Positions 1-64,000 of a DNA stretch of 64,000 bases are shown here, in pieces (within the stretch, counting starts at the first letter, position 1; every line of letters starts with the position of its first letter). The position numbers and the translations under genes were made by a program. A model generated the notes under the pieces. It saw only the letters and a list, made by a program, of their open reading frames with translations. It searched no databases and had not been told where the DNA came from. Source of the stretch: Squalus acanthias (lineage: Eukaryota); the NCBI GenBank assembly GCA_030390025.1, contig CM059437.1:94426001-94490000 (forward strand), given 5' to 3'.

Positions 1-313
1 TTTCAGGTAGTGCATTCAAAATCCTAATCATTCCTTGCATTAAAAGGTCTTTCCTCATGTCGCCTCTGGTTCTTTTGCCAATCACCTTAAATCTGTGCCC
101 TCTTGTTATCGACCCTTCAGCCATTGGAAACAGTTTCTCTATTTACTCTATCTAAATCCTTCATGATTTTAAACACCTCTATAAAATTTCCTCTTGGTCT
201 TCTCTGCTCCAAGGAGAACAACCCCAGCTTCTCTAGGCTATCCACGTAACTGTATTCCCTCATCCCTGGAACCATTCTAGTAAATCTCTTCTGTACCCTC
301 TCCAAAGCCTTCA
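1..313 (-). mobile_element. CR1-clade LINE (shark HER1-like), ORF2 C-terminal fragment
   Basis: Minus-strand ORF 117-329 reads ALERVQKRFTRMVPGMREYSY..LEKLGLFSLEQRR.RG..IEVFKIM, the typical CR1 ORF2 C-terminus; runs off the window start. Confidence 0.9.
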
Positions 314-1845
314 CGAATACAGAAAACACACACAGGAGTGCTACACCTCCGTAGTACAGATTATTTCTCTATTCAACACTCAGTTTGTAATTCTACCTCC
401 GAGTGTGGTAGTGACCCAAACAGACCAGAAAGGTTGCAGTTGGATCCTCAGTGCATGCTTGGTTAATGGATCTCCGCTAGGGTGGCAGTAGCCCAGAAAT
501 GCCTTTGTGCTTGTGTGAACTGGATTGGACTCAGCTGTGAAGCACTCTGCAGTTGTTTGCACTTGCCTTGAAGAATGGTCACTTGAGTGAAGTGAGATAC
601 CAGAAAGCTGCTGGAGTCCAGGGACCTGTACAAAAGTGTTATTTAGTGCCTTCAGCAGTGAAGGGCAGAAACTCTCACCCAACTCACTGTAACTCCAGTT
701 TGGCATCATTATGCTTTAAAATGCTCCCTTCACGTCCTGTTATACAATGGCAGCAGAAAAATTCTGTGCTCATAATGGCAGCAATAGTGGAAGATACAAC
801 TCCAAAGGGACAGCTCCAAATCGATAAGAAGTATGGAACTTATTTAAAAAAACACTGCTTTGGAAGATGTTCAAGGCTCTAACGCACTATGAGTTTGGAC
901 ACGACTTGGAAATTGCTCTAAGGGTATATGCCGAATCCCTTGAGTATATTACTGCCTTGTAACACTCTCCCAGTCATCATTTATTCTCTATTTGAATGGC
1001 AGAGCACATTAGTTACTACACAAGACTTTCCTGTTCATTTTACAATGGATGCAATCCAATAACAATGCTTTATGGACTTTCCAAGCTTAAGTCAGTTCCC
1101 ATCTGTAATAAAATGTCAGCCTACGCCTTTACTACGAATCCGAACTATTAAAAATCTGCATTTTCATGTAGAGTATAGGATAAATTAGTCATATATTTCA
1201 ATAGAACAATTAGTAATTTGTTTCACAATGATAACTAATTTCCACAAGACATTCGGTAAAATCTTAGTATGAGTTATTCATTCTAAACTGCAAGGTGTGA
1301 AATACTGCAATATACCAGTAAATGAAAGTGAGATCAATACTGACATTAGGATTTTAAATTGGCCACAAACAGCATATCCACATATTATTCGGATAATTTT
1401 AATACAGTTAGCAAATGAGAAAGGCAACGTAACGGATTGGCTGTGTTCAGATAGTTGACCTCAATTTAAAATCAAAGACTGAAGGAAGTGAAGTATTTTG
1501 ACAATTTCAGGGTAATCAAAAATTGGAAAGCTTCAGTTCAAGTTTATTTCAATGGAAGAACCTTGACTAAGTCATAATGTACTAGCTAACCATGGTGATG
1601 AAACCAGTCTCTCTGCCTTTGGCAATAAAGCCTAGAACCAATTTAGCTTTTTAATCTTTACTCTCTTACAAACTACTGCAAGACTTCCAGGATTGAATAT
1701 AATTATAGTTAGTGAATGCAAAAAAGTGGCTAATTAAATACATTAAATTAATTTACTGGCTTTCTCAATACTTTAAGCTAAGACTGATAGAGATCTATCT
1801 CGCACCTGTAATCTGGTGCCAAAACAGCACTGGATACCTGTTGAA

Positions 1846-1945
1846 TTTTGACAAAAGGTCTTAACTCAAAATATTAACTTATCTTCTCATAGTTCCATCA
1901 TTTTCTGTTTTTATTTCAGATTTCCATTATTTAATTTTTCTTTTA
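1846..1945 (+). mobile_element. Degenerate copy of Penelope-type mini-element
   Basis: ttttgacaaaaggtc..aaaatattaact..cattttctgtttttatttcagatttcca aligns by eye with the copies at 11878 and 21347. Confidence 0.6.
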
Positions 1946-1994
1946 ATATCTACGTGGAAATCTATAATTTGTTACAATGCTGTTGGAAAAAGGT

Positions 1995-2810
1995 ATGTTT
2001 GCATGTATGCTGACGATACTTAGCTCTATCTCTCTGCTTCCTGTATTAATCTAAAGCCTGTGGCTACACTCTGTAGTTGCCTATTTGACATCAAGACCTG
2101 GAGGAGCCAATCTTTGGCTCCACATTTCTCTGGCCTTGATTCCAGCAACCTCCCTAGCTGCTATGAAGGGCTGAATGCGAGGTGTATTACCTTAGCATCC
2201 TGCTTGATCTAGAGATCAGCGTCCTCCACCACATCTGCTTTGCTATCGAGACGACTTTCTTCCACCTCCGCAACATTCCCTGCCTCCGGCCCTACCTCTC
2301 CCTCACCTTGTGGCTCAATTTTTCTATCAGTTGCCTCGATGGGCTCCTTGCACAACTTGAACACATCCAAATCACTCAAAATCCTACACACCCATCACTT
2401 CCGTCCTCCCCAAGCTCATTCCGAATAAAGTTGACTTCAAAATTCTCGTCTTCACCTTCAAATCTATCCATGGACTTGCCCCATCGTAATTTGGTGATCT
2501 CCCCCAATCTTGCGTCCCCACATTCTCCGTTCCTCCCTCACTTCTCATCTCCCATTCCATTAATGCTGGTTGCTTGCTGACCCACTATTGTCCTGTTCTC
2601 TGGAATTCCCTGCCTAGTTACCTCTCTGCCTTGCCGTCCCCATTCCTGCCACCAAAACCCTTCTCTTTGATTGTGCCTTTGGTCCTCCACCGTAACCCTA
2701 TGCATTTTTCCTTTCCCCTCCTGCTCAGTGTCTACTGTTTATTTTGCCCCTTCATGTAAATGAGAAGTTTTCCTGCACGAGGAACTCTATAGAGAAGTTA
2801 AGAAATGTTG
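1995..2810 (+). mobile_element. Old L2-clade LINE 3' fragment
   Basis: atgtatgctgacgatact = MYADDT RT motif; downstream FFHLRNI..LRPYL; collinear with the younger L2 at 54503-56497. Confidence 0.8.
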
Positions 2811-4009
2811 CAATATTTGATAAAACAATAAGATATAGTACCTTCATCTGGAACCTTTATTTTGACTTTTATACATCAGGACAAATTATCAACATAGTGA
2901 CTCCAATTTGCTATGACTACCAAACTAATTAAAATAAGTGATCATTAAAATGTAGTGTAATGGAATGATTTGTCAGCCTGTTTCTCATATGAGGAATTAC
3001 ATTTTCTGAACAGTATAGCCTATTAATCTTTTCCTGTACTCTTGCTCTATTAAATGGAAGCATTTTACATTTTTCTTTAGAAAAAAGTTAAAACTCTGCA
3101 CTCAATTATTCAAATTATGCAGCAATTTTAAAGAAGATATATTATTAGAAACTTAGCTTATCATTAATTCTGATTAACTATACTAGCGCCCTGACTCAAA
3201 CTTTTGTTTAATGCAAAAATACACTGTATTTTAGATACTGCCCTGGAAAATGCAAGATATTTACTGTCTTCTAATATTCTCTTGCTGCTGTTGGATGTAA
3301 TTAAACTATTTTGAATCCATTTAATAAGACATTTGTGAGGGATGTGTGCAATAGAAATAGTTACGGTTACAACTGACACCCAACTTTTTATTCTATTTTT
3401 TGTGTCAACTTTTCTCCTCTCCTCAAGGTGCTGACTCCTTATTAAGGTGCAGTTCCGAAAGGTGTCAGGTGTCTTCCAGTGCCTCACCCAAGTGGGCAGC
3501 GTTGAGGTGAGCTCCTGGACAATGACCTTCAATAACCATCTGACTGTGGCGGGGGTCCAGCCTGATCGTGTGTGTTATCATTTCAAATGTTAAATGTTCA
3601 AGTGTAATGATGTGGGGGGCAGGGAGACAAGTTGAATGTGCACAATTTGTTATTAAAGTTTAAAATCAGAGTTAACCAACTGACCAGAAAAACACTATTT
3701 TGGCATAACATTTAGTAGCATTCTCAACAAATGAGCATAACAAGTCACAATCACTAATTTTCCAGTAAGATATTATTCAATGTCAGCTTACAAGAAACCT
3801 CATGTCTTTCAAGGTCTGCATGACACCCAGCACAAAAAACTTGCAACAATGACACACAAAGTTCCCAAGCCTAAAGTATACGATAAAGCTGATTGATACA
3901 GAAGAGTGACTGAAAAGCAGTAATCTCATCCAGGGACTTGAGCGAGGACAGCAACACCTATAGCATCATTCTTGCAGTTTGTGATGCTCCCGAATCACTC
4001 CATGAGATT

Positions 4010-4066
4010 CTGGCATAGACACAATGGACCGAATGACCTCCTTCTATGCCGTAAACTTCAACGATT
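4010..4066 (+). mobile_element. CR1-type 3' tail fragment
   Basis: ggcatagacacaatggaccgaatgacctccttctatgccgtaa resembles the CR1/HE1 terminal stem-loop (gggccgaatggcct). Confidence 0.6.
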
Positions 4067-4750
4067 ACTGCTTTAAAATCATTTCTACGAATGTCTAAGA
4101 TAGACCAGGGATATTCTCAACTCATGCTAATAATTTTGTGCTCTGCCAACCGATGATGCTTCCTGAAAAAATTACATTAAATGGTAGACTTCCACATGGA
4201 CAATTATACTCTCTCAATTTTACCTTTTCTTTCTTGCATTTATAGATATCTTAGAGTTATGGAGAAAAGATTCTTCTTTAAAATAATTTTGATGCACATA
4301 GTTTGGCAAGTTTTAGAAAATCTTTTATTCCTTTCTTCACCTACCTAGACTGGCACCAGTAGCCAGGTGGGCAGGCTGCCACGAATGTCACCTGTGCAAG
4401 TATGCTTTTCTCTTCCTCCTGCTGACAGACTTTGCAGCCTGTGTATTGCATCCTCCCATTTAATACTTTACAGATTGGCAACAAATCAGCGCGAAACTCT
4501 AACCTTCCACCATCGCTGGTCTGTGGCACAGAGCAATCAATTTATTCTTATGGGTATTTGGGTCTTTAAATGCCATTAAAAACACCATAAACTGAAATAT
4601 ATTCCATGCTTGCCCTACCATTTGGTCATCACAAAAGAGTAATATTTAGTGAGCCCCAGCTTCAGGGTGCATCATCTGTTAGAACACATGTCTGATCACA
4701 TTCAAGGAGGGAGCTTGGAAAGCACGAACAAACAAGATGTGCAAACAAAA

Positions 4751-4843
4751 CGACGAAAGGTCATCAACCTGAAACGTTAACTCTGTTTCTCTCTCCACAG
4801 AGGCTGCCTGACCTGCTGAGTATTTCCAGCATTTTCTGTTTTT
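4751..4843 (+). mobile_element. Penelope-type mini-element, partial
   Basis: gacgaaaggtcatcaacctgaaacgttaactctgtttctctctccacagaggctgcctgacctgctgagtatttccagcattttctgttttt, near-identical to the 11878 and 21347 copies. Confidence 0.8.
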
Positions 4844-4879
4844 AAGATGTACAAACAATTTGGCTGTGAATTGTCAAGT

Positions 4880-5325
4880 GTCAGCTGTGGCTCAGTGGGT
4901 AGCACTCTTGCTTCTGAGTCAGAAGGTTATGGGTTCAAGTCCCACTCTAGAGATTTGAGCACAAAAATCTAGGCTGACACTCCAGTGTAGTGCTGAGGGA
5001 GTGCTGCACTGTCGGAGGTGCAGTCTTTTGGATGAGACGTTAAACCGAGGCCCCGTCTGTTCCCTCAGGTCGATGTAAAAGGTTACATGACACTATTTTG
5101 AAGTGGTGGGGAGTTCTCCCCGGTGTCCTGGCCAATATTTATCCCTCAATCAACATCACTAAAACAGATTATCTGGTCATTATCACATTGCTGTTGGAGC
5201 TTACTGTGCGCAAACATTACAACAGTGACTACACTTCAAAAGTACTTCATTGCTGTAAAGTGCTTTGGGATGTCCGGTGGTGGTGAAAGGCGCTATATAA
5301 ATGCAAGTCATTCTTTCTTTCTTTG
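4880..5325 (+). mobile_element. DeuSINE (SacSINE1-like), near full length
   Basis: tRNA-type head with A box tggctcagtggg and B box ggttcaagtccc; Deu-domain core gctgagggagtgctgcactgtcggaggtgc..gatgagacgttaaaccgagg; L2-like tail aaaggcgctatataaatgcaag followed by (tctt)n. Confidence 0.85.
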
Positions 5326-6205
5326 AATTACTGGCATAGGGCTCTCAAATATTGCGTACTTGAAAAATGTTGGATCCCCTAACTATAACTCAGAAGACTT
5401 TGTAGAGGACTGTTACCTGCCACCCTGCACCTTCAAGTTTGAAACTGAAAATGACGTCAATGGAATGGGAAACTGCAAACAATATCACTGTATAAAGTCA
5501 ATAATCCAATGCAGATCTGACCTTAAAATCTACAGTAAGTAGAAGGCTTGATACCAACAATTCTCTTACATGCTGACGTACTGACTGAATGTTTTAACAG
5601 TCAGACACCTTCAGTATCTGTAATGCAGTCGAGTAAGCCTGCAATAAAATCAATGTACTTATAGTGCTTAATGTCATCAAAGCTCTCTCTGCAAACACAT
5701 GTTCAATTTGCACTGTGGAAACACTGCAAAAATTGGAAAGGTTGCTGTCCTGAATATTCATAAATAACTTTCACTTTTGAAACATACACCCCCTGCAGAG
5801 ATGATGAAAGGATTATCGTGCAATATTTATTCTTGATAATCTCAAAATTTTAAGAGCAAGAATTTTCAAAAGGTATGGTTGCTGCAAAATAGAATATTTC
5901 TCGTCAATCTTGGTGACTGACTGCAGAGTTTAAGAGGCAAGAATTCCCATAGCGCAACAAAGACCGAAACAGTGAAATTCATGGCATAAGGATAGCTTTA
6001 AGCATCTAAAAATACACTTAAGAATGTTTCAGAACAGTCTTATCTAAAGGGCAGAAACTTTGGATTTATCATAAACATGGAGACTTTATTTAGCAACAAA
6101 AATAACTTCAGCAGTCTTTAACCTTGGCAGATATGGGCGCTGGCCTCCGGGCCAGATGGACCAGTGTTTGAATCCTAGTTTAACATTCAAAGCTGCCGTC
6201 AACAG

Positions 6206-6560
6206 AACAACAACTTGCATTTATATAGCGCCGATAACATAGCAAAACATCCCAAGGTGCTTCATAGGAGCGTTATACAACAAAATTTGGCACCGAGCCA
6301 CATAAGGAGATATTATGGCAGAGAAAGAGGTAGATTTTAAGGAGCGTCTTAAAGGAGGAGAGAGAGGTAGAGAGGTTGGGGAGGGAATTCCAGAGCTTAG
6401 GGCCTGGCAGCTGAAGGCACGGCCGCCACTGGTGGAGCGATTATAATCAGGGATGCGCGAGAGGCCAGAAATGGAGGAGCGCAGAGATTTTGAGGATTGT
6501 AGGGCTGGAGGAGATTACCGAGATAGGGAGGGACGAGGCTATGGAGGGATTTGGAAAAGG
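6206..6560 (-). mobile_element. L2 LINE 3' end (same family as 54503-56497)
   Basis: Reverse complement matches ~56130-56490, including the (gtt)n tail and tatataaatgcaagttgttgtt. Confidence 0.85.
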
Positions 6561-7401
6561 TTTTAATTTTTTTTTAATTCATATGAATGGTTCCGACAGT
6601 GGACAAGTAGGCAAAACAGGATGTTGGAATACACACTAAGAGGAAAGGATGTGGTGGCGCAATAAGTAGATTCAGCAGCAGTAATGGGAAGTAGGGGAAC
6701 TGATTCAATCATAATTCCAATGATAAGTTATACTGACAGTGGCATGAACCAAGACCTGAGGTTAGCCTTGTTTACATCAGTCTGAATTGGCCTAAACTAT
6801 GCATTTTAGAAGTGAGATTTTTCCCAATTTTGGGTCCTCTGACATACAAGATAACCAGCAAACCCACGCTGCTCACCCAGTTAAAGGGGAAGACTCAGTC
6901 CCATGTCTATGCTACGATATATGAAAAAAGAACCATCCATTCACACCAGTTTTAAGAATGTCTGACTGATACTCAAGCATTTCTTAATTGTATTGCAAAT
7001 ACAAAATGATCTATTACATTAATTTGGAATTTTCTGAACAACTGTGTTACAAAGTATTGTTGATTTGTGCCGCTGGCGAAGAGACTTAGCTGTAAGTCAG
7101 ACTTGGGGGATGTGTACTGACACAGATGTGCGTGCACGCACGTGCACACAGACAAACATAGGCAAGTCCAGAGAGAAAGTTGCCAATCTCATTTGGTTGT
7201 CAGGAGCAGCAAAGAGATAGGATGGGGGAAAAGAAAACTGGGCAGAGTTCCTCCTCGAATCCAACTTGTGTACCGCTCTATCCAACTAGTTATACAGTCG
7301 CAACGTGGCAGTCTAGGGCCATCTCTGCAGTTACTTGCAAATCATTTCAAGTGCAGTCTGGGGGATGGGGGCACAACCAAGGCAGGTATTTTGGGGCAAA
7401 T

Positions 7402-7404
7402 ATA

Positions 7405-7440
<36 letters not shown>
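7402..7440. repeat. (TAA)n microsatellite
   Basis: ataatagtaataataataataataataataataataata. Confidence 0.95.
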
Positions 7441-9049
7441 GATTGAATGTTCCATTGGTGGCCTTCTTCCTTCCTGGCAATCTCTATAGGGGTGCTTCTA
7501 TTTTTTTTGTGACAGCAATTCGCATGTTAAAGTTGGGGAGGGTTAATATATAATAATTAGCGCTTTAACCATACTTGCACTTAATCACTTCAGAGTTAAA
7601 TAATCAGATTTAAAAAACAGTTTTTTTGGGGGGGAAGGAAGAGCAAAGAGGGGGATAGACTTCTTCAAAACCATTATCTTTTAAGAGTGCATTTATACCA
7701 TTATAATTAACACCATGCAATATCCTGTCAATAAAATACACTATTAACATGCGCCAAGCAGATGACCAAGAAGACGTTTAATGCACTGCATTATTTATGA
7801 AAAGGTTATTATTGCTCGCACTCTAGTCCACAGTGAGATTCAGCAGCCAATTTCAGTTAGCCACGCAGTGACCACTTCATGCAGGATGTCCCTCTTCCAC
7901 ACACGGGCTTTATAATCACGATGCTATTGGGAATCCTACGTTGCATGCACATGCTTGCTCATCTCATTATATGACGTAATGCTGTCTTAAATGCTCAATT
8001 ACATTGCAACTATCACTTGTAATGGAACTTCATTACTTATAACTTTATTAGTCCCATAAACACATTTATGTCATTTCAGTATTGCAGACACTCACAGCTT
8101 GAGTCATTCACTAATAGGATAAGTTATATTATTTTGGCAATGAAACACATCAGCAAACTGTAGGGGAACCAAAATTTCTTCCTTTGATTCAAGCAAAATG
8201 TGCCCTTAGACACAATAACATTAAAAGTGATGTCGACATATTAAATTCTCAATCACAGTCCTCTGTTGTTATTTCTACGTTGCTGAGGGACAGAATTAAA
8301 ATTATCAGCACTAGTCCAAATGGATTTGCTCTCATTCAGCATCCCGCTTCAGAGAATATTTCTGCAAATTGGTTTTAAATTAAAGGAGGCGGAAGGTATT
8401 GTGCCTTCTCAGCATTTTCCCAGGTGCACTTAATCTAATTTCATTAAGGATATCAGGACAGATGATCACTTGTGTAGAAACATTAAGTCTGTCCATTTTT
8501 GTATAAAACCATTAAGTCTGTCAATGTGTCAGCGGGTAAGCTGTTTATTATTTGAGATGGGACCTGGGCTTAGTTTCCCAATAATCTGTCAAGAACAGTC
8601 AACCACAAATTAAGTCTGCTGCCAAGGAACTCAGCTACGATTCCATGCTAATTTGAAAATATTCGTACAAAACCCAGATTCTAGACCACACCAGTTTGAT
8701 GTGCAGAGTTATGCAATTTTTCAGCCTATGAACATGTGTTCGGAGGTAGCTAGGAACAGATTCCGCTGGTTAGACTAAAGAATACACATAAAATGAACTG
8801 ATAAAACACTGCTACAACTGCATTCCTCATTGTTCGTATCACAGCATGTTCAGTAACATGAAAGCTGGCAATGGACAAATTTGCCACAATTTTATTCTAA
8901 ACACAATTAAAAACAGACCTTACAGTTGAACCTTTCTTCAAGTTTCCTGCTGATGAAATTAAAGCTTATTGTAAAATCAAGACTGAATCACTCAGTTTTC
9001 TGCTATTCTTGCCTCTGTTCACAATTTTTGTCTACCCCTTCTGCTGGCA

Positions 9050-9390
9050 CTAAACTCTTGCTGAAGTACAGTTCTGCAGGCGTGCTTGATCCAAGATGTC
9101 ATTCTTCATGTGTGAGTCCTGATAGTGAGTGTTGATAGACTAATCAGCCATGCAGTGTATGGCAGCCAAACCTCACTCCATGTCCACAATGTGCATTTTC
9201 CAACTGGAGTCAATGTATTGAGACCAGTTAGATATTTCCCTTTCCTACTTGAGCATCCAGATGCCAACCGTGCCCCATTTGAGATTAGCTAACTCTACAT
9301 GGACTTTCCCAGCCTGTCTGGCTCAGAACTATACCAGGCCAAGAAGGGAACCTATCTGCCACCAGCTTTACAGTTATGCTGCAGACCATT
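9050..9390 (-). mobile_element. Old tRNA-derived SINE ('family B'), degenerate
   Basis: Shares cattcttcatgtgtgag..gagattagctaactc..ggctcag blocks with copies at 15935, 24555, 31555, 36420 and 47385. Confidence 0.55.
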
Positions 9391-9639
9391 CATTCATTCA
9401 GTCGTGTCTGTCAAAAGGATTTGCTTCCTGAAAATGCTGAACCTTTGAGCTATAGCTGCTTCAATATCTACACATTAATGTGCAAATTAATACAGATCTG
9501 TAGCGTTGGTTTTTTTGCTGGTCAGTGTTTCATTTCACTTTTTTTGTGCTCATCAAGGAGAGGGATATTAGTGCTGGGGAATGGGAGTACTTTCTATTTC
9601 AATACCCAGTGTCAGCAAAAGCACTCCCAGGTAAGGTAG

Positions 9640-9773
9640 GGGAATCAAGGGATATGGGGATTGGGCGGGAAAGTGGAGTTGAGGTTGAAGATCAGCCCTG
9701 ATCTTATTTAATGGCGGAGCAGGCTCGAGGGGCAGTACGGCCTACTCCTGCTCCTAATTCTTATGTTCTTATG
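9640..9773 (+). mobile_element. CR1 LINE 3' tail
   Basis: gatcagcc..aatggcggagcaggctcgagggg..ggcctactcctgctccta followed by (ttcttatg)n terminal repeat. Confidence 0.85.
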
Positions 9774-11319
9774 TATAGCACAGCTACATGCAGAGTAGAG
9801 CTCCCCGACTCTGCCCCAACCTGGCATTCTTTGCATTTGTGGCCTCTAATTGAAATTTCCAATTAGCTGAATTAGGGACAGTTTGGTGATGCAGGGCAGA
9901 TTTGTGGCTTTTATTATCTATAGGTCTCATTGTTTGTGCTTTGAGAATATCAAACACAGCATTTCATTGCACATTCCTACTTCTGCTTGATTTGCGTATG
10001 TCATATTAAAAAGGACCAAATGCAACAGAGAAAATGTTATTTTATTTTAAAGTTTCATGTTTTCTATTGGTATCTTTCAGTAGCGACTATACCACTTGCG
10101 TTTAATGATTATGGGTGAGTAGAGCTCAAATAGAAGACTTGACAATAAACAACCTGTCAATCATCAATTTCATGTCTAAGTGTTACTGCATTGCCATGTT
10201 AACAATGGCACTTTCTGGGTAGCGTGTTGGTGCTGCGCTGATGCCCAGTTAGCAGTGTTGCAGATTGGTGAAATGTGGGTTTACGCCCATCCACGTGTTG
10301 ACTTCCTATTCTTAGCTGCTGTAGAGAGGTTCTGGGTACTAACTGTCATAACTACAAACCATCTGGACTCATATAACTGTGATCTACCTTCAATGTATTG
10401 CTACATAATTTTCCTATTCACAATTATTTCAGCATGTGTTATACCTGGAAAGCAACATCAGCCAACATCTTTTTTCTCCCAGCCTTATTTAAACTTTTCT
10501 TTCTTGGAAAATTGATAAATTGGCCTCAGATATTGGATATTCATGGTTCTCTTTGGGAAAAATAATGAGCGAGTGAAGAAACGGGTGCCATGGGTGGTTT
10601 TCCCTGTTATGTTCTGTCACTGCTCAGAACTGCAGTAGTCACTCAAGTATAAAGGCGCTCATGAATTTCCACAACTGAAAAGTTGCATGAACTGAAGAAG
10701 GAAGGCTCAGTTATTGTTTTAAAAGCCCCTGCAGAACTGCAATTCCAAACAGGGAGGCCTAGCGGACTACCAGGATATTTAAAGGTAGACCAAGGAAAAG
10801 GTGCAGTGGCCTTTTGCTTCGGAGAACTGCCTTCACATCCAGCCCAGAAGGGTAGTTTTATAACTCCTCTGTTTGCTGACAATATGGATCCAATGTAAAA
10901 TGAGTTTGAGGCGGTCACAATCCAGTTCCGAGTGGGCTTGTGGCTCATTTGGCCCTAAATCTGCAATCTGACTCAGGGAGGCTTTGGGATGGCTAGTGTG
11001 GGAAATAGGAAAGTTAAACTGCTACAGTGAAAGGGGCTCTTCTGAGTTTGCTGCTGAGACACATGATGGTGCACTGAACCAGTGTTATAACCTGACCTGG
11101 GAGTGTTTGATACTGCCACTAGGTGCCTGAAATGGAATGTGTTTCATTCTCTCACCTTGGTCACAATTCACAAGAAAGAAAGAAAATAGAAAAGGCAAGC
11201 AAATGCAAAATGAGAGGCATCAAATCTTTCAGAAAGAGAAAATATTTGATTGAGGAGTTGGGAAAGGAGTTAAAATTAAAAATAAATCCAAATTCCAAAG
11301 CAGTCAACTCCTCAAGTTT

Positions 11320-11660
11320 CTCACCCGACCTGTGTGATGTCCTCTAGCCCTATGTTCCTATACTTCTCTAACCCTCTGCTCCTCTAACACTAGGCTTCTC
11401 TTTGTCCAGCTCCACCAGTGGTGGCCTTTCATTCAGTCATGATACTGCTGTATTCTGGAATTCCTCCACCTTTCCACCTCCACCCCTGCTTTCAAAAAAC
11501 TCCCAAAAAGCTCATCTCTTTGACTGTGCTTTAGGTTCCCATCCTAGCCTCTCCATTGCCCCACCCCCATCCTCGGTGCTCACCATGTCCTTTTCCTCCT
11601 TATCGGAAACACTCTGGGACATCTTCTTGCAGATGGGTACTGTATAAGTGCAAGTTATCA
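11320..11660 (+). mobile_element. Old L2 3' fragment
   Basis: ccaccagtggtggcctttcattcag..ctggaattcc..tgtataagtgcaagtt resembles the L2 3' end. Confidence 0.6.
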
Positions 11661-11665
11661 TTCTC

Positions 11666-11740
11666 TCTTTACATTATGGAGGAGAGAACAGTGGACGCCA
11701 AGCAGGAGGAGAAAAAGTGAAAAGCGGCGACAGTCAGGGT
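11666..11740. repeat. Inverted copy of 12095-12169
   Basis: tctttacattatggaggagagaacagtggacgccaagc..gacagtcagggt is the reverse complement of accctgactgtc..gcttggcgtccactgttctctcctccataatgtaaaga, with a few mismatches. Confidence 0.9.
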
Positions 11741-11879
11741 TTCTGAGATTGGCTGCTAGTAGTGCCAAGATTACTCTGAAACAAAGGCCTAGAATGCTGG
11801 GCTTCTTTATTTGGGGGAGGGGGGTGTGGGGGGAGGAAAGGATTAGAATCCGTCACTGGCCTAACCTCTCCTCTGCCCA
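11739..11879. repeat. Direct copy of 12222-12362 (~141 bp)
   Basis: gtttctgagattggctgct..ggcctaacctctcctctgccca occurs twice with few differences; the ORF track shows the same peptide GRGEVRPVTDSNPFLP twice. Confidence 0.95.
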
Positions 11880-12015
11880 GTTCTGACGAAGGGTCATCGA
11901 CCTGAAATGTTAACTCTGTTTCTCTCCCCACAGATGCTGCCTGACCTGCTGAGTATTTCCAGCATTTTCTGTTTTTATTTCAGATTTCCAGCATCTGCAG
12001 TATTTTGCTTTTGTA
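11878..12015 (+). mobile_element. Penelope-type mini-element (hammerhead motif plus 3' arm)
   Basis: cagttctgacgaagggtcatcgacctgaaatgttaactctg..gatgctgcctgacctgctgagtatttccagcattttctgtttttatttcagatttccagcatctgcagtattttgcttttgta. Confidence 0.8.
11879..11915 (+). ncRNA. Minimal type-I hammerhead ribozyme-like motif (stem III CpG decayed)
   Basis: AGUU-CUGACGA-A-GGGUC/AUC/GACCU-GAAA-UGUU-AACU; stem I AGUU pairs with AACU. Confidence 0.5.
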
Positions 12016-12021
12016 TTATTA

Positions 12022-12224
12022 TTCTCCCTGCCTTGCTATCTCCCTCCATGCTTTGAAAATTCTAAAAACTCTTCAACAATGTCTTCGGCTCCTCACCCTG
12101 ACTGTCGCGTCGTTTCACTTTTTCTGCTCGGGCTTGGCGTCCACTGTTCTCTCCTCCATAATGTAAAGAACTTTGAGACATGTTCCTGCACGTAAGGAGT
12201 GCTATAGAAAAGCAAGTTGTTGTT
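12022..12224 (+). mobile_element. Old L2 3' tail
   Basis: tgtaaagaactttgagacatgttcctgcacgtaaggagtgctatagaaaagcaagttgttgtt. Confidence 0.65.
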
Positions 12225-13732
12225 TCTGAGATTGGCTGCTCGTAGTGCCATGATTACTCTGAAACAAAGGCCTAGAATGCTGGGTTTCCTTATTTGGGGG
12301 AGGGGGGTGTCGGGGGAGGAAAGGATTAGAATCCGTCACTGGCCTAACCTCTCCTCTGCCCACAGCATGACTGTCTTTGGATGCATCAATGTCAGTTATC
12401 AAGCATTTAGACAGCAAATCTGCCGACTGCTTGCCAGATGATGCCTTGCTATAGACGTCAAAACTACAGTGAAATCTGACAGTCTTTTAAGTTTTTGTGG
12501 TTGCAAAGAAGAAAGCACTTTTTGATCTTTCAGACAGCATTTTATATTTTTTTTCCATCAGTAAGTCCAGGATTCTGGTAAACTAGGTCACTGTGCTGTA
12601 AATCTCCATATCCCTAAGGATACACTAGTGTTAGGCTGTTCATTTAGAAATATGAAGCAATTCCTACTGGAATAGGCAACTCCTGTGAATTTCACTGAAC
12701 TCCACAATTTGGGTCATTTCACATTATACATCATTCTCAATTTATGCAGATGCTATATTCTCTTAAAGGGCAGGGGTCTGTAAACAGTGCAAGAACTGAT
12801 GTTTTTGTTTGTTTCAGATATCCCTGGCACACAATGATTGAATACTGTTTTAACAATAAATTCTATACATATTAGGGAATACAGCAGCTATTTAATTACC
12901 TTATAATGCTTCAAAAACGAGATTAGGCCTGTTTTCTCCGACTAAAATTATTGCGTGTCAGAAATTTTTAGGGACCACTTTACTGGATAATTAGGGTAAA
13001 TTAATCAATTTTTAAAATTCTTGATTACAGCTTCTTGCAGATCCAATATAATGGGTAATTTCAGAAATCTTTATGCTTCACACACGAGTCTGCCATAACT
13101 GCTTAACTATAATTCAAAGGACTGGTGAGTATATGAATAATCAACAGACTTCAACATGGTAACCAAGGCAAAGAATTTAAATTGCTATTTATATTCTGTA
13201 GTTGTTTATATATGATTACTAAATTTGTGTAAATCCATATCTTTTCTTCCTAATTTTTCCCACTTGTTTTTTTAAAATGAACCTTTTTGGAGAATTTGCC
13301 ATTCATTTGTGAGCCTAGACAATATGTTGGTATCATGTCCTCGGCCAACATTCACACCAAGACAACTAAGTATCAATCAGGAGTGGAGGCCAATTTTAAT
13401 GCCTCAACTAATGCCCTAGCTCAGTTAAAATGGAAGTAAACAGGAATTGAACCTGGAACCTTCTGGTTTGAAGGGGTGGTGCTTTTACCCAGACACGCCA
13501 ACCTACAAAACTCAGAAAAGCCGAGTAAGCCTCCAAAATAGTGAAAACTCAAAATATAGCATACGACTAAAAACAGCCCTAAATAAAAGCTCATGATTAA
13601 GGCCACAGCTTTAAGACAACTGAATAAGTTAAAATCATTTATATTACATTGGATTTCCAGATTTTTATTAGTATTTTGGGATCAAATTCTGTAATTCAGT
13701 TTATTTTTCTCTGAAAACTGAAACCTTGTGGC

Positions 13733-13875
13733 CAATGTTCCCTCTAATTTATTTTTGGGTGCGCGGCCCATTCAAAATATCGCGCATGTGCGGTTTTTCC
13801 TATTTAAAAGCTGGTGAGCCGGCTGCATGGGAGTTGCAGAGCGCTACGTGGCTGCACAGCTTAAAGGGAACATTG
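13733..13875. mobile_element. hAT-type MITE (143 bp)
   Basis: TIRs caatgttccctctaa / ttaaagggaacattg; exact 8-bp TSD cttgtggc at 13725-13732 and 13876-13883. Confidence 0.9.
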
Positions 13876-14049
13876 CTTGTGGCCTCACATATGAAAAGAT
13901 GTATTTACAGTGGGAGTGCAGTGAGATGTGAACGTGTCATGACTTAAGCTGAAGCGATATTAATATTGCATCAGTTGTATTATGGGGGGAAAAAACTGAA
14001 GTTCAAAAAGTGCACAGTTGCAAGCCATCTACTTTTTGAGCAGATGACC

Positions 14050-14700
14050 AGCGTTTTTGCTCCTCCCTTCACTCAGCTCATGTTGTGTCTTCCGAGATAG
14101 CTTTTCTGGCTCTGACTCTTGTGGATAGAGTGGTTTCAGGCGCGTGGGAATTGTGGGGCAATTGTCCTCCATTTTAAAAGGATAATCATTGACTAGCAGT
14201 TGGAATGCTCCAATCCTGTGAAGAGGGAGTGGCCGTTTGGCCCAGATTGTGGATGTGTGCTGCTGATCAATGGAGAATGAGGTGGAGGAAAGAACGGGGT
14301 GGGTAGAGGCCATTGGGTGACGAACTATCGGAGCCTCTGGGGAAAGACCGAGTAAACCAGGCACTGGGACACAATTAGAGACAGGACAGTCAGTACATCA
14401 GTGGCGCACATCCATGAACCGGGTCAAACTGCTGTCTTCGCCTCCGTGTCATGGGATTGGAGTACGCTGGCTGCCAGTCAATGTTTGTCATTTTAAAATG
14501 GAGTAACAATGGTGGCCAGTGCTACTCGCAATTCCCTGAGCACTAGAAACTGTTCTATCTGCAAGTGTCAGCAGGAGGCAGGAAAAAGCTACTTTAGTAG
14601 ACGTCATGCGATTGGCATGAACGAGGAGGAAAAATAGTTGTCTGTTTGCTCAAAACGTGAATAGTTGGCAATTAACCAGACCATCGGGAGACCTCTGCTT
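14050..14700. promoter_or_regulatory. CpG-retaining unique segment with CRE-like and CCAAT motifs; candidate internal promoter/enhancer
   Basis: About 20 CpGs in ~650 bp against a CpG-poor background; gacgtca at 14600-14606; ATTGG at 14456 and 14611. Confidence 0.35.
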
Positions 14701-15934
14701 GATCCAGTTAAGGAGTGATCATGCTGAACAGTAAGGTTTTTTCCCCATAATGGATTAATTGACAGCACCAAGTAAGCTTATCACTGGATTGGCAAACCTG
14801 CAAAAGCTGTTCTCCTCTAATTACCACCTTACTACGGTGTTCAATTTACATTCACTTAATAATTCCATTCTCAAGGCTTGCCTTTTCAAAGACAAAAATC
14901 TAGGACTGTTTTATACGGTGGTATCCGAGTCAGTTTGCCAGATATCCACTCACTTGCAATTTTTGTTTAAAACTTGTTCCTCTCCCCATCCAATTTTCTT
15001 CCCCCTCTCCTGAAGGTATTAAAATCATAAAAACTATGGCCATAATTTTATAAGAAAGGATATAAATCCAGCTATTCATCTTAAATATAGGTACATACTT
15101 TATAAATGATTTTCATCAAAGTACTCTATTTAAGTTGCCAAATACTCAATAAAGGATTAATATTTTCTTTAATTACTTAACTGAAAGCATTACGGTAAAA
15201 CGTAACATTAATTTATGCCTTTAAATGCTGTCCATTTTCCCCACTGTGTCACTTTAAGTGAATAAACCAATTCTCTAGTGTGTTATTTCCATACTAAACG
15301 TTAAGACTACATAAACCTTAGATTAATGAAGATGTAATAATGATTCAAAATGATAGTTAATTGCTTACACTCTTAAGATTTAAATTGCTCTGAAAGCAGA
15401 TACTGTCAGGTACCATTAAAACAGATCCTGCCTGCCTCACTTGGCCGAAGTTTGATGGCTCTTGGCCAGGTTGCAGGATACAGACCTGCATAGACGCAAA
15501 GTATTCCATCTCACTGGAGAAAACTTGAAATTGCTGAGGTTATTTTGCTTTAATCAAACCTCCCATCACCTGATCTTGGATATCACATGGACAGATGTAC
15601 GGCTTGAACTGTTTCTACCTTCCCAAAAGAGAATGATGTGTGGTGGAGCGAGGCATAAAAAAAAAATGATCTTTACAAAATAGGAAGTCATTTTAGTAGT
15701 TTGAACATACAACAAAGAATTGTGGATTTTGACAATGTATTCGGGAAGAAAGCGTGCAATGTGAGGAGCTTTAACCACACCCGAGATCATTTTGATATGA
15801 AGTAAGATACTGAGAACAAACAAAGCCATGGCAATAATCCCAATGGACACAAACCTTTGAGTTTTCCATTAGTATTTGACCCCACATCCTGATCACTGAT
15901 GTATACAAATCATTTTTTTCTCCTTCTACCTGTT

Positions 15935-16262
15935 CTCTCCTGAAAGTGGTGAATTATGCTGGGTTACAATTGTACAAGCAGTGCAAACTCACTTGGATCT
16001 CATCCAAGTGACCATCTTCTTATGTGTGAGACTGAATAGCCAGTACTAGTTGTCTATTGACCCATGGGGTTCAATGTGGTCAAAGTCAATCCAGTCCTCG
16101 CCTAACACTACGCGAGTACTTCCACTGGATAACGATCAGGGCAGGAGCCCTAGCTGATGTTTCCCTTTCCAAATTCAGACACAGAGACCGATTTGAAACC
16201 AGGCTTGTAGTGGTCTGTAAGCACTAAACAAATGCATTTACGCACCAAGTCATCAGGGACTA
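15935..16262 (-). mobile_element. Old SINE family B
   Basis: ccaagtgaccatcttcttatgtgtgag..ggataacgatcagggcaggagccctagctgat..tgcatttacgcaccaagtcatcaggg. Confidence 0.55.
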
Positions 16263-16496
16263 CCAAACACTATCAAAATAAAAATGCACTGTATCAAAAT
16301 AAAAGTGTAATAGGGTGATACAGTACCACAACATGTTGTCACTTGGTTGTTCCTAATGGCAACATTGGTGCAAGCCTGAGAATAGGTAACTGCCCCCTCA
16401 GGTCTAAGGGGTGTGTGACCCAGCACAATTTGCATGAGGAGAAAACCGTGAGCGCTTATTTTTTTAAGGAGATGTTGTAAATCTCAATCTTCAGCT

Positions 16497-16845
16497 TCCC
16501 TCTTGTCTCAGTGGTAAAAGTGCCATATGGTGCTGCACTGATCGAAACAGACCAGGATGATCCCAGCCTCCCAGGTTCAACGTCTGTGCTAAGGTGGCTG
16601 TTCTCAACTGGGGGCAACTGTGCAGATGCCACAGTTAACAGCAGCATCCCCAAATGGAGAGCATGGAGAAGGAAAACCACTGCTCCCTTTCTGATCACCA
16701 TCCAGTTTGGAAACCAAGTGAAGACATGATTAGGCTCATCTGTAATTCCCCCACAACTAAATCGCACACATGAAAAATGGCCAGTTAGATGAGGTGCTAG
16801 TTAGCGGTGGGTGCTTGTGGAATCACACCTTCAAAAAGATGAGAG
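16497..16845 (+). mobile_element. Old SINE family B
   Basis: A-box-like gtctcagtgg, acagaccagga..ccaggttcaa (B box), cacacatgaaaaatggcca; opposite orientation to the 15935 copy. Confidence 0.55.
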
Positions 16846-18257
16846 GCAAGGCTGGCTGGAAAGCCTCTGGCTTTTAAACTATATTTAAACTTAAGAGTGG
16901 TAGTCACTCATACCAGCAGTGCAAAATCTTTATGCAGACATTTGGAGTGTAAAGTTAAAACTCGAAAATCATCATTCTAACTCAGTACACCAGGAATTTA
17001 CAGTGCTGGGAGAACCAGGCATAGCACTGATATTGATCCGCAGTGATCCAATGGACAGGAACTCTGACAGCATGTAATAAACACAGTGAACTGCTACAAT
17101 TAATCCCCAGAGTATTTAGCTTCCATTTAACAGTTTCAAATACTCTTTCTGCAATGCAATCCAATGAGAATGATTTCCTAAAACTGTCGTATGAAAATGT
17201 TTATAAAATATAAAGTACATAACATTTTTTTTATAAGAAACATCGCCAGTTCAATAATACAACACTAAAATTAGGAAGATCGAAAACAATCCTTTTCAAA
17301 GCAAATAATCAGTAAACAATGAGTTAGAGAAGCTGTTCAACTGGACAACATAAGCAACCTGAATTATGAAAACAGATGGCTCTTTGTGAGGATATTTCTC
17401 AAGTTAATTTCTTCTCTTTCCTCCCAGTCTCCCCAAAGCAAATGTCAACTGCAGTCAAGAATCAATGTGGGGCACTTGCAGGCACAAACCCATGCCCCAC
17501 TACTCAGCGGTGCTTCAATACTCTTGCCTTCAGTCAAGCCACAGCAGTAACCCTTCAGTGCTTCAGCATCAACTATACATGCTAATCCAGCTCCACTGCT
17601 GAATGCTCCCCTCAAGCCAGTACCTTCCATGATACCATCACACACTTGCTTTTCCGAAGCTTATTCTTGTAATTCTGTTTATAACAGGGGTGCTGCTAAT
17701 AAGAGCAAGTCTGCCTCGACACATTCTCTGCTTAAATCTTTATCAGGATTCTCTATCCCATAACTACCCTGAACGCACAAATGACTTTTTTCAATCCCAT
17801 TTATGAGGGCAATAAATAATGATAAATAATTGTTTTCCAAGGTACATTTTTATTTCTATCAGAAGCATTAGCTTTTTCCCCCTAAAAACACAGCAAAGGT
17901 TCATCAGGCTTGTGTTGGTAAGAGCTGAAACTATTAAAATTGGTGTGCAGCAGGCAATGTCCCCTAGACCATATCTATTTTTATGACAAAATTCTTTAGG
18001 TCGGAATTGTGCTATGTGATATTGGTAACAAACAAAATATCTGTTAATCTGTTACTCGTCACATGAAATCCCTTTATCCGCAAGTCACAAATTCCTCCTT
18101 CTGATTGCTCCAATGTCTGCCCCCATTTAAAATCAACAGCCACGACCTCACATCCTTCCACAGTCCCCGTAGAAACCTCGTATTCCAATGGCTAGCCCTC
18201 CCCAGGCAGGAAGTTAAGAGCACGTGCACATCAGATCAAAGACATGTGCATGCTGGT

Positions 18258-18374
18258 CAATGTTCCCTTTAAGCTGTGTGGCTGCGCCGCGCTCCAGAGG
18301 TTCCGCGCAGCCAGTCAGCCGGCTCTTAAACTGAAAAAAACGTGCATGCCCAGAAAAAAATATGGGGAACACTG
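18258..18374. mobile_element. hAT-type MITE, second copy in opposite orientation
   Basis: caatgttccctttaagctgtgtggc ... ggggaacactg; 7/8 TSD atgctggt / atgctggc; internal sequence is the reverse complement of the 13733 copy. Confidence 0.85.
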
Positions 18375-20149
18375 ATGCTGGCCATTCCGCCCTTCTGCTG
18401 CTGATCTGACTGCTCCACGTTCCCTTACTTGCCTCCTTCTGCAGACATTACTCAGTGTCTAATACCCTGCTCACACCCAGATCTAGCCAGTCCCAAGACC
18501 CTTTGGTTTGAGACCTAGTGGCTCATCTGCTTTGCACTCTTCCCCACCACTCCAGCCCAACCTGACCTCTCCTCACATTTTCCCAGTCCAGCAACCCCCG
18601 AGTTCTGCTTCATCCTGACTGCCTTCGCTGACTTTGGACTCAGATTCACATTGGTAGGCTCTGCATTGCTAACTTTGTTAAGTGATACAGTGACTTTAAG
18701 AAGACTAGCACTGAAAGTTGGCCCAATTTTCACCAACTGTAAAATGTGTCACTGAAACAAATCTCAAGACTCCATGAATAGCAGAACAGAATTACAGAAA
18801 CTTTAAAACATTTATAACCTTCAATACTAGCCAAGCACATGGCCCACAAAGAGACACAAAGTTTGAAGTGTCATATTTATTCCAAAACAAAATAAATTAT
18901 GTGACAAATTCTGTATCACATAGTAGCATTCTGTAACATTTCCCAAAAATGGAAATAAACATTAAATTGACAGTGGCAGTGAATCTTAAAATGTAGAATT
19001 CTGTGTAGATATGACTCCCAAAGTACCCCGAAGATTAGAAGTATTAGAGATAACAATGAAAGCGTGAAACAGACACAGAGTGAGAAAAAGATACAGAAGA
19101 GTGGAAGATGGAAAAAAATGGTAGGGGGAAGGAAACAAAGAATGGAAGGGTGGGATAACATAAAAACAATGATCCATAAGCTACCCCATGTGAGAACAAC
19201 TGATGTCAGTTATAAAAACAGGCTTGCAGATTTAATAAAGTAATCATCTGTGAAAAGAATTTTGATTGTCATTTTTTAACTGTTCTTTAACAGTATTTTT
19301 TAACAAATACTGTTTTAAATGTTGCCAAGTCACTCAACAATTAAATCCCTCCAGTGATCCAAATTCCAAAACAATGTTAGATGTTACACACAAATGGATT
19401 GCCAGCCAGTGTTTCTGTTCTATATTATGAGAAGCAACACTCGACGATGAACATCGCATAGATTCAACAGCTGACCTCAAATACCACACTTTGAAAGCCA
19501 ATCAATGTTGTTCATATTGAATTTTCACCAGTACAACCCAGGGGCAAATCTAATCTGCTAGATGTCAGTTGCGCATGGAATGATGTTATGTTGACATGCT
19601 CACCTGCCAACAGGACCATTATTAATCCCACCCTTATGAGAGAAAACTAAATACCACTGGGGGTGACATAGTTGCTTAGCTGATAGGGAGTTGGTTTCCC
19701 AGAGAGTTGAAGGTTCAAAATCTCAGGCCAGCCTGTCACTCAAATCTACCCGCCACATACAAGCTAAGTTCTCAGTTGGACCACAAGATAAAACCACTCA
19801 GGAGAAATACTTGGCCTCAACTTTGCTCAGGAATCTGTAATAAATGTAGAGGTCAGTGTCACAAAGCAATATGAATACTTAAGGAAATGTGTGGGAAAAC
19901 CAGCATCGGACTAGCATTCTAGGAATTCAAATTCAAAGATTGCACTAGAGGATCAGAACTGCTCAAATATTATTTGCAAAAAACGTAGCAAGATACCAGT
20001 TAGGGAATTATAACTAACGGATTCAGCACTGGTAGTAGACATTTGCAGGGCACTATCGAGGTTTGTCTGTAGAGCACACAGGCCATCAAGAACAACTGGC
20101 ATAATTTTAGAAGCAACAGGTGTCTTGGGCGTCTACTGAATTTTTCAAA

Positions 20150-20450
20150 ATGATTTAAATAGCCATCTATTTGGATTTTGATAGGTGCCATATTTGAGAT
20201 TTCTAAAGTATGGATTTTAATGGCAAATTAACCAACTAGATTGAAAACTGGTTTGGTAATAGAAAGTAGGTGGTGATGATAAACTGCTAAGAGAAATGAC
20301 TAGTGACATTCTGCAGGAATCTATTCCGGATACATCACTGTTCACGAACGATAAGGAACAATGAACTCCCCTCATTATGTTAGGTGATCACTACTGAAGA
20401 GATAAATCACACTAAAAAAATACAGATGCATTAAATATTTGGGCAAATTA
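20150..20450 (+). mobile_element. Highly decayed CR1-like RT fragment
   Basis: Remnants of IYLDF, IENW, TS..[P]Q.S motifs (atctatttggatttt; attgaaaactgg; gactagtgacattctgcaggaatct). Confidence 0.4.
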
Positions 20451-21263
20451 ATTAACTAAGCGGCACTTAATGTGGTGAGATATTCAGTAATACATACTGG
20501 CACATAGAAAACATGCACAATAGATAGGTATTGATCAATAAAAGGAGGAGAAAAATGTAAGTACGATTATTGCTCATGCACTCAAGTAATAAACATTGCC
20601 AGCAAGTTGAATCGTGTCTTGGAATGCACCTACCAATTAAAATTGAAAACCACAATAGGATTATCTTAACCTTATACAACTCCCAGATAAGAATGACAGA
20701 ACCAGAAATCTCTGTCTTTATTTATTTCACATGATTTTAAAATAGATTCACAAAGGAATAGTTCGGTTCAAAGCGGATGGTGCTCTTTCTTTGCTCAGTT
20801 TCAAAATGGAAGTTTGGAGACAGCCAGCTTGTAATGGGACAGTGCTTTATGTTCGGAAATCAAAGTTATTTTGGTTTAAAATGGTTTGGTTGAAATGCTA
20901 AGTATGTCCTGTCTGCTGGATGTAAGTAACCTGAGTTTGGGTAGACTCAATCCATTTCTTAATGAGCATGAACCTCCAGCACAAAACTGTCCTTCATTTG
21001 GTACTAATTGACAATGTTACTCAGATAGGCCTAAGGATGGTTGTTGTGGAAAATGAAAAAAAAAGTCACAGTGATACAAGTAGGGGGTGCTCTTCTAAGA
21101 CTGGGGTTGTTGCACACGGAGTGGTGGGATTTTTGCTCTGTATCTGGCTGGGAGAGCTCATGGTGACGCTAGGTTCAAAAAGATTTGGAAGATCTAAGTA
21201 AATCTAGCACAACAAGGAGATGGCTAGTATGGATAAGGCAGCCTAGCTTATAATACTGGAGTA

Positions 21264-21481
21264 AAAACAGAAAATGCTGGAAATACTCAGCAGGCCAGGC
21301 AGCATCTGTAGAGAGAGAAACAGAGTTAACGTTTCAGGTCGATGACGGTTCTGACGAAGGGTCATCAACCTGAAACGTTAACTCTGCTTCTCTCTCTACA
21401 GATGTTGCCTGACCTGCTGAGTATTTCCAGCACTTTCTGTTTTTATTTCAGATTTCCAGAATCCGCGGTATTTTGCTTTTG
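21264..21481. mobile_element. Penelope-type insertion with inverted 5' arm (fold-back) and 15-bp TSD
   Basis: ~21262-21346 is the reverse complement of ~21361-21445; TSD tataatactggagta at 21249-21263 and 21482-21496. Confidence 0.85.
21347..21383 (+). ncRNA. Minimal type-I hammerhead ribozyme-like motif
   Basis: GGUU-CUGACGA(21351-57)-stem II-GAAA(21372-75)-CGUU-AACU; self-complementary AACGUU stem III, predicted GUU cleavage triplet. Confidence 0.55.
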
Positions 21482-21496
21482 TATAATACTGGAGTA

Positions 21497-21803
21497 GTAA
21501 TCTAGTAGTGGTGAGATAAAATCTTGCCATGGCAAGTTGGGAAATCGAATTCAGTAAATCTGGTAATTTGTGGGCTGGCGCCAGACAAAATAACCACAGA
21601 AGCTGCCGGATTATCGTAAAAACCCAACTGGTTCACTAATGTCCTTCAGGGGAGGAAACCTGCCACACCTACCTGGTCTGGCCTACATGTGATGCTAGTC
21701 GCAAACTGTGTGGTTTACTCTTAATGGCCTCAGGGCAACTAGGGTTAGGCAATAAATGTGGCCTTGCCAGAGTGGCTCACATCCCAAGAATATATAAAAA
21801 AAA
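21497..21803 (+). mobile_element. SINE sharing its 3' tail with the LINE at 26103-26715
   Basis: aaaacccaactggttcactaatgtccttcagggg core; tail ggcaataaatgtggccttgccag..cacatcccaagaa followed by A-rich end; its head is probably interrupted by the 21264 insertion. Confidence 0.7.
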
Positions 21804-21819
21804 CTCTATATACAGCAAG

Positions 21820-22150
21820 TCTCTATGGATGGAGAGCATGGACACCGAAAAAGAGGGACAGAGAAAAGTTGCACATCTTTAAGATGTGGGGATACAGAAA
21901 GATCATTAGTTACATCGTTCTAATAATGAATGGATAATTGAAAGGCTTAGAAACATGAAAATGATGCCCACCAAGATAAAGAAAAGAAATTCCAATACTT
22001 TGGACATTATTGCCAGAAGAGGACACCACCTGAGCAAGACAATCATGCTAGGAGAAACAAAAGATCAAAGACTATGAGGAAGACCAAGGAAAAGATGGCA
22101 GGATACAAAATATGAGATTGGCAACAGCAACAACATGACAGGCAATGTTG
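21820..22150 (+). mobile_element. Decayed RTE-clade LINE 3' fragment
   Basis: Broken frames give LYG..AWT, F.MW.YRK, FQYFGH, KTIMLG, GRPRKRWQD, typical of the RTE ORF C-terminus. Confidence 0.6.
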
Positions 22151-24304
22151 AAATAGAATCATGCACATGGCCACCTTACTTCAAGACAACACTCAAAGGA
22201 AGAATAAGAAGTGCAAGCAATGACAAGCTACTGAAATTGTATAGTATTCCTTCAAACCAAGCAGGTGTGAAAACAATGATTTTTAATATTAACTTTTCAA
22301 AAACAGGACTTTGATCGGACACTGGTTTCTCCAATGGCCTATTTCTATTGGAGAACGACTTCCTGAAGCCGCTCTCCAATGACTGTTCCCATGTTCTGCT
22401 GCGGTAAAAACGCGTCTGTTTATGCTACAGAAACATTTCGACTTTAAACCACTGTGGACACGCAAGGTTGTTTCAAAATCACAGTTGATAACTATTTTAT
22501 AAATGCCAGTACTGTTCCTAATGACAGGATAGGTCTGCATAGGCCAGTGGTAACAAAGCCACTTAGTCATCTATACAAAGGTACGCAGGCACACTTCAGC
22601 TCCTCAGCTGACTGACAAGACATGTTTTCAGCTGCCTTTGATGGTGGCATTTATTTTGAAGGCAGAGGTGGTATTGTCAAAACGTGTGGTCGTAAACCAC
22701 CTAACATTGGTCGCGTGTGTGGCCTCGGGGCGCATCTGTGCTGCTCCATTCACATTAGGAGTCTGCTGCCATTGGGCCTCTCCCATTATAAGTGAGACTA
22801 GTATTATGAGGATCTGAAAACATCTCTCAGAGAACCACTTCTGATATGCTGGGATTTCTTTTCTCCGTGCTGGAAAAACTCAACACCACCATGTTTTGTT
22901 TAAAAAAAACTATTAAAATTTTGCTCTACAAAAATCCAATTTCATTTCGAACCTAAGAAGCATTTGCCAGGAATGCATTTAACAATGGTGGACTGGCTTG
23001 TTTTTGCCTCATCAGCAAGGTCATTATACATTTTCAACTTTCTGAACTAGACAATACCCTTTTTGAAAATATGAATATTCAGGAAAGGTTCACAAGCTGG
23101 TACAATGAATAAGAGCAATTTCAACTTTCATTTATTGGAAGCACCAGGAACTTTGTTAATGTGCTTAGAAATGTTATGTAGAGATATTTGTAACAACATA
23201 GTTTTTTAGGACCTCCTAAAGCGATACCAACTCCTCAAGACCAAAGATATTAAGGCAGTACCATCAAATATAATTTTTTTGTAGTTTTTATTACAGAACA
23301 AAGTGGAGTCTCACAGCAGTAAAGAACTCCAATCATTGAGGCTTGCAGCTGTGTAAGACCATTAAAGTACTCAGCCCACTTCAAGCTGAATCCTGCTATG
23401 CTAATTAAAATCCATCTGCACACAGCTTTTCGCTTAGTGCTTTCATAGACAAGAGTCACGTTGCACCTGAAATTCTCTTACTACCTGAATACGCAGAGTT
23501 GCTCGGTCTATCTAATGGCTAAACCTTATCATTTAGAGGACACAGTGCCTCCAAAGCAGTGGCAATTAGAACAATTGCATTTTAATTGGAAAGCAACAAT
23601 TCACGGGAAGAAAAAGATGAAATGGGTCTCTTTCATGCAAGCAAGCTGTACATATGTGACATAAGAAAATGCAGAACAAATTACTAAAGGCTTCAGGGTG
23701 CATTCACAAATGTCATTTTTGTGTAACATTATAAAATTCAATTAGTACAGCTGTGCCATAGATTTTTATCAAAAAAAAGCACCCCGTCCCAAAAACTCTG
23801 TTATACAATAACGCTGCTCAACTGTGTTTTTTAATCTGTTGCTTCCATTAAAGGCATACTACAAAAACAAATTTTTCTTCAAGTGATAGTCACACCAAAT
23901 GAAAGAGTCCCTAATTTTCTAGATTAATAGTTGGTTTACAAGTTGCTGGAGATGACTAAGGACAACACGTTTTTGTCAAGAATCAAATTTAATACCATGG
24001 CTATATAAATGTTAAAATTACTGTTGCCTTAATTGGAGTTCCAGTTATAATTCTGTAAAAAAAAAACTTGGTTCTCAACAGATTTAAGCTACTTTTCTCA
24101 GTCCACCCACAGTACTGCAGTGGACCTTTTATACTGACACAAGGCCACTTTATCCATACGCAACGTGAAATACTTCCCACAATGAAAATTATAGCAATTT
24201 TCTAACATTATGCTGCCTTCCACAAGTTGTATGCCATTAAGAAAGCCAGGGGTGCTGCTGTATATAAGAACCAACTACTTAGTCAAAAAGGCAATTGGTC
24301 TTAC

Positions 24305-24334
24305 CTTATCTTCGATGTCACTCTCACTGTCACA
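24305..24334 (-). CDS. FBRSL1: 30-nt internal coding exon (CDSESDIEDK) of an AUTS2-family gene, most likely fibrosin-like 1 (exon 5 equivalent)
   Basis: Minus strand gactaatttatctttttttctttttctaacag|TGTGACAGTGAGAGTGACATCGAAGATAAG|gtaaga: branch point, long pyrimidine tract, consensus donor. Peptide resembles my recollection of human AUTS2 exon 5 (CDSDSDQEEK, 30 nt) and FBRSL1 (CDSESGPDDK); CDSES favours FBRSL1, but the paralog call rests on 10 aa. Confidence 0.7.
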
Positions 24335-24554
24335 CTGTTAGAAAAAGAAAAAAAGATAAATTAGTCTAAAAGCACATTTCAAAACTATTGAATGAATTGC
24401 TGAAAATTTGGTCAATTTCTGATGCAGCAAAAGAATTCAGAAATTGGTTTAGGGGATGGAATGGTTTTCTTTACAAAAATGTCAGATTGGGTTCTGAAAC
24501 AGGGCCAGAGTGACAAAGCAGGCTAAATTACATTTTCTAGCTCCTAATTTCTTT

Positions 24555-24825
24555 GTACTGGGGTACAGTTCTATGGGCAGCCCCCTCACTGTTCTTCATG
24601 TGTGAAGCCAAGACAGCGTCTGTTGGCAAGCTTTTCAACTGTGGCGATGTCATAGCCTGATGAGCCTAATCCCGATGTCTACAGGGACACCTTCCGGTAG
24701 ATTTCACTGAATAACAGTCAGGAGGGGGAACCCTGACTGATTATTCCCCTGCCTAGATGGGGACACTAGGCTAACTGTGTTCCCCCCATCACCGTCCCAA
24801 TTGAGGCCAGTTAATTTAGTACACA
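24555..24825 (-). mobile_element. Old SINE family B
   Basis: ggggtacagttc..ttcttcatgtgtgaagcc..caggagggggaaccctgactgattattcccct. Confidence 0.55.
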
Positions 24826-26102
24826 ATAAGGAATACCTAATAAAACAAACTATCTTGAAAAATAAAACAGAACTTTTAACATACACAATGGGAACATGAG
24901 AATAACCAACTATCTCTTAGGCTGCTCTCTGTCACCTGGTAGGCTGTACAGTAACATGTGGTCTGGCAGTGAAACCAAGCTTTTCGGAGTCAAGCCAGTA
25001 ACACATCACACAGATAATAGTCAAATTGCATCATGATGTCTGATGTGTAGGAGGATTGGCATTTCAGAAGAAAATTCCAGAGTAGATTGTCAAAACAAAA
25101 TTCTAGGTGAAAGAATGCAAAGTTTTTATTCGGTAGAGGTTTTGACTGGTTCCAATCCTCTACTCACTTGCTATATTACCATTCTGCACCAAATTTACAC
25201 ATAAATGAGGCACAAAAGTCACACTGTAGCAAATCTCAATTAACTATGATGTACCACCTCCACCATTTAACTCATCTAAGGTGGCTGTTTGGCAATGAGT
25301 AATTTGTGTCAGCTCTGCAGAAGCATCTCGAGTCAAGCCAGTCACCTAGTATCGATAAACGTTGGATTCATCTTCTATTTACCAATACTATCTGACCTCC
25401 CCCACCAGCCCCCCCACCCCCCCGCCCCCCAACTCCTCCCCCAAGGCTGTTGGACAATATAATAGTTATGCAGCCAAATTATACTGGCACCGGCCCCGGC
25501 CCCACAAGCTTGGCTGCAAGATGTTCCAAAATTCTCAGCACAACTGTGCACGCGCAGGCAATGCTTGATGCACATTACAGCTCGTACAAAACCTGCACAT
25601 CTACAGTGCTGCTGTGAGTTTCAAAGGAAGCCAACATGGCTAACTGCTTGCTGCAAAATGAATTAACCACCCTTACTTGTGCCAGGCTGGTTAAAATAAC
25701 AGGAGCTCTTCAGTTCTTCTGAGGATGAGGACCACGGACACTCCAAACATAGTGAATGGCAATTGTTAATCAGACTAGCCATTTTTGACTTTGCATAAGT
25801 GGACTGCACAAGTGGAAATTGCTAAGTCATACTGACAGGTTTAGTGTAGGTAGAGTAATGTCATGGTTCAGACATCAATCAGAGGCCATAATCCTTGCTC
25901 AGTCTCTTGTATTGCCACATGCAGTTTGAATACAGCTGCTCCAGTCATGTTAGATGCTCTGTAGGACAGCACCACAACTACAGTAATACCTTTTATTACC
26001 CCATGCCTGATGTGTTTGCTTGCATTTGAGATTGCTACCAGGTTAAAGTGGCACATGTTCAAATTGTTACCTGCAAGAAATTAATCTGGAGGTGGGGATT
26101 TT

Positions 26103-26715
26103 AAAAAAAAATTAATTCATGGGATGTGGATGTCACTGGCAAGGCCAACATTTATTGCCCATCCCTAATTCCCCTCGAGAAGGTGGTTGTGAGCCGCCTT
26201 CTTGAACCGCTGTAGTCCTTGTGGTGAAGGTGCGCCCATAGTGTTGTTCAGGAGGGAGTTCCAGGATTTTGACCCAGCGACAATGAAGGAACGGCGATAT
26301 ATTTCCCAGTCAGGATAGTGTACGACTTGGAGGGGAACTTGGAAGTGATGGTGTTCCCAGGCACCTGCTGCCCTTGTCCTTCCTGGTGAGAGGTCGTGGG
26401 TTTGGGAGGTACAATCGAAGAAGCCTTGGCGAGTTGCTGAAGTGCATCTTGTAGATGGTGCACACTGCAGCCATGGTGCGCTGGTGGTGGAGGGAGTGAA
26501 TGTTTAAGGTGGTGGATGGGGTGCCAATCAAGCAGATTGCTTTGTCCTGGATGGTGTCAAGCTTCTTGAGTGTTGTTGGAGCTGCACTCATCCAGGCATG
26601 AGGAGAGTATTCCATCACACTCCTGACTTGTGCCTTGTAGATGGTGGAAAGGCTTTGGGGAGTCAGGAGGTGAGACACTTGCCGCAGAATACCTAGCCTC
26701 TGACCTGCTCTTGTT
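26103..26715 (-). mobile_element. CR1-group LINE (second family), 3' fragment
   Basis: ORF LSTIYKAQVRSVMEYSPHAWMSAAPTTLKKLDTIQDKA..HSLHHQRT.AAVCTIYKMH; 3' tail gggcaataaatgttggccttgccagtgacatccacatcccatgaa. Confidence 0.85.
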
Positions 26716-27644
26716 TACACCAACACTGATTCAGAGCTCGTATTTCAGTAGTTTGCAGGTCTGATTTGATGTCTGTAATGCAGCATAACCATACAATTAG
26801 TGACATTGAGTGGAAGGTCATATCCATGTATAATGTATTTAGGTTTTCTTTCAATCAGAAGTGGAAAGAGGAATATTTGCAGCTGGTGACCACATTCTTC
26901 TAAATCCAAAGATTGTTTTGTACAATTTCCCTAAAGGAATACTCCAGGCTCACAAATATATTTGTGTACCTTCTCCAGCATCTGTTTTTCTCCTACAGCC
27001 AAAAATTAAATTTGAATATACACACAGAAGGTATTTTATCTTTTAATTTCCTACACAGCAAGATAAATATGGCCACCAGTGTTCCCACGCTCATTTTCAT
27101 CATTACAACACCTGAAATTGGCATTTGGTGGTGTGGAGCACTGGAGCATTTTGAGAGAACATACTGCCCTCTCAGTCAGTAATATTTTTAACACCTGCCT
27201 TGAACTGAAAGGTCTAGAAGTGCAGCCCACTGGGAGGGCAGTATATACTGTTATTATAAATGTTATTTATAATCAATGCATGGCTCAGTGATGAAGTTGG
27301 GCAATCCCAACACATGTACTGCATGAACTCCTTAGTACTGAATTCTTCTCACTAAGAAGGACATCTGTTGGAGAATTAGTAAAATAAATTTTAACTTAAC
27401 TGCAGAAGGTTTGGTCTTAGGAAATGCCAGATGCTAAAGAAAGCTCACAAATAAGAGCTTTTTGAGCCTTTAGGAAACAATTTCATCACATTTTCACACT
27501 ATTCTACTGATAGCTATAGTTTATATACTAGAAGTATATGGGTTGCACCAAGGCAACTGCTCACTTATGACTCTGATTTTACTTCTGGTTTCTTCAGGGC
27601 TTGAATTTAACCGTCAGTAGATAGGCTTGAGGGTGCATGTTTAC

Positions 27645-28018
27645 TTAGGAACAGGAGGAGGCTATTCAGCCCTTCGAACCTGTTCCGCCATTCAATTAGA
27701 TCATGGCTTAATTCCATCTACCCACCTTGGTTCCATAACATTTAATACATTGTCTATCAAAAATCTATCAATCTCGGTTTTGAAATGTGACTAGCCTCAA
27801 CAACGTTTTGGGGAGAGAGTTTCAGCTTTCCACTACCCTTTGTGTGAAGAAGTGCTTCCTGACATCACCCCTGAACGGCCTAGCTCTAATTGTAAAGTTA
27901 TGCCCCCTTGTTCTGGATGCCACCATCAGCGGAAATAGTTTCTCTCGATCTACCCTATCAACTGCTTTAATTATCTTAAACACCCCAATTAGATCACCCC
28001 TTAATCTCCTATACTCAG
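27645..28018 (-). mobile_element. CR1 LINE 3' fragment
   Basis: aggaacaggaggaggctattcagcccttcgaacctgttccgccattcaa terminal motif; upstream RLRGDLI.VFKII..DRVD..KLF on the minus strand. Confidence 0.85.
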
Positions 28019-29439
28019 TTTAGAAAAATATACTGTCGTAAGAGCCACAACATTACATTCTGCATATTTCTGAAGATGAAGGTTATAAAAAATGGAGTTA
28101 GAGAAACATTCAGAACTAAAAAATATTTCTTAATCTGCAGTCTCCATGGAATAAATTATTTATAAATTAAAATAATTATTTAGGGGGGGAGGAGGAGGAG
28201 GAGAGAAACTTGATTACAATTTTGGATTTTTGTGTGTAAGTGCTACCAGGGTTTTCAACTGGTAATGTTAGGTGAAGCACCAAAATGCAGTTACATTTTT
28301 AAATTTATTGCCTGAAGTGGAGCTCACAGCACAAACTTGCCAATGAGTTTAGAATTCCAGAACTTTGTTTTCATTGTAACATCTTAGCCATCTTTTTTCC
28401 AGCTTAAAATGCTTCTGCTGCTGCTTGTTACAACCAGTAACTCTTAAAAATTGAAGCTCAAATATTTTCATGCAATTTGTCAAAATAAAATACTTTTAGA
28501 ACCTCTGGTATTCTGTGTAGCTATTACGTGAACATTTACTTCGCTTGGGATCAGTGGGAGGACAGCCAGAGGCTTCTGCATGGGATTCCCTTCCAATTCC
28601 AAGGAAAATGTTGGGGAAAAGTCTGCAAACAAATCCTCTGCATGATGCACACTTGTAGCTTATTCCGATTCGGTGGAAGTACCAATGAAGCCCACGCATT
28701 ATCAGATTTCTGTTGCTCAAGCAGTTGAGTAACCAACAGAACTGACATTGCCAAGAAACAATGCAATGATTTGCTGTACTATTCCATCATTTAAAATAAA
28801 AAGCAGCTTCTTACAGCACCAGTTTCACCTTCAGGTGGGGCGCGATGGTAGCACATTCAAACTCCTGGCCGGGGCAGGGGGAAACGAGGGTCCGAGCGGG
28901 GAGGAGCAGAAAGGGAGAAAGCAGATGGAGGGGTCCGAGCAGGGGTGGAGAGAGACTGGGACAGGAGATTTGGAGAGAGTAGATTAGGGTCATGGTGATT
29001 GAAGCTGAGGGGTGGTTCTTCCTCTGCCCCCGAAGGAAGTGGCGTTCATATGATTCTTCCCCCGGAAAGATAGCAGCCCACAGCCCCCTCCTCCCCTCGA
29101 GGTGTTGTGTGTCGGTAGTTTCCAAAACCTGCTTGCTCTGTGGCATTTGCTGCCCCTTGGCCAGGAGAGGGTGCTGGTGTGGAGATGCCCACTCAGAGGA
29201 GGCTCCATTTTGTTGCCAGCTCCCTGGGACAGGGTGTCCCCTCCCCACTGTCCAGCTTTTTGTAGAGGGTTCCTGAATTCACTCAGGTGCTGTGAGATGC
29301 ACAGTAACGCAGAGCAGGAATTAGGAACTGTATTGGGATGGAGCCAACCTCACGGTCATTATAGCGAAAGTTCAGTGACGTTTACGGCCCATATTTCTGA
29401 CAAATGGACTGATCTGCAATCATTCGTCATGTTCAATTA

Positions 29440-29720
29440 TGACTAGGGGCCATAAATATATAGCTAATAGTCACTAATAAATCCAATATGGATTTCAGGA
29501 GAAACTTCTTTACCCAGAGAGTGGCTAGAATGTGGAACTCGTTACCACAGGAGTAGTTGAGGCGACTAGCCAGGAAGCATTAAGGGGAATCTAGATAAAC
29601 ACACGAGGGAGAAAGGAATAGAAGGAAATGTTGATGGGGTGAGATGAAGAAGGGTGGGAGGAGCCTCGTGTGAACCTGTTGGGCCGAATGGCCTGTTTCT
29701 GTGCTGTAAAAACATTGTAA
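29440..29720 (+). mobile_element. CR1 LINE 3' fragment
   Basis: RRNFFTQRVARMWNSLP; tail gggccgaatggcctgtttctgtgctgta. Confidence 0.85.
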
Positions 29721-29932
29721 AATTACTAAAACTAAGATATAGAGAGGGGGAGAACAGGACTGTAATCAGAACCCACTTCATCTAACACTTATTTGGGCAA
29801 CTTATTTATGTTCTTCTCCATGTTGTATGTCCTGACATCAGCCCCACATATTCTCCTACATTCAGAGCCGCCCAAGAGTTTTGTCCAAAAAATGCCAATA
29901 TTTCTGCAGGACTGGTCTACAGAAGGTTGGGC

Positions 29933-30357
29933 AAAAGAAAGAACTTGCATTTACATAGAGCCTGTCATGATCTCAGGATGTCCCAAAGTGCTTTACAACC
30001 AAGTACCTTCGAAGTGTAGTTAGTGTTATAATGTAGAAAATGCGGCAGACAATTTGCGCATAGCAAGTTCCCACAAAGAGCAATGTGATAATTGACCAGA
30101 TAATGTGTTTTAGTGATGTTGGTCGAGGAATAAATATTGGCTCCTTATTTGCTCTTCTTCAAATAATGGGATCTTTTACATCTACCTGATGGGACAGACA
30201 GGGCTTCGGTTTAACGTCTCATCTGAAAGACAGTGCAGCGCTCCCTCAATACTGCACTGGAGTGCCAACCTAGATTTTGTGCTCAAGTCTCCGGAGTGGG
30301 ACTTGAACCCACAACCTTCTGACTCGGAGGCGAGAGTGCTGCCCACTGAGCCACAGC
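29933..30357 (-). mobile_element. DeuSINE (SacSINE1-like)
   Basis: Reverse complement of the 4880 element, including A/B boxes (cccactgagccacagc; gggacttgaacc) and tail. Confidence 0.85.
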
Positions 30358-31554
30358 AAGACTGATCTCATCAGCTCTGACCCCTCACTGAGGTGGAACA
30401 CTATTACTACCTTCCAACAAACACAGGAGAATTCAGTCAGTTGAACCAATAATCTGAATGTGTGACTCTTGACGAAAGTCTATTGTTGTACTGCTGAAGA
30501 TATCAAGCCTCTCGAGGGTTACTGGACCAGTAAAAAAAAAAGGAATATTTAAATAAAATACAATGATGTAAAAATGTCCCTGGTGTCACTGAACTAACGC
30601 ACAGCATCCATTGATATGCTTTCTTAAACTGTCAAGATAACTTTTCACAAATACTCCAATACTTTCAAAGATGCAAAAATGACCAGACTGGATTCATTGC
30701 AGTGAGCACTTGCTGTGTGTTATGTGGACAAATGTAAAGAACAAAGTAAACCTTTTTCTCTCTTTCAGACACAGAATGTTATTCTTTGCAATAAAGCAAT
30801 AATTTAAATGCCTGTCTGAGACTTATCAATATCATACATCATTGTGATCAGCATTATGAAAACAAATTAAAATAAATAACTACGCCAGGTCAAAGTGGAG
30901 GGGAGCAAATTTGGGGGATGGGGTGGGGGTTAGAAAAAAGAGATAACCCTTGATGACTTAGATTATTTTATTGTCTCAAAAATTCTCCTCAGTATAAAAT
31001 TATATACATCATCATCGGTTACTACCTCTTGTTACTAGCCTGCTTGAAGTAATCGTGTCTGAATATATAACTTGGATTTATTCAAACAGTTTTCACCTTG
31101 TAGCACAACGTACAGGACATGTCAGGTCAATGTAAGCATTACAAATAGATTCAAGATGGAGGAAGCATCCCACAGAGCCTTGTAAGCAATGCGCTGTTAA
31201 TAATGTAGCGGTGCATATATGTGATGCATGGGCCAATGCAATATGAAAAGGCTTCAATTCCCATCGGTTGGTGCTGGGCATGTGAAAATGGTGAAAAGAA
31301 ACTGTGGAGCTCTTATGGAATCCAAGTGACCTTACTTTCACAGCAGAGAAACTGCACAAATACTCCAGTGTGTATTACCTTCCGAACAATACTGAGTAAA
31401 GCAGCCACTAAGAAAGGCAGAAATGACATACAGATTCAAAATATTTCTGTACAATTTGGATATTAGGGGATCATTTACTAACTAACTATTCCTAGTCTTT
31501 TCAGTGGCACAAACCCACATAATAAATTAGGTTTTTCCCCCCTCTAATTTTTCT

Positions 31555-31840
31555 CTGCTCCCCTCCACAAGGTGTTGAATGTTACTGTGGTGCAGTTCCA
31601 TGAGTGCTGCCGGCCCCTCCAGTACCTCATCCATTCCTCATGAGCAAGGCTAGTCAGTGAGTATCAACAGGCCATGCAACCACAGAGCACGTCACTGCCC
31701 AGCCCGATCCAGACCTCACCTGACTTTCACATTTTCACACTTTCCAGCAGGAGTCGCACAATATGCAACAGAAGCCGGAAATTTGGCTGGATTTTCCCCT
31801 TACTAACTCAGGGTTACTGAGGCCAATTTTACCACCCCTA
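31555..31840 (-). mobile_element. Old SINE family B
   Basis: gtgcagttccatgagtgctgccggcccctccagtacctc..ttccagcagg..gctggattttcccct..ctgaggccaattt. Confidence 0.6.
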
Positions 31841-31844
31841 ATAT

Positions 31845-32122
31845 TGGGTGAGGACAGGGTCAGGGTCACTTCCCATTGTCGAATAGCCTGCTGACTTTAG
31901 CACAAGAAGAATGGCTACCTGGGCGAGGTACAGGAGGACAGACCATATCCCAACTAGTCATTTCATAGAAACATAGAAAAATAGGAGCAGGAATAGGCCA
32001 TTCGGCCCTTCGAGCCTGCTCCGCCATTCAATATGATCATGGCTGATCCTCTATCTCAATACCATATTCCCACTCTCTCTCCATACCCCTTGATGCCTTT
32101 TGTGTCTAGGAGAGGAGGGGAG
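31845..32122 (+). mobile_element. SINE family B 3' half, inverted relative to its neighbour and interrupted by a CR1 tail
   Basis: tgggtgaggacagg..gaatagcctgc..aagaatggctacctgggcgaggtac..; resumes aggagaggaggg after 32108. Confidence 0.55.
31964..32108 (-). mobile_element. CR1 LINE 3' tail
   Basis: (catagaaa)2 ataggagcaggaataggccattcggcccttcgagcctgctccgccattcaat. Confidence 0.9.
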
Positions 32123-35100
32123 ATAACTAGAGGTGGGAAGGTGAAACACCTCTAACATTGGCTTTGCTGAAGCATACTTGTATGCTTCCCAAGGACAGGC
32201 TTATACAGAGGGTAATTTGTAGTAAGAACAATTAATTTTAATGGGAAGACAGTTCATTAGTCCAGATGTTATTGTCTATTTTTCCTGTGTTTTTTCAGTA
32301 AAATGGACAATGTCATAATTGATGTATGTTTGTTCAGTTCTTGGCTGTAACACCCATTAAGTAACAGTAATGGGTATCTTATGGATGCTGCAAAGACCCA
32401 AGAGTTTAATTTAACATGATAAATTTCCTACCAGCTTTCCATAGCAAAGTCCAATAGATCAACACAACATACACTCATCACCTGCAATAATATCTGACTT
32501 CGGTAACCTCCAACATGAAAATTCTTTACCAAAATTATTGGAGTTTGCAGAAGCTTATTTAGATTCTATAATTAACAAGAGTAGAGAGAGTACAGATTGC
32601 ATGCACGAAGATTTTAGAAGTACAGGAAATCTTACACTGAACTAAATGGGATACATATAAAATTTTAATTTACATCACCATTAATGGTTAGCAAAGGTGC
32701 TCGGGTCAAAGCACATTATTGTAATGGGATATTTTAGTTAAGTTACGCTGTTCATCTTTGCCAAGAACAGCAGCAACCTATAACATCTTGACCAAGGCTG
32801 TGACCACTTAACCATGTTCAGAAACATGCAATATTCTATTGGCATGGCTTCCACTTCCAAATTCACTATGGAATGGAGTTATCAGATTCTCACAAATGTG
32901 AACTTACTAGTGCAAATTACAATTATTTTCAATATATTAGCAGTACTGCTATAGCATAAATGCAGCCCGAGAGTAAGATCAGATTCTGCCTTTGAACCGT
33001 ACCAATGTGTATCCAGGCAACTGAGCAACAGAGTGTGTCAGAGCTATGATTTGATGTCGCCACGCAGCTGTCCTTCCTCCGCCCCTCATGGCTGGACTTC
33101 ACAATGTTTTGAGGTCTGCATTAGGGTAAATGCTGCTGACCTCCAACCCCATTGAATAAATCAACGCGATTGTCCTCCAAAAACTTACTTCAAATTAACG
33201 AAAATCTAGTCCAAGTACAATCATAAAAGCAAGAAACACATGCAAGTGTAATCTGCTTTTCATTTAATTGGTGACAAAGATCACAACTCGCTGGGGCTAT
33301 AAATGTTCAGAAATTCAGTAAGCCTCAAAGTAACGCTATTGATGTGATATTCTGAGAACACTAGCTCTGGTTTCAAAAAACTTCCAACGGTGGTGTCAGT
33401 GTGACTCCATGAATGCACACAGGAGTGCCATTATCATTTTTATTTTCACTGCAGTGAATTATGTCTCAAGGAGGAAAATTAATTTCCCTGGAATAAATCA
33501 ACACTTCAGGACATGCAAAAAACTTTACTCAGAAGAAGAGTTTCATGGGTAAGGCTACCCAACCATCATACGTCAGGGGTGTTTCCATGCTGACTTAACT
33601 TGTGTAGATATGTATGCAAAAAAAAAAAATCAAGAGAGCAACCTCTTTTGGCTTGATAAATGAAACAGGAACTTGTGTGGTTAGCTTTAGATTACTGACA
33701 AACAGAGAACACAAAGAGACATCTGTAATGAAAGACGTTTAGCCAGATGAAAAAATGTTTGAAAACTAGAATTTAATAGGACAATTCAGCTTCTGTCGAA
33801 ACATTGTTAACCGTCTTTTTTCTTTTCTATTGAAGAGGCAAAGAAAGGACCTTGAATCAAGGAAGTAAAAGAAGGAAGATCGAAACTGCAGTTCTGTTGT
33901 GCAATAGTCCAAATGTATAATTAAGTAATGGGAGAGACTTCAAACTGACCCCAAGAGTTCACAGAAGTCTCTTGAGAATCTTTCTTGAGGTATTCAAAAG
34001 GAGTGAACAAAACTGGTACTGTCAAAACTGGTGCAAGTCAGACGACTAATTTCTGCTCCAGCACTGCCAAAGGAATGTTAACGCTGAAGAAAGAGGCCGG
34101 CCTTCACCTCCCACACAGCCCTTGTCAGCTGGACAAAGGCTCGCGTCAAAATAAGAAGTTGAAGAAATCTAAAGAATGGCAACTGTTGACAGCTATGGGG
34201 CTTGTTGAAAGATAAAGGGCTCTATTACCTGGACTTTCCTCCCACTGTTAACACCTGCTCTAACACAAAACTGTAAACAGACCATTATGCTCATTGCAGT
34301 ACTGTCTACATAGAGGCTAGTAGGGGATTATTCACTTAGTTGTGCCAATTGCCTTTTAATTCTTTAAGGAATGCTAGCAAAATAGACTCTAATTATGTGT
34401 TGTGGCAACAGTTTCCTCCCATGATGGGTTCAGCAGGAAGCAACCCCAGGAAAGGACATGAGAGTGTATTCGTGACCCGATCAGACTGAAAAACTCACTA
34501 ATGGGACTGATTTAGGGTGGGAGGGGAAGAGGAGATTATTTACCAAGCATTCTAGTTAATGGGATCTAGCAAGGGGAGTTCTCTGCATCACAGATGCAGA
34601 CAGAAAAACCTGCTAATGGGACTTGGAACACGTGGAGGACAAAAGTGCCAAAATATTAGGCTACCACAAAGTGCAACTGATTTATAGCTGAGATTTCAGC
34701 AGTGTCCTTTATAAAGTCCCACAAGTCTTAACACTGATAGAGGCAAGCACATGTGGTAACCTATCAAGGGGAGGGAGTTTTCAGAATTCTGTTTCCTTTT
34801 CAGACACACAGACATTTGCCAAGAATGGAAGGAAATAGAATGTTGACTTGAACTTGCCCCAGGCGAAAATAGAGGGTTGTCTCAGCTTCACTGGGTCTTA
34901 GACAGTTTGATGAAACGTGCAGTGGCTTCCCTAAGGCCTGGCCAGCAGACAGCCAATGCTGAGATAGCAATGCAAGAAACAGATTGAGCCTCAGGGCAGC
35001 ACTCTGTTTTCTACTCTCTGGGGGTTTACCAGCACTACAGATGTAGATGGCGAGTTTCTTTGTGCTTTATATGTATGTGCAAGCAGCAAGAAGAGTATAT

Positions 35101-36419
35101 TAGTTATGGCAACCGAATATAGCCAAAGGCATTAGAACTAATTTTGAGGGGGCAATGATGCGTCCTACGGTCCCCTAGCACATCAGTCAGAAGGGACCCC
35201 CTGTCGTGGTATGACAGTTAAGGGACATTTTGTTAAGTGATCATAAAAAGCTGTCATCTGTAGGCATATAAATGAATATTTGTACCATGAGGGCAGTTTA
35301 TACCAAGCTTGGACTCAGCTTTAGCCTTGTATCACATCAAGAACTTTGTTTTTATAGCTCTCATGAATATATAAAGAAGACATAAGACAACTAATTGTCT
35401 GCAGCACAACATGAAAGGAACTCCTGCGAGAGTACAGAGCAGATCTATCAGAATTGCAAAGAAGGGGAGAATAAAACAACCTATTTGATTCCAAGATAAA
35501 AGCTTTGGGACTACGCTCACAGCTTATAGCCTAAATCCAAATAAATAATGTAGGCAACATCATGAAGAGAGAGGGAGTGAGAGAAACACGGAATCCGTAA
35601 CTCAGGGGCTAACCACTACTGAGGCCCAATGCACCAAGTTTTATAAAAGAATTCATCAAGGGAGCAAATAGCCACGTGAATTTAAGCAGATGGTCATGAA
35701 AACCGACTCAGAGCACTTCCTATGCAACACTTAAGGTCACCAGTCTCTGTATGGTCTGCCAGCCCAGATGGGCCCACCATCAGCAGACACCCTGTGGGGC
35801 TTCTTTAGTGCCTCCCATGAATGGGCCCTATTCTTCTTCGTTCTCAGATTTGTAATGCCGACCACATGTGGACAACCTAACAAAGTTGGCATTATCGAGC
35901 CACAGTCTAAATTTGTTTGCAATTCTGCTCCTGACTGACCTCGTAAAACAAACGGCTAACCCAGGTCACCAATGCTGTTATCTTGCTAAGATGATCTAAG
36001 GCAATTGCTTCTAAGTGAGACTGCCCCCTTCCACAGAATGCTGTTGCCTGCCAGCCTCACAGAAAATGTCACTTAAGCCCAAGAGGCCATCAGAAACACA
36101 ACTGCTATAATTCACCGAGATCCCTTCAGATTTCTTTTACTTTCTATTTCCTGTCATGTGGTGGGAGGGAACAGAATAACAAGATTTCTATCTTTAGAGA
36201 GGAGTTATTTTTTTTTAAATAAGCACAGCTTCAGCCATTATACGTTTTATTTAAAATTTCCAACAAAGGCACCAGCTCACAATTTCTGTGTCTTTGGAAG
36301 CTAACTAAAAAAACATTTTAATTATTTTTTCATGCCTTTCATTTAGAGGTTCAACACATTGGATTTTTATTTTTGTTAATTTTTTATCCCTTTATCTTCT
36401 CTGGAAGAAACTAACTTCT

Positions 36420-36790
36420 ACTGCAGCATGATTTCACGGACACGCCTCCCTCCCTCCCTCCGGTACTTTGCTCAAATGGCCAATCTTCATGTGTGAGCCA
36501 ACACGGTGAGTGCTGGGAGGCTTTCTCACTGTGGGGAACATCACAGCTGAGCTCAATCCTATCCTCACCTGAGCTCCACACACGTGCATCCTGGCAGGGG
36601 TCAATGCATAGCAAATCAGGAGCGGGAAACTTAACTGATTTGCACCACCACAGCCCAAAGATGCTGAGGTCAATTTTAGTGTTTATGTTGCCACCTCAGG
36701 TGAGATCAACAAATTCAGCACAAACCTGGACCTTCTTGTCTCTATGTCTCAGTTACACATTGTCTTGACCAGCTGAGGCATCAGGAGAGC
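36420..36790 (-). mobile_element. Old SINE family B, best-preserved copy
   Basis: On minus: A-box-like tgcctcagctgg at the head; core aatggccaatcttcatgtgtgagcc..atcaggagcgggaa..gatgctgaggtcaatt..tgagatcaacaaattcagcaca. Confidence 0.65.
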
Positions 36791-36939
36791 CATCCTAATG
36801 TGGCAACCAATAACACAATAATTACACCATGTGCAGTTACGTTTTAAGCGGAACCTGTTGAGGAGCATTCTGCCGAGTGCTGCATAATCTTTGAGTGTGC
36901 TACTCTAACTTTGACAATTACATTTCAGACTGCTTTCTT

Positions 36940-37275
36940 TCTCTTTCCATTCCCATTTCTCTTCCAACCACAACTCTTGCCATTTCTCTGTCCCACACCT
37001 TTTATACCATATTTCTCCCTCTATCCATCTTATTACACAATACTCTCTCCTCCACTATTTCCCTATTCCATCTTTCTTTCCATTCTCTCTTCCTTTTCAC
37101 CTTGGTCAACTGTACCTCGCCCATGTCCACCTTTCTGTTCTTTACGATCTTAGTCTGTCCTGCTTTTCATTTTCTTTTTTCCTCATCTCGAAGTTTAACC
37201 TTTCAGCTCCCATTTCTGTCTCACTGTACCTTTCGTCCCTATCCACTACCTCACCGCCTATTTTATTCTGTCACT
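36940..37275. repeat. Pyrimidine-rich (CT) low-complexity tract
   Basis: Strongly C/T-skewed stretch producing hydrophobic pseudo-ORFs. Confidence 0.6.
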
Positions 37276-40200
37276 CTGCATCTCAAGATTTTTTAAACCA
37301 AACTAAAACTTTCACCAGATGTAACACACCCTTCCTTTGACTTTCTAACACCATCTACTACCTGAATCCCATATTTATTGGCACCTCTCATATCACAGAT
37401 TAACTGGCTGTATTCCCGAGTCAGTTTCAGGATGTGAGTGGTACTGGGTTGAATTCTTGCAATCTGTGCACCATTTGATAGCTTCCCGATTGGCTTTACC
37501 TGGAGTACAACCGCTGCACCTGTCCTAAATTGGCTTTACAGCAGTTGCAGTCTGATGTCAAGAGATTTCTCCACTTGGAGCCTTGATTGACATTATACTC
37601 CTCGTGGGTAAATACAATGCAGTAGACACTTGATTTATGTAATTTAAGAACTGGAAACACCCAACAGATCACTTTAATCACTGGTTGCTATGAATCCCAC
37701 CTTAGCAGCTGATGAGTTTTGTTATGGGATCCAGTTTCAATTCAGATTGTGTCTCTTCCTTGGGAACAGAATCATACCAATGTGAAAATGGAAAGTGAAG
37801 TGTACGATTTGGAGTGAATCTGAATTATGCACTAGGCTATTCTACAGTCACCCTTTGATGGCTGAGGCAGCAATTTCCCTTCTCTCAAAAAATAAAAATC
37901 TAAGTATATATATTTTATATTTATTCTAAAAATAAAGATTTGTCATGTAGTATATTATTCTGAATGATTTTAAGATCTTTAGAAATCGGTGAATAAAGCC
38001 ACGAGCGCAATGAGAGGCAGTGAGCATGCTTTTCTTTCCCCACAATCCTTGGAAGTCCTCCCCCAGCTACCCAACATTAGAAATTCACAAAAAATGATTT
38101 ACACACAGCACACACATTTTGAAAGCTGTAATGAAAATTTATTACTCAGAGGGTTAGAGAAGTGAGTAATACTTCTGAAAAGCTTGTACAAATAGTATAA
38201 GCTCCTTAATGGACTTTATTTCTGAATCTGTGCTTGCTAAGATGCAAATATCACAAGACGACGTGATAACGAATTGCACCCATTCACTGTACACAATTCT
38301 GAGGAATCTGAAGACTGCTCATTGTTAATTAAAGCTGTACCCAATCTAAAGCAGAATGCCTGCTGTCGCATTTTAAAATTTACATTAAAAATGAAGCCCT
38401 GACAAGACAGAAGCTTGTTTTGTCCCTCTTCATTATAACTGTCAAGTTCTTTTATTTTATACTCACTCCAATATCACACATTGTGTCATTCATTTCCTTT
38501 TCATTAAGCAGACCTTGGGCTAGTTGTGTGCAGCCTAGATATGGTGCCTATTATTCCAGAGCTTGCATTGAAATTCCACACAGCACTTGCAATTATGGTC
38601 CTCTCATCTTAAATGAATTATATTTCTGAAAATAAATCTTCTGAACTACAGACTTGGCTATCTGGCATCAGTCAGGCACATACATTACTGGTTTTTAAAT
38701 GTTTAACTGCACTTGATTAATATAGGTAATCAAATTATATTGCCTTCGATTCCACTTTCGAATTCATGACTATGATGTCTTCAATGACAAAGCTGGAAGC
38801 ATTATACGGAAATGCACTTCTTGCCACACTAGGCAGTTATTACAGCAGTAAAACTGCTATATACCCATCTAAGAGTCGTATTTAATAAAAATCTGATTTT
38901 TTTTTTTGCTGAACTTAACCCTTAAATTTCTGCAACACATCACAAAAATTGGGCAATGCTGCCTGATCGGTCAGGCAACAGATCACTGGATTCCCAGCGT
39001 TATAAACCAGTCTTTGACTGCCATTTAAAGTTCAACGTCTTATTAAGCAAGTTTTACTAATTAGCTGGTTTGCTACATGAATCATTATATGGTAGCAAAA
39101 AACACTATCTTGGGAGAGGATAAGATAAAGTAGAGACGAGTACCTCTCGTCATCCAATCATATCAAGTAATATCAAATTAACCAAGACTATACAGACCTC
39201 AAAGGCAAGAGAAAATGGGGCAGCAGAGATCCAACAAGAGCCTCAAATCTATAAGCTGTCATCCATATTCCTTTCTTCACTTTTGAACGTTGGGGCATTC
39301 CAATGCAGTACAACACTCCTCCCATTCTGGACCTTAGCCTTTAGCCGTCTCTAATCGAAGTTCAAATTTATTCAAAATTTGTAGCTGTCAATAATTTAAG
39401 CACTTGGTGCAGCAAACAGTGTGAAATCACAAATATGAGAGTAAAAATCTCTCTTATTTTACTGGAGGGAAATATGCTCTAGGGGAACATGATTCAGATC
39501 AAGGTGTTCCAAGCAGCTTGGTCTAATACCATTTGGCTTCTGCCAACCAACTGTGCATCTATCCTGATGCTGTACTTTTTCTGTTGAAAACAACCACTCT
39601 TTGTTCCTAATGACTTTTTGCCAAAGATCACCTTTAGTGCCATAGTTGTTAATATTAAGACATTGATAATATTTTTCTCAAGCATATGTTAAAGGGTCAG
39701 CCAGTCAAGATAATGAATGTCTACTTTTCCCAGTCTCTGGACTGTATACATTGCCGATCCACCAAGCAAACGTTGACCTATTGGGGGCAATTTTATATTG
39801 CCACTTGTCCATTGCTCGCCTGATAACTGGGCAACCGGAAGAGAAAAAATTGGTTGGGCACCTTGGAAAGCCCTTGGACACCCAAGCTCGCCCGAGTCAA
39901 TTCAGACAGGCTTTTAATTGGACACAAACCACTCCCACGCAAAACATTCGGGAGGCTGTTTAAATATGCAAATTGGGGTCTTATGCGGTTGTAGGACCCC
40001 TACTGCCATTTTGATGTACAAATGGGTGGTTTGTGTGCTGAGCACGCTAGGCCCATTCCTTAAAAGAGCGCTGAAGGCTGCTCCAAAAATGGGCTGGGTA
40101 ATGTTTATGGGGCCTGGAGGAGCAGGAGTTAGACAGCATCCAATTAGGACCTGATATCGTTGACACTACCTGCATCAAGTTCTCTGAAGCTGCCTTTTTT

Positions 40201-43200
40201 GACGGACCACATGAAAAGCATCTGGAAGCCAGCAGGTGTACGTTGAATTGGTAAGTCTGTATGATCCATAATGGACTCTATTCCAATCACTCTAATCTTA
40301 GGAATTGGGATGCCTAACTACACAGCAAATTGGACATTGGTATCTTCACCTTCCTTTTCAGTCTCACAAGCAAAGGTTCAGCTTCAAGGTCTGTGGTCTG
40401 TACTGACGGAGCTGATCTTGACTAGAGTGGTGATCGGAGAATTACTGTTGGCCACAGCATCCCTGAGCTTTTGCAAGTGGTAACTCTCATCAACTTTAAA
40501 GAAAAACCTATTGATGGAACTAAGGAATTTTTCATGAGCTGGAACAATGCTAGATAGACAGCTGAGTGGAGAGGATGCTGTAGGAACACATGAAGATTTA
40601 AAGGGGCAGCATCCTTAAGTGCCTTGCCCGTACAAATAGGTAGAGTACGCAATGTGTAACTAGAGACAGACGATGGAAGGATGCAGCTAATTATTCCTCC
40701 TCCTTACTAGAAGAAACATATTTGAAAGGTCATATTCTTTTGCAAAGCGTAAAGGGGTACCAAAATAAAAATCCCAAGCCTGCTTGGATATTGCATAAAA
40801 AACAGCTTTTAAATCAAAAGATGTATTCCAGAACATCACTTCGATGAGTTTTAAACCACTCTATAGGACACCAAAATATGCACTGACAATGTTTTAAGCA
40901 AGCATTTGCATGATGACTAGGTGAACACATGTAAGTGGAGAGCACAGCAGCATTTTACCAGGCAGAACATTCCATACAGCATTGTCTACCCATATAACCA
41001 AAGACACAAGCTGACCTAAGCCAAGTCTGCTTTTATATTATTTAAATAAATGATCCTAGATAAATTTCAGCTACACTATGAATCCATTAAGCTGTCTCTT
41101 TATCTTTAGACAGCCATACTGGCTGCAAGCAGACTGAGCACTGGCTTCATAACATCCTGAAATAAAATTAGTGGCTTCATAGCATTCTCACATCATAAAC
41201 TCTGATATAAATTGTCAATACACAGTACATTTAAAATATGAAACGTCTACATTATATTGAAACATAGACTCCTTCCCAAAATAACAACAGCACAAGCAGT
41301 ATCCATAAGGGAAGTTGAAGGTTACTTGCTTGAAATTGGAGATCTGCACCTTCTATGTATGTAGGTTTGACTGCTGCTCTGTGGAATGAATTAAACTGCC
41401 TGCTGCAAAATAAATGTTCTCAGCCAGAAACTGGTGGCATGTCTTTCTCACCTGAGCATAAGAGAAAATCCCAGACCTACACTGCTGAATCAAATCAAAA
41501 GCTTAAATTCCCATTAATTATGATCTGACATTAATCAGCAGAATCTGAACTGCCCATTATTTGAACTAAAATATCACTGATCTAGTGAAATTCTAGGGTA
41601 TCCAATTTTAAGCCAAACATGTCCCAAAGGTGTGGACAGAACACATGTCATAATATCCCAAAATGGCACATTAGATTCTATAATGATCAACAGAGTGAAG
41701 AACGTGGGTCTTCAAATCAAGCTAACCTGCTCATTTAAATTTAATGGGTCAACAGAACTAAATTTTAATCAAGTTATAGACTCACTCCAGGATTCTGAGT
41801 TCCTCATTTGCAATTGCGTTCAATCCAAATTGCATTGATTTTTTACCCCTTGAACAGTGGAGTTTGATTCAACTGGAAATGACTCTACAGCCAGACAATG
41901 AACACTATGCCTTTGCGCTATCAGCACAGCTTGTGCATGAGCACCTAGAGTCCTGACTGAAATTGCTTAGCTGCTCCAATCCACCAGACAGAAATTCCTG
42001 GACCTCAGCCTCTTGCTGGTGTGGCCGTCAGTAAGCTAGTGCCACAATACTTATTCCCTTCTGCAGCTGCTGTCCCTAAGTGATCACTCCATGTTTCTAA
42101 GGTGATGGTATAATAAAGCATCCATGTCAGCAGTGATATTATATAGGTCCAGATGTATACCTGTGGTAGAGATTATTACATTTTAGTTGAACTATTCCTT
42201 AAGTCATATTTTTAAACATTACTTTAGATCCATAGCAATCTAGCTTGAATTTATGTAACAGAGATAGTAGAGTTATTATTATTAATTGTAGGCATCCACA
42301 GACAGACAAGGCTTTGCAGAAGTGAGTCCTTAGAGAACTTACTAATAACCTCTTAAAGTAGTTGAGGTTCCTTTGTTGCTCAATGCTAGTAACAAGCAGT
42401 TTTATAGATCTTTTTCTTGTCTCCTATAGACGCCTGCCTGGCAGGCCTTTCCATTTGAGAATGTAGCCAACAGAATACATGCCAAAATATGATCTGGCAG
42501 GAAGTGCAAGTAAAAGCCATTTACGTTTTAAAATGCCAGGTACACTTAAGATATGTTAAATATGAAAGACTCAATCAAGAACTGATGCATTAGGATTTTT
42601 TTTCACAATTAGGATTTTTTTTTTTTTTAACATCAGCGAGTTTGAAGAGCAAGCTTCGGTGGGAATCACTGATTTCAACCCCCCCCGCCCCCCTCCACCG
42701 ACTCCCCCACCACCCCCTGGGTGTTGGATCTCTGTTTTCAAAAATAAATTATACTATTTAAGTGATAAAAATGTCACCTCTTTTAGCTGTTGCTTTTTAA
42801 TTGAAGCTTTCAATATGTAAAACAGCATGTTGCTGATACCACATCCACAGAGATGACTCCACAGCCAAAAAAGTCCAGCAGGGTTAGCGACACTACTGCT
42901 GTAGCACAATATTATGTTTCATGTGGCTTTATGAGACATCTCGTTACATCAAGCTACTGGGTCATGGAAAGTGAGCGTACATATATATAGGCTGTGGCAG
43001 CAATATTTAACCCTCTTTGTGAGACAGATAAAAGGAGGGAAAAGTGTGAAAAGATGCACCATTTAAAAAAACAATTGTCCCATATGATTGTCAAGAGCGA
43101 AAACAATGTCAGGAAAACAGAATAGTTTTACATTTCCTACTCTCAGATACAGCATTAAGCACTCTCGCATCAGATCTGAAGGAGAGCTGTCCTTACATAA

Positions 43201-43802
43201 ACTGCTGTTGATGCACATCTGCCTCACCCTGAAAGCACCATCATTTGACCCTATCTATTTGATCGATCTCAAGAGTGAGGTTACAGTCTCAGTAGGAAAA
43301 CTAAATTGACAGAATTCTGTTATGGAAATGTATTTTCATTATTGCATCTAAACGGCTAATGCCTTATACAAGTGTCTTTGAATTATGTCTGGAAAAAATA
43401 ATTCTGTGGACTAAGACTACTGGGGTTAATAAGAGCTTATTTCAGCAAAATGAGGTAGGAAATTTTAGTACTGGAGAATGGAGCATCTTTACACTTTGTG
43501 CAACTAATGTCAGCACCAATCACTCCAGCCCAGGGCCTGCACCATCAGATGTACAATACAGTTCTCTCTATCCTGTCCCAACTGTGCACGATAACCACAA
43601 CTTCAGAAGATCAACTGTATGACACCAGTGTGTATTTTTCTTATCATTTTCCAAACACATTGTAAAGTTAATAACATTTCAAATTTTGCCAAGGCATGCC
43701 AAATCTCCAGCACTTTAAGCTCTTGGCTCACCACAAACTGCATTGATACTGTTCAAATTAATTTCTTCTATGAACCTCCCAGGCAGCAGAGGATGATCAC
43801 AT

Positions 43803-43970
43803 AGTCATCGAATCATACAGCACAGGAGGCCATTCGGCCCATTGTGCCTGTGCCAGCTCTTTGAAAGAGCTATCCAATTAGTCTCACTCCCCTGCTCTTT
43901 TCCCATTGCTCTGCAATTTTTCACTTTCAAGTATATATCCAATTCCCTATTGAGAGTTACTATTGATGCT
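43803..43970 (-). mobile_element. CR1 3' tail
   Basis: catacagcacaggaggccattcggcccattgtgcctgtgccagctctttgaaagagctatccaattagtc. Confidence 0.8.
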
Positions 43971-44021
43971 TTCTTCCCATCAGCATGGCTGGTTTGAACC
44001 CTTATCTTGGAGGTACACAGG

Positions 44022-44192
44022 TTAGAATTACATAGAATATACAGCACAGAAACAGGCTATGCGGCCCAACTAGTCTGTGCTGGTGTTTATACTCCACACG
44101 AGTCTCCTCCTATTCTATCTACCCCATCTCAGCCTTTCAGCATATCTTTCTATTTCTTTTTCTCTCATGTACTCGTCTAGTTTATTTATAAA
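44022..44192 (-). mobile_element. CR1 3' tail (subfamily of the 29440 copy)
   Basis: tacagcacagaaacaggctatgcggcccaac..ctccacacgagtctcctcc is the reverse complement of the 29640-29710 tail. Confidence 0.75.
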
Positions 44193-44267
44193 TGTAAAGT
44201 ACCAGCCTGTATTTTATGCATGCATACATAATTTTAGTTAAACCTCAGATCCTAAAGTAGGTTGTAA

Positions 44268-44398
44268 AGTACTTGCAACTTTGGCAACAGCGTAAACCTG
44301 GCAGTATCGCACCAGCCGCCCAAGGGAAGTCGGGTAGGGTGAATAATAGCCAGCTGATCCAATACTACCAGTTTTACGTCCCCAAAGTTGAAAGTTCT
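44268..44398. mobile_element. Decayed fold-back MITE
   Basis: actttggcaacagcgtaaacctggcagtatcgcaccagc is an imperfect inverted repeat of gctgatccaatactaccagttttacgtccccaaagt. Confidence 0.5.
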
Positions 44399-44859
44399 GC
44401 ACACAGCGTGCTAACTTACTTGCAGCACCCATCTGCCTGTCGAGGTCCCTTATAAGCATTCAGTGTTGTTTTTTCCCCACAGATGATACTGTATTGTTAG
44501 CAGACTCACCTGGGAATCTGGTACACCCTATTCACCATCTTAAACACTGCTGACAATCCTGAATAATGGATTAACCAGCAAGTGGCCCCAAGTGCAGTAT
44601 TATGGCTTTGCACAGCTCAAGAAGGAATCACAAAGGTAGTAACTGAAAGATACAAGGGACATCTGTCCCAAATGCAGTCATATCAGTATCACAGGGTGCA
44701 GGTGGATGCCAACTTTAGCCTGGGCAGTTCTTTGGGATCACGCTGATCGTGAGTGAAGGGCACTTTAGTCTTCCTCATCTTTCTTTAATGGATCGAAGCA
44801 TCAATGTAGCTTAAGCATGTTGACATGTGCCCTAACAGTTTCTCTTTTATAGTTCAGAA

Positions 44860-45630
44860 TTCCGAGCTGTGCAGCTGAACGGCCTTTTCAAGCCCATGTG
44901 TGAGATCCAGCTGTGAATTGGATTGGCAGCAAAATGGGGACACAGTTGCGGGGAGTACTCCAGCCTACAATGATTTGTCCTGGAGTACTCTAGGAGGGGC
45001 ATCACCATCACAACCTCTTTGCCAAATTGAACAGGTGGTGTTGAGTAAATCCAATAATAGGATACTGGACTTGGTCATCTAGAACCAAATGCCTAGCAGG
45101 TGCCAAGCTGTCTAGCATGTCATTCCACCATTTCAAGGCAGATGTCCATTCTATAGCTTTTGAGAAAAGAGATGACAGCTACTGCAAGGTGTTACTTGGA
45201 AGCCACTTGTACGAACACAAGCTCCTATGTCCATGGTTTGCTCCCTTTGATGGTTGGGTTCGAGAGAGGAAAGCAGATGCAGCTGAAGCTCTGCAACTTC
45301 ACCTAGTGGTACTACCGTTTGATGGGGTAATGCTGTGCCCTTGCTAATGTCAGGAGAATCTGGCAATGCCCAATCACATTTTATGGTGAGTTGCATTGCT
45401 CACCATGCCATACATGAGGAGCTCCTTATTGTATGCATAGGAAGCCTCAAACCTGCGCTCGTCAGCTGTCTAATTACTGACTTTTTGGGGTCGAGCTGGT
45501 TCCAAGATGAAAAGCTTGGCAATGGAAGTCCAGAATCAAGTCCAATCCACTTGTGACAGCGTCTGTAATCCCATACCTCAGCCAAGCAGGTCTGCAGTAC
45601 TCCAAATGCTGTTGTTGATTGACCAGTCAG
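44860..45630 (-). mobile_element. Decayed non-LTR retrotransposon, possibly restriction-like-endonuclease (R2/HERO/NeSL) type
   Basis: Minus-strand remnants AEVW..LD..LP.FSSW..PK..GL.LP and, further 3', a TVS-HIL..G.HTW-like zinc-knuckle remnant across frameshifts. Confidence 0.35.
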
Positions 45631-47384
45631 CCTGACTCACTTTAATACCAAGAGAAGTAGACCCGTCATTGTCACCTGTCACTCAGCTCCACATGGGTGG
45701 GATAGGCCAAATGGCCGACTCCTGCTCCTACTTCTTATGTTATGTCCTGACTGAGCAAGCAGTGGGAAGCTGTCCCTGTGTAAGTTTGTCAGTAGCTTGG
45801 ATTGATGACTCTTAAATGTGGTGATGGGTTTCTAAGCTTGTCAGACAGTCAGCTGACTAAAAAACAGCAAATAGACATGTGTTAGCTTATCCACCTCATG
45901 AAAAGTGTCATCATTATACTGTAGGAGGGGTTAAATTGTGCAGCAAGCATAAATGTTACACAAGCTGCAATAATGAATTCTACAATAAAAGATGGGGAAT
46001 TCAGAAAGAATTTCATTGTGGAAAGCACACTCTATTAAGAATAAAGCCACACTGAAGAATGGTGTTTATGCATGTTTATAATTTGTTATATAAACTTCTT
46101 GGCATCCAGTACCACCAACCTTGAGGCACTGCATTATACCAGAGGTTCAAAATGGGCAGCTGCAGACAAGGTGCCTTCATCGTGGGAGAGCTGAGAACCA
46201 ATAAGTACGCTGTCTGTGTCTTATCAGTGGCTCTCCACACTAAATTTGCTTCCAAACTCTGAAACCATTCTAAATCGCTAATGTGAAAACACAAACAAAT
46301 GACATAATTGAATCTGGCATGATAAGAAGCAGAGATATAAATCACTTGAGCCTTTGTGCTAAGTCTGATTAATTCAAATCATTTTGAAATTTTACATTCA
46401 TATATGGGCAGAAATCCCAATTATAATTCTGCCTGATTAAGTAAGGCTTTTGCCTTGTTTTATTTTTTTTGACCAATTTTTTCTTCCCTCCTCCTCTCCT
46501 GGTTCTGTGGGGGCGGGACACAAACAACACAACTTTTGAAAGTAAACTAAAACAGTCACCAAATGATTTAATCCCCATCCTGTCCCTTTCACACTGACTA
46601 AACTTAACAGATTGTAAGCCTCCCGACAATAACTTCCTTCAGGGGGAAAAAAAATCTGCCTCCCCCACATGTTTTACTCTTAATAACCTCTGAAGTAGCC
46701 GAGCAAATCACTCAGTTGTAAAAACAATTGCTATGAAGCAAGAATAAGACCATCAACATCTTCACTGTGCAACAAGGAGTGGGCAATATGGCCTCGCCAA
46801 CTTTGCTCACACCCAGAGAACAAATTTTATATTAGTAACTGAGCAAGTGATATCAAGTGACAGGCAAATACTGAGCTGCATGGTGAAGAGGCTTTTCATG
46901 TTGAACCAGAAGACAAGAGGAAATGAATAACAGATAAGAAAACATACCTTCTTGGTTTGTTGTTTTGACATTATGCAATACAGTATATTGCCAACTTACT
47001 GAGCCTTTCTTCAAACCATGATGTGCACTTTATGCAGCAATGTAAACAAAGCAATTGCAAGTTCCAGAACCCAGCTTCACTTTGTTGAAATTCAAGATGG
47101 AGCAGGTGCACTCTTCATTTCAATCTGGTCGAACCCAAATGAGTTTGTCAATAATATCTGGTTAGGATATGTAAATGTATTCCTGAACTACTACACTTTC
47201 TGGATTAAAATTCAAAATGGCACTGCACCCTCCATAACAGATCAAATCCAGAGTTTAAAAGAGCAGCAGCTTTTTCCTTTTGAAATGTTTCTGTCAAATT
47301 TGAATACTGGCTAATGCATTCTTTGCTTCTCATTTTGTCACAGACGAGACACAGACCACAAAAGTAAGACACAACTTTCTTTTC

Positions 47385-47735
47385 TCTTCAGGGCTGAAAT
47401 ATAGTCCCATGCATGCTGCTCTTCCTTCAGTACCTCATCCAAGTGGCCATTCTTCACACAAGAGCCAAGATTAAAATTGTTGACAGGCTATTCAATTTTG
47501 TGGTTCCACAGCTAAGGCAGGTGCTCTTATCGCCTGATGCCCACAAATGCACACTTGCCAGCAGGGGTTACTCGGCATGGAGCCCTGCCTGATTTTCTGC
47601 CCTCCGAAGCAAAAGGGGCTTAGGCCAATTGTAGCATCTCTTGGCCTGGCTGAGAAAAGCCAACAACAGATACTAGATATCGGACTTCTGCATGCCTCAG
47701 TATCACCTGAGAAAGCACATGGTGCATCGGTTTAG
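47385..47735 (-). mobile_element. Old SINE family B
   Basis: cagtacctcatccaagtggccattcttcac..caggctattc..ccagcaggggttac..ggccaattgtagc. Confidence 0.6.
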
Positions 47736-47747
47736 CATTTCATTCAA

Positions 47748-47879
47748 CAGTGTAGCACTCCCTCAGTACTGCCCTTAAGTGTCAGCCTAGATTATGTGCT
47801 CAATTTTCTGCAGTGGGGCTTGAACCCATGACCTTCTGGTCTCCAAGGTCAGAGTGCTACCACTGAACCAAGGTTGACA
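47748..47879 (-). mobile_element. DeuSINE 5' fragment
   Basis: gcactccctcagtactg..gtgtcagcctagatt..ggcttgaacccatgaccttctg..gagtgctaccactgaacc. Confidence 0.75.
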
Positions 47880-50800
47880 CCAGTAAATTTAATATAGAGG
47901 AGATACTATTTTTTGTTTTATTTTATGCAATTCAGCACATTATGCAGAATATTATTCTTGTGGTTGAAATATGCTTGTGCGCTGTAATATTCAAGAATAT
48001 TTTGGTACTCAAAGGGGATATCATCCAATTTCATTTCTCTTTTTTGCTCGAGAAAAGATCAGAATCTTAAATATCTAAGTGTCTGTAGTTTTAAAGCTGT
48101 TGGTGCTGTTATTAAATGGTAGCAAGTTGAAACAGGAACGTAAGTGAATACATTATTGCTAAATTCTTCCACTAAATTATTGCTTAATTGTGCAGCCATC
48201 CTAAAACGGAAAAAGGCAATTACTCAGAAGAAAAGCTACATCTGTCAGATTTTGAATGTGTCTAGTGAAATGACCTTCGAAACATCTCTGCTGACTAAAG
48301 CACACCACCCACCATTTGACAGTAGTGATAATGAAGCGAGAAAAAAGTGATGGGAAAGTTTTGTCAGTGCAACCAACAGCTCACTTTTAGTGCGAGTCAC
48401 GCTGCAGGGAGAAAACACCTTCATCTGCCACAGCAGTGCTTTAACCTCTTGTGTCATCACATCTCAAGGGACTGAAGGAAGCAGCACTCCAAATCAACCT
48501 CCTGGACCATACTGAATTTGTGAAATCAACAAATTATATTATTAACTTAGAAAAATATTTTATGCTCCACTATTTTCTTGATTAATTTGACTCACTTCCT
48601 TATGTTCCACAGTTCTCTAAATTGTTACAATCATTGGGGTCTATGAAGGACTTGTTAAAACCAGACAAGCGAAGCCAGACTGAGTGCAAACACTAGAAGC
48701 TCGACACATTTAAAAATATTAATAACTGAGTAACATGAGCAGTAAGATTTCTTGACTCTCAACCAGAAGGTCATGAGTTAAGAGTCCCAGGGATACTTGT
48801 CACTCCAACTAGCTCAACTCGGTTGGTTGAGTTCCATCCGCTCTCAGCCAAGCTGCTGGGTGGAACACTGCACCATTTCAGAGGGGGTAGGGGTGGAGGT
48901 GGCTAAGCTGACACAGGTCAATCTGCACCACTGAACCTTGCTCGTTGCTAACCAATTATGAAGCAGCACTGTCAGTAGGTAGAAAGCTCTGCGACCCAGA
49001 CTATTCTGCCCTCTTATTTGTAGCGGACTGGGTCACTGGTTAGCAACACAGTTGTGTGTGCGAGAAAAATCAGAAATTTAAACAAACAAAATGTAAAAGG
49101 GAGAGGGGAATTCTGTGCATATAGCTCAGCTACTTTAAAAAAAAAAGTTTTCCCTCCTTCTGTACCAGTAACTGCAGGTGATATTAAAGAGACCAAGTTT
49201 CCTTGAGGACCATCATCTTCCAAATTTACTTAAAAAATAGATGTGTCAAAAGATTCAACATATATCGCAGGAACAAGATAGTACACTTGAAGTTATTCAT
49301 AACATGTGTAAAACATTTCTTTGAGCGCTGTTAAAATGTCAAAGCTTTGAGGAGCACGGACTTCATAACTTTCCCATAGATATATTGAATTTCTATGCAT
49401 TGCACCATTATACCACCAGCAGTTTGACTATATTCTTCACCACATACCCAAAAACATTTGAGTGAAAATTTACACTCTTTTAGGAATAGAAATTTGTAGC
49501 TCAGAAGGAGGCCACTCTTGCCTTGTGCTGAGTTCAGGCCCCTCACAAAGGTTAATTTTACACAGTCCCATTTATAGAAATAGAGATCTCAGCTACCCAA
49601 GATTTTCTTGTCAAAGTTAATTAAGTCAGAAAATGTTTCAAAAATGTTTCAAAAGTTTACAAAATACTTGCGCTCATAAACAGCCAGTCAGTGCTTGAAC
49701 ACAATGCTAATTTCATGCTACTTTGATGGAGGCTCCCAATCCTAGCTACAGGGGCATCAATTTCATTCATTATCCAGACTCCAGAGTGCAGTGTTTGCTG
49801 AGGCAGAAATATCATACCTCAGGAGAAAACTGACAATTTTCTGTCTGTCTTGCCAGTCTACATTTCAAGCTGATAGATGAGAATGGAACAACACTGGCAC
49901 GTGAGGTTATGGAAGAGTCTGCCACTTGTCTGTCAAGAGAGCAGCGTCCCCAATGACCACAAGTAAAAAAAGCTGGGAGAAAAAAAATGAAGATCTTCTG
50001 GCCAATTAAAGAATGAACACGAGACACGACCTCAGCCACTAAAAGATTCTCTTTTATCCATCATAGCCATTTTGTAAATTTAGCTTATTGGTATAAGTCT
50101 GCAACCCCAGTCTGTAAATATACTTTATATTATAATTTATCAATTGCTACACAAGTCACAGAATTAGTGACCCTAGTTTGAAAGCTACAAGACTCCACCA
50201 TTGTTCAGCATCATTCATGTACAGCCTCAGTGTATCCACAGTATCACCTAACAGCCAGCACGCCTAATTGACCCAATTTCGTAGAGTACTGCTTTGAAAG
50301 AAATTCTCACTAAAAAAATCAACAAACCAATTAAGACTGAAGAGAAAAAGACAGATCTGTTGCGACACGTATGCTAATTAATAAAGCATTCCAAAGGACA
50401 GAAGTAACAAGCCTTTTTTTTTATTGTGAGGCATATTTCTAGTGGAGCCATGAAAATTCATGAGAAGACAAGATCAGCACAATGAACTCTGTTGTCAACC
50501 CTTCCTGTTCAGAGGTCCCAATTAAGACAGGAAGCTGCCACCTACAGATCATCTGATTTGTCAGATGAGAAGCCAGTGCCTGAAACAATCAGATAAGCAT
50601 TGTGCATTAAATCTGATTATGGTCCTATCTGCACCAGTAAAGGCCCTGCAGAATATTATCTGTCACTAATATCCTTTACCCACAGCATGCTCAGTTCTAA
50701 CAACAGGCCTTTTGCTGCATTCTGCTACCAGGATAACAAAGTACACCTGTTAGAAATGGTGGCACTCGTCTAATTCACCAATATTTTTAAGAAGTGAACA

Positions 50801-51099
50801 AACACTCTGGAGTCAAGAAAAATACAAGAGCGCAACTGATCTGATAGAACTTTCCAGGAAGGGTTTAGATACATCATTATACAGGAAACTCTCGTTTAAA
50901 CGGCACCTAAATATCCGGAATTCTCCATTAACCGGCAAAATTCATACTCCGAAAACAACTCCTCAATAACCGGCAATGTTGCCGAGTCCGAGTCTCCTGC
51001 GAATGCCGAGTTAGTCAGTGGGGGTAGTTCTCCAAACTGCCACTACTCGGCTTCCTGGCGCTGTCGGAAGTCCGAACACCGCAATAACAGGAGTCTGAT

Positions 51100-51243
51100 T
51101 CTCCCGCGCTGCCGGTAGTCTCTTCTGATCCGCCATTTTACTGTGTGTCTCCCGCGCTGCCGGTAGTCTCTTCTGATCCGCCATTTTACTGTGCGTCTCC
51201 CGCGCTGCTAGTAGTCTCTTCCGATCCACCATTTTTCTGTGTG
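51100..51243. repeat. 3 x 48-bp tandem repeat in the transposon 5' region
   Basis: Unit tctcccgcgctgccggtagtctcttctgatccgccattttactgtgtg at 51100, 51148 and 51196. Confidence 0.95.
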
Positions 51244-51285
51244 TCTCTCCATCTTTATCGTGAATTATCTCCCCCATCTTGCATT

Positions 51286-53007
51286 ATGGAATTCCCAAAA
51301 GTCGGTCCAAGCAAAAGGAAGAGAGTGGTGTTAACTTTAAAACAGAAAATTGAGATATGCCAACGACTAGAAAGGGGAGAGAAGCGTATCAACATTATGA
51401 ATGAATTCAAAATCGGTTCGTCAACAATCTACGACATCAAATCGCAGAAGGATAAGCTGCTCAAGTTTTATTCAAGCTCGGAGACATCTAAGAGTGTAGA
51501 GAAATGGCGTACGCTTCGTAAGCCTAAGCTTGAAGAGCTGGATACCGTGCTTTATGAGTGGTTTTCTCTTAAGCGTTCAGAGGGTGTTCCACTTTCCGGA
51601 CCCATGCTAATCGAGAAAGCGAAGGATTTCTACGTAAGGATGGAGCTCACTGACAAGTGTGCTTTCTCCGAGGGATGGCTAATGTGCTTCAAGTTACGGC
51701 ACAGGATACGACGACTCGATATTTCCAGGGAGAAGAAATCAGCTGATCACGACACCGCAGAAGAATACTGCGATTATTTCAATCGGATTGTGCAGCAACA
51801 TGATTTGTCACCAGCACAGATATATAATGCCGATGAAACTGGCTTATTTTGGAGGTTTTTGCCAGAATCAACGCTTGCTGGGGCTAGTGAGGCTAATGCT
51901 TCAGGTTACAAGAAAAATAAAGATCGTGTAACCGTGCTAACGCTGCTGGATCACACCGGGTTAAACTTCTTGTTATTGGGAAGTATAAAAATCCCCGTGC
52001 ATTTAAAAATGTGAGGCACTTACCTGTTGAGTACAAAGCTCAAAAAAATGCTTGGATGGATAAGGAAATCTTTTCGTATTGGTTCCATCATATTTTTGTT
52101 CCATCTGTGAGGGAACATTTCCGTAAAATAGGGAAACCTGAAGATAGCAAATGCATTTTATTGCTTGATAATTGTAGAGCCCATCCGCATGAATCCGAGT
52201 TGGTTTCGGGAAATATTTTCACCATTTATTTGCCACCAAATGTAACATCTCTCATACAACCCATGGACCAGGGCGTTATCCAAAATCTGAAGTGTCATTA
52301 CAAGAAAGACTTCCTACGTAAACTGATAAACCAAGATGACAATATTCACGCATTTCAGAAGGAATACAATCTTAAAGATGCCATCCTGGAACTTGGTGAA
52401 AGGTCACACTCTGAGGCAAGCCTGGCGCAAATTGTGGCCTTCTGTAATGTTTGCTGAAGGTTCTTCTTCAGAGGAGGAATTTCATGGGTTCAATCTTCGT
52501 CTCAAGAAGAGTACAATAATGGAAATGGCTGGCATGGTGAAAAATGTAGGCCATCTACGTCACCTCAGTGAAAGTGATATCGAGCAGTGGGTTGATGCAG
52601 ATAGAGAAGTTGGTGTTGTGCATATGCTAAGTGATGATGAAATAATTGAGAATGTTTTGAATCCAAAGAAAGAAAAGGAAAATGAGATGGAAAGTGAAGA
52701 GGATGAGATTTCTGAAGAGAAGAAGATTGCTTGGGCTAAAGCTGCAGAAGGATTTGCTTCAATCCTCCAATTTGCTGAAAGGCAGCCTTGCTACTCTGCC
52801 CAAGAAGTTATGCACCTCCATATTCTGCATTCCACCTTTCTACAGAAAAGGCATGAGTCCACTAAGCAAGCAGGCATCTGGGACATGTTTAAGAAAGCTT
52901 CCAAAAGAGTTGAAGCAGCGGAAGTGCCTGAAGAATCTGTTGAAGTGCATGATCCTGATGACCCAGCTGGCATGGATATTCCTGATGAACCAGCTGACTT
53001 GAAATAA
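51286..53007 (+). pseudogene. Tigger (jerky/TIGD-like) transposase with two frameshifts
   Basis: ATG 51286; [15 protein letters not shown] (HTH_psq), [18 protein letters not shown] (CENP-B HTH), [18 protein letters not shown] and QPMDQG with 32 residues between the last two Asp; frameshifts near 51936 and 52386; stop at 53007. Confidence 0.9.
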
Positions 53008-53568
53008 GTGTACAGTCAACTACAGTACTGTATAGTCATTTATAAGTTTTGTTTTACTGTTAAGTAATTAAAGAATTATGGATTACCCTCAACTGGCAGT
53101 ACTGTACTTAATCAAGCATCTTCCACCATCCATTTAACACAACATTCTGTAGGTGAGTACCCAATTACTGTATACTGCACATTTCTTGATTTTTTAATTT
53201 TTGTTTGTTAAAAATAGCCTCGGTAGATAACCCTCGCCGTCATCTGGAATTTTTAATCAACCGGCACCACACCGGTCCCGTCAGTGCTGGATACCAAAGA
53301 GTTTCCTGTATACAACTGGATTAGAGTGCTTTGCTGAAAAGCAGCCAGAGATTCCCAATTGTGACAGGCTCCAGGAGATATCACATGTTATTATACAAAG
53401 CTGAATGACTTTCAGGAAACAAAATTACAAGCAAGAGACCAGTGATGATACACCAAGAAGACTTTTTCTTCCTTCCCATTGCTATAAACTGAAAAGTTAT
53501 GCTCATTTGAGGCAACTGAGGGACCAAAGTTAAAATCATTATTTTTTTCTATACTCTTCCCACTCCAA

Positions 53569-54484
53569 GGGCTGGATTTTGCCAATGGGGAGCTTTTGGA
53601 GGCGGGACTCCCATTTGTCGGGTTTCAGTCCCGCCTCCATCAACTTCTGGCCAACCCATGCCATTTTCCCTTGATTGACCTTGTTAAGCCCGCCCAGCCA
53701 ATTAAAGGAAAGCCAGTTACAGAGAACGTCAACGTATGACGTTTCATCTGTCAAAAATGGGCAACACGGTGGCATAGTGGTTAGCACTGGTGCCTCACAG
53801 CGCCAGAGACCCGGGTTCGAATCTGACCTCGGGTGACTGTCTGTGTGGAGTTTGCACATTCTCCCCGTGTCTGCGTGGGTTTCCTCCGGGTGCTCCGGTT
53901 TCCTCCCACAGTCCAAAAATGTGTGGGTTAGGTTGATTTGGCTATGATAAATTGACCCTTAGTGTTAGGGGGGGATTAAATATGTGGGGTTACAGGGATA
54001 GGATGGGAGATGTTAGGGGGAATTAAATACGTGGGGTTACGGGGATAGGGTGGGATATGTGTCAGTGCAGGCTCGATGGGGATTCTGTGTGGGAGGGCAG
54101 GGACAGGGTACTGGATTTGGATGATCAGCCATGATCGTATTGAATGGCGGAGCAGGCTCGACGGGCCGAATGGCCTACTCCTGCTCCTAGATTCTATGTT
54201 TCTATGTTTCTATGACAGATGAATTGCCTTCGTTTGACAGCTCTGTGAAGCTGTGGATAATCCTCTTATCTGCCTGTTAATTACCTGTTAACTGGCAGTT
54301 AAGTGGCTGTAATCCCTTCCCGCCTCCAAAGAGACAGGACCCAGCGTGGGACGGCTACCCACCTTCTGGCAAGATGGCACGGAGGTGGGTTGGGGGCAGG
54401 TTGGGCACCCGCCTCCAGATTCTGCCATTTTGCCAACTGTCCCGCCTCCAAACCCGCCTCCCCAGGCCTGGCAAAATCCAGCCC
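53569..54484. mobile_element. Harbinger-like MITE with nested SINE
   Basis: 16-bp TIRs gggctggattttgcca / tggcaaaatccagccc; subterminal ggaggcggg / cccgcctcc repeats; flanks caa / gaa (possibly a decayed 3-bp TSD). Confidence 0.75.
53759..54213 (+). mobile_element. V-SINE (HE1-like)
   Basis: tRNA head gtggcatagtggttagcact..gggttcgaatc; V-domain tgtgtggagtttgcacattctccccgtgtctgcgtgggtttcctccgggtgctccggtttcctcccaca; CR1 tail with (ttctatgt)n; internal ~47-bp duplication at ~53963-54060. Confidence 0.9.
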
Positions 54485-54502
54485 GAAGGATGAGGTTATT
54501 TC

Positions 54503-56497
54503 ATTATCGGGTCCTGCTCTTGTCTGCCAAAATTGCTCACTATTCCAGAATCATTCTGGAATGCAAAGATAAACCCCGGCTCCTATTCTCTACTGCTAGC
54601 CGTCTTCTTAAACCCCTCTCCCCTGTCTCCTCCACCCTCACCTCCGATAACAAATGTGAGGAGCTCATGGACATCTTTGTCTCTAAGATTGAGACCATCT
54701 GTTCAGCTGCCTCTGCCACTTCCCTTCCTTCCCCTAGCCCACTGGGCCAAGCTTCCTCTAAGGTTCCCCCCTGCCCTAGCCCTGAATTCACATCTTTCTC
54801 CAGTTTCTCTCCGATCTCCCCTCATGACCTCTCCGTGCTCATCTTGTCCACGAGATCCACCTCCTACTCCCTCAACCCTTTTCCCACCAAATTGCTGACC
54901 ACCCAACTTCCTTTTCTGGCTCCCATGTTAGCTGACATTGTTAACGGTTCTCTTTCCTCAGGTACTGTCCCCCTCTCCCTCAAATCTGCCGTCATCACCC
55001 CTCTCCTCAAAAAATCAACCCTTGATCCCTCCGTCCTTTCAAACTACTGCCCCATCTCCAACCTCCCTTTCCTCTCCAAAGTCCTTGAATGTGTTGTCGC
55101 CTCCCAAATCTGTGTCCATCTTTCCCGCAATTCCATGTTTGAATCGCTCCAATCAGGTTTCCGCCCTTGCCACAGTACCAAAACGGCTCTCATCAAAGTC
55201 ACGAATGACATCCTTTGTGACTGTGACAAAGGTAAACTATCCCTCCTCATTCTTCTTGACTTGTCTGCAGCCTTTGACACGGTTGACCACTCCATCCTTC
55301 TCCAACGCCTCTCCACCGTCGTCCAGCTGGGTGGGACTGCACTCACCTGGTTCCATTCTTCTTTCTCTAAGCGTAGCCAGAGAATCACCTGCAATGGCTT
55401 CTCTTCCCGCTCCCGCATCGTTACCTCTGGTGTCCCCCAAGGATCTATCCTTGGCCCCCTCCTATTTCTCATCTACATGTTGCCCCTTGGCGACGTCATC
55501 CGTAAACACAGCATCAGTTTCCACATGTACGCTGACGACACCCAGCTCTACCTCACTACCTCTTCTCTCAACCCCTCCACGGTCTCTAAATTGTCAGACT
55601 GCTTGTCCGACATACAGTTCTGGATGAGCAGAAATTTTCTCCAATTAAATATTGGGAAGACCTAAGCCACTGTTTTCGGTCCCCGCCACAAACTCCGTTC
55701 CCTAGCCACTGACTCCATCCCTCTTCCTAACATCTGTCTGAGGTTGAACCACACTGTTCGCAACCTTGGTGTCATATTTGACTCTGAAATAAGCTTCCGA
55801 CCACATATCCGCAGCATAACAAAGACCGCCTATTTCCACCTCCATAACATCGCCCGTCTCCGCCCTTGCCTCAGCTCATCCGCTGCTGAAACCCTCATCC
55901 ATGCCTTTGTTACCTCTAGACTTGACTATTCCAACGCACCCCTGGCTGGCCTCCCACATTCTACCCTATGTAAACTTGAGGTCATCCAAAACTCGGCTGC
56001 CCGTGTCCTAACTCGCACCAAGTTCCGTTCGCCCATCACCCCTGTGCTCGCTGACCTACATTGGTTCCCGGTTAAACAGCACCTCGATTTCAAAATTCTC
56101 ATCCTTGTTTTCAAATCTCTCCATGGCCTCGCCCCTCCCTATCTCTGTAATCTCCTTCAGCCCCATAACCCCCAGAGATATCTGCGCTCCTCTAATTCTG
56201 CCCTCTTGAGCATCCCTGATTATAATCGCTCCACCATTGGTGGCCGTGCCTTCCGTTGCCTAGGACCGAAGCTCTGGAATTCCCTGCCTAAACCTCTCCA
56301 CCTCTTTCCTCCTTTAAGACGCTCCTTAAAACCTACCTCTTTGACCAAGCTTTTGGTCACCTGCCCTAATTTCTCCTTATGTGGCTCGGTGTCAAATTTT
56401 TGTTGTCTTATAATACTCCTGTGAAGCGCCTTGGGACGTTTTATTACGTTAAAGGCACTATATAAATACAAGTTGTTGTTGTTGTTGTTGTTGTTAT
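54503..56497 (+). mobile_element. L2-clade LINE, 5'-truncated, young copy with RT domain
   Basis: NYCPISNLPFLSKVLE, QSGFRP.HST.TAL, LDLSAAFDTVDH, GVPQGSILGPLLFLIY, YADDTQLY; one in-frame stop at 55663-65, then the same frame continues (AETLIHAFVTSRLDYSN); (gtt)n tail. Confidence 0.95.
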
Positions 56498-56629
56498 TAA
56501 ACAAGGGTTTGATAGCACTAGCAGTGAGCATCATTGCTGCTTGGTATGTGCTGTTATGATTTGCACTTCCTCCCAACTCATGTTCCATGCAGGAAGGCAG
56601 CTTCCATAAGACGACCAATTCTCCAATGA

Positions 56630-57091
56630 AAAAAAGAAAGACTTGCATTTCTATAGCGCCTTTCACGACCACCGGACGTCTCAAAGAGCTTTACAGCCAA
56701 TGAAGTACTTTTTGAAGTGGAGTCACTGTTGTAATGTGGGAAACGCGGCAGCCAATTTGCGCACAGCAAGGTCCCACAAACAGCAGTGTGATAATGACCA
56801 GATAATCTGTTTTAGTGATGTTGGTTGAGGGATAAATATTGGCCAGGACACCAGGGAGAACTCCCCTGCTCTTCTTCGAAATAGTGCCATGGGATCTTTT
56901 ACGTCCACTTGAGAGAGCAGACGGGGCCTCGGTTTAACGTCTCATCTGAAAGACGGCACCTCTGAGACGGTGCAGCATTCCCTCAGCACTGCACTGGAGT
57001 GTCAGCCTCGATTTTTGTGTTCAAGTCTCTGGAGTGGGACTTGAACCCACAACCTTCTGACTCAGAGGCGAGTGCGCTACCAACTGAGCCA
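56630..57091 (-). mobile_element. DeuSINE (SacSINE1-like), near full length
   Basis: Reverse complement of the 4880 element with many CpGs retained. Confidence 0.9.
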
Positions 57092-57756
57092 GGTTAAAAC
57101 AACTTAGACAGTTTATTTACAACCATGATAATACACAGAAGCAGATGGTACAAATACTTAAGAAAAGAAAATTCACATGGTTAAAGTCTCCTCTTTAGTC
57201 TGTATTTCTTACACTCTGATAATGTACAAGACTTTTGTATGAAATAAGACTTCTGAATGAGCTGATATACAAAGGTGATGTGAATCTTCAGCCCACTGCA
57301 AATAGTGCAGCTGTCAATTACATCAAACAAAGTTTGAGCAGTTAGGCCAATGGCTTTATGTCAAAATAAATCTTTCATGGCACAGGTGTTAATGTTAAGG
57401 AATTAACGATCTTCCTCTTAAGTATATCCCAAAGAGTCAGCTATTAGAAATAATGAATTTATCTACTTCCTCCAGACTGTGAACTGCCATATATTAGATT
57501 TTATTTTAGAAAAGCCACCTAGCAAACTATGATCAAATGAGTTTGACTGTAGGCCATGGCAGCAACAAGAAATTTCATTGAATCCGTGAATGTATCTGAC
57601 CAGTTTTATGTATTAGGTACCAACTGGCACAGACAAAGGATTCTCTAGCTAGAGATATCCGAAGCCAATGTTAAAATCATTTAGGCCTGTCTGCCTCAAT
57701 AAAAAATAAACTTTCAATATTGAATGTGTGACAACAACTCTGGTTCCATCATATGA

Positions 57757-57862
57757 TGGTTCCAGGAGGCGGCTCACCACCACCTTCTCGAGGGCAATTA
57801 GAGATGGGCAATAAATGCTGGCTTTGCCAGTGACGCCCACATCCCGTCAACGAATAAAAAAA
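57757..57862 (+). mobile_element. 3' tail of the 26103-type LINE
   Basis: ggcggctcaccaccaccttctcgagggcaattagagatgggcaataaatgctggctttgccagtgacgcccacatccc. Confidence 0.8.
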
Positions 57863-59019
57863 GTGCCGTTGATATTCTCATGGCAAAAACCGATAGCAGC
57901 TTATTTTTTAATTACTGCAAAAGGAAGCGTAACCAGATTCTTTGGTAAAATAAATCTGATTCACTTCAAACTGTGATGACCTCAAATAACTTTAATATAT
58001 GTAGCATTTCTACTGCACGAATGCCTCAATCTAGGAAACAACTAAAACGGCATTGAATTACAGAGACTGGTAAAGTGGCTAAAAGTGCAGCATAATAACA
58101 AGAGACTACTGTGAAAGTGCTGGTAAAAGGACTCCACGCATTACATTTCTGTGAAAGCTGTAGATGCTGCCACAGAAATTAAGAGAGTTTTCTCCCTTAT
58201 TTCCATTTCCCATTACCCTACCAAGCCATTCACCAGCCCACATCTTCCATCAACTGTAAGCGTGTGATTGGTTTGGGCCAACGAGATCTGAGGGTCATCC
58301 TCAATGCTGCTCTGCGACTAGCCAAAAGGAAGCATGATCCTGATGGGACCAAGCCAGACAATTCATTTCTCTGCTCTTGAGAAGGAATAACTCACTTCCC
58401 TGTGGCACCGGGCTACTTCTGACACTGGTTGAAACTCATATATTCAAATCCTTCAGTGAGCTACAAAATTAGTAGTCCTGTTAAAGTTGAGAGAAAAAAA
58501 AAAACAGCTTTTGCTGTAGATAATAATAGAAATCAGTGATCTACTGGATTTTCAATAGACTTGGAGTCGCTGAGTGAAGCTCCTTTTAAAGTATTCTTGT
58601 GGCTAGTTGTGGCATCTGTTTTTTGTGTATTGACTCCAGACTGTCTATGTTGCAAAACCAAGTGAAATTAATGATTGCTAGTAATGTTTATATTTATAAC
58701 TGGAGTGCTCCTATTCACATTCTTGTGAATAGCAAACAGCCTTTCAATTCATAGTACACTGGTAACATGAAACAATTTGCAGCACATTACTATTATACTT
58801 GGGGAGAACAAAAACAGCTTTAAAGACCAAAAGCATTTTTCCTTTACAACAATTAAAATCATTTGGCTAATTGAAGTCTTCTAGATGTTTTCAGACTTGA
58901 TTTTCCTGTGCTTATATTAGGCACTAAAGAGTGGCGACAGACTACTGGGACTGTAGTGGATACGTTAACACACAGTAAATTAAGTTGAGTCAATTGGGAA
59001 TCCTTATTGGGAAGCAGTG

Positions 59020-59182
59020 GAGATTGGCAAGGATAGAGGATGTGCTGGAGAGGACTTGGACTGCAGAATTCCGTATCGGATGAGGTTTGTGAAGGGTGGA
59101 AGGAAAGAGACCAGCAAGGAAAGTATTTGAGCAATCGATCCTCGAGGTGATGGAAGGCACGGGTAGGGTTTCAGCAGCGGTG
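59020..59182 (-). mobile_element. Old L2 fragment
   Basis: Minus strand gives AAETL..ITSRIDCSNTFLAGL, matching L2 ORF2. Confidence 0.55.
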
Positions 59183-59334
59183 GGAGCCTATTTTCTACAA
59201 GAATAAAACGTCTTAGTGAAATCTTAATATTTTGATGAATATTAAATTGGCTACTTACAATGGAGCTACTTAGAACAATGCCCAACCTGGCATCACAAGT
59301 GTGAGAATGAAATGGTAAACGACTTCCTATAAAA

Positions 59335-59700
59335 ATAACCACACAGCCCAAGAAGGTCTCAGCTGATCTAAGCAGTAGTGGCAGTAGGCTGATAGAAATG
59401 GTTTGGTTTGACGTTAGAGAGGCAGATAAAAAAAAACAGCCTGGGATCCTGCTCATGATCTCTATTCAGTGACTCTTACTGAAGTGTGCAGCTGTGTGGA
59501 TGCTGGACGGGAGCAGGGTTAAGCTTTGCAGAGATGCCCTCCCCCTTCCTTCAAGACAATTACTTTGCAGACACTCATTGTCTAGCCTCACACAGGAAGA
59601 ATGGCCTCTTAAGAATGGTAATGGAGGGTTGCTGATGCTAGTGGAACCGTGCTGCCACCCCCCATCATGAGTCACTGTCACCAGTCACAGAAGGAGAGAA
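59335..59700 (+). mobile_element. Old SINE family B
   Basis: cagcctgggatcctgctcatgatc..cagtgac..tctagcctcacacaggaagaatggcc..gtggaacc..catgagtca. Confidence 0.5.
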
Positions 59701-59849
59701 AATTGAAAGGGAGTAAAGTCAAGTTAACCAAAGAGTTGAGTATTTGTGGTCCCTTTGACTTGCAAAATATATGCTACTCCCCCACATAGCTCCTTGAATG
59801 AGAAGTACAGAGATGAAAATTTAAAAACTTATTTCACAGATTGTCTCCC

Positions 59850-60210
59850 CCCGCTTCACCCACAAAAGTGGAGACTTGTGCTGGGGCACAAGCAGCCAGC
59901 GAGCACATCACCTAGGCAGCAAATATGAGAAGGTTTGGCCAAGGATAACTGCCACCCTCACCTAACACACTTTTTAGCATAGGTTTGTGGACTACAATTA
60001 ATAGTAGGAACCCTGGCAAATATCTTTTTCTTTCCAAGCTGGGGGGCGGGAAAGAGAGGACAGGAGAATGAGCGAGTCAAATTCTAGTTTAATTTGTCGC
60101 TGATACAGCGGAGATCAGCTAATAGTACAGAACAAGGACCAGCTTGGACCTTCAGGGTCTGTGTGTCACAGGAAGATAGTCGGTAGTGCATTTAATCCAT
60201 TGAGCCAACA
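59850..60210 (-). mobile_element. Old SINE family B
   Basis: ggaaccctggc..gagatcagctaa..ggaccttc..gtgcatttaatccattgagcca. Confidence 0.45.
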
Positions 60211-62044
60211 AAGTAACTGAAGTGAAGTGTTTTGTGTGTAATTCATGCAATCGCCTGGTCCAGCAGCACTCTTGCATGCAGGTCTCCGCTTCCACAGGGT
60301 TGAATAGTTAACAGCAGAGAAATTGAAATTTGACAGCCTTCCATAAAAACTCAGTCATATCCTGCACCCAAAAAATATATACCCCGAGTTATTTTGATAG
60401 GATTATGGCAGCTGTAAGCAATAATCCAGGTAGTCTAAACAGAAGCAAAGCTGTTCTTCCAGTCAACACCCTGGTTTACTCCTATTTTCACACACTTGAG
60501 TAAGTACATTCGAAGTTCCTCTTGCGGCACCATTTGCTTGACAGTGGCGTTAGGTAATTTTCACTTGCTGGCAAAGGTAGACAAAAAGGGCTTTATGAGT
60601 CTACAATAGTTAAACAATCTTGACTGAAGGAAGGTTGCCTTCAATTATACAAACCTGGACATCGAAGGAATTGAAATGGTTCACTTCAGCTCTGATTGAT
60701 CAGGAATAGCTTCTAGTCTAAGCATAAACAAGACTATCAATATTTTCAGGATGTACCAACATCATCTTACAAAAGGGGTTAGAGTTTGACAGACATGCCT
60801 TCAGACTTTTAAAATACCATGCTGATGACTTCTTGGGGAACTGAGGGAACTTTTAGAGAAGGCCAGCTCTGCTCGAGGTGTTTTTCATTGTTTCCACAAC
60901 AAAGTAAAAAGCTTTACAGTCAATCCCAAAATGCAGACATTATTATTTATAGCAGCTGCCGTGTGTCTGTAAGATTAAAGATTTTGCAACTAAATTGCTG
61001 ACATAGTTCCACAGAATGAGTCATATCTTAACCATGAAACCACTTTTGATTTCAAACCAGTTGTAGATTCTGCACATCTTAATATAGAAAAACCAAACTG
61101 ACCAAGTACCCAAAGGGAATTTGCACTTTTGTGATTGAGCAACTGACGATTCTTAATGAATGTACATGCCAAAGTGACCACAACGATGATTCTCTATCCC
61201 ACATCCTTTAAACAGCATTTACACAAGGGGAGTTACTCCACTCGACTGCAGGCCTACTCTATTCCCGTTTACAATACCACATATTGGGGACCTCAGATTG
61301 CAATGATACGTTATTACCACACACTATCATCCGCTCGTCTTGTGTATGGAAGTGTGTGGCATATATTTCAACAGGGATTCAGAAGTGACTGCAGTGACCA
61401 TTTTCACAAAGGCAAGCAGTTGGGGTTGAATTGTGTGTTAGTGGAACGAGTCCCAAGGACAAACCTTACTGCCCTTTCATGGTGTGGAGTGCAATCTGTT
61501 AATGAAGATCGAGTGATGTCTTAAATAAGGACAGGCCAGGTTGTAGAACTTAACATTTTCTCTATGCAAATTAAGTCATTTCTCTTGACTGATATGGGAA
61601 GTCTACAGGGACCTTCCCAATTGACATTACAATGCCACATGGCCATTTAAAATCATCAGTTCTCCATGGCTTTCAACAACTTGAAAACTGGAAATATTTT
61701 GTGTACGCTTCTCTAAGATCCCAAGCAACCTGTTGTCACAGAGTGAATAGAGACCTATCACAACCATCATGTTACTTTCCCTGCTTTGAAGAATTTAGGA
61801 ATAATATTAATTATACACATAGATAGATGGTGGTAAATTATGGACAAGGCCCTAGTATTGTGTGATTCAACGACATCAGAATTTATTCCTGGGCATTCAT
61901 AAGTCCACAAACAGTTTTCCCCCTTATGGTTGTAGGGAAAAGAGTATGTGGTGTGCCAAACCCGAATGGCATCAGTTGTCACCAGTCTTCTAATTGCCAC
62001 TGATTTGCAGTTTGTTACTCCCCATGCATTTCACACCTTGAACC

Positions 62045-64000
62045 TCTTCTTTTTCTTCTTAGGCAGTCCCTCGGAACCGAAGATGACTTGCTTCCACATT
62101 AAAAATGAGTTCTCAGGTGACTGATGAGTCCAATGTGGGACCTACAGTCTCTGTCACAGGTGGGGCAGACGGTGGTTGAAGGGGCAGGTGGGTGGGGTGC
62201 TTGGGTTGACGTGCGCTCCTTCCGCTGTTTGCGCTTGGCTTCCGCTTGCTCCCGGCGATGAGACGTGAGGTATTCGGCGCCTTCCCGGATGCTTCTCCTT
62301 CACTTTGTACGGTCTTGAGCCAGGGATTCCCAGGTGTCGGTGGGGATGTTGCACTTTTTCAAGGAGGCTTTGAGGGTGTCCTTGAAGCGTTTCCTCTGCC
62401 CACCTGGGGCTCTCTTGCCGTGTCGGAGCTCCGAGTAGAGCGCTTGTTTTGGGAGTCTCGTATCGGGCATGCGGACGATGTGACCCATCCATCGGAGCTG
62501 AGCGAGCGTGGTCAAAGCTTCGATGCTGGGGATGTTGGCCTGAGCGAGAACACTGACGTTGGTGCGCCTATCCTGCCAATGGATTTGCAGGATCTTGCGG
62601 AGGCAGCGTTGGTGGTACATCTCCAGTGCTTTGAGGTGCCTGCTGTACATGGTCCATGTCTCTGAGGCATACAGGAGGGCAGGTATTACTGCTGCTCTGT
62701 AGACCATGAGCTTGGTGCCGGGTTTGAGGTCCTGGTCTTCAAACACTCTCTTCCTCAGGCGACCGAAGGCTGCACTGGCACACTGAAAGCGGTGTTGGAC
62801 TTTGTCATCGACGTCTGCCCTTGTTGACAGTAGGCTCCCGAGGTATGGAAAGTGGTCCACGGTTGTCCAAGGCCTGGTCATGGATTATGATAATCGGGGG
62901 GCAGTACTGTGTGGCGGGGGCAGGTTGGTAGAGGCCCTTTGTCTTACGGATGTTTAGTGTAAGGCCCATGCTCTCGTACGCTTCGGTGAAGGTGTTAACG
63001 ATGGTTTGGAGTTCGACCTCCGAGTGTGCGCAGACGCAAGCGTCGTCTGCATACTGTAATTTGACGACAGAGGAAGGGACGACCTTGGACCTGGACTGGA
63101 GGCGACAGAGGTTGAACAGTTTCCCGTTTGTTCTGTAAATTAGCTCCACTCCAGCGGGGAGCTTACTGAGGGTGAGATGGAGCATTGCCGCAAGGAAGAT
63201 CGAGAAGAGCGTTGGTGCGATGACACAGCCTTGCTTGACCCCAGTCCGTACAGGAATTGGGTCTGTGGTGGAACCGTTGGTCAGGATCACGGCTTGCATG
63301 TCGTCGTGAAGCAGGCGGAGGATGGTGACAAACTTTTGAGGGCAGCCGAATTTGAGGAGGACACTCCATAATCCCTCACGATTGACAGTGTTAAAGGCCT
63401 TTGTGAGGTCAAAGAAGGCTATGTACAGCGGTTGGTGCTGTTCCCTGCATTTCTCTTGTAATTGGCGTGAGGTGAAGATCATGTCCATTGTGCCCCTTAG
63501 TGGGCGGAATCCGCATTGCGACTCTGGGAGGAGCTCTTCAGCCACTGGGAGAAGGCGATTGAGGAGGATTCTTGCGATGACTTTCCCTGTGGCAGACAGC
63601 AGGGAAGCTCCTCTGTAATTACCGCAATCGGACTTGTCACCTTTCTTGAAGATGGTCACAATTACGGCATCTCTGAGATCCCCTGGCATGCTCTCCTCCT
63701 TCCAGATAAGAGAAATTAGTTTATGAATTCGCGCCAGTAGTGCTTCTCCGCCATGCTTTAGCGCCTCGGCAGGGATTCCATCTGCTCCTGAGGCCTTGTT
63801 GTTCTTCAGTTGTCAGATGGCCTTTTCAACCTCATGGGGTTGTGCTGAGATGGTGGCGGGTAGCATGCTGCGGGATGGAGTTGAGGACACTCGCGTCGAA
63901 GACAGAGTCTCGGTTAAGGAGATCTTCTAAGTGCTCCTTCCAGCGGGCACTGACTGCCTCCCTGTCCTTGATGAGTACCTCTCCGTTCTTGGCCCGCATT
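62045..64000 (-). mobile_element. RTE-clade LINE, 3' ~2 kb, continuing beyond the window end
   Basis: GNYRG.SLLS..GKV, LPESQCGFRP.RGT.DMIF..RQLQEKCREQ, FFDLTKAF, GVKQGCVIAPTLF, LQYADD; frameshift near 62880, stop at 62300; (gaa)n-like tail. Confidence 0.95.

Follow-up and report, generated by a model that had tools for sequence, protein, structure and literature searches.

Minimal hammerhead ribozymes reside in the pseudo-LTRs of metazoan Penelope-like elements (PLEs), and solo copies of them, which number thousands per genome and also occur as pairs on opposite strands, have been interpreted as PLEs that were probably truncated (Cervera and De la Pena, 2014, PMC4209133). For these minimal PLE hammerheads, low or protein-dependent activity has been reported. 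Among the standard features of PLEs are an optional tail of 30-40 bp, strong truncation from the 5' side and, next to the insertion, a truncated copy in inverted orientation (Arkhipova et al., 2013, PMC3846280; Craig et al., 2021, PMC8557442). Moreover, the purified PLE protein of a lizard nicks and extends both strands, prefers AT-rich DNA and begins reverse transcription at two internal RNA sites, for which uncleaved RNA suffices (Frangieh et al., 2024, PMC11167929). Earlier work has already described tails, inverted arms and isolated minimal hammerheads at truncated PLE ends; a description of the particular shark family analyzed here was not found in the literature searched, whose coverage left out most subscription journals and Repbase.

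Here, hammerhead-bearing repeats were analyzed in a 64-kb stretch of DNA from Squalus acanthias (the window, in which all positions are counted). Self-BLAST and a profile search detected five repeat arms at E < 0.001, and beyond these five no window match was better than E 1.5. The direct arm at 21347..21481 on the plus strand comprises a minimal hammerhead and an arm of ~100 nt including a tail of ~37 nt. It abuts an inverted arm on the minus strand (21264..21346), which begins inside stem II without CUGANGA and ends at the first U-rich end site without the tail. Three further stubs lie on the plus strand: a full-length stub with tail and retained core at 11877..12015, where the family match reaches ~11877; a short stub without tail at 4749..4843, which begins at G5 of the core (position 4752) after three filler bases; and a decayed stub at 1843..1926 with an internal deletion of ~28 nt and a broken core. 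The four copies named in the original prediction (~1846, 4751, 11878 and 21347) are all present and form a family beyond chance by BLAST, whereas their count has to be raised to five arms, the inverted arm at 21346-21264 having been overlooked. In pairwise comparison to the 11880 copy, 21348-21487 was matched with an E value of 8e-55 and 4752-4844 with one of 2e-37. Identity among the four well-kept arms was 92.5-95.2%, as compared to 62-81% between the 1846 copy and the other arms; the 3' piece of the latter (1890-1926) was matched by BLAST at E 2e-11, and 4 of 1000 random segments did as well as its head region. The repeat family is confirmed to lie far above chance expectation and the 1846 copy is a decayed member of it. 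The differing decay that had been noted among the copies is borne out, and copies of different ages are supported.

The predicted minimal type I hammerhead motif of the direct arm spans 21347..21383 on the plus strand and consists of stem I (21347-50/21380-83, 4 bp, GGUU/AACU), the core CUGACGA (21351-57), stem II (21359-62/21368-71, 4-5 bp) and GAAA (21372-75), with a GUU triplet, a self-complementary ACGU and a predicted cut after 21379. The core is followed by one extra A, inserted between positions 9 and 10.1, and pair 10.1-11.1 is G-U, not G-C, in both intact copies; stem I at 11879 reads AGUU/AACU. The full core (CUGANGA, GAAA and NUH triplet) is kept in two of the five arms (21347 and 11880) and missing in the other three, from truncation or decay, which does not agree with an (agtt)CTGACGA head common to all four copies as it had been described: the 4752 arm begins at G5 after bases unrelated to the core, and the 1846 copy is without some core bases. 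Similarly, a palindromic stem III had been ascribed to all copies, but in the 11880 copy a C>T change at 11908 disrupts the helix III palindrome, so that this palindrome and the full core occur together in the 21347 arm only. In the decayed copy, U3 and A8 replace C3 and G8 (1847-1853), a core covariation reported in Schistosoma PLE hammerheads; here, these are probably two separate decay changes, because G12 has been lost as well.

The focal 21347 copy is one half of a palindrome: positions 21264-21481 form one 218-nt head-to-head palindromic insertion with 96-nt arms that are 91% complementary. The arms are unequal at their ends, and both outer ends lie at 3' end sites, a different site each. 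This insertion is flanked by a 15-nt target-site duplication (TSD), the left copy of which (21249..21263, plus strand) is identical at 15/15 positions to the right copy (21482..21496, plus strand). A 15-nt TSD with 14/15 identical positions (4734-48 and 4844-58) surrounds the 4749-4843 stub, and a likely TSD of 14 nt with 12/14 identical positions (11655-68 and 12016-29) surrounds the insertion at 11669-12015. Three of the four insertions have such a duplication (15, 15 and 14 nt, exact or nearly so), and none was found around the 1843-1926 copy. The duplication at the 11880 copy appears once the ~210 nt adjoining its 5' end, which were copied from nearby DNA (11669..11879, no strand assigned), are included: 11666-11740 (75 nt) is an inverted copy of 12095-12169, and 11739-11879 (141 nt) is a direct copy of 12222-12362, with overlaps of 2-3 nt at each template switch in 11655-12362. 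This region is probably a templated insertion that arose during integration, inside the likely 14-nt TSD. Matches of 1-3 nt were observed at the insertion joints, with a likely 3-nt microhomology at the 5' joint of the 11880 copy. A candidate for a further inverted arm, decayed and located upstream of the 1846 copy, was rejected, as 476 of 1000 random segments scored equally well.

Taken together, we read the five arms as 3'-terminal pseudo-LTR stubs of an endonuclease-bearing (EN+) PLE that arose by target-primed reverse transcription of an RNA probably not cut by the ribozyme, with a probability of about 0.72. The PLE origin assumed in the original prediction is supported; the motif fits the PLE consensus, and tail and TSDs fit a PLE. 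Following this, we propose that the PLE protein would nick both strands of an AT-rich site ~15 nt apart, and that reverse transcription would then be primed by a freed 3' end at an internal position of the RNA, which is either of two U-rich sites ~35 nt apart, with the 1-3-nt matches at the joints helping the priming. The cDNA would reach a length of ~85-135 nt before synthesis halts, in these copies close to the head of the ribozyme, and filler or microhomology would serve to join the 5' end. In the case of 21264-21481, both nicked strands were likely primed, one per site, and the two cDNAs would have been joined head to head, while at 11669-12015 the second end likely copied host DNA 80-350 nt away before joining. 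The hammerhead would ride along in the pseudo-LTR, and the borders of the insert would not be set by it. Self-priming on an antisense template has been proposed as another origin of such palindromes (PMC3846280) and may be an alternative source of the one at 21264-21481.

The ends of the arms within the window bear on the role of the ribozyme. Counted from the C of CUGA, the 5' starts lie at about -4 (21347), -3 to -6 (11880) and about -3 (decayed copy), and at +3 (4752) and +11 (inverted arm). All five are located within ~15 nt of each other, a clustering that exceeds what wide random truncation suggests, and they are not identical; the same 5' boundary that had been claimed for the copies turned out to be a spread of up to ~15 nt. 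All five arms begin 19-33 nt upstream of the predicted scissile bond, and a copy of a self-cleaved RNA would begin just after GUU. As this upstream stretch is retained, we infer that the template RNA was not cut there. The hammerhead-bearing stubs are not cleavage-delimited, contrary to the ribozyme-delimited unit of the original prediction, and they are probably not a new ribozyme-bounded mini-element. At the 3' side, the 4752 arm and the inverted arm stop at the first U-rich site, whereas two others reach ~37 nt further; a unit of ~135 nt does not describe the former two.

Furthermore, contigs of four of 24 sequencing runs were aligned to 11840-12060 as the reference. Matches to this reference were found for at least 130,392 of 26,540,285 contigs in run X1 (organism A), for 70,178 of 47,771,682 in X7 (organism B, with about half of the run covered), for 42,951 of 15,978,756 in X10 (organism C) and for 8,397 of 1,268,777 in X15, which derives from the same sample as X1, is presumed by guess to be RNA and may contain DNA. 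The family is very abundant. Loose ends and joints are reported here from the 24 of 966 loose-end entries and the 15 of 531 joint entries listed. Among these, clusters of 3' loose ends are found at 11979-80 and 12011-14 for X1, X7 and X15 and at 12006-14 for X10. The listed entries for X1 at the two clusters (11979-80, 12011-14) comprise at least 954, 914, 1928 and 1070 contigs, those for X7 comprise 635 contigs ending at 11979 and 2178 at 12012, and the one for X10 comprises 1589 at 12012. The flanks past the clusters are T-rich and mutually unlike (agreement 0.36-0.42). Two sharp 3'-end clusters ~35 nt apart are present in contigs of three organisms, and these two 3' ends match the optional 30-40-nt tail of PLEs. 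Opposite-strand joints from 11968-11980 to 12012, with at most 16 contigs per entry among those listed, were also seen in three organisms, which suggests tail-to-tail arrangements besides the head-to-head ones.

The 5' side of the contigs is central to a second reading, which we regard as unlikely: the repeats might be a dedicated short non-autonomous PLE derivative, similar to a SINE, which would have a 5' end of its own coinciding with the ribozyme head and an RNA of ~135 nt mobilized in trans, its shorter copies being truncations. The start of all five arms within ~15 nt of the core would be expected for such a derivative, position 11880 recurs in three of the 15 joint entries listed (of 531), the upstream family motif has no match in the window, and putative non-autonomous PLEs are known in Chlamydomonas (PMC8557442). 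By contrast, at 11877 at least 263 X1 contigs and 37 X15 contigs, all from one sample, run on into a common upstream sequence with a near-identical consensus and an agreement of 0.58-0.60, as compared to 0.36-0.45 in other entries. Among the entries listed, this continuation appears for organism A only, which may be the source of the window. With these contigs, the family is longer in some copies than the unit originally described. In addition, no 5' loose ends at 11878-11895 occur among the 24 of 966 entries listed, where no 5' end is as sharp as the 3' ends with their ~2000 contigs per position, the window arms do not share one start but are spread over up to ~15 nt, as given above, and truncation of any PLE gives the same anatomy.

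Several other features were seen around the head of the reference. The common upstream sequence ends with CTAAC, a T run and CCAG, abutting helix I, which we take to resemble a 3' splice site with an unusually close branch point, and also an initiator motif. Two deep X15 contigs (1676 nt at a depth of 554 and 1537 nt at a depth of 240) span the whole unit from 11877 with long flanks and are candidate transcripts of some longer element. At 11910, i.e., at the cleavage triplet, 331-414 contigs per run break in three DNA runs, with a partly common flank; as 5' ends, these were set aside as clipping or as another repeat at the triplet, and the motif adjoining 11910 gave two window matches, no more than expected by chance (11 of 100 shuffles). 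Clipping at a CT run was taken to underlie the loose ends at 11928, which were likewise set aside.

Sequencing depth in the four 5'-most bins amounted to 10-27% of that in the mirror-image 3' bins in X1, for which the counts are lower bounds, and to 2-10% in X7 and X10, and the 3' depth edge follows a simple 31-mer model. The low 5' depth is partly an artefact, because the bases of the reference at 11908, 11927 and 11942 are private to it or in the minority and because other subfamilies may have the tail without the ribozyme. In the region of helix I, 5' ends may be piled up over a broad stretch. We tentatively suggest, at odds well short of even, that an autonomous PLE makes its own SINE-like stubs, which would cause 5' ends to accumulate at the head of the ribozyme. 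Internal priming would then also hit the 5' pseudo-LTR of a full-length transcript and yield a short run-off cDNA, which would end at an RNA landmark just before helix I (a 3' splice site, a start site resembling an initiator, or the ribozyme itself, where bound protein would stop synthesis), and palindromes would then be built by priming from both nicked strands. The intron of the D. virilis Penelope ends at the corresponding position, beside helix I. If this suggestion were true, very many ribozyme-headed stubs would be explained without a non-autonomous master gene. Moreover, if 5' ends pile up at a splice or start site by helix I, breakpoint counts could serve as a test of PLE cDNA termination and also of the purpose of the ribozyme.

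A retrozyme origin, in which tandem units are excised by two hammerheads, circularized and reverse-transcribed by PLE proteins and the copies in the window are solo monomers, is very improbable. Non-LTR retrozymes akin to PLE pseudo-LTRs are present in the one cartilaginous fish sampled, and solo monomers of them exist (10.64898/2026.07.22.740005); four joints of the "goes back" type, which could reflect tandem units, are found among the 15 entries listed (of 531), but partial tandems are normal for PLEs too. A tandem arrangement of arms was found in none of the four insertions in the window, the borders are off the cleavage site, the copies are not circularly permuted, and the motif is minimal as compared to the canonical type I hammerheads of described retrozymes (PMC7229834). 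The retrozyme-like unit of the original prediction is not supported: no arm lies in a tandem array, and the sharp boundaries are the two 3' ends.

With regard to an autonomous partner, none of the 185 stop-to-stop ORFs of at least 70 aa in the window matched GIY-YIG in Pfam searches (0 of 185), in keeping with the earlier statement that no Penelope ORF lies beside the copies. A source element with reverse transcriptase and GIY-YIG and with the same terminus, which the original prediction had envisaged, is absent from these window ORFs. A 45-codon frame through the unit was compared to longer proteins, a weak test that gave two candidates and none at E <= 0.01. Pfam matches to reverse transcriptase (RVT_1) were found at 54313-55662 on the plus strand (remnant 54313-56424) and at 62808-63812 on the minus strand (remnant 62303-63812), both more than 30 kb from the nearest hammerhead arm. 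These two remnants are presumably LINEs of the L2/CR1 and RTE types, as judged from their motifs. The window also contains a Tc5/DDE transposase above the Pfam cut-off (51088-52454), part of a frameshifted transposase of the Tigger/pogo type at 51088-53007 (CENP-B_N, HTH_Tnp_Tc5, DDE_1) with a 48-nt tandem repeat at 51100-51247. Furthermore, a repeat of ~310 nt with tRNA-like boxes at its head occurs in four copies (4888-5195, 30076-30357, 47747-47880 and 56779-57091), which seem to resemble the shark HE1 SINE.

The hammerhead motif was also compared with known families and with chance. Rfam searches found no match to a hammerhead family, either in the window (E <= 5) or in 21330-21400 (E <= 10), and matches to mir-14 and mir-9201 were discarded as they only reflect the long palindrome. 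The minimal type I hammerhead predicted at 21347 stands with respect to its anatomy (stems, core, GUU triplet and ACGU) and lacks an Rfam match. The core-only pattern alone is not significant, with four window matches as compared to a mean of 1.96 in 50 shuffles. The ACGU self-duplex at 21347, as helix III of a dimer, has a predicted energy of -1.7 kcal/mol, and the predicted folds of lowest energy, of the monomer as well as the dimer, differ from the active hammerhead; monomer folds were no more stable than those of shuffles (z -0.44 and -0.94). Five loci with an exact match to the pattern (L001-L005, one locus from metagenomes and four loci from prokaryote genomes) were dropped as chance, with little match beyond the pattern, and an exact-pattern scan of viral contigs gave no loci. 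The setting of L001 is presumably a bacterial ribosomal-protein operon. That the repeat is not derived from a PLE at all, but is the tail of a LINE or SINE or a MITE-like palindrome with a hammerhead resemblance by chance, would be in line with the missing Rfam match, with a core-only pattern expected about twice per window, with the ordinary stability of the monomer fold and with the lack of a linked PLE ORF in the window, and is nevertheless very improbable, as the agreement with the published PLE consensus extends to the additional base that follows A9, to a stem I of 4 bp, to the palindrome of helix III and to the U-rich stretch upstream, as the two-site tail, the offset head-to-head arms and the 15-nt TSDs fit PLEs, and as the palindrome arms are unequal at their ends and three of the four insertions are single arms.

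In comparison with described systems, the motif resembles the minimal hammerheads of metazoan PLE pseudo-LTRs in its CUGANGAH core, the extra base before stem II, the short stem I, the palindromic loopless helix III and the U-rich upstream flank, and it differs from the usual form in pair 10.1-11.1, which is G-U here and G-C there (PMC4209133). That consensus follows a >80% rule, and entries with G-U include cichlids and Xenopus family 1; no cartilaginous fish is among the chordate entries in the portion of the survey examined (PMC4209133). The fit of the motif to the published minimal hammerhead of PLEs is supported by its predicted anatomy. Non-LTR retrozymes, which are also akin to PLE pseudo-LTRs (10.64898/2026.07.22.740005), share with the shark repeats a short, non-coding make-up and a type I hammerhead (Cervera and De la Pena, 2020, PMC7229834; Li et al., 2026, 10.64898/2026.07.22.740005). 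In contrast, their definition requires tandem units that together carry two or more ribozymes, an arrangement not seen in the window, and their monomers are cleavage-bounded with a circular RNA, whereas the window arms are not cleavage-bounded. The shark copies fail both retrozyme features tested, i.e., tandem units and cleavage-bounded borders.

The likeness to EN+ PLE units (Arkhipova et al., 2013, PMC3846280; Craig et al., 2021, PMC8557442) extends to head-to-head arms offset at the centre, a one-sided tail, a TSD around the whole unit, microhomology joins and solo pseudo-LTRs. The insertions described here differ in being only 95-220 nt long and without an ORF, and their TSDs measure 14-15 nt as compared to 8-10 nt in rotifer PLE examples. 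As in the Poseidon PLE PAc from Anolis carolinensis (Frangieh et al., 2024, PMC11167929), the hammerhead lies ~100-150 nt upstream of two tail-defining starts of reverse transcription and targets are AT-rich. Nicking and extension of two strands and the use of an uncleaved template have been shown for PAc and are proposed here, and the ORF of PAc starts at stem II, whereas the shark copies are known as ORF-less stubs. On these sequence-level tests, the shark copies fit the end of an EN+ PLE that has been truncated and carries a minimal hammerhead. The 218-nt palindrome would be a clean genomic example of the product expected from two-strand priming at two internal start sites, and it matches the PLE result obtained in vitro in 2024.
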